Assembly: GCA_964575955.1 (NCBI GenBank)
Contig: CAZNTG010000013.1
Location: 1-42,893, forward strand
Direction: 5' to 3'
Length of the DNA: 42,893 bases
From: an uncultured Thermoproteaceae archaeon
Lineage (GTDB): Archaea > Thermoproteota > Thermoprotei > Thermoproteales > Thermocladiaceae
The notes beneath the pieces are model-generated. The model saw only the letters and a program-made list of their open reading frames with translations. It did no database searches and was not told where the DNA came from. This document shows positions 1 through 42,893 of this stretch, piece after piece. How positions within the stretch are numbered: position 1 is the first letter of the stretch; each line of letters opens with the position of its first letter. Both the position numbers and the translations under genes were made by a program.

Positions 1-1
1 G

Positions 2-157
2 GAGGGTTTGAGGTGTAAGCTTTGTGGTGAAGAGATTGAAGAAGGAGAAAATGCACTAAAAACACTAAACAACATATACAAACACTACAAACAAAAACAC
101 CCAGAAACAATAGAAAAAATAAAACAAAAACTAACAACACCGAAACAGACAGTTTAA
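2..157 (+). CDS. Small C2H2-type zinc-finger protein (may be 5'-partial; possible TTG start at 8)
   Basis: Manual translation of frame 2: EGLRCKLCGEEIEEGENALKTLNNIYKHYKQKHPETIEKIKQKLTTPKQTV*; CxxC...HxxxxH motif; not in the ORF track. Confidence 0.6.
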   Translation, partial: EGLRCKLCGEEIEEGENALKTLNNIYKHYKQKHPETIEKIKQKLTTPKQTV

Positions 158-238
158 GGTTTCAATATTAAAACTATACAATGTTTAAAACGTTAAATTT
201 TTAATTCTTTCTAAATTCCTCCTATATGAGATGTCTAA

Positions 239-291
239 GTGATGATACCTGGGTTTCAGCTTGATATGGTGAAGATAGGCGCTTCATCTGA
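239..291 (+). ncRNA. Box C/D guide sRNA
   Basis: C box GTGATGA (239-245), D' TTGA (261-264), C'-like ATGGTGA, D box CTGA (288-291); intergenic, AT-rich TATA-like sequence upstream. Confidence 0.7.
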
Positions 292-323
292 AATCCTTTT
301 TAAAGAAGTTTCTAGCTGTAATG

Positions 324-382
324 TGTTGAGAGTGGATGAGGGGAGGTCACCTTAGGCGGCTACCTCCCTGACACTCTCGACA
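324..382 (+). ncRNA. K-turn-containing hairpin RNA (atypical C/D- or H/ACA-like)
   Basis: 11-bp stem TGTTGAGAGTG/CACTCTCGACA, GAT bulge plus tandem GA/GA, inner stem GGGAGGT/ACCTCCC; TTTTAAA about 25 nt upstream. Confidence 0.6.
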
Positions 383-442
383 TCTTCCTGTCTTTCCAAT
401 AAACTTTATAAATAGACTATGTTCTATCACGCTTGAGTCTGT

Positions 443-1774
443 ATGAGTATCGTAATTAAGCCAAAGGAGACAGCTGTAAAGAAGCCACACATAAATCTAG
501 CAGTTATAGGACATGTAGATCATGGTAAATCTACACTAATTGGACATCTACTAGTAGCTACAGGATATGTAGATGAGAAGGCTTGGAAAGAACTTTACGA
601 GACAGCTAAGAAGATGGGTAAGGAAGACTTCGCATTTGCATGGATTATGGATAGATTGAAAGAAGAGCGTGAGAGAGGTGTAACGATAGAAGCAATGCAT
701 GTAGGTTTTGAGACAAACAAGTACTTCATAACAATAATAGACTTACCAGGACATAGAGACTTCATAAAGAACATGATCGTAGGTGCAAGTCAGGCAGATG
801 CAGCACTCCTAGTAGTATCAGCAAGACCAGGAGAGTACGAGGCAGGAATTGGACCACAAGGACAGACAAGAGAACACCTATTCCTAGTTAGGACACTAGG
901 AGTATCGCAGATAATTGTAGCAGTAAACAAGATGGATGTAGTAAACTACGACCAGAAGAGGTATGAACAGATAAAGACAGAACTTAGCAAACTACTAAAA
1001 CTACTAGGATATGACCCAAGCAAAGTACCATTCATACCTGTAAGTGCAATAAAGGGAGATAATATTAAAGATAGAAGTCCAAACACACCGTGGTACAACG
1101 GTCCAACAGTACTAGAAGCACTAGACCTACTAGAACCACCACCAAGACCAGTAGATAAGCCATTTAGAATGCCAATACAGGACGTGTTCACAATAACAGG
1201 AGTTGGAACTGTAGTAGTTGGTAGAGTTGAGACAGGAGTTCTCAAGGTTGGTGATAAGGTAGTAATAATGCCACCAGCAAAAGTTGGAGATGTTAGAAGC
1301 ATAGAGACACATCACATAAAGCTAAATGAGGCAAAACCAGGAGATAACGTAGGTGTAAACGTTAGAGGTGTAGAGAAGAAGGATATTAGAAGAGGAGACG
1401 TAATGGGACACCTATCAAATCCACCAACAGTAGCTGAAGAGATGGTTGCAAGAATAGTAATACTATGGCACCCAACAGCAATAAGTGTTGGATATGCACC
1501 AGTAATGCACATACACACAGCAACAGTACCAGCACAGATAACAGAGATAATAGCAAAATTAGACCCAAGAACAGGACAGACAATAGAACACAAACCACAA
1601 TTCATAAAGCAGGGAGATGCAGCAATAGTAAGATTAAAACCACTAAAGCCAGTAGTAGCAGAGAAATTTGCAGACTTCCCACCACTTGGAAGATTCGCAC
1701 TTAGAGATATGGGTAGAACTGTAGCTGCAGGTCAAATAATCGAAGTTAAACCAGCAAAAGTAGAGATCAAGTAA
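443..1774 (+). CDS. tuf: Translation elongation factor EF-1 alpha
   Basis: GHVDHGKST, ERERGVTI, DLPGHRDF, NKMD, PPLGRFALRDM motifs. Confidence 0.99.
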   Translation: MSIVIKPKETAVKKPHINLAVIGHVDHGKSTLIGHLLVATGYVDEKAWKELYETAKKMGKEDFAFAWIMDRLKEERERGVTIEAMHVGFETNKYFITIIDLPGHRDFIKNMIVGASQADAALLVVSARPGEYEAGIGPQGQTREHLFLVRTLGVSQIIVAVNKMDVVNYDQKRYEQIKTELSKLLKLLGYDPSKVPFIPVSAIKGDNIKDRSPNTPWYNGPTVLEALDLLEPPPRPVDKPFRMPIQDVFTITGVGTVVVGRVETGVLKVGDKVVIMPPAKVGDVRSIETHHIKLNEAKPGDNVGVNVRGVEKKDIRRGDVMGHLSNPPTVAEEMVARIVILWHPTAISVGYAPVMHIHTATVPAQITEIIAKLDPRTGQTIEHKPQFIKQGDAAIVRLKPLKPVVAEKFADFPPLGRFALRDMGRTVAAGQIIEVKPAKVEIK

Positions 1775-1800
1775 GGAGAGTAGAATACTCAAATAATCTA

Positions 1801-2718
1801 TTAAAGATATCTCCACATTGTTAAAGGTGTTAAACCCTTCATAACTGGTCTTAATACTCCCTTCCTAATTCTCTCTAAAGCTCTTGACAATGGTTCAGCA
1901 TCAAGCATAACAGTTAAAAACCAGGTTACAAGACCTTGATAATCTCTCCAATAATTTCTAAAATAATTATCAACATCTTTAATACCAACAAAATTATACA
2001 AACCTCTAACCCATCTATCAATTACAGGTTTTGAATAATCTCTATATGCAAGTACTAGAGAAAGACCATAGGTATATGGACCGACACCTTTAACATCTTT
2101 CAAAATCTTATAGAGATTGTAATCACCATATTCTAGAAATCTCTTAGCAATATTCACAACAATACTAGACCTATACCCATAACCACAATCTCTCAATATT
2201 GACTCACCTCTCTCAACAATATATTTAGGATCTGGAATTGTTATGAAAACTTTATCATCTTCAAGATATATTCTAGAACCATAATTCACATGTAGTTTAT
2301 ATATCATAGACCAGCCCTGTCTAAATGATGCATTTTGTTGAGAAACTGCTATGATGGTAGCATACCATGGATCGACACTTCTCATATGAAGACCAATAAG
2401 GACATCTTTCAAAATTGGGTCACCTCTACATAATTCATAAAATTTTGATAAATCTTCAGAAATACCTAAACTATATACAACCTTCTCAATTACTAAATCT
2501 CTATTGATAGAATCTTCATATCTACCATACACATCAACAATTATCTTATTACCATCTTCATAACATCTAACAACTACAAACTTATCATCAATATCTAATC
2601 TAATCCTAAGAAACTTACCATCAAAATTCCAACTAAAACTATAAGCTGCTGCAGATAGATTAAAATCATATTCTACACACTTCTCAATTTCAAATCTACA
2701 CTTTCTAACAAATTTCAT
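1801..2718 (-). CDS. HhH-GPD superfamily DNA glycosylase (AlkA/Ogg1-like)
   Basis: AVSQQNAS, GYGYRS, HhH KGVGPYT, PVIDRWV. Confidence 0.8.
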   Translation of the reverse strand: MKFVRKCRFEIEKCVEYDFNLSAAAYSFSWNFDGKFLRIRLDIDDKFVVVRCYEDGNKIIVDVYGRYEDSINRDLVIEKVVYSLGISEDLSKFYELCRGDPILKDVLIGLHMRSVDPWYATIIAVSQQNASFRQGWSMIYKLHVNYGSRIYLEDDKVFITIPDPKYIVERGESILRDCGYGYRSSIVVNIAKRFLEYGDYNLYKILKDVKGVGPYTYGLSLVLAYRDYSKPVIDRWVRGLYNFVGIKDVDNYFRNYWRDYQGLVTWFLTVMLDAEPLSRALERIRKGVLRPVMKGLTPLTMWRYL

Positions 2719-2801
2719 AGATTAAGATAATATTGACAATCTACCTCTTAAACATTCTCAAAAAGACACCACTTATATAATTCATAGACTAGATGTAGGA
2801 T

Positions 2802-3023
2802 ATGACTAGTGAGATCATAATTCCTGAAGAGTGTAGAAGTGTTAAGCTAGTATTTGGATATAGCGTTAAGACTTATGGCGATGGAGTAATAGTAGAATTT
2901 CTACATTATGATCACATTGATAATAAGACATATGTAATAGGTAGATTCTACATACCTGTTAAAATATTTGAAGACTTCATTAAGACATTACAGGAAGCTT
3001 ATAATAAGTTGAAAGAGGGTTGA
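2802..3023 (+). CDS. Small hypothetical protein
   Basis: 73-aa ORF with typical codon usage; TTATATAA box upstream. Confidence 0.65.
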   Translation: MTSEIIIPEECRSVKLVFGYSVKTYGDGVIVEFLHYDHIDNKTYVIGRFYIPVKIFEDFIKTLQEAYNKLKEG

Positions 3024-3063
3024 GAAGACAGACTTATAACAACGATCACAGATATCTAGATAT

Positions 3064-3330
3064 ATGGAAGATAATTCAAATAACGATAAACCACACATAT
3101 ATAAGCACTCTAAGTTTTACAAAATTAAGTTATATATAAATGATAGAGATGTGCATGAGGCTAGACTTGACGATATTTTAAGAAGGGATATAGAGAAAGC
3201 TCTTATGGAGGGTAGAGATGCAGTATCAATATTGAAAGATCTTGGACTTGATGTTGATATGAAACTCATGAATGATATAGAAGATTTCATAAATAGGATA
3301 ATCACAGAGATAAAAGATGGATGGTTATGA
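3064..3330 (+). CDS. Hypothetical protein, possibly frameshifted (continues in another frame to 3409)
   Basis: 88-aa ORF; GATG-GATG tandem duplication at 3316-3323 just before the stop. Confidence 0.5.
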   Translation: MEDNSNNDKPHIYKHSKFYKIKLYINDRDVHEARLDDILRRDIEKALMEGRDAVSILKDLGLDVDMKLMNDIEDFINRIITEIKDGWL

Positions 3331-3414
3331 AATTGATGAAAAACTTGAAAGGTATGTAAGAGAATTGTATAAAACAATTGCATATATAGTAGAGCTGAAA
3401 TTTAGGTAGGTGAG

Positions 3415-3669
3415 ATGGTCACAATTAGAGATATATTGAATAAATTGAGGTGGACGGGAAGATTGGGTGAGTGTGAGCTAGTGTACATATCTAGAGGTGA
3501 GCCAAATAATGAGAAGATAATAGACTTATCAACAATAGTTGAAATTTGTAAGAATGGTTTTGTATATGTTGAAAATGGTTATAGAATCTACATTCCATAT
3601 CATAGAGTTATTGAGATTAGGACTAAAGATAGAAAGGAGGTATTTATTAGAAGAAAAGTTCCACACTAA
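3415..3669 (+). CDS. DUF504/UPF0248 (MJ1316-like RNA repair domain) protein
   Basis: IRDILNKLRW...YISRG...IPYHRV signature; GGTGAG SD. Confidence 0.85.
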   Translation: MVTIRDILNKLRWTGRLGECELVYISRGEPNNEKIIDLSTIVEICKNGFVYVENGYRIYIPYHRVIEIRTKDRKEVFIRRKVPH

Positions 3670-3707
3670 TATTAAGATTTATTATATAGTTATTTTAAAG
3701 ATGTGTA

Positions 3708-4484
3708 ATGTCATCTAAAAGATGTAAAATTGCGTGGGGCATAACTGGTGCAGGACATTATTTGAGAGAGAGTATTCAATATCTAGAGAAGATGATTAGT
3801 GAATTTAACATACCTACAATAGTGTACGTATCTAGAGCTGGTAGTGAAGTTTTGAAAATGTATGGACTATATAGAACATTGATAGATATTGTGAATAGGT
3901 GTAGATATTGTGAAATAGTATTTGAAGAAAATGAAGGTTATAGCTATCCTAAGACAGGTAAGGTATATACTGAGATAAGTACTGTAATAATATCACCAAC
4001 AACATTTAACACACTTGCAAAAATTGCAAATGGGATATGTGATACATTAATTACAAACTTGGTAGCTCATGCATTAAAGGCTAGAGTTCCTGTAATACTT
4101 GTAATACCTGACTTAGAGTGTCCTGTTGAGAGTGAGATACCGATATACATAGATAGAGATATATGTCTAAATTGTGAACATGTATGTGAGATAGTTGATG
4201 TATGTCCAAGAAAAGCAGTATACATAGGTAATGATGGATTACCACATATAGATCTTGTAAAATGTGATAGATGTGGCATATGTGTTAATGAATGTCCAAG
4301 AAAAGCAATACAGTTAAATAAGAGAGTAATGATATATCAGCATCCACTACTTGCAAGTCTAGTTGAGAAGGTTAGAAGTATGGGTATTGTAGTGTTTAGC
4401 AATCCTGAAAATATGTGGAATAGTATGGTTGTTAGAGAAATTTTAGAGAGGACCTCTATAGTGAGCAGTTCCAGGACATCTTAA
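3708..4484 (+). CDS. HFCD/AfpA-family flavoprotein with inserted 4Fe-4S ferredoxin domain (dihydromethanopterin reductase-like)
   Basis: IAWGITGAGH, PTTFNTLAKIANGICDTLIT; CLNC...C...CP and CDRCGICVNECP motifs. Confidence 0.85.
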   Translation: MSSKRCKIAWGITGAGHYLRESIQYLEKMISEFNIPTIVYVSRAGSEVLKMYGLYRTLIDIVNRCRYCEIVFEENEGYSYPKTGKVYTEISTVIISPTTFNTLAKIANGICDTLITNLVAHALKARVPVILVIPDLECPVESEIPIYIDRDICLNCEHVCEIVDVCPRKAVYIGNDGLPHIDLVKCDRCGICVNECPRKAIQLNKRVMIYQHPLLASLVEKVRSMGIVVFSNPENMWNSMVVREILERTSIVSSSRTS

Positions 4485-4970
4485 ACATACCATACGGAAC
4501 ATACATTCACTACATCTATCTCCACATGGTGATACATCTCCACATCTTGTAGATAGTGGTATATACATGTATTTTGGCTTTTCAACATTGAGTATTCTAA
4601 TCTCATTAATATCACGATTAAGTCTACTTCTTATTCTCTCAATAACACATTTTAGAGTTGACTCATCTTCACCATATATCAACATTATTGTCATATTTTT
4701 AGAATTTGAAAACATTATAACTCTAGGACATTTAGAATATTCTTTAGGAACTTCACCATCTATGAGTAGTAGTGAAAACGTTAATTTTAGAAGATCTATG
4801 TTTAACAATGCTTGAACTCTAACAAGACCTTTACTTGTCAATTTAACTAGATGTTTTCTAACACCTACATGAGTCATAGAGAGCTGTTTTCCAAGTTCTA
4901 CAAGACTTATCCTACCATCTTCCTGTAGAATTGTTAGTAGTTTTCTCTTAACATCATCTAGTAGAGACAT
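4443..4970 (-). CDS. Lrp/AsnC-family transcriptional regulator with Cys-rich C-terminal tail
   Basis: LDDVKRKLLTILQEDGRISLVELGKQL HTH; tail CGDVSPCGDRCSECMFRMVCLRCP. Confidence 0.85.
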   Translation of the reverse strand: MSLLDDVKRKLLTILQEDGRISLVELGKQLSMTHVGVRKHLVKLTSKGLVRVQALLNIDLLKLTFSLLLIDGEVPKEYSKCPRVIMFSNSKNMTIMLIYGEDESTLKCVIERIRSRLNRDINEIRILNVEKPKYMYIPLSTRCGDVSPCGDRCSECMFRMVCLRCPGTAHYRGPL

Positions 4971-5020
4971 ATTATTATATGTTAAAGCACCCTTATTACA
5001 CTTAACTAGTGTGATTCTGC

Positions 5021-5350
5021 ATGATGGGTAGAGGATGGATGTGGGGTAAGAGGAGGAAGAGATTTATCTTTCTAGAAATTTCGCCTGAATGTGTACTATA
5101 CATACCTACAAATCCTGGAAGTATATGTTTAGAAGAACAGGGAAGATGTATAGTTTTGACATATGTAGAACTTCAAGCTCTAAAATTAGTATATCTAGAC
5201 AACTTGACACAGTATGAAGCTGCTATGAGGATGGGTATACCTAGGAGTACTCTATGGAGAATAATAGAGAATGCTAGAAGGAAGATTGTTCAAGCACTTA
5301 TAGAGAGAAGACCAATCCTGATAGCTAGAACTGAAGATGGTAGATGTTGA
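5021..5350 (+). CDS. DUF134/UPF0251 DNA-binding protein
   Basis: LTYVELQALKLVYLDNLTQYEAAMRMGIPRSTLWRIIENARRKIVQAL. Confidence 0.9.
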   Translation: MMGRGWMWGKRRKRFIFLEISPECVLYIPTNPGSICLEEQGRCIVLTYVELQALKLVYLDNLTQYEAAMRMGIPRSTLWRIIENARRKIVQALIERRPILIARTEDGRC

Positions 5351-5395
5351 GAAAGGTTTAAATATCTGAGCAATAGCTCATAACACGGTGATAAC

Positions 5396-5647
5396 ATGGC
5401 TTGGTGGGGTGGATGGGGAAGAGGATGGAGAGGTGGAGGATGGGGATGGAGTATGTGGCCAGGTAGAGGACCATTTAGCCATCTACCACCATGGCTAAGA
5501 CCAGGATGGCTATTTGGTAGAGGTGCATGTAGATTCCTATTCCCATGGCTATGGTATGGATATGCAATACCATACTACATGTACTGGCCATACTACTTCA
5601 TGCTACCAATGATGTACTACTACATGATTCCTAGATGGTGGTGGTAA
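5396..5647 (+). CDS. Trp/Gly/Arg/Tyr-rich small protein (DUF5320-like N-terminal region)
   Basis: GWGRGWRGGG...WPGRGPFSHLPPWLRPGW; GGTGA SD upstream. Confidence 0.75.
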   Translation: MAWWGGWGRGWRGGGWGWSMWPGRGPFSHLPPWLRPGWLFGRGACRFLFPWLWYGYAIPYYMYWPYYFMLPMMYYYMIPRWWW

Positions 5648-5649
5648 GC

Positions 5650-5820
5650 ATGTACTGGTGGCCATACTTGCCAATACTAGATCCAATAGCTACATGGTAT
5701 TGGATGAGTTGGCTAATGTTCACACCAATATACTACATGATGATGTATTCACTAATGTTAGAGAGCTATAGGACAATGTTAGAAATGTTAAGAAAGATGT
5801 TTGAAAGTATTAAGATGTAG
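5650..5820 (+). CDS. Met/Tyr/Trp-rich small hypothetical protein
   Basis: ATG at 5650 directly after the previous stop; MYWWPYLPILDP... Confidence 0.65.
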   Translation: MYWWPYLPILDPIATWYWMSWLMFTPIYYMMMYSLMLESYRTMLEMLRKMFESIKM

Positions 5821-5828
5821 GTGATTCA

Positions 5829-6167
5829 ATGTTCTGGTATAGAATACTTAGATTTCTAATGAAGTACATGCCTCCACCACCTCCACCATTACCACAATAT
5901 CAATCACAGCCATACATGGGACAACAATATCAACAGACTCAACAATCACAATATCCACAATATCAATATCCACCATTTCCATACATGCCAATACCATTCA
6001 TGCCGTATCCACCAACTCCAGAAGATGAGTTATCAATGTTAGAAGATTATAAGAAGTTTCTTGAAGAGATGCTTAGAGATATTGAGGAAGAGTTGAAATA
6101 TGTTGAAGAGAGGATTAAACAATTGAGAGAATATCTAAGACAGAGAGGTCAAGGATTTCAAGGATAG
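5829..6167 (+). CDS. Pro/Gln/Tyr-rich protein with C-terminal coiled coil (DUF5320-like C-terminal region)
   Basis: Poly-P and QY repeats, then PTPEDELSMLEDYKKFLEE...EERIKQL; GGTGA SD. Confidence 0.75.
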   Translation: MFWYRILRFLMKYMPPPPPPLPQYQSQPYMGQQYQQTQQSQYPQYQYPPFPYMPIPFMPYPPTPEDELSMLEDYKKFLEEMLRDIEEELKYVEERIKQLREYLRQRGQGFQG

Positions 6168-6168
6168 T

Positions 6169-6215
6169 TCAGAATGGCCGACCTCATCACACTCAGATAA
6201 CCCTGCCATCATCAT
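6169..6215 (-). ncRNA. Box C/D guide sRNA
   Basis: Minus strand: ATGATGA-tggcagggttat-CTGA-gt-GTGATGA-ggtcggccatt-CTGA, all four boxes perfect. Confidence 0.92.
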
Positions 6216-6508
6216 TAGAGTAAAATCTTATCTTCTAAATCCTCTATATTCATATTTAAAATATCCTCTCTCTTAAACTCATAAACAACACCTCTACTTG
6301 TAGATCTCTTTTCACAATTTAAATACTTACACAATTCTTCAAATACATGTTTAACAACCTGTCTAACTATCATTGAGTTTTTTATAGAGTTCTCTCTCAT
6401 TATTTTCTCACTAATCTTACTAGGTCTATAAGATACATTACTTCCCTTAGAATTTTCAGCAATCTCCTTAATCTCTCTAAGTGTTAATCTTATTAATGTT
6501 CTAATCAT
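6215..6508 (-). CDS. Small hypothetical protein, possible winged-helix DNA-binding fold
   Basis: 97-aa basic ORF, helix-rich with terminal beta-hairpin-like RSTSRGVVYEF. Confidence 0.6.
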   Translation of the reverse strand: MIRTLIRLTLREIKEIAENSKGSNVSYRPSKISEKIMRENSIKNSMIVRQVVKHVFEELCKYLNCEKRSTSRGVVYEFKREDILNMNIEDLEDKILL

Positions 6509-6608
6509 TAAAACACCAAGACAAACTCAGTATACATATCTATAAATTAGATGTTTATTAAGAATTCAGTAGTGTAAGGCGTAAATTTTACTGAACTTAA
6601 AATAGCCC

Positions 6609-7862
6609 ATGACTAGAGCTTTAGAAAGTTTAAGAAGTATTAATGAAGTTTTAAATGAAGTATATAGATATCTAAAACATAGATTAAAAATCTTAGAAAT
6701 ATCAACAATATATTCTGAAGGTAAGATATGTGCTGAAGATGTATATGCAAAAATAGATTTACCCCCATTCGATAGAGCAGCGGTTGACGGTTATGCTGTG
6801 AGGTCTGAAGATGTATTTTCAGCATCATCATCAAGTCCAATAATACTCAAGATTGTAGATAAGGATAAGATTGATAGTGGTGAAGCTCGAGAAATAAGTA
6901 CTGGAGAACCACTACCTGAAGGTGCAGATGCAGTTGTGATGTATGAATATACTGTACGTAGAGGTGAGTATGTAGAAATACTTAGACCAGTACCAAGATG
7001 GGGTAATGTATCTAGAAGAGGTGAAGATTTCAAAAAAGGAGATCTAATTGTAAGAAAGGGAAAGTTGATAGATTATATAGATATTGCAGCTTTAATATCA
7101 ACAGGAAATTTTAAGATAAAAGTATTTAAAATAAATATAGGATTAATATGTACAGGAAGTGAGATAGTTGAACCAGAGTCTTTAAAGTATGAAGAAATTG
7201 AAGAAGTTCTGAAGTTTGGAAAGATAATAAATTCTACAAGATTTATATTAAAACAACTATTTAAACAGATAGGTGCTGAAGAGAAGTATTATGGAGTTGT
7301 TAATGATGATGAAAAAGAGATTATGGAAACTATCCTAAAAGCATTAGAGGAGAATGATATTGTAGTAGTTACTGGAGGAACTGCTATAGGTACTAGAGAT
7401 GTAACGTATAGTGCTATATTGAGACTAAATCCTGAATATGTATGGCGTGGAATTACAATAAGACCAGCAAGACCTACAGGTGTTGCAGTAATTTCAGGAA
7501 AGCCAATATTGATGTTAAGTGGATTTCCAGTTGCTGCATATGTAGGTTTTCAAGCTATCGGTATACCAATAGTATACAAGATGATGAATATAGATAGGGT
7601 AGAGATACCATACATCAAAGCTAGACTATATAGAAGAGTTGCAAAACCACCAAACTTGAGAACATACATGAGAGTAGAGTTATGTGTTGAGAGAAGTAGT
7701 GGAGAGTTGATAGCTAAACCACTAGCTGTTACAGGAAGTGGGCTAATATCAACATTAGTTAAAGGTAATGCAATACTTGAAATACCTGAAAATTTAGAAG
7801 GATTTGAAGAAAATGAAGATGTTTGGGTAAGAATCGTGAGAGATTTAAAATATTGTGAATAG
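6609..7862 (+). CDS. moeA: Molybdopterin molybdotransferase MoeA
   Basis: PPFDRAAVDGYAV, ISTGEPLPEGADAVVMYE, TGG, LSGFPVAA. Confidence 0.95.
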   Translation: MTRALESLRSINEVLNEVYRYLKHRLKILEISTIYSEGKICAEDVYAKIDLPPFDRAAVDGYAVRSEDVFSASSSSPIILKIVDKDKIDSGEAREISTGEPLPEGADAVVMYEYTVRRGEYVEILRPVPRWGNVSRRGEDFKKGDLIVRKGKLIDYIDIAALISTGNFKIKVFKINIGLICTGSEIVEPESLKYEEIEEVLKFGKIINSTRFILKQLFKQIGAEEKYYGVVNDDEKEIMETILKALEENDIVVVTGGTAIGTRDVTYSAILRLNPEYVWRGITIRPARPTGVAVISGKPILMLSGFPVAAYVGFQAIGIPIVYKMMNIDRVEIPYIKARLYRRVAKPPNLRTYMRVELCVERSSGELIAKPLAVTGSGLISTLVKGNAILEIPENLEGFEENEDVWVRIVRDLKYCE

Positions 7863-7873
7863 AGACTACATAC

Positions 7874-8335
7874 ATGTCGACAGTCATAGAATTTATAAAA
7901 GAGACAAATATAGTAAATGAGAAGGTTGAAGGTAAAAATATAAAATGCTTCGAAGTTCCAAAGACAAAATTCTTCTCAAAGGGTGAATTACTATATATTG
8001 GATTTATGCTAAATATGAATGAGCAAGATGTATTAAATAAGATAAATGAGATGAAGCTTGGTAGAAAAACTATAGAGAAAGTATATGCATTTAGAATAGA
8101 TCAAACAGATGTGTGGATTGGTAGTAGAGTACTATTGCCAAGTCTTCTAGAAAATGATGTTGACTTAACAGAACTTCAACCACTTGGAAATGCAATACTT
8201 AGAGTATCACTACACTTCAATGGAGTTAGAGATGTTGTATATGTAACTCTGTACGAGTATGATGAATTTAGAGAACTTGTAATTACTAAAGTTAAGGGAG
8301 CTAAAGGAATTGTTAGATATGTGATATATATCTAG
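7874..8335 (+). CDS. Hypothetical protein
   Basis: 153-aa ORF with typical codon usage, 11 bp after moeA. Confidence 0.7.
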   Translation: MSTVIEFIKETNIVNEKVEGKNIKCFEVPKTKFFSKGELLYIGFMLNMNEQDVLNKINEMKLGRKTIEKVYAFRIDQTDVWIGSRVLLPSLLENDVDLTELQPLGNAILRVSLHFNGVRDVVYVTLYEYDEFRELVITKVKGAKGIVRYVIYI

Positions 8336-8338
8336 CAA

Positions 8339-8884
8339 CTACTGAACCACTATAACATCATCATCATCCTCACCGCCATTACCTAAAAACCTCCTAATTA
8401 TAGTCTTGATAGATGAATATATTGAAGATTTTCTCTTCTTTTCAACTGTTAATGCATTTATGACATGTACATGTCCTAGTGAGTTTATTGCAAGCATTAT
8501 ATCTCTATCCTGTAGGATGTCAGTACCTGAACCGAGAACTAGAGTTATACCTCTCTCAATACATCTCCTATAGAACATTAATGTTGAATCTCTAATCTTG
8601 TCAATTACTAGCATAGTGTCGAAGTTGTTTAATATTAAAACTCTAGCATGAATATTTGAAAGTTCACTAGTTATTGTGAAGTTCTTAGTTAATATGCACG
8701 TCCTAACTATATTAGAAACATCTATATATACAGCACTCACATCTAGACTATTCAAAACTTCTGAAGCTCTCTTCAATACTCTCTCTCTACGATCATCATC
8801 ATCGTCTAGATATAGCACTACCTTATTCATTAACGCACGTTCAACAACTACCTCAATAAATCTACTAATTCCTTTTCTCATCAT
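8339..8884 (-). CDS. Hypothetical protein, possible degenerate P-loop/AAA-like fold
   Basis: 181-aa ORF with alternating hydrophobic strands (VVLYL, AVYIDV, VLILNNFD, TLVLGS). Confidence 0.6.
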   Translation of the reverse strand: MMRKGISRFIEVVVERALMNKVVLYLDDDDDRRERVLKRASEVLNSLDVSAVYIDVSNIVRTCILTKNFTITSELSNIHARVLILNNFDTMLVIDKIRDSTLMFYRRCIERGITLVLGSGTDILQDRDIMLAINSLGHVHVINALTVEKKRKSSIYSSIKTIIRRFLGNGGEDDDDVIVVQ

Positions 8885-8928
8885 GAAAGCTATAATTGAA
8901 GGCTTTAATATTATAATTGTTCAAAATA

Positions 8929-10203
8929 TCAACCTCTAAGACAAGCAACAAAGTGACCACCAGTCTTATGTAGATGTGGAAATAGTCTTAAACTACCTCT
9001 CAAATACCTGTTACAGAATTTAGGGAATAGTTCACATAGATCTAAAATCTCAAAACCATAATAGTCACACAACTTCTTAATAACATCTTCATTCTCCTCA
9101 AACGTTATTGTACATGTAGAATATACAAGTACTGTATTTCTATCAAAATTCTCGCATACTCTCTTCAATATTTTAAATTGAATATTTGAGAAATGCTTAA
9201 TATGGTGTTCTCTAAGCCAAAGCTTAATCTCAGGACTATGACATATCTTTCCTATAGAAGAACAGTCAGGATCTACCAATATTAAATCAAATCTCCTATA
9301 CTTAATACAGGGTTTAAGTATTGAAGAACATACTATGTCAATATTAAAATCTCTACAATACCTATATATGAGTCTCAATTCTGTTAGTAATCTTCTATAT
9401 GAAACATCAACACCAACAACATAGCAATTTAATAGATCTGAAACATGTATAGCTTTACCTCCTGGAGCTGAGCATGTATCTAAAACTGATCTACATTTTG
9501 GACATACTCTCTCAATTACATGACCAACAAGTATTGAAGACTTATCCTGTATGTATACTAGATTTTTAAGATTCTTCTCTAAAACCTCGACTCTACATCT
9601 ATCTAAAGCTATGACATCTTTAAAATCAGGATCAGGATATGGATTAAATCCAAGTTCATCCAATATCTTCAATACCTCATCTCTACTACCTCTAACTCTA
9701 ACATATATTGGTAATTTTTGTGAAAATGATTCTATAATCTTGATACCATCCTCAAATCTTGATAATATATACTTAACTAACCATAGTGGTATACTGTGAA
9801 CTATGTGTAACTTCTCTTCAATACTTCTATTACCTACTACAGATTCTATATCAATATTCTTAATATTTTCTAAATCTCTTCTCGATATTTTTAATCTAGC
9901 TTTATGACATACCTTCTCTAATCTCTCAATACTTATATTTCTAAACTTCAACTCATACGTCACTGTTCTTAAAACATATCTCTGATATAGATTTTTTGGA
10001 AGTTTACCAAGTACATATCTAGAGATTTCATCTAGTAGTACGTATTTTCTAACAACTTCTAAACATAGTGCAAGTATTGTTGATCTAAATTTTCTAACAA
10101 TTGGGTCAGTACTATATTGATCTTCTATTACACCTCTTATAGATATTCCTAATTTCTCAACTTTTTCAAGTATTTCTGCACATATCAACTCTATATACTT
10201 CAT
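8929..10203 (-). CDS. RsmB/NOP2-family RNA m5C methyltransferase
   Basis: YIQDKSS, LDTCSAPGGK, VDPDCSSIG, VYSTCTITFEENE. Confidence 0.92.
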   Translation of the reverse strand: MKYIELICAEILEKVEKLGISIRGVIEDQYSTDPIVRKFRSTILALCLEVVRKYVLLDEISRYVLGKLPKNLYQRYVLRTVTYELKFRNISIERLEKVCHKARLKISRRDLENIKNIDIESVVGNRSIEEKLHIVHSIPLWLVKYILSRFEDGIKIIESFSQKLPIYVRVRGSRDEVLKILDELGFNPYPDPDFKDVIALDRCRVEVLEKNLKNLVYIQDKSSILVGHVIERVCPKCRSVLDTCSAPGGKAIHVSDLLNCYVVGVDVSYRRLLTELRLIYRYCRDFNIDIVCSSILKPCIKYRRFDLILVDPDCSSIGKICHSPEIKLWLREHHIKHFSNIQFKILKRVCENFDRNTVLVYSTCTITFEENEDVIKKLCDYYGFEILDLCELFPKFCNRYLRGSLRLFPHLHKTGGHFVACLRG

Positions 10204-11825
10204 GACATTATACTTTTAACAATTCTAATTGCATCTCTTAAATATCTAAGCTGTAGGTAGTAGTCTATACCATCTGCAATTGCTACAATACTAGCCTCAA
10301 CAATATTTTTAGAAGCATGTGTTGTTGTCCAATATTCTTCATTTTCTCTATTTCTAAATGTTATATCTACACGAACTATAGATGCTGTATGTTTAGGGAC
10401 TCCTAAAAGTACTACTCTATAATCTACAAGCTCTACATTACTAACTTCAGGATATAGTTTTACAAGCGCATTTCTAAGTGCTGTATCTATAGCATGTACA
10501 GGACCGACACCTTCACCAGCCTCGATAATAGTCTTATTCTGAGCCATAACCTTAATCCAACTCCATGCTCTTGGTTGATCAGATTTTTCACACATAACTT
10601 TCCACTCTAATATCCTGAAGAACTCTTTGTAGACTCCTAAATGTTTTAAAACTATCAATACTGCAGTTGCTGTTGCATAATCAAAATTTAGACCTTCATC
10701 TTCAAGTTTCTTAATCTGTTCCATAGCGTTTAAGATTCTAGGATCATTTTTTGAAAGTTCTAAACCTATAACTTCCTGAATTTTTGATAAGATTGCTGCA
10801 CGTCCACTCAACTCTGATATTAATATTCTCCTCCTATTACCAACGACTTCAGGATCTACATGTTCGTAAGTTTTTGAACATTTTAAAATTGCATCAACAT
10901 GCACACCTGCCTTATGTGTAAATGCATTCTCTCCAACATATGGCTGATATGGATTTCTAGAGATGCCCGTTAGTTCATATACAAGCTTTGATAAGTATGT
11001 CAACTTCTTCAATTTACTTAAATCACCTCTAAGCACTTTAACTCCAAGTTTAAGTGCTAGATTTGGAATTACTTGACATAGATCTGCATTACCACATCTC
11101 TCACCAATACCATTAACAGTTACCTGTACATGTCTAGCTCCTGCAATTACAGCCATTATAGTATTCGCAACAGCACATCCTGAATCATTATGCATGTGAA
11201 CACCAACAACACAATTTTTAACTTTAGAAACAACATCTCTAACAATCTTCTCAACTTCATGAGGTAGACAACCACCATTAGTGTCACATAGTACTAATGT
11301 TCTAACTTTTAGAGAATCTACAAGTTCTACAACTTTCATAGCATATTCTCTATCTTCTTTATAACCATCAAAGAAGTGTTCAGCATCAAATATAACATCA
11401 ATACCATGATCTTTAAAGAATTGTATAGAATCTTCAATCATTCTCAAATTATTCTCCAGATCAGTCTTCAAGACTTCTCTAACATGGAGTGTCCAAGATT
11501 TTCCAAATATAACAACAATATCAGGATCAGCTTTCAGAGTATTTACAATTATAGGATCTTCATCAACCTTCTTATCTTTCCTTCTAGTAGATGTGAATGC
11601 TGCAAGTCTACATTTAGGACTAAATTCACGAGCCTTCTTAAAAACCTCAATATCTTTAGGATTTGCAGATGGCCAACCACACTCAACAATATCAACACCA
11701 AGATCATCAAGCTCTAGTATTAGTCTAACCTTATCATCAACCCTAAAAGATACACCACATGCCTGCTCACCTTCTCTCAAAGTACAATCATGTACTTCAA
11801 CAACAGATAGGACAGATCCCTCCAC
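10200..11825 (-). CDS. cimA: Citramalate synthase (LeuA/CimA family)
   Basis: DCTLREGEQ, FGKSWTLHV, FDAEHFFDG, HMHNDSG, GERCGNAD, HKAGVH. Confidence 0.9.
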   Translation of the reverse strand: MEGSVLSVVEVHDCTLREGEQACGVSFRVDDKVRLILELDDLGVDIVECGWPSANPKDIEVFKKAREFSPKCRLAAFTSTRRKDKKVDEDPIIVNTLKADPDIVVIFGKSWTLHVREVLKTDLENNLRMIEDSIQFFKDHGIDVIFDAEHFFDGYKEDREYAMKVVELVDSLKVRTLVLCDTNGGCLPHEVEKIVRDVVSKVKNCVVGVHMHNDSGCAVANTIMAVIAGARHVQVTVNGIGERCGNADLCQVIPNLALKLGVKVLRGDLSKLKKLTYLSKLVYELTGISRNPYQPYVGENAFTHKAGVHVDAILKCSKTYEHVDPEVVGNRRRILISELSGRAAILSKIQEVIGLELSKNDPRILNAMEQIKKLEDEGLNFDYATATAVLIVLKHLGVYKEFFRILEWKVMCEKSDQPRAWSWIKVMAQNKTIIEAGEGVGPVHAIDTALRNALVKLYPEVSNVELVDYRVVLLGVPKHTASIVRVDITFRNRENEEYWTTTHASKNIVEASIVAIADGIDYYLQLRYLRDAIRIVKSIMS

Positions 11826-11919
11826 TCACCATGACACTAGATCACGTTTAGGAAAATTTTAAAGCATTATGTCTCAACTAGTAATAATGATTATATCTGT
11901 AGGATAGTATTGTTAAAAT

Positions 11920-13029
11920 GTGAGAGTACTAGTAATACATCCACATCTAAATGTTAAAGGTGGTTCTGAAAGACTTACAAAGATATTGATAGATGGTCTA
12001 AAAGTTATGAATTATGAATTTAAAATAATAACATCAATATATGATGAAGAGTGGTTCTCACAATATAGTAAAAATATGGAAATACTTAAGACAGGTATGA
12101 AATTTGAAGATGTTGAAAATAAGATTTCAAATATAGTAGAAAACTACGAACCTGATATTGCAATAGTTATGGTTCAAGATCCAGCATACTGCTACATGGT
12201 TAAGAAAGTTAAAAATATACCAACACTAATGTACATACACTTTCCAATAGATGAAGAGATTAGTGAAGAAAATTTAAGAAATTATGAAGAATTACTAAGA
12301 TTCCCAACATTAACACCAAAATTCTTAAACTATCCTGACATAGTTCTAGTAAATTCAAGAAGAACAAAACTTGCAGTTGAGATGTTATGGCCATATAGAC
12401 CACACGTAGTCTATCCATGTATTGATGAGATATTCTTCAGAGAAGATGTAGATGAAGAAATTATAAAGAAGAAGGAACCTCTAATAATATATGTTGGGAG
12501 ATTTGTATCATTAAAACGTCAAGACTTACTAATACACATGTTTATAACAATTAAAGAGAAAGTTAAAAACTCAAGATTAGCAATACTAGGATTTGTAGAT
12601 CCAAGACATAGAGAATATTATGAAAATGTTAAGAAAACATATGAAGAACTTCAAGATAAGATTAAAGATGTAGAACTTGTAGAATCACCAAATGATAAAA
12701 AACTACTACAATACTATAGGCAGGCTAGAGTTTATGTTCATCTGAGAATTGGTGAACATTTTGGAATGGCACCAGTAGAAGCAATGAGTCAAGGAACACC
12801 AATAGTAATAAGACTACCAACAGGATTAGCAGAAAAATTCAAACATGAAATACATGGATATTTTGCAGAAACAGATTATGAACTAATAAAATATACAATA
12901 AAAATACTTAAAGAAGATAATGAAAAGTATATGAAAATGTCTAAGAGATGTATAGAAGACTCAAAAGAATTCATATACAAAAACTTCATAGAGAACATAA
13001 TAAAAATAGTAAAACCGAACAAAACATAG
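11920..13029 (+). CDS. Glycosyltransferase family 4
   Basis: GGSER, VGRF, EHFGMAPVEAMSQGTP. Confidence 0.92.
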   Translation: MRVLVIHPHLNVKGGSERLTKILIDGLKVMNYEFKIITSIYDEEWFSQYSKNMEILKTGMKFEDVENKISNIVENYEPDIAIVMVQDPAYCYMVKKVKNIPTLMYIHFPIDEEISEENLRNYEELLRFPTLTPKFLNYPDIVLVNSRRTKLAVEMLWPYRPHVVYPCIDEIFFREDVDEEIIKKKEPLIIYVGRFVSLKRQDLLIHMFITIKEKVKNSRLAILGFVDPRHREYYENVKKTYEELQDKIKDVELVESPNDKKLLQYYRQARVYVHLRIGEHFGMAPVEAMSQGTPIVIRLPTGLAEKFKHEIHGYFAETDYELIKYTIKILKEDNEKYMKMSKRCIEDSKEFIYKNFIENIIKIVKPNKT

Positions 13030-13071
13030 ATGCTGATAAGATAATGTAGATATAGAACATCTATACAACAT

Positions 13072-13098
13072 ATGTATACGTATTCAACACGTATACAT
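13072..13098. repeat. Perfect 10-bp inverted repeat with 7-nt spacer
   Basis: ATGTATACGT-attcaac-ACGTATACAT. Confidence 0.6.
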
Positions 13099-13206
13099 TA
13101 TATCCACATACTCTAACGTCTACCACTACACTCTACCTACCATAGCCCTAACCTGATAATATAGTATCATCTAGAAACTATCTAAAAGGTAATTTCAAAT
13201 CTTGTT

Positions 13207-13255
13207 TCAGTTCCCGAGGTATTCTTCATGTCTCAGGTTGGTATCCTATCATCAC
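13207..13255 (-). ncRNA. Box C/D guide sRNA
   Basis: Minus strand: GTGATGA-taggataccaac-CTGA-gac-ATGAAGA-atacctcgggaa-CTGA. Confidence 0.9.
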
Positions 13256-13297
13256 TATGCTAGAATTGTGATGTGTAGAATTTAATTTGTAAGTGTT

Positions 13298-13368
13298 AGC
13301 CGCGGACCGCCCGACTCTCCCCACGCGGGACCAAAGCCCGCCATGCTTGGCCGCTACACCACCCGGCT
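13298..13368 (-). tRNA. tRNA-Gln(TTG) 5' fragment (44 nt, acceptor 5' strand through anticodon stem) plus GC-rich trailer; putative split-tRNA 5' half
   Basis: AGCCGGG-TG-GTGT-AGCGGCCAA-GCAT-G-GCGGG-CTTTGGT-CCCGC, then GTGGGGAGAGTCGGGCGGTCCGCGGCT; no TTCRAAT T-loop. Confidence 0.8.
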
Positions 13369-13397
13369 TATGTCCATCTCTTAGTATCTGGTGTGTG

Positions 13398-13412
13398 TTA
13401 AAAATCTTTCTC
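13398..13412 (-). promoter_or_regulatory. BRE/TATA-like promoter of the tRNA-Gln fragment
   Basis: Minus strand GAGAAAGATTTTTAA about 30 nt upstream of tRNA position 1. Confidence 0.55.
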
Positions 13413-13413
13413 T

Positions 13414-14085
13414 TTATTCTCCTAATAGTTCTGCTATATCAGGACTTAGGTGTAGTTCTTTTCCTGTTATGTAGTATACTCTCGATATTCTTATTATTGG
13501 TCCTCTTGGTCCAAAATCTTCTCCATCTAACATCTGTATTTCACATGTGAAGTCTGGTCTATTGTATACTGGTCTAACTACTATTATTGTATCATATTGA
13601 TTTTTTAATTCATCTAGATTTCTAGTCTGTATTACTGGTATGTTTAATATTTGTGAAAGTATGTCAACAACTTCATGATAGTCAAATGATACTATTATTG
13701 CTGTTTTTGCCTTTTTCTTAACAACTCTTCTTATAGGCATGTCGACTATAAGTTTAACACCTATAAGCTTTATTATGTATGGTAACCATCTATATGTTGA
13801 GTTTTTATAATCGATCTCTATAAATTTTATAGCTATAGGATTACCTCTTCTAATAGTTATATACATTATATATGTTGCATTTCTCTCCATAGCTTTAACA
13901 ACAAGTTGGTCAAGCGACATTCTACCTCTATTAATTTTTATAGAATTTGGAATTGCTATAGAGAGTTCATTTAGGAATTGTCTAACTCTAAGATTGGGAT
14001 CTCTAGATGATGATAATGCTATTCTATTAACTTTGAATTCTTTCCTAACTACGGTACTTATCCTCTCTTTGCTCTTTCTCTCCAC
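13414..14085 (-). CDS. Brix/Imp4-like ribosome biogenesis protein
   Basis: SSSRDPNLRVRQFLNEL, INRGRMSL, RRGNP, GPIIRI; downstream of rpl37ae. Confidence 0.85.
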   Translation of the reverse strand: MERKSKERISTVVRKEFKVNRIALSSSRDPNLRVRQFLNELSIAIPNSIKINRGRMSLDQLVVKAMERNATYIMYITIRRGNPIAIKFIEIDYKNSTYRWLPYIIKLIGVKLIVDMPIRRVVKKKAKTAIIVSFDYHEVVDILSQILNIPVIQTRNLDELKNQYDTIIVVRPVYNRPDFTCEIQMLDGEDFGPRGPIIRISRVYYITGKELHLSPDIAELLGE

Positions 14086-14369
14086 CTCTGCTTCTCTCTC
14101 TCAATAGCTTTTAACTCTTCAGGAGCTAGAGTCTTACCTAGAGTTGTCTGTGGAACCCATGCACCTCCAGCAAATGTAAATCCACATTTTGGACATCTCC
14201 AAATACCAAATGCAAGTCTCTCCATTCTAGTTACAGATCTACATCTTGGACATCTATGCTTACCTCTCTGCTTAACCTCTATTTGAGTAACTTTTCTCCT
14301 AACACCCATTCCATATCTAGCTCCAAATCTCCCTGCAGGACCTACAACCTTCGTATGGCTGAAAGGCAT
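14058..14369 (-). CDS. rpl37ae: 50S ribosomal protein L37Ae (eL43)
   Basis: VGPAGRFGARYG, CPRC...GIWRCPKCG, FAGGAW. Confidence 0.97.
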   Translation of the reverse strand: MPFSHTKVVGPAGRFGARYGMGVRRKVTQIEVKQRGKHRCPRCRSVTRMERLAFGIWRCPKCGFTFAGGAWVPQTTLGKTLAPEELKAIEREKQRWRERAKRG

Positions 14370-14405
14370 GGTATGTATATGTCTATGTCTTCAATATTTA
14401 AATTT

Positions 14406-14840
14406 TTATACTATCATAGTTGCTAGATTTGCAATTGATGGCCATCTAAGTGCTGCTTCCATAGCAACAGGACCGTGAATTTCTGTACCTTTTGGATTAC
14501 CAAGCTCGTCAGTTATTACTACTGCATTATCTTCAAACATTATCCATGTACCATCAGGTCTTCTATATGGTTTTCTCTGTCTAATGACTATAGCTCTCAT
14601 AATTTGCTTTCTCATTTCAGGTTTTCCCTCTCTAACAGATACGACAACCATATCTCCAACAGATGCTCCAGGTATTCTTCTATGTACAGTCTTAGCTTTA
14701 CAACCACATACACCTATAATTCTCACAAGCTTAGCACCACTATTATCAGCTACAGGAACTAGACTATTTATGAAGATCGCTGGAGGTATATGATACTTCC
14801 ATGGAACACCTACCTGTCTTGCAGTACCCTTCTTAGCCAT
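14406..14840 (-). CDS. rpl14p: 50S ribosomal protein L14 (uL14)
   Basis: [29 protein letters not shown]. Confidence 0.98.
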
Positions 14841-14894
14841 GTGTGTACTAGAGTTATGCTAATCTTTAAAATGTTTCTTCAATACATGTATATG

Positions 14895-14943
14895 GTGAAG
14901 AAGAGATCAGCGACTGAATATTGATGAACGCTATCCTAGCTGA
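14895..14943 (+). ncRNA. Box C/D guide sRNA
   Basis: GTGAAGA-agagatcagcga-CTGA-ata-TTGATGA-acgctatcctag-CTGA between secY and rpl14. Confidence 0.85.
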
Positions 14944-16371
14944 TTAAACTCTCTCAACACCTACAAACCTTCTAAGTCCTGGAAATAGCTCAAATACATG
15001 CTCTTGAACTGCTATAGCGTAGTACTGTAATGCAATCTCTATAAGTAACATCAATCCAATACCACCACTAAATACCTGTAGTAGATCTCCAAGTGCAGCA
15101 ATCAAACCTGACAATATTCCGCTAGTTATGGTTAATGCAAAGATATACTTCTCCAAATACTTAGCTATTATTCTCAGGTTTGGTCTAAAGCCTGGAATAC
15201 TAAGCTTAGCTTCAACAATATACTTAGCCTGATCTTCAGCAGACATTCCAGCTATGTTAACCCAAATGTATGCATATATTGTACATAGAACAACATATAT
15301 CACAATATGAGCAACAACATACTGTGGAGTAATATTTGGAGGTGGTGGTGACCATAGGAAGTAGAGTACAGAGTTTGGACATGGAACATATCCACCTCTA
15401 CCATAAGGTTCTAAACATGCAAGCCATTTAAGTGCTGGATTATGCATTGCTGCATAAGCAACATACTGTAATGCATGTGATATTAATATTAGTGTGAAGG
15501 CTGTGAAGATTATTGGAAGTACTGATACATACATGACACGTAGAGGAAGACTATACTTAATACCTCTATACTGTGGAATTGATAGTGGTATTGGTACACT
15601 AAGCATCTCTAGATAAAGTATGAAGAATCCTAGCAATACTGTAGCTATAAGTCCAACAACAGTACCACCTCTAAAGAACGAGTAGAATAGGTCTGTTGGA
15701 AAGCTACCTCTAGCAACTGCAGCAATAACTGCAGGAATTATACCTACAGGTAGACCATCAGGACCTATAACAGGAGAGAAAGTATACCAAAGTACTGTCT
15801 TTGCAATACTTACAAGTATGAATAGACTAATACCACTACCAAGACCCCAACCATTAGTAATCAAGTCGTCTAGCAATAGTATTATTAGAGTAGCTATTAG
15901 AAGTTGAACAATAACAGCAATCTTCAACGGTATTGTAGGTACACGAAGCATACCAATAGTCACAGCTACTAGAGCTTCAAAGAATGCAATTATGAGAGAT
16001 AGTAACTTCATAAGAGCATTAAATCTAGCTCTATCAACAGGATCTTCAAGATCAATATCTAACAATCCTGAAAAAACTAAAATCTCCAACAATATACCTG
16101 CAATAACTATAGGACCAATACCAAGATGTGCAAGTGTTCCACGACTAGTTGCAAAAATTAGTGACATAAGTCTAAGAATACCAACACTTGGAGTTGCAGT
16201 CTGGTAGACTCCGTATAGAGGTACAACCATCATCATTAAGTATATCGTAACAGCAACAAAAGTCCATAAGAGTCTAGTAGTTAATGGTTGTGGAGTCTTA
16301 GGTCTAGGAACAGTAGGCATTAATCTTAGTATAGGATCCAACTTCTCAATTAGAGATCTTACCTGAGACAC
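14944..16371 (-). CDS. secY: Protein translocase subunit SecY (Sec61 alpha)
   Basis: GTLAHLGIGPIV, GWGLGSGISLFI, YVSVLPII, IPGFR; multiple TM helices. Confidence 0.97.
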   Translation of the reverse strand: MSQVRSLIEKLDPILRLMPTVPRPKTPQPLTTRLLWTFVAVTIYLMMMVVPLYGVYQTATPSVGILRLMSLIFATSRGTLAHLGIGPIVIAGILLEILVFSGLLDIDLEDPVDRARFNALMKLLSLIIAFFEALVAVTIGMLRVPTIPLKIAVIVQLLIATLIILLLDDLITNGWGLGSGISLFILVSIAKTVLWYTFSPVIGPDGLPVGIIPAVIAAVARGSFPTDLFYSFFRGGTVVGLIATVLLGFFILYLEMLSVPIPLSIPQYRGIKYSLPLRVMYVSVLPIIFTAFTLILISHALQYVAYAAMHNPALKWLACLEPYGRGGYVPCPNSVLYFLWSPPPPNITPQYVVAHIVIYVVLCTIYAYIWVNIAGMSAEDQAKYIVEAKLSIPGFRPNLRIIAKYLEKYIFALTITSGILSGLIAALGDLLQVFSGGIGLMLLIEIALQYYAIAVQEHVFELFPGLRRFVGVERV

Positions 16372-16411
16372 GTCTCAGGTCGTGACTACGATCGAATTGA
16401 AAAATATTACC

Positions 16412-18793
16412 CTAGAGAGATATATTGAAAACTTCTCTAACAGTGTCCAATATAGTTCTCAAAATTTCAAAATCATCAACATCATACCTATCTAAAAGCT
16501 TCATAATTACTCTACGAGCAACTTCACGTGCCTTATTAATAACTTCAAGACCTGTCATACCAAGCTTATCAATATAGATATCAGGTCTAGATCTAACATA
16601 ATCATAGTCTAGACCTAACATCTCTAATATAACTCTAATTATTGATGGACATCTAAAACTATCTTTATGAAGTATAGCTAATACATATTCAACACACCTA
16701 TCACTACTATATTCACATCCAAATATGTGTAATCCCATGTTAATTTGAGTATTCTTAACTAAGTCTATAGTTCTATGAATATTTTCAATAGTCTTATCAG
16801 GATCATCGTAAACTTCTATATTCAACTTTCTAGCATATTCAACAATTTTAGAATATATAATATCCATTCTAGACTTATCTCCAAGAGATTTAGCTTTAGA
16901 ATACTGATTTAATAGATCTTCTAAATTTTCAAAAACTTCTGGAATTGACATTGGCGGATATACATGATCTATAATTGTTGCATATCCGCGTCTCTTAGCT
17001 ATAACACCTTCCATAGGATTAGTAACAACATAGACATATAGATGTGGCATATCGTCAATACTAATCTCAGGCCAACAATACCAACTTAATCCAACACCTT
17101 TTCCAGGTCTAAATTCTAGATATCCGTGAGTTCCAAAATGTATAACTAAGTCAGCTTTAAACTTCCTACTTATCCATCTATAAACTGCAAGCCATTGATG
17201 TGGTGGTGGTATTGTAGGGTCATGCAATATCTTACATACCCTACCATCACATCTAGGTCCTGCACATCCAAACTTGGGTTGTAGCATAACTACAACATTG
17301 CCAAATTTTAAACCTGGAATAACAAACTTGCCATTGTATAACATTCCCACAAATACATTCTTCAAAGAACCACTCTTCAACTCTTCAATACTTCCCCAAG
17401 TCTCTATCATCCTCTTCTTAACACTTTCAGGAAGTTCTTCAAACCATGAAGAATATTCTTCAATATCTACAAAATCTAAAACACCACCACGAGATACAAT
17501 ATCTTCAACACTAGTCCACCTAAACTCACTTATAGCTCTCCTCTCTAGAAACAGCTTTGCAAGCTCCTTACCATCTCTAGGAATATTCTCAACGTTATAT
17601 CCTAAATCTTTCAATCTCTTCAAGACTCTCACAACACTCTCTAAAACATCAAGACCAAGACCAATAGCAATATTTGCTTCAAGACCCTTACATGGAGCAT
17701 TATGTAGAACTATGGCAATCTTCCTCTCACTAGGAGACTTTCTCCTAAGAGTAATCCACCTCTTAACTCTCTTAGCAATATATCTAACATGCTCATCAAC
17801 AGACTTAACTCCCAAAATAAGACCACTATCAGTCCTGCAAGTACCTGAGACAACTATAGGTTCAATAAGACCATCAACTTCAGGCATTATAACTTGATAT
17901 ACTTGTGTAAGATAGTCAAGACCTTGTTCAGAATTCAACCACTCTTCAACAGATCTATACCACATCAATATTGGTCTCATAACGGGGACGTCCAAAATCT
18001 TCAAAATCTCAAACTCATCACTAACCACATTAAATCTATCAGATACTAGAGGTCTATTAGCAAAGAAGAAGCTAGTATAATCAATTAGAAAATCTATAAT
18101 AACTTTACCATCTTTAATAAAAAATTCTCTACAAGAATCTGCCTTAGATGGAGCACCTGTAATGGGATCTCTATGACCATATGTAAATACAGGAATTACA
18201 CCAAGATCCTCATCTTCAAGTGCAAATATAAGCTTATCAACAGTCTCTAAATCATTATTAATCCAATAAGATCTATAGAAGAGTAATCCAACTAGAGGCT
18301 TATCAGACTTATAGTATTTAGATAGATAATCTTTAATATTATTGAAAATTCCAAGCTTTGGATGATATATACCATGCCATGGAATCTCTACAGGATCTTC
18401 AACGTTAAGATTAAGACCACCAATCTTTGCTAGATATAGTATTAACCTTCTATAATTTTCAGAACCACCATACATGAAGTATTCTCTACACCTCTTAACA
18501 ACTTCAAAATCAACATTTGAAATATTGATAGTCATTAAGTCTATAGATATAATACGACATCTATCTTTAATACTTTCAAGAATATCTTCAAGATTTTTAG
18601 GAATTGTATAGCTATATATGAATACTACATCTGCATTTTTAATAAAATTTAAATCTTCTAAACCTCTATCAATATCTCCAATATACATGACTTTAATATT
18701 AACATTATTGAGAGAACTTTCAACTTCTTTAGCAATATCTCTCAAATATGTTACCTGTCTACCTCCATATCCTATAATTATGCTGATATTCAC
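16412..18793 (-). CDS. cobN: Cobaltochelatase CobN / Mg-chelatase H-family protein, N-terminal part only (793 aa)
   Basis: MPEVDGLIEP, PPPHQWLAVYRW, HFGTHGYLEFRPGK, NPMEGVIAKRRG, GLHIFG. Confidence 0.85.
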   Translation of the reverse strand: MNISIIIGYGGRQVTYLRDIAKEVESSLNNVNIKVMYIGDIDRGLEDLNFIKNADVVFIYSYTIPKNLEDILESIKDRCRIISIDLMTINISNVDFEVVKRCREYFMYGGSENYRRLILYLAKIGGLNLNVEDPVEIPWHGIYHPKLGIFNNIKDYLSKYYKSDKPLVGLLFYRSYWINNDLETVDKLIFALEDEDLGVIPVFTYGHRDPITGAPSKADSCREFFIKDGKVIIDFLIDYTSFFFANRPLVSDRFNVVSDEFEILKILDVPVMRPILMWYRSVEEWLNSEQGLDYLTQVYQVIMPEVDGLIEPIVVSGTCRTDSGLILGVKSVDEHVRYIAKRVKRWITLRRKSPSERKIAIVLHNAPCKGLEANIAIGLGLDVLESVVRVLKRLKDLGYNVENIPRDGKELAKLFLERRAISEFRWTSVEDIVSRGGVLDFVDIEEYSSWFEELPESVKKRMIETWGSIEELKSGSLKNVFVGMLYNGKFVIPGLKFGNVVVMLQPKFGCAGPRCDGRVCKILHDPTIPPPHQWLAVYRWISRKFKADLVIHFGTHGYLEFRPGKGVGLSWYCWPEISIDDMPHLYVYVVTNPMEGVIAKRRGYATIIDHVYPPMSIPEVFENLEDLLNQYSKAKSLGDKSRMDIIYSKIVEYARKLNIEVYDDPDKTIENIHRTIDLVKNTQINMGLHIFGCEYSSDRCVEYVLAILHKDSFRCPSIIRVILEMLGLDYDYVRSRPDIYIDKLGMTGLEVINKAREVARRVIMKLLDRYDVDDFEILRTILDTVREVFNISL

Positions 18794-18827
18794 ACTATTA
18801 CCTATGCTAAATATTAAATAAGTAATT

Positions 18828-19613
18828 CTATCTTAAGAGATCAATCTCTCTTCTAAGAGCTTTAACTTTCTCGATATCTATCATACCTCTACTATCTTTA
18901 ACATATGTTCCAACTATGTATCCATGTGCTGACCTATAGTGTTTAACATTGTTTATATTTATTCCTGATCCCACAAGTATGGGAATTTTTGATATCTTAA
19001 CTATATTGTCTAGAAATTCTACTGATGGTGGTTTGCCTGTTCTAGATCCTGTGATTATTATAAAGTCTGCTCTACACCTATCATAGTACTCCTCTACAAG
19101 ATCTTCAATATTTTGTGAATATAGTGATACTGCATGCTTAACTCTGAGATCAGCCAATACTTCAACTCTAGTATTTAGACTTCTCAAAGCTCTCAATACA
19201 CGTCCAGCCTCTGGCTCTATAATACCTTCAGGACATATAATTGGTTCACAATATGCATTACATCTGATAAATTTAGCACCTGTGAGTGAAGCTATGATAG
19301 CTGCCTCAGTACAGGCATTTCTAAGGATATTCACACCAACAGGTATAGACAATGTCTTAGCAACTTCTCTAACAATTATAGAAATAGAAACTAGTGTTTC
19401 AAATGGTGGTACTTTAAGAAATGGTTTATCATTAAAATTCTCTATAATAACACCATCAGCACCACCTTCTTCAGCATTTTTAGAAGATCTTAATGCAAAA
19501 TCTATAATATATTCAAAATTTGAACAATATTCTGGAGATCCTGGAAGTGGTGGTAAATGTATAACACATATTAGTAACTTCCTACCCTTCTCAACAATAT
19601 CTCTAAGATACAT
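18828..19613 (-). CDS. BtpA/SgcQ-family TIM-barrel protein
   Basis: VIHLPPLPGSP, IENFNDKPF, GVNILRN, DLRVKHA, ITGSRTG. Confidence 0.92.
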   Translation of the reverse strand: MYLRDIVEKGRKLLICVIHLPPLPGSPEYCSNFEYIIDFALRSSKNAEEGGADGVIIENFNDKPFLKVPPFETLVSISIIVREVAKTLSIPVGVNILRNACTEAAIIASLTGAKFIRCNAYCEPIICPEGIIEPEAGRVLRALRSLNTRVEVLADLRVKHAVSLYSQNIEDLVEEYYDRCRADFIIITGSRTGKPPSVEFLDNIVKISKIPILVGSGININNVKHYRSAHGYIVGTYVKDSRGMIDIEKVKALRREIDLLR

Positions 19614-19614
19614 A

Positions 19615-20688
19615 CTATAGATGTGCTAATACTAGGAGTAGATAAACTATAACGAAGATGGGAATACCAACCTTCAAAGCATGTTTAGCCCACTCTACAA
19701 ATCTAATCTTCAATCTAGATGCAACAATTATGTTAGGTATATTTCCAGGAATTAAAAATCCTCCAGATATCAATGCTGAAGTTATGAAAAATACAACATC
19801 TTTCAAAGTTAATGCTGGAGACACAAGTGCAGCTACTAGAGTAGCATTGTCAACAATAGCAGACATAATTCCCAACAGATAGAATAGGTCTGAACTTAGT
19901 TTAGAGAAGTATAATTTTACTAGAATTGAGTAGCTTTCTCCAAGAATAACTAGACCCATAATGAACAGGTATATCTTACCTGCACGAATAAAAACATCTT
20001 TCAAACCTTCTTCAACTTCTATATAAGCTTCTTCAAGATACTCAACTTCCCTCCTCTTAACTACAATTCCTGAAAGTATACTAAACAGGATTACTAGAGG
20101 TATGACAATTATTCCAAAAGTATCTACTAGAAAGCCAGGACCTGTATAGTAATGAGCTTCTTTTAACTTAGCTACAAGTATTGTTGATAGTGGTTCACCA
20201 ACAGGTGTTAAAACTGCACCAATTCCAAGAGCATAGCATGAGTAGATACTATACAATATCTTACTTCTCCTATCAATCTTCATAGATTTAACAATCTCTG
20301 AAAGTATTACAGCTGCAACAATTACAGATATGAGACTTGAAGATATTCCAAGTATCAGTGTTATACATGCAAGAACTATGTGCATATGTTTCAACTTTAC
20401 AATCCTCTCGGCAAATCTATCAATTCTACTTCTCAGATAGTATGCCAATATTCCAAATATCAAAACTACCTGTACTATACCAATAGGAAATCCATGAATC
20501 ATTACAGGTTCTTTCAAAGCTTCAATCCATACATCTACATCAAATATCTTCCCAGTTATAGTACCTGCAACTACACCCATTGAGAATAGAAAAATTTCAA
20601 GATTTTCCTCAATAATTCTTACAGTTGCAGGAAGTATTAATATTAATGCAAGAATTATGAATAGTAATATTGATACTATTTGAATCAT
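19615..20688 (-). CDS. DUF1646-family membrane protein (putative transporter)
   Basis: IEENLEIFLF, GAVLTPVGEPLSTI, DNATL, GGFLIPGNIPNI. Confidence 0.85.
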   Translation of the reverse strand: MIQIVSILLFIILALILILPATVRIIEENLEIFLFSMGVVAGTITGKIFDVDVWIEALKEPVMIHGFPIGIVQVVLIFGILAYYLRSRIDRFAERIVKLKHMHIVLACITLILGISSSLISVIVAAVILSEIVKSMKIDRRSKILYSIYSCYALGIGAVLTPVGEPLSTILVAKLKEAHYYTGPGFLVDTFGIIVIPLVILFSILSGIVVKRREVEYLEEAYIEVEEGLKDVFIRAGKIYLFIMGLVILGESYSILVKLYFSKLSSDLFYLLGIMSAIVDNATLVAALVSPALTLKDVVFFITSALISGGFLIPGNIPNIIVASRLKIRFVEWAKHALKVGIPIFVIVYLLLVLAHL

Positions 20689-20744
20689 CTATTCAAACTC
20701 AGGACAGTGCTTACCTATTTTTAAACGTACTCTTCGGAAGATAG

Positions 20745-21170
20745 CTACATCTTGATCATTATTCGTATAGGTACATCAGCTCTAAATTCCACAACTATAC
20801 TAATAACTTCCTCACCTAGATACTTACCTAGATATGACTCAACAGCATCTCTAATCTTTCTAAGAACTGAGAGTTTGTCAGATAATGACTTATATACAGA
20901 CTCTAACATCTCATACTCCTCTATTGGTTTTGGATCAATTATAACTCTAAGACCTGATATGTATATAGTTGTTGAAAGTGTTGCAGATTCTCCAGATATC
21001 TCTTCTACAAGTTTTCTAATACGTTCATACTTACTCTTCCTCTCCTTAACATTTTCAAGCATTGTAGATATCTCACTAAGCCTTCTCTCAATTTCACTAA
21101 TCTTATCATCTAGATACTTGATGAACTCTCCTATACTTCTAAAAACTAGAACATCTAGATCTGCACTCAT
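20745..21170 (-). CDS. Hypothetical coiled-coil protein
   Basis: Two long helices flanking a beta segment; likely start at ATG 21170 (MSADLD...). Confidence 0.7.
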   Translation of the reverse strand: MSADLDVLVFRSIGEFIKYLDDKISEIERRLSEISTMLENVKERKSKYERIRKLVEEISGESATLSTTIYISGLRVIIDPKPIEEYEMLESVYKSLSDKLSVLRKIRDAVESYLGKYLGEEVISIVVEFRADVPIRIMIKM

Positions 21171-21221
21171 TGAGAATATTGTTAAAACTGTATTAATATA
21201 CTGATCGTACAACTTGAGAAG

Positions 21222-22220
21222 ATGCTTGAGAAGTCGATAGTGGAGGAATTGAAAGGTATAGACATGACTCAGGAAGAGATAATGGGACTATACTTAGCAC
21301 TACTACAGATAAGATTTATAGCACTAACATACGACTTCACAGAAAACATAGAAGATGAGCTAGATAGTATAATAATGAAACAAGTATTCTACAGACATTT
21401 TGAAGAAAATGCAGGTAAAATACTTGAAAAAACATATGAAAAACTGATAGAAATATTCACAAAACATCCAGAACTCAAAAAGGCTAATATAAGAAATAGA
21501 TTTATAGAAATATATGAAGAAGAATTTTCAGAAGAGATAAGAAGAATATATCTAAAATTCTTAAAACCATGGCTAATGCCAGATCCATGGAGAAGAATAA
21601 CTAAGAATATTCTTGAAAAAATTTCAAGACGTGAATACACACTTCACGATCAAACATTTATGGGAACAGTATCCATATGGGAGGGAGAACTCATAAATGA
21701 TGTACATACAGTACAAAACCTATCACTATTAGAGAAGTATCTTCTAATAAGTAACCTATGCACATTTGGATATAACGTATATCTAGTATTTCCATTCTAC
21801 ATACAGGAATCAAATATAAAGAAGATACTAGACATACCTCAACTAGAACTTGCATTAGAAAATTTGAGAAGTAGTTCAGAATTAATCGAAGGTATAAGAT
21901 CTGTAGTAAGTAAATTATTCACAAACATAGAAGTAGTACAACATGATAAAGGTATCTTAAGAATACTACATACAGTACATAATGGTAAGATATCAATATC
22001 AATAGCAGACTTAAAATATTTTAAAGACATTGATGAAATATTTAGAAAGATACCGAACTACGACATAGCAATATTAGTAGCAGAGAATCGTGATGATGTG
22101 AAGAAGATGGAGAATATGTATAGATATGGTAGATATAACACATTTACAATAGATATGAGTACAAGTCTAGAGTCAGGAACGTTAGAATTATTGCAAATAT
22201 TATCAAAATTTTTAAAATAG
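21222..22220 (+). CDS. Hypothetical protein
   Basis: 332-aa ORF, no motif recognised. Confidence 0.75.
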   Translation: MLEKSIVEELKGIDMTQEEIMGLYLALLQIRFIALTYDFTENIEDELDSIIMKQVFYRHFEENAGKILEKTYEKLIEIFTKHPELKKANIRNRFIEIYEEEFSEEIRRIYLKFLKPWLMPDPWRRITKNILEKISRREYTLHDQTFMGTVSIWEGELINDVHTVQNLSLLEKYLLISNLCTFGYNVYLVFPFYIQESNIKKILDIPQLELALENLRSSSELIEGIRSVVSKLFTNIEVVQHDKGILRILHTVHNGKISISIADLKYFKDIDEIFRKIPNYDIAILVAENRDDVKKMENMYRYGRYNTFTIDMSTSLESGTLELLQILSKFLK

Positions 22221-22241
22221 TATACTGAAAAGTATTATTGA

Positions 22242-22290
22242 GTGATGACTTAGGAGCCCCCTGAAAAACATGATGACGCTACGGAGCTGA
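22242..22290 (+). ncRNA. Box C/D guide sRNA
   Basis: GTGATGA-cttaggagcccc-CTGA-aaaac-ATGATGA-cgctacggag-CTGA. Confidence 0.92.
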
Positions 22291-22319
22291 TTATTAAAAA
22301 TTGTACTACAATGTATAGA

Positions 22320-22368
22320 GTGATGAACGTCATGCTTGACCGAAAGGTGAGGATGAACGGGTCTCTGA
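22320..22368 (+). ncRNA. Box C/D guide sRNA
   Basis: GTGATGA-acgtcatgcttga-CCGA-aag-GTGAGGA-tgaacgggtct-CTGA. Confidence 0.85.
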
Positions 22369-22415
22369 AAAGTAAAATTTATAAAGAGGTTCGAGAAACG
22401 TGACGTAGACAGATA

Positions 22416-22524
<109 letters not shown>

Positions 22525-22538
22525 ATCCTTATTACTTC

Positions 22539-23492
22539 CTAATACGGTTCTATGTAGAATTTCTGTAGGTCGTATGCTATGTATGTATTTTTGAAATATC
22601 TTCTAGCTTCTTCAAGTAGTTTATCTTCTAGACCTTCATATCTAGCACTTATATGTGTAAGTATGAGCATCTTCACGTTAGCTCTAGCCGCTATATTTGC
22701 AGCATCTATAGTTCTAGAATGACCTTGACTCCACACATCTTCAGGTTTTTCATCTCCACTAAATGTTGCTTCATGTATTAGTACATCAGCATCTTTTGAA
22801 ATTTCTACAACATTTTCACATGGTGCAGTATCTCCTGTATATACTATGGTTAGTGGTTGTCTTCTTCTCAACTCTACAACATCTTCAGGTCTTATAATTC
22901 TACCATCTTCAAGAGTCACAACATGACCTGTATGTAGTAATTTCCAATATCTCGTAGGTATGTTTAACTTCTTCGCAACTTCAGGTTTAAACTTACCTAG
23001 AGGTATATACCATCTCAATCTATATGCAAAATTTGTTGTAGAGTGCATAGTCTTGATACATGATATCTCTAGATCATCTTCTGCAAGAATGATCTTAGGA
23101 TTAGTATCATTAAAATCTTCAATTTCAAATATCTCAACCTTGAATGGTAGTGTATTTAGAAATTTTATACAGCTCTCTAACATATCGAGAAGACCTACAG
23201 GTCCAAAAATTTTGAGATTCTTAACCCTACCTAGAAGAGCCATACTTGATATAAGTCCTGGAAGTCCAAATACATGATCTCCATGTAGATGTGTGATAAG
23301 TACAATATCAATCCTACATACAGAAACTCCAACCTGTAATAATCTATATTGCGTACCTTCACCACAGTCAAGTAATATGTACCTTCTACCATCATAAACT
23401 AGTACTGATGGTAAACCTCTACTTCTAGTAGGTGTTCCTGCTGAAGTTCCTAAGAATTGAATAATAAGCCACTTCACACCTATATCAGGCAA
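22539..23492 (-). CDS. rnz: Ribonuclease Z
   Basis: FLGTSAGTP, DCGEGTQ, THLHGDH, YTGDT, HEATF, THISARY. Confidence 0.96.
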   Translation of the reverse strand: MPDIGVKWLIIQFLGTSAGTPTRSRGLPSVLVYDGRRYILLDCGEGTQYRLLQVGVSVCRIDIVLITHLHGDHVFGLPGLISSMALLGRVKNLKIFGPVGLLDMLESCIKFLNTLPFKVEIFEIEDFNDTNPKIILAEDDLEISCIKTMHSTTNFAYRLRWYIPLGKFKPEVAKKLNIPTRYWKLLHTGHVVTLEDGRIIRPEDVVELRRRQPLTIVYTGDTAPCENVVEISKDADVLIHEATFSGDEKPEDVWSQGHSRTIDAANIAARANVKMLILTHISARYEGLEDKLLEEARRYFKNTYIAYDLQKFYIEPY

Positions 23493-23539
23493 GTCTAGAG
23501 AACAAATCTTTAAAGTCTATATACAACTAGACTACGACT

Positions 23540-23728
23540 ATGGTTAAAGGAACAACATCATTTGGAAAGATGAGTAGTGGAAAGACACATATAAGATGTC
23601 CAAGATGTGGAAGACATGCATATCATGTAAGAAAGAAGTACTGTGCAGCATGTGGATGGGGTAGAAGTAGGAGAATTAGAAGATACTCATGGCAAAATAA
23701 GAAGGTTAACAAAGTTAGAGTGAGATAG
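23540..23728 (+). CDS. rpl37e: 50S ribosomal protein L37e (eL37)
   Basis: [25 protein letters not shown]. Confidence 0.97.
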
Positions 23729-23729
23729 A

Positions 23730-24470
23730 ATGAGAAAAGACATAAAAACAATAATAATATTAACGGCAATAGGAATAGCAATATCCTGCATAATAATAGC
23801 AGCAACAGCATCAATAATAAACTCATCAAAACCAATCATAACTAAATGGAAAGTTGGAATTAGAGTACCTGTAGTAGAATATTATAAAGATATTGAGAAG
23901 ATATTAGAAAACACAAAATATAAATGTATAGTAAATACAGGAATCAAAAATAGACTATTCATAGTAATCCCAATATCTATAAACTACATTAAAAATAATA
24001 GATCTAGCGTAATAATTAGAGCAATAAATATGAGTATGAGTAAGGTCTCTAAGATAATTCTAATACCATTCTCAATAACTATGAATATGACAAAACCATC
24101 AAAAGAGAAGATAAATAGTACAATACTAAGTATAAAACTAGTACAATACTGTGAAAAATTTGGTATAGAAAAATTTATGAAATTAATAAATGAGAGTTAC
24201 AGTAATGTAACCAGAGTTTTAGATAGTTTAAAGATAAATGTAACAGATAGAGAAATTCGAAAGATCTTCTACAACTCTATTCAATATGCTAGATCATCAG
24301 CAATTAATGGATTATTACAAAAAATGGAGTACTACCTACTCATAACTGAGACTGAGCCATACTTCACAGTTTGCAATAGTGGAGATCATGTATGTGTTGC
24401 AACTGGAATATACAGGCTAGGTATTGTTATTGAAAATGTTAAGACTCAGATACCTTATGGAATTACATAG
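23730..24470 (+). CDS. Hypothetical membrane-anchored/secreted protein
   Basis: N-terminal hydrophobic helix followed by an Asn-rich soluble domain. Confidence 0.7.
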   Translation: MRKDIKTIIILTAIGIAISCIIIAATASIINSSKPIITKWKVGIRVPVVEYYKDIEKILENTKYKCIVNTGIKNRLFIVIPISINYIKNNRSSVIIRAINMSMSKVSKIILIPFSITMNMTKPSKEKINSTILSIKLVQYCEKFGIEKFMKLINESYSNVTRVLDSLKINVTDREIRKIFYNSIQYARSSAINGLLQKMEYYLLITETEPYFTVCNSGDHVCVATGIYRLGIVIENVKTQIPYGIT

Positions 24471-25035
24471 AACCTATACTTGAGTGTATTATAGTTATTG
24501 CTTGTGAAATAATTAGATATTCCATATATGCAGCGACTATCAGTAGTATGGCACTAATACAATATTTCAATAATGTTGATAAAATATCTCTACGATCTAT
24601 AACACAGTGTTTAAATATTTTTATTGTAAATGTTAAACTAGCTTCTAGAGCTATTGCATATGCCAATATCTCAATTATAGCATATGGATATAGTATGGTT
24701 ACTAGTAGTGCAAATATTAGAGTTACAAGTCCTTGAGGTCCTGTACCATACTTAGACTCTACATATACTCCCAATATCTGTCCTGTGTTCATCATTATTA
24801 TAAATGCGTATAGAGGACCTATGATAGGCATAAACATTCTTGTAGCTTGTGCAATATTATTTCTAAATATTCCTATAGGCCCTTCTTCAATAACTTTCTC
24901 AATATATTGAGTAGTTTTATGTATTAATTTTATAGGTGTCTTCTCTGTGTATGTGAATGCTATATATGCTGACAATGCGTATATTAATATGAGTACGAGA
25001 TAGCAGACTAGGATTTTCAATATCGTTATTGTCAA
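24463..25035 (-). CDS. SpoIIM/DUF95-like membrane protein
   Basis: IFRNN, NTG, PYAIIEILAY, LLIVAAYME pattern. Confidence 0.75.
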   Translation of the reverse strand: MTITILKILVCYLVLILIYALSAYIAFTYTEKTPIKLIHKTTQYIEKVIEEGPIGIFRNNIAQATRMFMPIIGPLYAFIIMMNTGQILGVYVESKYGTGPQGLVTLIFALLVTILYPYAIIEILAYAIALEASLTFTIKIFKHCVIDRRDILSTLLKYCISAILLIVAAYMEYLIISQAITIIHSSIGSM

Positions 25036-25061
25036 TCTCTTTCTATCTTTACCAACTTTCG

Positions 25062-25268
25062 TTAATACTCACCTATCTCTCTACTAGTGTTCTTAGGTGT
25101 AATTAAAGTCACTCTCACTTCACAAGTATTTAAAGATCTTTCAATTGTAACTACAAGCCTTTTACAGTATCTTAGAGCTTTTAATCTCTCAATAAGCATG
25201 TCTAGAAATTCTTCAAAATTTGAATTTCCATCATTATTAAATATTAAGATCTCATAGACTTTTCTCAT
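25062..25268 (-). CDS. Small hypothetical protein
   Basis: 68-aa ORF co-oriented with its neighbours. Confidence 0.55.
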   Translation of the reverse strand: MRKVYEILIFNNDGNSNFEEFLDMLIERLKALRYCKRLVVTIERSLNTCEVRVTLITPKNTSREIGEY

Positions 25269-25319
25269 ATATTATCAATACCTAAAGATGTTATTAATCC
25301 CATATATCTACAAATTACG

Positions 25320-26309
25320 CTAGTGGCACTTGACTATAACTTTCAGTCCTCTCCTCTCATCAGCTATTTTAAATCCTTCCTCAATATTTTCAAGATCTAC
25401 AATATGTGTTATTGAAGATTTTAGATTTAATTTTCCTCTTCTCAACATATCTATAACATGTTCCCAATCATCCCACATTCCACATCTAGATCCTATTACT
25501 GTGATCTCATTAACTACAAGCTTTGTATAGTCTATACATGAGTATTCTCCATGTGTTGATTTTGCAATAATTATACCTCCAGGTCTAACAATTTTCAATG
25601 CATATTCAATACCTGTTGAAGATCCTGATGCTTCAAAAACTATGTCAGGTCTATCTTCAACATCTTTAAAAACATTCTCAACATCCTGTAGTGTTACTAT
25701 TTTAAAATTTTTGAAATATCTAACTCTTTCACCACCTTTAACAACGACCTGTACGGAATATCCACAAGCTTCAAATATGTTAGCTGCAAGATATGCTAAT
25801 GGTCCCTGTCCAATTATTACACATCTCCTACCAACATTTCTAGGGATTGAGTTTACTGCATGTAGAACTGCTGCTGCAGGTTCTATAAGTACTGCATCTA
25901 GATCATCTAAATCATCTACAAAGTGTATATTTCTATAAGGAACAGCTACATATTCTGCAAATCCACCATCAATATCTATACCTATAGCTTTTCTATATAT
26001 ACAATGTGTGTAGAGTCCTCTAATACAAAATCTACATCTACCACATACAACATTAATCTCAGATACAACCTTCCTACCAATAATATCTCTAGGAACTTCA
26101 GATCCAACATCAACTACCACTCCAACAAACTCATGACCAGGAATTATCGGTATTTTTCTAGGAACATACTTCCACCTATACATTGCAATATCAGTACCGC
26201 ATATTCCAGCATACCTAACCTGAATAAGTACCCATCCAGGAGGTATTCTAGGAATATCAACTCTACAAACCTTAACCTCTCTAGGACCCTGTAAGAGACA
26301 GGCAAGCAC
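25320..26309 (-). CDS. Zn-dependent medium-chain alcohol dehydrogenase (threonine dehydrogenase-like)
   Basis: GICGTD, PGHEFVG, CGRCRFC...C, GGFAEY. Confidence 0.92.
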   Translation of the reverse strand: MLACLLQGPREVKVCRVDIPRIPPGWVLIQVRYAGICGTDIAMYRWKYVPRKIPIIPGHEFVGVVVDVGSEVPRDIIGRKVVSEINVVCGRCRFCIRGLYTHCIYRKAIGIDIDGGFAEYVAVPYRNIHFVDDLDDLDAVLIEPAAAVLHAVNSIPRNVGRRCVIIGQGPLAYLAANIFEACGYSVQVVVKGGERVRYFKNFKIVTLQDVENVFKDVEDRPDIVFEASGSSTGIEYALKIVRPGGIIIAKSTHGEYSCIDYTKLVVNEITVIGSRCGMWDDWEHVIDMLRRGKLNLKSSITHIVDLENIEEGFKIADERRGLKVIVKCH

Positions 26310-26349
26310 TGAAATTAATTAATACTAATAGACTTGTAAAAGTAGTACT

Positions 26350-27186
26350 GTGAAAAGTAGTAATATTGGAATATTGACAGTAGTACATCCATCTAAAGGT
26401 GATGAAATATACAAAATTCTAGAAGACATGGTTAGAGAAATTGAAAGTATTCTAAGAAAGTCAGTAGAATTTAAATATGTAGAAAATTTAGAAAACATTG
26501 AAAATACAATAAGAGAACTATTAGATAGATGTGATAGATTAATAATATGTCCACTATATATTAGAAGAGGAACACACTACATACAGATTGAAGATATTGT
26601 AAATAGAGTAATAGATGAGGAAAAGAGAATTAAGATATCAATAACAAAACCATTACTATACAGTGAAGAGATACTTAAGAGCATAATTGTAGAAATTTTA
26701 AGAAATATAGATGAGATTGATAAATTGAAGAGGTATATTTTAGAGAATACAGGTGATTATGAGATATTGGTAGAGTTGAGATATAATAGAGATTTTGAAA
26801 TTATTAAGGACAGTGTTAAGAATAGTAAAGTTATAGTATGTGATGATATGAGAGTACTATCATATATAAATATTGAAGAGACTATTCCAGGAACTAGAAT
26901 AATGTTTGAAGAAGATTCAAAATACTTCTCATATCCTCCAAATAGTATTGTTGTGATAGCTTCAAATATTGGATGTTTAAAGAAAGTTTTAGATTATGTA
27001 AATATGGGTATTAGACCAAGTCTAATAATTGCAGTACCACCAACATTATCTAGAGATGACATAACGCTTAAACGTGATATACTTAACATAGATATACCAG
27101 TAATAGCAACTGCAGGAAGTAGGGGAGGACCCCATATAGCTGGTCTAGTAGTGTCGTACATAATGAGGGAGATTAGGAATGAGTGA
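26350..27186 (+). CDS. Divergent CbiX-like chelatase domain fused to CbiC/CobH-like (precorrin-8X methylmutase) domain
   Basis: N-terminal VVHPS...PLYIRRGTH...ITKPL; C-terminal PSLIIAVP...PVIATAGSRGG. Confidence 0.65.
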   Translation: MKSSNIGILTVVHPSKGDEIYKILEDMVREIESILRKSVEFKYVENLENIENTIRELLDRCDRLIICPLYIRRGTHYIQIEDIVNRVIDEEKRIKISITKPLLYSEEILKSIIVEILRNIDEIDKLKRYILENTGDYEILVELRYNRDFEIIKDSVKNSKVIVCDDMRVLSYINIEETIPGTRIMFEEDSKYFSYPPNSIVVIASNIGCLKKVLDYVNMGIRPSLIIAVPPTLSRDDITLKRDILNIDIPVIATAGSRGGPHIAGLVVSYIMREIRNE

Positions 27187-27970
27187 AGATAGACCTGAAC
27201 CTCTTTCAGCACATCTACAAGAACTTAGGAAGAGGATGATACGTGTAATTATAGCTTTCGTTATAGGCTTCATACTTGGATGGCTACCTGTACCAATGAA
27301 TAATAGTAGTAGTAATATACTATCTGCAATATTCTTAATGGAGTATAGACCAATAGCTGCATATATATACTACACACTTGTAGTAAGACCATTACCTAAG
27401 GAAGTTAAAGTAATTACTCTAGGACTATTAACACCACTAGAAGTAGCATTCTACATATGTGTATTATTGGGAGCTGTAATTGCAGTTCCAGTACTATCAT
27501 ACGAGTTATATCAATTTGTTAAGAGAGGATTGTATAAACATGAGAGAAGGGCATTCAAGATATATTTCACAGCTGTATCATTACTATTTGTTGCTGGTGG
27601 AATATTTGGATACTACATAATATATAACGCACTTATAAGACTGTACTTAATTCTCTATCCAATGTTTGGACTTAAACCATACATACTTGCTAGAAATATA
27701 ATGAATGAATTTCTAGGATGTGTAACATTCTCAGGAATACTATTTGAAACTCCTATAATAATGTTAATACTATCTAAACTAAATATGGTAAATCCAAAAT
27801 CCTACGTAGAGTATAGACCTGTAGTGTATGCTATAGCAATGATATTGATAGCAATATTCAACCCTGACCCAACACTATTAAGCTCACTTATATGGGTTGC
27901 AACATTCATAGTATTGTATGAAGTTGGTATATTAATATCAAAAAGAGCCATCTCTAAATCTAAAATATGA
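27179..27970 (+). CDS. tatC: Twin-arginine translocase subunit TatC
   Basis: PLSAHLQELRKR, FVKRGLYKHERR, FETP, NPDPT. Confidence 0.93.
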   Translation: MSEDRPEPLSAHLQELRKRMIRVIIAFVIGFILGWLPVPMNNSSSNILSAIFLMEYRPIAAYIYYTLVVRPLPKEVKVITLGLLTPLEVAFYICVLLGAVIAVPVLSYELYQFVKRGLYKHERRAFKIYFTAVSLLFVAGGIFGYYIIYNALIRLYLILYPMFGLKPYILARNIMNEFLGCVTFSGILFETPIIMLILSKLNMVNPKSYVEYRPVVYAIAMILIAIFNPDPTLLSSLIWVATFIVLYEVGILISKRAISKSKI

Positions 27971-28005
27971 AAGTTATGTATTAAATCTCAACAGGTAGAC
28001 TATGA

Positions 28006-28593
28006 ATGTCTAAGATGTGTAAGGATGATATAATTGAAAGAATAGCACACCACGTAAAAGAGATAATAAAACTTCTAGGTGAAGATCCTGAAAAGCCAGA
28101 TCTAAAAGAAACTCCTATAAGAGTTGCAAAAGCACTACTAGAATTAACAGAAGGATTGAGAAGTAGACCACCAACAATAAAATTCTTCAACACTATAAAA
28201 CATGTTGAAGGTCTAGTAATTATAAGAGATATAGAATTTGTAAGTCTATGTGAACATCATCTACTACCAGTACTTGGATACATATCTGTAGCATATAGAC
28301 CATCACAACCACAAGTTCCTGGACTTAGCAAAGTTATAAGACTTGTACAATGGTATTCAAGAAGACTAATACTTCAGGAAAGGTTCACTAGAGAACTAGC
28401 AGAGCTCCTATTAGAGAAGTTGAATGCAAAGATGGTATATTGTAAAGTATGTGGACTACACATGTGTGCAATGTTGAGAGGTGTTAGATCTAGAACTTCA
28501 AAATTAATAACAGAAGCATGGGCTGGAGATATAGATAGAGATGAGATAGAGATGTTAAGAAAACTAGTTAAATGTAAAGTACCTAAAATATAG
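28006..28593 (+). CDS. folE: GTP cyclohydrolase I
   Basis: ETPIRVAK, SLCEHHLLP, GLSK, LQER, HMCAMLRGV. Confidence 0.93.
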   Translation: MSKMCKDDIIERIAHHVKEIIKLLGEDPEKPDLKETPIRVAKALLELTEGLRSRPPTIKFFNTIKHVEGLVIIRDIEFVSLCEHHLLPVLGYISVAYRPSQPQVPGLSKVIRLVQWYSRRLILQERFTRELAELLLEKLNAKMVYCKVCGLHMCAMLRGVRSRTSKLITEAWAGDIDRDEIEMLRKLVKCKVPKI

Positions 28594-28661
28594 TTGGTGA
28601 GTCTAGTCTGGACATAACAGCATTTTTAGAAGATAGGAATGTTGAAGAGGAATGTATATTA

Positions 28662-29390
28662 ATGAGAGATCCAAATCCTGAAGAAGCTGTACAGACAATA
28701 AATAAGTATAGACATAGAAGAGTAATAGTAATCTATGGTAAACTTAGAGCATATTATGAAGGTAGAGCAAAAGCAAGTATAGAACTAGCACCAAGACTAG
28801 TAATAATAAAGCCTGACGGTTCACTACTAATACATGAATCAACAAAAAGAGAACCAGTAATATGGCAACCACCAAAAGCAACAAACTACGCACTTATAGA
28901 AAATGGAATACTAGTATTGAAATCTATAAGAACGAACCCTTACGAAGTTGTTAAAATAGAAATACCACTACCATACTTTATAGGCCTCTTCGAGGTTGGA
29001 TATACGGAAAATTATAAAGTTGAAGGTAGTGAAAAAGATATTGTAGATTTCCTAGTAAAGAATCCAGATATAATAGAGCCAGGACTCAAGATATTAGCAA
29101 GAGAGTATCAGACAATTGCTGGAAATGTAGATATATTAGCAGAAGATAAGGACTCTAACATAGTTGTTATAGAGGTTAAGAGAGGTATTGCAGGTCCTGA
29201 AGCTGTACATCAGTTGAAGAGATATGTAGATGTTCTATACAAATCATTTAATAGGCAGATACGTGGAATACTAGTTGCTCAAGACATATCTTCAAGTGCT
29301 TTCAAATACTTGAGAGATTATGGTTTTAAATTTGTTAGAATTAGTAGGAGAGTATTAGAGAAAGTTCAATCACAGATAGTTAAAAGTTAG
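28662..29390 (+). CDS. nucS: Endonuclease NucS/EndoMS (start may be CTG at 28608)
   Basis: YEGRA, IKPDGSLLIH, WQPP, GSEKD, VDILAED, IEVKR, QLKRY. Confidence 0.93.
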   Translation: MRDPNPEEAVQTINKYRHRRVIVIYGKLRAYYEGRAKASIELAPRLVIIKPDGSLLIHESTKREPVIWQPPKATNYALIENGILVLKSIRTNPYEVVKIEIPLPYFIGLFEVGYTENYKVEGSEKDIVDFLVKNPDIIEPGLKILAREYQTIAGNVDILAEDKDSNIVVIEVKRGIAGPEAVHQLKRYVDVLYKSFNRQIRGILVAQDISSSAFKYLRDYGFKFVRISRRVLEKVQSQIVKS

Positions 29391-29391
29391 A

Positions 29392-29916
29392 TTATGGTGT
29401 TAAATATACTATAAATGTCAATACTAACAGTATTATTATTACCAGAACTACATGCTGTACATATATTGAACCTATACCTTTAACAAGTTCTCTAGTCTTA
29501 ACCTTATCCTCACCAGTCTTACAGGTTGCGTGTAGTATTAATGCTGCAAAGAATAGTATTGAATCTGCTGTTGGTACAGCAAAGAGTAGTGCTATCATAC
29601 ATGCTAATACCCCCCTAACAACAGTCATTACTGGTGTTGTAACACTTGTTATTGGATAATTTATACATACTCCAAGATATGCAAGTTCTGCAGATGTTAT
29701 ACCTGCACCAACTATTGGAACTAGAGGAAGAATGTAAGATTCTGCAATACCTAAAGCACTTGTCTCAACTTTACAGACATTTTTAGCTATTGTTAAAGGT
29801 ATTTCAATACCTAGACCTGCGACAAAGCTAGCTATGTATATTAATGTACTTGCAAGTATTAGAAATAGCCATAATCTATAAAGACTATCTTTAGGTCTCT
29901 TAAACATATCCATCAC
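29392..29916 (-). CDS. Hypothetical membrane protein
   Basis: About four hydrophobic segments; 4-bp overlap with the upstream PRTase gene. Confidence 0.7.
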   Translation of the reverse strand: MMDMFKRPKDSLYRLWLFLILASTLIYIASFVAGLGIEIPLTIAKNVCKVETSALGIAESYILPLVPIVGAGITSAELAYLGVCINYPITSVTTPVMTVVRGVLACMIALLFAVPTADSILFFAALILHATCKTGEDKVKTRELVKGIGSIYVQHVVLVIIILLVLTFIVYLTP

Positions 29917-30542
29917 TTAAGTAGTCTAGCAAGTGCATGTTTTATACATACTGCTGGTATCTTTGTTAAATCTAGATTAAGCTCTCTACTAAGCTTAGCT
30001 AAAGCTTCAGGTATTGAAGAACAATTACCAACATACCTCTCTAAAAGTGCTGTAACATCTTCAACACAACTCCAGGGATACAATATCCAATACTTAGGAT
30101 CAATCTCAACAGCCCAATAATCAGGAATGTACTTAGCCTTACCCTTCTTAACATGTATTGCAGCTGTCTTAACATTGACATCTCTAAATCTTTGACATAT
30201 CACATCTTTAGCAAATTTCAAAGTATCACCAGTATCAGCAACATCATCAATAATTAGAATTTTCCTACCTGAAAGATCTTCACTAGGAATATCATGTCTA
30301 ATCTTAACTTCTGGAAGTGTACTTCCAGGAGATGGCCAATGCTCTAGCTGTATTACAAGTACATCCTTCACATTAAGTATATCACTAGCAACAATTGCAG
30401 GCACTAGACCACCTCTAGCAATTGCAAGTATCATATCTGGATTCCAAGAACTTTCAATTATCTTCTCACAAAGCTTCACTATATGACTATAAGCATCTTC
30501 CCAAGATAGTGTAATCACTGAAAGTTCACTACTCACGACCAC
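29913..30542 (-). CDS. Purine phosphoribosyltransferase (HGXPRT-like)
   Basis: AIARGGLVPA, ILIIDDVADTGDTL, WILYPW. Confidence 0.9.
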   Translation of the reverse strand: MVVSSELSVITLSWEDAYSHIVKLCEKIIESSWNPDMILAIARGGLVPAIVASDILNVKDVLVIQLEHWPSPGSTLPEVKIRHDIPSEDLSGRKILIIDDVADTGDTLKFAKDVICQRFRDVNVKTAAIHVKKGKAKYIPDYWAVEIDPKYWILYPWSCVEDVTALLERYVGNCSSIPEALAKLSRELNLDLTKIPAVCIKHALARLLK

Positions 30543-30619
30543 ATAGCTGTAAGATGAGGTTTATTAAAACTAAATCTCAAGAATAAGATTACTAACATTC
30601 AAAAAATTGAAAAGTAGTA

Positions 30620-30697
30620 TGGCGGCCCCGCCGGGATTTGAACCCGGGACCTACGGCTTAGGAGGCCGCCGCTCTATCCAGGCTGAGCTACGGGGCC
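30620..30697 (-). tRNA. tRNA-Arg(CCT), intronless, encoded CCA
   Basis: GGCCCCG-TA-GCTCAGCCTGGATAGAGC-G-GCGGC-CTCCTAA-GCCGT-AGGTC-CCGGGTTCAAATCCCGG-CGGGGCC-G-CCA. Confidence 0.97.
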
Positions 30698-30770
30698 TGG
30701 TGTGTAGTATTTGTTGGAGTTTTATAAGTTTTAGAAAATGAAGATTTATAACTTCCAAATATAGGCTAGC

Positions 30771-30833
30771 ATATAGATGAGGTTAGTGGGGATCTCTGAG
30801 TAAGTGATGATTAGGTCCCCCTAACCGATATAT
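30771..30833 (+). ncRNA. C/D-like sRNA whose two guide regions are mutually complementary
   Basis: TAGATGA-ggttagtggggatct-CTGA-gtaa-GTGATGA-ttaggtccccctaa-CCGA; terminal ATATA/TATAT stem; TTTATAA at about 30745-51. Confidence 0.75.
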
Positions 30834-30898
30834 ACTACAGTAATATTCGCAACATTCCACATACCGATCTTATATATACTTGAAGTACTATCTTAAAC

Positions 30899-31375
30899 AT
30901 GAGCTACGTAGAAGTTGGTAGACCTATCACAACTGGAACAGGTGAAGCAACAGTAGACACATCGATAAACATGATAGCTCAAGACATAGTTGCTACAGAG
31001 GTAACTGTTAGAGATACACTTAGCAAATTAGCACCAACACATGGAAGATCTATAGTACGTGAACCACCAATAGACATCTACGATGAAGGTGATAGAATAG
31101 TACTCATAGTAGACATGCCAGGAATACCGAAGGAGAATATCAAAGTTAGAGTTAGTGTAGACTCAGTAGAGATATCAGCAATACCTCAAAATGTCAATAA
31201 TGGAAGGATATTAAGAGCAGAAAGATTAGCAAACTTTAAAATCTATAGAAAAGTACAGCTACCCTACAGAATAAAGATTGGTGAAGTAAGAGCATATTTG
31301 AAAGATGGTGTACTATATATCTACCTTCCAAAACTAACAGACACTACTGAATCTCTAGATATCACGATAGAGTAG
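30899..31375 (+). CDS. Hsp20/alpha-crystallin small heat-shock protein
   Basis: EPPIDIYDEGD, VDMPGIPKENIKV, AYLKDGVLYIYLPK. Confidence 0.92.
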   Translation: MSYVEVGRPITTGTGEATVDTSINMIAQDIVATEVTVRDTLSKLAPTHGRSIVREPPIDIYDEGDRIVLIVDMPGIPKENIKVRVSVDSVEISAIPQNVNNGRILRAERLANFKIYRKVQLPYRIKIGEVRAYLKDGVLYIYLPKLTDTTESLDITIE

Positions 31376-31484
31376 CTAGATTCTACATAGAGGATAATCT
31401 CTTTTAAAAGTATCTATTGGTGATTTATAGACAATGAAGGGTTTATATATATCGCTAAGACTATACTATTCTTAGGCTAAGGAA

Positions 31485-32570
31485 ATGGAAGACATAACAT
31501 ATGCAACAAAACTTCACGAAGCAGAGACTAGAAAAGTACAACTCACAGGAGGTGCAACATTAATAGTATCACTTCCAAAAGAATGGACTAGACAAGTAAA
31601 CTTAAGACCCGGAGATGAAGTACTAATACTACCTCAACTAGACAAGTCACTCCTAATAGTGCCTAAGAGAGCATTGAGATTTCCACACTTTGAAGCATAT
31701 ATAAATCTAAAAGATATTAAAGATGTAGATCAATCAAAAATAGAGAGACTACTAATAGCATACTACCTAGCAGGTGTAGACATACTTAGAATAGAGTTTA
31801 ATGGAGACAATCCTGAAATTAGAAGACTAATTAAGAAGATTATAAGAGATAAACTAACGGGAATAGAGATAATTGAGGAAAGTAGAGATCAACTAATATT
31901 ACAAAATCTAGTAAGTACAATAGACACAGACATACACTCACTAATAGTAAAAATGTTAAAATCTATAATAAACATGTTAAACGATCTAAAGCTAGGAATT
32001 GAAAAATGTGACATACCAATACTCACAGACCTGATAGATAGAGATGAAGAAGTTGATAGATTCTACTGGTTCATTAGAAGACTATTAAAGAAGACATTAG
32101 CATCAGGACTTCTAATGATATCAATATCTATGAAAGATCCAAGAAGTATATTAGAATATTCAACAATTGGAAAAATGTTAGAGAGAATTGCGGACAATAT
32201 AGCAGAAATAGCTAATGAATTAACACAGAAGATAGGTGATAAAATTGTAGAATTGCCAAATACAATAATATCAGGAATATCGAAAGTAATAGATATGCAA
32301 TTAAGACAATTAGAGACATTAATAGAAATATTATCGAGTAGAAAATTAACATTTAATAATATAAATCAGGTAATTGACGAATCTAGAAATATGATAATAT
32401 CGGAAATTGAGAAATTACTATCACAAATGTATATGGAAAACATTCCAAGCCATCTAACAACATCACTAAGATTAATACTATACAACCTATTACGAGTTAC
32501 TGAGTACACCATAGATGTAGCTGAAGCACTACTAGACATGATCATAGATAGTATGGTTAAAATAACATGA
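31485..32570 (+). CDS. Phosphate uptake regulator (AbrB-like N-terminus plus PhoU domains)
   Basis: RKVQLTGGATLIVSLPKEW, YLAG, DEEVDR, LERIAD. Confidence 0.9.
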   Translation: MEDITYATKLHEAETRKVQLTGGATLIVSLPKEWTRQVNLRPGDEVLILPQLDKSLLIVPKRALRFPHFEAYINLKDIKDVDQSKIERLLIAYYLAGVDILRIEFNGDNPEIRRLIKKIIRDKLTGIEIIEESRDQLILQNLVSTIDTDIHSLIVKMLKSIINMLNDLKLGIEKCDIPILTDLIDRDEEVDRFYWFIRRLLKKTLASGLLMISISMKDPRSILEYSTIGKMLERIADNIAEIANELTQKIGDKIVELPNTIISGISKVIDMQLRQLETLIEILSSRKLTFNNINQVIDESRNMIISEIEKLLSQMYMENIPSHLTTSLRLILYNLLRVTEYTIDVAEALLDMIIDSMVKIT

Positions 32571-33744
32571 CACTTCTAACAGGAACTTCACGAGATAGCA
32601 AATATACTTCAGAAACTCTCCTAACACCACGCCTATAATCTAGACTAACAAGAACACACTTCCTGAGAACATCATCTACGGAATTCATATAAATCCTAAA
32701 CTTCTCAAACACATCTCTAACATCACTACCATGAATAGTTGTAAATACTTGAAGTCCAGAGTTTATAGCAATTCTATAAGCTTCAAAATGATCTTTCTCT
32801 CGAAGTTCACCAATAATGAGAATACCACCACCTCTATGAAGAACCTTCTCAATCTCTCTAACTCTACCAAATATTGACCTATATTTCACAACTAGAAAAT
32901 TATCAGGAAACCATAATTCATCAACTTCATCAATACACACAACTTTCACATTATTCTTAATCTTCAAAAATTCCAAGACTAAGGCATTCAATAAAGTCGT
33001 CTTACCTGAACATGGAGGTCCAAATATGATAAGACTATAACCATCTTTAACATATTTCAAAATCTTAGATAGTGTAGAGATGTTTATCATTTTAAATCTT
33101 AATAAATCATCTATAGTATATGGCTTTCTATGTATTCTAAGATGAATAACAAAATCTTCAACACAAGGCCATACATCAAGACTAACTCTAATTCTAAGTA
33201 GATTCTTTATATTAATTGAAAATAGTGCTGAAGGCTCATCAAATGTTACATCACAACCTGACAAACTTGCTAAATTTAGAATACTCCTATAAACATTATA
33301 TAGTTCTACTTTATCTACATCTACCTTCCTTATAATACCTCCCCTATACATTATAAATACTCCACGATTTGTTATGTATATATCTTCAACATTATTATCA
33401 ATTACATAGTCGGATATTATATCTAATCCTAGAGATTTCAATAATATCCTAACTATATGCTCAACATTATCTATACAAAGCTTGCAGAGGAAATATCTAA
33501 CATTTATAAACTTTTCAAGTGTTGGCAATCCTGAGGGCACTACTCTAGATATTAACTTACAAAATAGATATTCTACAACCTTTCTATCAACATTATTCAA
33601 CCTTTTTAGAACGCTCTCATACTCTTTAATACATCCATCTAGAGGTTCTCTTTCAGATTTTTGAATTATGAAGTTACATGGAAATTTCTTACAGTTTAAA
33701 CATCTAGATATTAGTAATACTAGTTTTGCAAGTTCTCTATACAT
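32557..33744 (-). CDS. Type II/IV secretion ATPase (VirB11/CpaF-like)
   Basis: VEDI, Walker A GPPCSGKTTLLNAL, Asp box CIDEVDEL, IIGELR, TTIHG. Confidence 0.85.
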   Translation of the reverse strand: MYRELAKLVLLISRCLNCKKFPCNFIIQKSEREPLDGCIKEYESVLKRLNNVDRKVVEYLFCKLISRVVPSGLPTLEKFINVRYFLCKLCIDNVEHIVRILLKSLGLDIISDYVIDNNVEDIYITNRGVFIMYRGGIIRKVDVDKVELYNVYRSILNLASLSGCDVTFDEPSALFSINIKNLLRIRVSLDVWPCVEDFVIHLRIHRKPYTIDDLLRFKMINISTLSKILKYVKDGYSLIIFGPPCSGKTTLLNALVLEFLKIKNNVKVVCIDEVDELWFPDNFLVVKYRSIFGRVREIEKVLHRGGGILIIGELREKDHFEAYRIAINSGLQVFTTIHGSDVRDVFEKFRIYMNSVDDVLRKCVLVSLDYRRGVRRVSEVYLLSREVPVRSVMLF

Positions 33745-33748
33745 TTTA

Positions 33749-34600
33749 TCACTCTTTTAATAATCTTTCAAGTTTTCTAACATGTTCTCTCAACGTTATT
33801 GGACTAACATTTAGTATTGTTGCTACATCTACAGGTGTTACAGGTATCTTACTTCTCTTTGCTGCTAGTAGTATTATTGCTGCTGCTATTGTTCTGGGGC
33901 TTTTACCATATATTTTTCTATTCAAGATTTTTGACATTATTTTATGACAATTCTTTAGAAGCTCCATCTTCACACAATCTTCTAATGATAATCTTGACAC
34001 TATATATTCAACATATGTTTTAACTCTATCTGTAGTTGTATTTACGATCTTTCCAAATCCTTCAATTAGTATTCTAAAAATTTCTGAAGATGATACTTTA
34101 TGACCAATCTTCTGAAAATGTTCTACGATATCTTTAGGCGATATTGGTAAGTTATGTATTAATACTGCGTAGAGTACTGCTGCTGCAGCTATCTTATAAC
34201 TTGAGATATCTCTCTTATCAATATCGGATCCGTACTTCTTCAAAAGTTTTCTCAATACCTCTATCGCAATTTCGACATGTCTATCACTTAGACCTAATCT
34301 ATGAGCAACAATTTTCAAACATGTCACAGCTTTCTTCTCAACTCTCAATCTAGATTTAACATTTTGATCTAAGATCTTCAACTTACCCATATATAACTTC
34401 CTCCTCTCTCTAAGTGGTAGATCTTGAATATTCACATCTAGACTAACTTCATCAACTGTGGGTGTTATTGGCTCATTATCTAGCTGTGATCTAGATGGTA
34501 AATATAGAACATCTATAACAGTTCCACATCTAGTACAGACATACTCTCCTCTCTCAACATCAAGTATGACACTGCGAGTCTTACAGTAGGGACAGTACAC
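33749..34600 (-). CDS. Transcription initiation factor IIB (TFB) paralogue
   Basis: Zn ribbon CPYC...GEYVCTRCGTVI; cyclin repeats with GKSPRTIAAA. Confidence 0.85.
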   Translation of the reverse strand: MYCPYCKTRSVILDVERGEYVCTRCGTVIDVLYLPSRSQLDNEPITPTVDEVSLDVNIQDLPLRERRKLYMGKLKILDQNVKSRLRVEKKAVTCLKIVAHRLGLSDRHVEIAIEVLRKLLKKYGSDIDKRDISSYKIAAAAVLYAVLIHNLPISPKDIVEHFQKIGHKVSSSEIFRILIEGFGKIVNTTTDRVKTYVEYIVSRLSLEDCVKMELLKNCHKIMSKILNRKIYGKSPRTIAAAIILLAAKRSKIPVTPVDVATILNVSPITLREHVRKLERLLKE

Positions 34601-34675
34601 GTAGATTATTTCGGATATGTTAACTATAAACTAGGCGTATACGTAATCTTCAATGGTATGTCTACACCAAAACTT

Positions 34676-35032
34676 TCATCTTCCTCTAATTTTCAATCCA
34701 ACATACACCTTCTCACCAACTTCAGGTTTTATATCAAACTTCTTCAACTCCATTATAAGTCCACCAATAGATATTCTGATAACATTTTCAGCACTATAGT
34801 ATACTACTCCCCACATATATACATCCCAGTTTGTCTTATAATTTTCATCTTTTACATTGTCTAAAGATATCTCAACACTACTATTTTCACTAATTCTAAC
34901 TTTAGTAAGCTCTTCAGGATATTCTAGATATATCTCTCTACCTGAATCATCAACCATGTATATAGCTTTCAAACCTGAGTAGTCTGGAAGGCTCTCAACT
35001 TTCAAAACCTTAAATACACCTCTAAACTTCAT
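34676..35032 (-). CDS. rpo8: DNA-directed RNA polymerase subunit Rpo8 (RpoG, Rpb8 homologue)
   Basis: DVYMWGVVY...ISIGGLIM matches the Rpb8 YVMYG/SFGGLL signature; divergent from the Lsm-tgtA genes. Confidence 0.75.
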   Translation of the reverse strand: MKFRGVFKVLKVESLPDYSGLKAIYMVDDSGREIYLEYPEELTKVRISENSSVEISLDNVKDENYKTNWDVYMWGVVYYSAENVIRISIGGLIMELKKFDIKPEVGEKVYVGLKIRGR

Positions 35033-35082
35033 CTCTGTCGCGTCTAGATACAAAATATATAAGTTTGACTAACATGTAGTAT

Positions 35083-35520
35083 ATGTCCTCGTTCGTATCA
35101 GAAGCCTCTCGAAGATACATGTTAGAGTGTGTAAATATGCTAAATAGAAAGGTTAGAGTATTCACAGTTGAAGGATCTATATGTGAAGGTACATTGCTAG
35201 GATTTAACGATAATATGGATCTAGTACTTGGAGATGTAACAATACAGCAAGGAGATAAGAAGGAAAAATATCCAAGAATGATAATACTTAGACATTCAAT
35301 AAATAGAATATCACTTATAGAGGAAAGATTAGATCTAAGAGAACTTGCAAAAATATTAGAAAAGTACTTTCCAGGAATGGTGAAGTATGTTGAAGAGGCA
35401 AATATAATACTTATAGGTGATAGAGTTAGAGTATCAGAAGCAGGAGTTGAAGGTTCAGGACCACTAGCAAAGAGAGTTAAAGAGATATTTGACGAATTTT
35501 TGAGAAGTAGAAGCAGATAA
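35083..35520 (+). CDS. Sm/Lsm protein with C-terminal extension (SmAP3 type)
   Basis: GTLLGFNDNMDLVLGD Sm motif; C-terminal GVEGSGPLAKRV. Confidence 0.88.
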   Translation: MSSFVSEASRRYMLECVNMLNRKVRVFTVEGSICEGTLLGFNDNMDLVLGDVTIQQGDKKEKYPRMIILRHSINRISLIEERLDLRELAKILEKYFPGMVKYVEEANIILIGDRVRVSEAGVEGSGPLAKRVKEIFDEFLRSRSR

Positions 35521-37166
35521 TGTTTGAAATAGTAGATAAAGATCTTGCTGGACGTATAGGAAAGATATACACTAAGAGTGGAGTAGTTGAAACACCAGCA
35601 CTATTTCCAGTAGTAAATCCAATAAAACAGACAGTAGATCTTGAAGAAATTAAAAAGGTAGGTTTTAATCAAATAATAACAAATGCATACCTAATATATA
35701 GAAATTATGGAGATATATGCATAGACACTGGAATACACAATCTACTAAATTGGAATGGTATAGTAATGACAGACTCAGGAGCATATCAACTAATGGAGTA
35801 TGGTGAAGTTGAGATAGATCCTGACACAGTATTGAAATATCAGGTAGATATTGGTTCAGATATTGGAGTAATACTAGACATACCAACAAGAGCTGAAGTT
35901 GATAGAGATGTAGTATTTCTAGAAGTTGAAGAGACTTTAAGAAGAGCTAGAAGAGCAATAATGCTTAGAGATGAGTACGATCCTGAGCATAGAATGCTAC
36001 TAGTAGGACCTGTACAGGGTGGTGAACATGTAGATATTGTAGCATACTGTGCTAGAAAATTATCAAAATTAGACTTCGACATATATGCTATTGGAAGTGT
36101 AACACTATATCTAGAACAGTACAACTATACAAAAATTGTAGAGACAATAATAGCAGCAAAATTAAACTTACCACAAAACAGACCTATACATCTATTCGGT
36201 GCTGGTCATCCAATGATAATACCGATAGCAGTAGCTTTAGGAGTAGACATGTTTGACTCAGCTAGCTACATACTCTACGCTAGAGATGATAGAATAATGC
36301 TACATGACAGAACGGTAAGATTAGAAGATATAAAGATTGAAAATATACCATGCACATGTCCAATATGTACAAAATATAGCGTCAAGGAGCTTAGAGAGAT
36401 GTCAAAAAATGAAAGAGAGAAACTAATAGCAATACACAACCTCTACATACTAAAGAGAGAGATTGACGAAGTAAAACAGAGAATTAGAGAAGGAACATTA
36501 TGGGAATATCTACAGGAAAAATCTATGAGTGATGCAAGACTAAGACAAGCACTAATACTAATATCTAAGATTAGTAGAAAACTGTTGAAGATAAGTCCAA
36601 CAACTAGAGGAGATGTACATGGTATAGATATTCAATGTATGTTAGATATATCAAGACCACAATATACACAACACATATATAAACTATGTAGAAGATATGT
36701 ACCACCAAAATCAAAAGAAATACTACTAATACTTCCAGAACCAAATGAAAGACCATTTAACAGAAGTTCAATATTTGTAAAACTATGTAATAAACTTGAG
36801 AAATTAGGAATATTAGATAAAGTACATATATGCTTTCTAAGTAAGATATTTGGAATAATACCACACGAAATATCTGACATATACCCATTAGCACAGTTTG
36901 AATATGTTAAAAATTTGAAATGCTTACAAAATCTTGAGATAGTCTCAATATATAACTATCTTAAAACCCATGGAAGTAATTATAGAACTATAATATTAGT
37001 ACTACCTAGAGATGAAGCTTTCAAAATATGTAGAATAGTTAAAAAATTACTAAATAACTGTAAGGTTGTTATATACAGTGTTGGTAGAGAAGAGTCATGG
37101 ACATCATATATAGATTCTATATGTAGTATGGTGTTCCTTCACGTCTCTTCTGCTCTTCCTCAATAG
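35520..37166 (+). CDS. tgtA: Archaeosine tRNA-guanine(15) transglycosylase
   Basis: GRIG, ETPALFPVVNP, MTDSGAYQ, PVQGG, HLFGAGHP, FDSASY, CTCPIC, HNL. Confidence 0.96.
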   Translation: MFEIVDKDLAGRIGKIYTKSGVVETPALFPVVNPIKQTVDLEEIKKVGFNQIITNAYLIYRNYGDICIDTGIHNLLNWNGIVMTDSGAYQLMEYGEVEIDPDTVLKYQVDIGSDIGVILDIPTRAEVDRDVVFLEVEETLRRARRAIMLRDEYDPEHRMLLVGPVQGGEHVDIVAYCARKLSKLDFDIYAIGSVTLYLEQYNYTKIVETIIAAKLNLPQNRPIHLFGAGHPMIIPIAVALGVDMFDSASYILYARDDRIMLHDRTVRLEDIKIENIPCTCPICTKYSVKELREMSKNEREKLIAIHNLYILKREIDEVKQRIREGTLWEYLQEKSMSDARLRQALILISKISRKLLKISPTTRGDVHGIDIQCMLDISRPQYTQHIYKLCRRYVPPKSKEILLILPEPNERPFNRSSIFVKLCNKLEKLGILDKVHICFLSKIFGIIPHEISDIYPLAQFEYVKNLKCLQNLEIVSIYNYLKTHGSNYRTIILVLPRDEAFKICRIVKKLLNNCKVVIYSVGREESWTSYIDSICSMVFLHVSSALPQ

Positions 37167-37866
37167 CCTTCTTAATCTGTAGTAACTCTTCCTCATACTT
37201 AGTAGCTAATTCTCTAAGTTTTTGAATATCTACAGGAACGTTAAAACATTTTGAAAAATATTCAATACCCACAGCAGCTGCAGATGGATCAGCTCTCCAC
37301 TTATATGCATATGGCAATATTGCAATTGCTGGAAAACTATTTCTCTCAAACTCAGACAACATCAATGCTAGTGGACCAACAACATTGAAGAATAGATCCA
37401 TCTCCTTTGCATCACATTTAGATATGTTTAATTGTTTAAATTTTGTAGTTGTAACAACTCTAAGAGGTGAAGGATCATTACCTCTTGTCTCACTATCAAG
37501 ACCTCCAAATAGTATAGACATCTCATACCCATTCTCAATAACCCAGCCAACCAGGATCCTAGTTAGCGGATACATGAGTTTTTCAAAAAATCCCCAATTT
37601 GCCATAAATATAGTTACACCACACTTCTCAGAATGATATAATTCTCCTGGAGTTGTTATATTATCTTGATTTAGAACATATCCACAATATGCAGGTTCTT
37701 CACTCATCTCAATATATCCAACTCTCTCACAATTTAATGCAGATATTAAATATCTAACAGATATATGACCTACAAGTCCAATTCCATGAAATCCTGTTAT
37801 GAAATATCTTCTATTTAGTATAGGTTTATAAAGTACAACTCTAACATTTCTTGCTACATTCTTCAT
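37117..37866 (-). CDS. PAC2-family proteasome assembly chaperone
   Basis: ITGFHGIGLVGHI, FGGLD, VVGPLALML, DPSAAA; likely start at 37866 (ORF open to 37920). Confidence 0.85.
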   Translation of the reverse strand: MKNVARNVRVVLYKPILNRRYFITGFHGIGLVGHISVRYLISALNCERVGYIEMSEEPAYCGYVLNQDNITTPGELYHSEKCGVTIFMANWGFFEKLMYPLTRILVGWVIENGYEMSILFGGLDSETRGNDPSPLRVVTTTKFKQLNISKCDAKEMDLFFNVVGPLALMLSEFERNSFPAIAILPYAYKWRADPSAAAVGIEYFSKCFNVPVDIQKLRELATKYEEELLQIKKAIEEEQKRREGTPYYI

Positions 37867-37903
37867 GAGATTTACAATATGTGAAATATTTTTAATAAAT
37901 TTC

Positions 37904-38461
37904 CTACATCTTAAATCCATCCTTCAACTTCTTAATGATGTTCATCAAAGCTTCAACTTCTCTATACTGGTCACTCTGTACTAGATATGCATCATCTCTA
38001 GGACATTTAAAATCATAATCATAAGCCTCATCTACAGTATATCTTCTGAAACATGTTGGACAGTAGTAATATGCTTCATTTGAAATACTCTTCAAGACAT
38101 GTTCTAAAATATTTAGAACATTCTTAATCCTACTTCTCAACATCCTATTAATAGATTCAGAATCTATATACCACCTAGTCTCATATCTACCTCTATCAGG
38201 ATCTATAACCTCCCTCTCAACACTTACTAAACCATGTTTAAACAATATCTGCAATATCTTTCTAACTTCACTAGTCTCAACATTAAGCTGTGTTGCAATT
38301 TTATCTTCAGACAATACTTCACCTTTCTTTAATAGTAGGAGTACTGTCTTTACAGCAATTTTACCAAGCTCAGGACTATCATATTCAAAACTTACAATTC
38401 TCTCAACAAGATTTAGATATATCTTCAATTCAGGAGTTATCTTAAACCTGTCCTGACTCAT
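37904..38461 (-). CDS. tfe: Transcription factor E (TFE alpha)
   Basis: Winged helix SEDKIA...EVRKILQIL; CPTC...YTVDEA..FKCP. Confidence 0.88.
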   Translation of the reverse strand: MSQDRFKITPELKIYLNLVERIVSFEYDSPELGKIAVKTVLLLLKKGEVLSEDKIATQLNVETSEVRKILQILFKHGLVSVEREVIDPDRGRYETRWYIDSESINRMLRSRIKNVLNILEHVLKSISNEAYYYCPTCFRRYTVDEAYDYDFKCPRDDAYLVQSDQYREVEALMNIIKKLKDGFKM

Positions 38462-38471
38462 TTATCTCACC

Positions 38472-39728
38472 TTAAACAACAACTTTAGTACGACTATATT
38501 TAACACCTATACTATCAAGCCAACTCAATATCTTATCAATATGTAGATTTGATGTTCTAATAATAACATGACCATCAGCTTGCTCAATCTTAGCATACTT
38601 ATAAACCCATTCAGGAATTTCCTGAATATCTATATCTACATGAACTTCCTCAGATGCAAGCTTCATCAATATTCTTCTACGAAGTTCATCAATGTTAATA
38701 CCTTTCTCAGCAGATATGACAACTGGATTGGCTAGTCCAAAATCTCTAACAATACTAATCTTAGTCTCAACATCGCTATCATTATCTACAAGATCTACCT
38801 TATTTAATACAGGTAGAATCTTGTCATATGGTATTGCTAGATCTCTAAGAACTTTCAAACTTGTATTTAACTTCCTCTTAAACTCATCAATACTCTCACT
38901 AAGGTCTAATATTAGCAATATTAGATCTGCCTGTGATATCTCTTCAATAGTTGCATAGAAAGCCTCTATTAGTAGTGGTGGTAGATCATCTATAAATCCT
39001 ATAGTATCTGTAAGTATTGCCTTAAGACCACCTAGATCAATCATGCTTGAATATGTGCTTAATGTTGCAAATGGTTTACCATCTCTATATTTCCACTCTT
39101 TACAAAGTCTATTAAATAGTGTAGTTTTACCAGCCATTGTATATCCTGTAAGTACTATTTCAGGTAGTCCTCTCTCCCTTCTCTTAGATATTAACATCCT
39201 CTTCTTACTTCTAATATCTTTCAACTCCCTAGTGATTGTTGCAATTCTATTTCTAACATATCTATAATATGCCTCAACAGCATACTCACCAGCACCATGA
39301 TAACCTATCTGCTCACCCATCTTTGCAAGTCTAATATACTCACGAATAAGTGGTAATCTATGCTTCAATTTTGCAAGCTCTATCTGAAGCTTAGCTTCTC
39401 TAGTACCAGCTCTCTGACTAAAAATTTCAAGTATAAGCTCAACCCTATCAATAATATTAACATTAAGCTCTCTCTCAAGATTGAAGTGTTGTTTAGGCTT
39501 CAACTCATGATATGTAATTACAGTATCAATATCAAACTTCTTAATCAAGTTCTTAAGTTCTTGAAGCTTTCCAGGACCAACATAGAATCTAGTGTCTGGT
39601 TCTCTCTCTTGAGTAATTACAAGTTTTGAATTATATCCTGCAGCTTCTGCAAGTAGTTTAAATTCTGCAAGCTTCCTATCATGGATTACAGTATCTACAT
39701 ATACTAACGCTGCATTTCTAATATACAC
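38472..39728 (-). CDS. hflX: GTPase HflX
   Basis: GPGKLQE, ILEIFSQRA, EAKLQIELA, GYTMAGKTT, DTIGFI, NKVD. Confidence 0.95.
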   Translation of the reverse strand: MYIRNAALVYVDTVIHDRKLAEFKLLAEAAGYNSKLVITQEREPDTRFYVGPGKLQELKNLIKKFDIDTVITYHELKPKQHFNLERELNVNIIDRVELILEIFSQRAGTREAKLQIELAKLKHRLPLIREYIRLAKMGEQIGYHGAGEYAVEAYYRYVRNRIATITRELKDIRSKKRMLISKRRERGLPEIVLTGYTMAGKTTLFNRLCKEWKYRDGKPFATLSTYSSMIDLGGLKAILTDTIGFIDDLPPLLIEAFYATIEEISQADLILLILDLSESIDEFKRKLNTSLKVLRDLAIPYDKILPVLNKVDLVDNDSDVETKISIVRDFGLANPVVISAEKGINIDELRRRILMKLASEEVHVDIDIQEIPEWVYKYAKIEQADGHVIIRTSNLHIDKILSWLDSIGVKYSRTKVVV

Positions 39729-39775
39729 TAACTAGTACTATATTCTACAGATTTATAAACGCAATGGAGCATAAT

Positions 39776-40339
39776 CTACTCTTCATCTCTCCTCCTAATC
39801 TCAATAATATCACCAAGAGTAAGCTCACTTCTACCTCCTCTCGATATTGGAATTTCAGGTGTTTCAACCACGGGAGTTAGCAACTTCACTCTCAAAACTT
39901 TCTCTAACTTCCTAGCAAGCTCAACATCAGGCATTAATTGACCTTCCTCAATTCTTCTAATAATACTCTCCTTAACACCAATAAGTTTTGCAAGTTCTTC
40001 TCTAGTTAAGCCTAGATTTTCTCTAGCTCTTCTAACAATTTCTGCATAATTTTCAACAACTTCAAACTTTTCAGGTCTAATACTTATCTTAGATTGTTGA
40101 CTCCTAGTAACAATTCTAAACGTTGTAGATCTAGAACCTTCTCTAACTCTAATACTAGCACTAGAAGATACTTGACTAGGCTTAACCTGAACTTTCTGCT
40201 GCTTAATATCTAGACTTCTCCTCCTATTAACAGCATACTTCCTACTACACTCCTCACATAGAACTAGAACAGCACCTTCAATCTCTACAATAATTGGTTC
40301 ACCTCTAATAGGATTACCACATATATCACAGTAGTACAT
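39776..40339 (-). CDS. mbf1: Archaeal multiprotein bridging factor aMBF1
   Basis: CDICG...CEEC Zn ribbon; HTH VRRARENLGLTREELA; TLGD. Confidence 0.92.
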   Translation of the reverse strand: MYYCDICGNPIRGEPIIVEIEGAVLVLCEECSRKYAVNRRRSLDIKQQKVQVKPSQVSSSASIRVREGSRSTTFRIVTRSQQSKISIRPEKFEVVENYAEIVRRARENLGLTREELAKLIGVKESIIRRIEEGQLMPDVELARKLEKVLRVKLLTPVVETPEIPISRGGRSELTLGDIIEIRRRDEE

Positions 40340-40393
40340 GTAGAACTACCATGTAGACATACTTACAAACTTGTTAAAAAGTATTTTCAATAG

Positions 40394-40846
40394 ATGACAA
40401 TACCTGACAAGATACATAGAGAGACAATAATTGGAAAACTATCGTACCTATACGGTAGAGAAATTGTAGAGAAGATAGATCTTGAAGATGTAAAATATGT
40501 ACTATCATCAACAGGTAGAGTTAGAGATGTATATATTAAAGATAGGCTAGTATTTACATTAAGAATGAGTGATGGATATCTACTACCAACAATTGAAGGT
40601 TGTAAATATGTTAAGAATAGCGTAGTTGTAAACGAAGAAGCAGTACCATTTATCAAGAGTGGTAGATCTGTAATTGCTAAATCAGTAGTAGACATATATG
40701 GAGATCCAATACCTGGAGAAGAAGTTAAAGTATGCTCAAGAGATGGTCAAATACTTGCAGTAGGGAGACTACTACTCAGTGAGGATGAGATTAGAAATGC
40801 TAAGAGAGGTATAGCTGTGAAGGTTAGACATTCATCTAAATCATGA
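40394..40846 (+). CDS. Stand-alone PUA-domain RNA-binding protein
   Basis: TGRVR, LRMSDG, GRSVIAK, LAVGR, GIAVKVR. Confidence 0.88.
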   Translation: MTIPDKIHRETIIGKLSYLYGREIVEKIDLEDVKYVLSSTGRVRDVYIKDRLVFTLRMSDGYLLPTIEGCKYVKNSVVVNEEAVPFIKSGRSVIAKSVVDIYGDPIPGEEVKVCSRDGQILAVGRLLLSEDEIRNAKRGIAVKVRHSSKS

Positions 40847-41482
40847 AGAACTTTGTTTAGCTGTTTCTGTCTTCGTTTCAGACTTTGGTGGATATTCCTT
40901 AACATTGCCTATCAATATTAGTAGAGTTATCAACTTCTCAAGCTCTACATCTCTATTCATTATCCTCTCAATCAACTTCTCAATAGCACCCCTACCCCAG
41001 TAACCTTCCATCACAATACCAATATTCTTATCCTTAATACCTACAAGTATTGTTGGTGTACCTCTAACTCCAATATCTTTCCCAATCTTCTTACACGTCA
41101 TGACAACTTCAACTTCTTCAGGTTTTGCATTAGTATCTTTAAGAGACTCTATAACTTTCTTATCATCCTGTCTTGAATATACCTTCCTTAAAACTTCAAA
41201 AAATACTTCAGGATTATTTCTAAAAATTCTTCTAAGTACTACATGTGCATATTCTGAACCTCTATGTACTGGAAAATCCATGTAGTATAATGTTACTTTT
41301 CCCTCTCTAACAAGCTTTTGTAAATATTCTTCACATTCTCTATACATTCTAGCACATGCTGGACAGTCTACATCAAAAAATATTACTAAGACTATGTTTG
41401 CATTATCAGAACCATACTTAAGACCATACTCATTCAACCTCTCTAACAGCTTATCAAGACCTAGAACTATGTAGAGATCCAT
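40841..41482 (-). CDS. DsbA/thioredoxin-fold protein
   Basis: FFDVDCPAC, DFPVH, GVRGTPT. Confidence 0.88.
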   Translation of the reverse strand: MDLYIVLGLDKLLERLNEYGLKYGSDNANIVLVIFFDVDCPACARMYRECEEYLQKLVREGKVTLYYMDFPVHRGSEYAHVVLRRIFRNNPEVFFEVLRKVYSRQDDKKVIESLKDTNAKPEEVEVVMTCKKIGKDIGVRGTPTILVGIKDKNIGIVMEGYWGRGAIEKLIERIMNRDVELEKLITLLILIGNVKEYPPKSETKTETAKQSSS

Positions 41483-41568
41483 TTTTCCATCACAGCTCTA
41501 AATGAGAAATTAATAACATTTTCTTCATGCATGAACATTTAAAAGTGGGATGATATACTGAGCATACT

Positions 41569-41778
41569 ATGTCTAGTCAAGTAGCTAGTAGACAACCAAC
41601 AATGTTTGGAATTGAAGTACCTAGATGCACATCATGTAATAGACCAATAGCACCTGATGAGAAAGGTGTCAGATTTCTATGTCCAAACTGTGGACAAGCA
41701 GAAATTTGGAGATGTGAAAAATGTAGAAAACTTGGAAATACTTGGAGATGTCCTGTGTGTGGTTTTGAAGGTCCTTAA
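41569..41778 (+). CDS. Zn-ribbon protein (DUF1610 family)
   Basis: CTSC, FLCPNCG, RCEKCR, CPVCGFEGP; upstream of EF-1 beta. Confidence 0.92.
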   Translation: MSSQVASRQPTMFGIEVPRCTSCNRPIAPDEKGVRFLCPNCGQAEIWRCEKCRKLGNTWRCPVCGFEGP

Positions 41779-41840
41779 AAAGAGTTGTCATAGAGGTATA
41801 ACATATTAACTCTACACATTCAATCTTTGACAGGTCGAAC

Positions 41841-42119
41841 ATGGCAGATGTACTTTTAGTATATAAGGTAGTTCCAAACGATCCAAATGTGAACTATGAC
41901 GAACTTAAGAATAAGATTAGAAGTGTTTTAGAGCCAAAGTACAGAATAGACAAGATTGAGGAAGAGGAGATTGGATTTGGAATAAAGATGCTCAAAGTAT
42001 ACATAAGAATGCCTGAAGCATCAGAAGAACACTCTAGTGATGATATTGAGAATAAGCTTATGAGTATTGAAAATGTGAGTGGTGTTGAACTAGAATACTT
42101 TACAAGACTTGGATTCTAA
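41841..42119 (+). CDS. ef1b: Translation elongation factor EF-1 beta
   Basis: MADVLLVYKVVP, EEEIGFGIKML, IENVSGVE. Confidence 0.92.
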   Translation: MADVLLVYKVVPNDPNVNYDELKNKIRSVLEPKYRIDKIEEEEIGFGIKMLKVYIRMPEASEEHSSDDIENKLMSIENVSGVELEYFTRLGF

Positions 42120-42203
42120 AACTTACACACAGCTACATACTAGAAACACAACAAACGCTTTAAATAGCAGAATAATCATCACCTTCCTAAGGGGTGTGTT
42201 AAC

Positions 42204-42893
42204 GTGTCTTTCATATCAGAGCATGGTGAAGAGTGGATTGAGCTTAGAGTTATAGAAGCAAGACAGAGAGATGCAAACAAGCCCATAGTTAGGATAGATC
42301 CTGAAGTAATGAGAGAGTACGGTATAGAGCCAGGAATGGTTGTTGAGATAGTTGGTAGAAGAAGAACAGCAGCAAAAGTATGGTATGGACTACCTGAAGA
42401 TGAGGGTAAACGTGTGATAAGGATGAATAGTATAATGAGAAAGAATGCTGATGTCAGTGTAAATGAGAAGGTCAAGATTAGGAAAGTTGAACCAAAACCA
42501 GCACAGCTAGTAAAGCTAGCACCAGTATCAATGTCCATAGCTGTAGATCAAAACTTCACACAATACATAAAGCAGAGATTGAGAGACTACGTACTATGTG
42601 AAGGAGACCTCGTACAACTATCAATACTTGGACAAGTACTGACATTTCAGGTAGTTCAAATAAGACCAGCAAACATAGTTGCAATAATTACTGAAGATAC
42701 AAACCTAGTAGTATATGAAAGACCAATAGAGAACATAAAGATACCTAGAGTCACATGGGAGGATATTGGTGATTTGGAGGAGGCTAAGCAGAAGATTCGT
42801 GAGTTGGTTGAGCTTCCTCTTCGTCATCCTGAGATTTTTAAGCATTTGGGAATTGAACCTCCGAAAGGAATACTTCTATACGGACCACCAGGA
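42204..42893 (+). CDS. cdc48: CDC48/VCP-family AAA+ ATPase (3'-partial, runs off the window)
   Basis: Manual translation from GTG 42204: ...[15 protein letters not shown]...[48 protein letters not shown]. Confidence 0.95.

Follow-up and report, generated by a model that had tools for sequence, protein, structure and literature searches.

Split tRNA genes are rare and stand at the centre of the debate as to whether tRNAs were built from halves or were split late. They have been described in Nanoarchaeum equitans, Caldivirga maquilingensis, Aeropyrum pernix, Thermosphaera aggregans and two Staphylothermus species (PMC4033280, PMC3218864), and a review from 2014 counts 29 trans-spliced genes with 12 anticodons in seven genomes (PMC4033280). 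Two of the N. equitans cases bear on the present work: tRNA-Gln(UUG) is split there at position 32/33 (PMC3218864, Table 1), and tRNA-Glu(UUC) and tRNA-Glu(CUC) are made with one common 3' half, joined at 37/38 (PMC3218864, PMC4033280).

Here we describe a candidate of this kind from an uncultured Thermoproteaceae archaeon. The window, that is, the whole stretch of DNA analysed (42,893 nt), is contig C13 of a draft genome (G000) of 1.52 Mb with 33% G+C in 15 contigs, which is 94.69% complete, with 5.3% of the markers missing. As we read it, the window holds the 5' half of a trans-split tRNA-Gln(UUG), one of two 5'-half genes, with the junction at 37/38; we give this reading a probability of about 0.88.

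The 5' half in the window

On the minus strand, positions 13368-13298 consist of AGCCGGG, a D arm, GCGGG, the loop CTTTGG(T), CCCGC and then GTGGGGAGAGTCGGGCGGTCCGCGGCT to 13298, beyond which the DNA is AT-rich. The CCCGC at 13329-13325 is able to pair with GCGGG, and the 27-nt stretch after it (13324-13298) has a G+C content of 21/27. A TATA-like box, TTTTTAA (13404-13398), lies at -36 from tRNA position 1 with the purine-rich GAAAG before it and may serve as promoter. An earlier, sequence-only reading of this DNA had described the AGCCGGG start, the TTG, the CCCGC able to pair, the 21/27 stretch, the AT-rich DNA and a promoter in the same way, and on re-reading the letters we agree. The features are now assigned as follows:

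13398..13404, minus strand: putative promoter, TATA-like box TTTTTAA with GAAAG before it (sequence-level assignment)
13331..13368, minus strand: tRNA-Gln(UUG) 5' exon, from the acceptor strand AGCCGGG through D arm, GCGGG and CTTTGG to G37 (sequence and in-silico join)
13332..13334, minus strand: anticodon TTG, positions 34-36 (sequence and in-silico join)
13315..13330, minus strand: retained intron-like segment (GGAG-A invariant in 12/12 5' halves, hairpin variable; layout of the cis intron in the related genome G005)
13298..13314, minus strand: trailer, 17-nt strand of the trans helix (exact reverse complement of the 3'-half leader G000:C6:502253-502269)

The intron-like segment begins with one nucleotide at 13330, which is followed by a CC..GG hairpin (13329-13321), GGAG (13320-13317) and AG (13316-13315).

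ARAGORN did not call the 5' half as a tRNA. Rfam gave it no match at gathering score and no tRNA match at E<=10 over 13000-13700, where the matches at that threshold were weak C/D-box sRNA ones alone, downstream. Within the window, ARAGORN and Rfam report just two tRNAs, Arg(CCT) (30620-30697) and a Tyr with an intron (22416-22524); therefore no T arm for the 5' half lies there, as had been claimed. The claim that the gene is not permuted also stands, with no T arm in the window beyond those of Arg and Tyr and with the 3' part on a separate contig, C6. The flanking genes encode a GT4 glycosyltransferase, an ORF without Pfam match and the ribosomal proteins L37ae and L14, and in agreement with the earlier description no integrase is among them.

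Partner pieces and absence of an intact gene

The sequence-only reading took the piece for the 5' part of a trans-split tRNA-Gln(UUG) and advised a search of the genome for the trailer's complement beside a T arm. A word search of the whole genome on both strands found that partner. The last 17 trailer nucleotides (13314-13298) recur as an exact reverse complement at C6:502253-502269, the only such match of the 17-mer in the genome, against 1.3e-6 expected. The leader on C6 is followed by AACAG and then by A-CCCGC-CGAC-CCCGG-TTCGAAT-CCGGG-CCCGGCT-A, an exon in which the anticodon-stem 3' strand leads into variable loop and T arm, and in which the acceptor 3' strand, a match to AGCCGGG, precedes the discriminator. 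The 3'-half gene as a whole occupies C6:502253-502309. Of what had been foreseen for the partner, the trailer's complement, GGTTCGAATCC and CCCGGCTA are all on C6; the predicted continuation into CTCTCCCC is replaced by AACAG. Complementarity had been expected over the whole 27-nt trailer and holds for 17/27 nt, namely the last 17, while the first 10 (GTGGGGAGAG) do not pair with the partner and end the retained intron.

A second 5' half was found on C2 (~14923-14993). Its anticodon is CTG and its exon is otherwise identical to that of the window; the 10 nt after G37 are unlike those of the window piece, and GGAGAG and the trailer are the same. Since the CUG half bears the same trailer as the UUG half, the two 5' halves use one 3' half. 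This second half, and its use of the same partner, had escaped the sequence-only reading.

Other searches of the genome returned the same pieces. An orphan T-arm scan with a strict motif gave the C6 piece alone, a scan for G+C islands placed all three pieces among the non-tRNA islands, and in similarity searches the 5' part matched only C13 and C2 and the 3' part only C6.

An intact tRNA-Gln(TTG) elsewhere, together with the lack of a complementary 3' piece, had been named as a finding that would speak against a split gene. No intact tRNA-Gln was present among 46 ARAGORN calls or 43 Rfam tRNA matches in this 94.69%-complete draft, and the 43 matches coincide with ARAGORN genes of other specificities. 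The sole ARAGORN 'Gln' call, which spans 2,482 nt of AT-rich DNA with a 2,389-nt 'intron', was discarded as spurious. Whole-genome ARAGORN also did not find tRNAs for His, Arg(GCG), Val(CAC) and Ala(CGC). As a side observation, another orphan tRNA 3' fragment, without a 5' partner, lies at C10 ~19881-19930.

When the exons were joined in silico at 37/38, ARAGORN recognized tRNA-Gln(ttg) and tRNA-Gln(ctg), of 75 nt each, and RNAfold gave a cloverleaf-like fold for the joined exons. The pieces lie at separate loci, on C13, C2 and C6 of a draft that is 94.69% complete. Regarding the enzymes, the genome has two genes of the EndA family (PF01974, open frames of 188 and 177 aa), the number expected for the heterotetrameric crenarchaeal type of endonuclease, and one RtcB gene (592 bits).

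Conservation and compensatory changes in sister genomes

Among 40 relatives searched, the trailer and the leader are confined to members of the same genus. Five further genomes (G001, G002, G003, G004 and G006) each hold a UUG 5' half, a CUG 5' half and one 3' half, with one extra copy apiece in G003 and G006. The 12 5' halves and the 3' halves of the six genomes, which are close kin, were set side by side. The 5' exon is identical in 12/12 save for position 34. The trans helix takes these forms:

G000: 17 bp, exact; innermost pair T:A, outermost pair T:A
G003: 17 bp, exact; innermost pair G:C, outermost pair T:A
G006: 17 bp, exact; innermost pair G:C, outermost pair C:G
G001, G002, G004: 15 bp; innermost C opposite A, outermost pair T:A

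Compensatory double changes are seen at two helix positions, in the 3' half of a genome as well as in its two 5' halves. As every helix change is found in all three pieces, three unlinked loci have changed together; counted as independent events among close kin, the changes number about two. In the extra CUG copy of G006 (L044) a T-to-C change breaks one helix pair.

Upstream, a TATA-like box lies at -36 to -39 from tRNA position 1 in 12/12 5' halves and at -33 to -43 from the leader in five of the six 3' halves, as located by a regular expression; the sixth, ACATATAAAC, was recognized by eye. A MAG contig (L121) is identical to the UUG half of G006 over the region shown. A scan of genome contigs with the 14-nt helix core returned at least 120 stretches, mostly from high-GC bacteria. 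The pattern from leader to T arm gave one contig in a metagenome scan, and over the 3' half this contig is identical to G003, so no new linker variants were obtained.

We consider it extremely improbable that the window piece is dead (pseudogene, att relic or chimera of the assembly), with the intact tRNA-Gln hidden in unassembled DNA. Such an explanation would have to accommodate the same three pieces in six genomes, with putative promoters and compensatory changes, and both Gln isoacceptors would need to be absent by chance from six assemblies. Points in its favour are that the genome is a draft of 15 contigs at 94.69% completeness and that another orphan 3' fragment exists on C10. Concerning an att relic, no integrase or transposase was detected by Pfam beside any of the three loci (5 ORFs and 6 ORFs scanned), and the assembly has no intact tRNA-Gln copy. 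Concerning a misassembly at about 13324, which the sequence-only reading had raised against itself, unitigs of run X1, possibly the source of the assembly, tile across 13324 with exact overlaps. What X1 and X2 offer are short unitigs with branches at the repeated 5' half; X2 carries a CUG-type copy, neither shows a joint or misassembly, and the two runs add little to the case. A search of sequencing runs listed no RNA run with the locus.

Position of the junction

All six 3' halves open their exon with A-CCCGC. The 5' halves share their sequence only as far as G37; the next nucleotide is T or G in the UUG halves and A in the CUG halves, and the following 7-10 nt vary. With A38 and the complete anticodon-stem 3' strand coming from the 3' half, the junction is at the canonical position 37/38.

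This differs from the earlier proposal of a junction near 43/44-44/45, in which the CCCGC of the window piece served as its own anticodon stem. A CCCGC after the anticodon is peculiar to the UUG half of G000, with CCCGA in G006, and it belongs to an intron-like hairpin; the other 11 5' halves have not kept it. On this alignment, CCCGC and GGGGAGAG of the window piece are parts of the retained intron and not of the exon. We give next to no weight to a 5' exon that extends through the anticodon stem: in G000, and there alone, the piece has GCGGG...CCCGC, and ARAGORN accepts an in-silico join at 44/45 as tRNA-Gln too, but the C2 CUG half and 10 further halves have no CCCGC there, and the shared 3' half would bring a redundant A-CCCGC of its own with C6 continuing into CGAC. 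The cis intron of G005, at 37/38, also argues against it.

In G005, the seventh genome of the genus, the tRNA-Gln(CUG) gene is contiguous and is interrupted at 37/38 by an intron of 19 nt; with its flanks it reads CTCTGG/A-GCGG-GGCT-CCGC-GGAG-AG/ACCCGC (here and below, slashes within motifs mark splice sites). Two genomes of another genus, G010 and G013, have cis tRNA-Gln genes with 17-nt introns at 37/38 that end in GTAG-AA/A. [quoted passage not shown] Drawn by hand from this geometry, the cis introns would form the central helix between GGAG or GTAG and C32-T35, with GG/N as the 5' bulge and A-N/A38 as the 3' bulge.

Predicted fold at the junction

In 12/12 5' halves the order is GG/N, a short CC...GG hairpin, the invariant GGAG-A, one more nucleotide and then the trailer. 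GGAG matches positions 32-35 with 4/4 pairs in 12/12 5' halves, and G:T wobbles accommodate both anticodons. With this predicted pairing, the 5' splice site of all 12 halves falls in a canonical bulge, flanked by the CTYT:GGAG helix on one side and by the hairpin on the other, and in the modelled fold the 3' splice site N/A38 falls in the loop of a three-way junction.

Cofolding of the two pieces had been expected to yield a BHB. No canonical trans-BHB was found: a brute-force search gave no trans helix of 4 bp that leads to the correct product with both flanking helices across the 12 combinations. The only recurrent candidate, in which 34-37 pair with the linker for a junction at 39/40, has no flanking helix and was dropped.

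Could the fold be that of Nanoarchaeum, with trailer and leader as the outer helix h', positions 32-35 paired with the linker, and the hairpin and GGAGAG of the 5' half as a passive insertion? The UUG linker of G000 does give 3/4 pairs and a flanking helix of 7 bp. Over the whole set, positions 32-35 against the four linker nucleotides before the bulge reach 3/4 pairs in 1/12 combinations, 2/4 in six and 1/4 in five, C32 always faces C, and the invariant GGAG-A is left without an account. A real split tRNA-Gln with this fold thus seems to us very unlikely.

We prefer a three-way-junction model because GGAG pairs in 12/12 halves, the linker pairing is poor and there is no common trans-BHB. In the best model, the trans helix would interrupt an otherwise canonical BHB at its 3' bulge. 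The 5' bulge, the outer hairpin and the central 4-bp helix (C32-T35 with GGAG) would all lie inside the 5' half, the anticodon stem would stack on the CTYT:GGAG helix with 0 nt between them, and the trans helix would branch off between GGAG-A-N of the 5' half and the linker ...C-A-N/A38 of the 3' half. In this model the 3' splice-site bulge appears to be the place of the trans helix, which would not replace the intron loop.

Energetically, the three-way-junction model lies 1.3-8.6 kcal/mol above the cofold minimum free energy (MFE) at 37 C. The last three nucleotides of the linker together with A38 match positions 33-36 with 4/4 pairs in 7/12 combinations and 3/4 in 5/12, and the MFE often favours this pairing, which would bury the 3' splice site. 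GGAG, being invariant, brings no covariation to its own pairing. Unconstrained cofold MFEs were set aside as a guide; they vary by genome and anticodon, and several CUG pairs do not fold like a tRNA. A match between linker and hairpin loops (GGTT:AACC) was also dropped, as by eye it fits only G000 and G002 CUG.

Another possibility is a splicing in two steps, in which EndA first excises the retained intron and the exon is ligated to the trailer, and a second BHB then removes trailer and leader. The first BHB would consist of the hairpin, the GG/N bulge, the CTYT:GGAG helix, an A-N-N bulge and the trans helix. In G001, G002 and G004 there are exactly 3 unpaired nucleotides (AAC or AGC) between GGAG and the trans helix, which yields a formally complete helix-bulge-helix-bulge-helix; G000, G003 and G006 have only 2. 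The second BHB would need the same poor helix between 32-35 and the linker, and the 5' strand of the 'outer helix' is not contiguous with position 32. We rate this route as highly unlikely.

Origin of the split and exchange between the 5'-half loci

Contiguous tRNA-Gln genes are found in other genera of the family and of the order, which makes the split a derived state. The RtcB of G005 (partial) is 89% identical to that of G000, vs 92-95% for G003, G004 and G006, and its homocitrate-synthase-like protein is 68% identical, vs 73-84% for the other five genomes. Judged from just these two proteins, the data fit a split that arose after G005 had branched off. As to which of the split genomes stand nearest to G000, the two proteins disagree. 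The trailer and the leader have GCGG-T-CCGC and GCGG-A-CCGC, respectively, as helix core, an imperfect palindrome. One may speculate that the trans helix derives from the hairpin of an intron such as that of G005, with its GCGG-GGCT-CCGC.

One of the 5'-half loci follows an ORF ending in ...GGAGAATAA, is itself followed by a C/D-box sRNA, and is syntenic with a homocitrate-synthase-like gene. This locus carries the UUG half in G000 and the CUG half in G001-G004 and G006; the other locus is reversed in G001, G002 and G004. In the G003 and G006 assemblies the same flank bears either a UUG or a CUG module. From these swapped loci it follows that the module of anticodon plus hairpin moved between the two 5'-half genes.

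Discussion

Three loci with complementary ends, covariation of the helix, a cloverleaf from the joined exons, genes for the enzymes, conservation in six genomes and no intact gene in the assembly are the observations at hand. Read at the level of sequence, this is a genuine, conserved split tRNA-Gln system, and its junction architecture is probably unusual. Transcription of the halves and their actual joining, as we infer them, would proceed as follows. The UUG half (C13) and the CUG half (C2) would each be transcribed from its own TATA-type promoter, giving an RNA that runs from positions 1-37 through a whole intron-like segment (a 5' bulge of 3 nt, a short hairpin, GGAG and A-N) into a G+C-rich trailer of 15-17 nt. 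The single 3'-half gene, from a promoter of its own, would give the complementary leader, a linker of 5-7 nt and positions 38-73. Trailer and leader would anneal, and the acceptor and anticodon stems would form in trans. The splicing endonuclease may then cut after G37 and before A38, and RtcB may join the exons to tRNA-Gln(UUG) or tRNA-Gln(CUG).

Taken together, these features may represent a new split-tRNA architecture, broken at the 3' splice site and not in the intron loop, combined with exchangeable anticodon cassettes; we hold this joint reading tentatively, at a little under even odds. In the proposed architecture, a break at the 3' splice site means that the 5' half would keep a whole self-folding intron, and with the trans helix grafted into the 3' bulge the endonuclease would have to cut a three-way junction. 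If that fold is true, the substrate range of the crenarchaeal splicing endonuclease would be wider.

The system would also provide a 'late split' series within one genus, with six split genomes and, in the most divergent one (by two proteins), G005, a cis-spliced gene with a homologous intron end. In addition, a sister genus would offer a split of this tRNA that arose independently and at a different position: in G008 a second tRNA-Gln(UUG) split, near position 26, would mean that tRNA-Gln is a recurrent target in the family. With its single 3' half for two anticodons at 37/38, the present system adds a further example to that of N. equitans tRNA-Glu. In a practical sense, ARAGORN and Rfam miss both tRNA-Gln species, and the genomes would therefore be scored as being without an essential tRNA.

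Comparison with known systems

N. equitans (Randau et al. [quoted passage not shown] The tRNA-Glu of N. equitans and the present tRNA-Gln share the junction at 37/38 and the use of two synonymous 5' halves on one 3' half. In contrast, tRNA-Gln(UUG) itself is split at 32/33 in N. equitans and at 37/38 here. The trans helix of N. equitans replaces the terminal loop of the intron, whereas in our model the 5' half would hold the whole intron, followed by the trans helix. The lineages also differ, the present archaeon being affiliated with Thermoproteales, and the N. equitans cases were verified at the RNA level while ours is known from its DNA.

Caldivirga is, we assume, of the same family as the source archaeon. 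Its tri-split system (PMC4033280, PMC4090602, PMC10714607) resembles the present one in belonging to a free-living crenarchaeote, in having anticodon-bearing pieces that are exchangeable on a common 3' piece and in having leaders that are like introns of related species. The Caldivirga splits concern isoacceptors of Gly, Ala and Glu, and here it is Gln. Unlike the present genus, the genomes of genus g2 searched in the family have a contiguous tRNA-Gln.

Published lineage-restricted splits, including that of tRNA-Asp at 37/38, have contiguous or intron-bearing orthologues in close relatives, as is the case here, and in them a promoter, putative in our system, precedes the 3' half and gives a G+C-rich leader. 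Their halves lie 0.2-5 kb apart and have been drawn as a canonical hBHBh', whereas here the pieces are on three contigs and no canonical trans-BHB was found; also unlike them, one 3' half serves two anticodons here. In the titles and beginnings of abstracts searched, we found no report of a split tRNA-Gln pair with a common 3' half, or of one in Thermoproteales.

Among the relatives, the cis tRNA-Gln genes of G005, G010 and G013 have the same exons as the split genes, the same 5' bulge GG/N and an intron end of GGAG-AG/A or GTAG-AA/A. In them the 3' exon comes directly after the intron, and there is no trailer, separate 3' gene or sharing of a 3' half as in the six split genomes.

Possible exchange of anticodon modules between the two 5'-half loci

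We found that the loci of the UUG and CUG modules (the anticodon and hairpin part of the 5'-half gene) are swapped in G000, the genome of the window, with respect to five sister genomes of the same genus. The loci compared were:

window 13298-13368, minus strand: 5' half of tRNA-Gln(UUG)
G000:C2:14923-14993: second 5' half (CUG)
L046/L005: match loci in sister genome G003
L044/L004: match loci in sister genome G006

In the assemblies of both G003 and G006, contigs that share a flank bear either one of the two modules. This, together with the swap, is consistent with gene conversion from one 5' half to the other, or with strain mixtures in the MAGs.

Beside the 5' half in the window, 40 nt downstream and on the identical strand, lies a further small gene:

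window 13205-13259, minus strand: C/D-box sRNA-like gene, boxes GTGATGA ... CTGA ... ATGAAGA ... CTGA

It matches Rfam sR9 at 23.7 bits (E=0.022), under the gathering score of 36. In G001, G002 and G003, too, a comparable box order is found downstream of the orthologous 5'-half locus.

Other tRNA features and base composition of G000

Introns were predicted in 14 of the 46 ARAGORN calls of G000, a count in which the Gln and Pyl calls, both spurious, are included; several of these introns occupy non-canonical positions. Two features concern us here:

window 22416-22524, plus strand: tRNA-Tyr(GTA) with a 31-nt intron, Rfam 57.6 bits
G000:C10:~19881-19930, minus strand: orphan tRNA 3' fragment, ...CCGGG-TTCAAAT-CCCGG-CTGGTTC-A

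The first was called by ARAGORN only with introns permitted. For the second, no matching 5' acceptor strand was found elsewhere in the G000 genome; the fragment could be an att-like relic or a piece of an unrecognised tRNA. Over the whole genome, ARAGORN did not find tRNA-His, Arg(GCG), Val(CAC) or Ala(CGC).

Contig C8 has a G+C content of 37.9%, against 32-35% in the remaining contigs. Numerous short islands rich in G+C lie on it at 36.8-57.2 kb, and the contig may be of foreign or viral origin. No long, rRNA-sized island appeared in the G+C island scan of G000.

RtcB and tRNA-Gln in relatives

RtcB matches were recovered in sister genome G004 and in G008, of the sister genus:

G004:C43 (L184), G004:C35 (L186) and G008:C6 (L181): RtcB matches

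The RtcB open frame of G000 has 485 aa. In these relatives the matches fall in frames of 789 aa and 973 aa or are divided over two contigs, which suggests that some relatives' RtcB contains inteins or insertions.

The tRNA-Gln genes of two relatives were located as follows:

G008:C3:35487-35518 and 36787-36824, same strand: split pieces of tRNA-Gln(UUG) (L029, L050)
G021:C26:9442-9562: tRNA-Gln(CUG) with a 45-nt intron (L018/L040)

Inside the G021 intron, part of the D-stem/anticodon arm occurs a second time, here with TTG (...GTCTAGCGGGCTTTGGA...). This copy could be left over from recombination between the two Gln genes, or could give rise to two anticodons. In G008 the CUG gene (L011) is contiguous, and tRNA-Gln(UUG) is split differently from that of G000. 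Its 5' piece ends in ...GGCGGG-GGTGGGCCTT, and its 3' piece, which lies ~1.3 kb downstream and has a TTTTTAAA box of its own, begins AAGGCCCACCCCCGC-TCTTGAGT-GGCGGGCTTTGG...; between them, on the opposite strand, is an ORF of 317 aa that has no match in Pfam. The two pieces share a trans helix of ~15 bp, with the junction around position 26.
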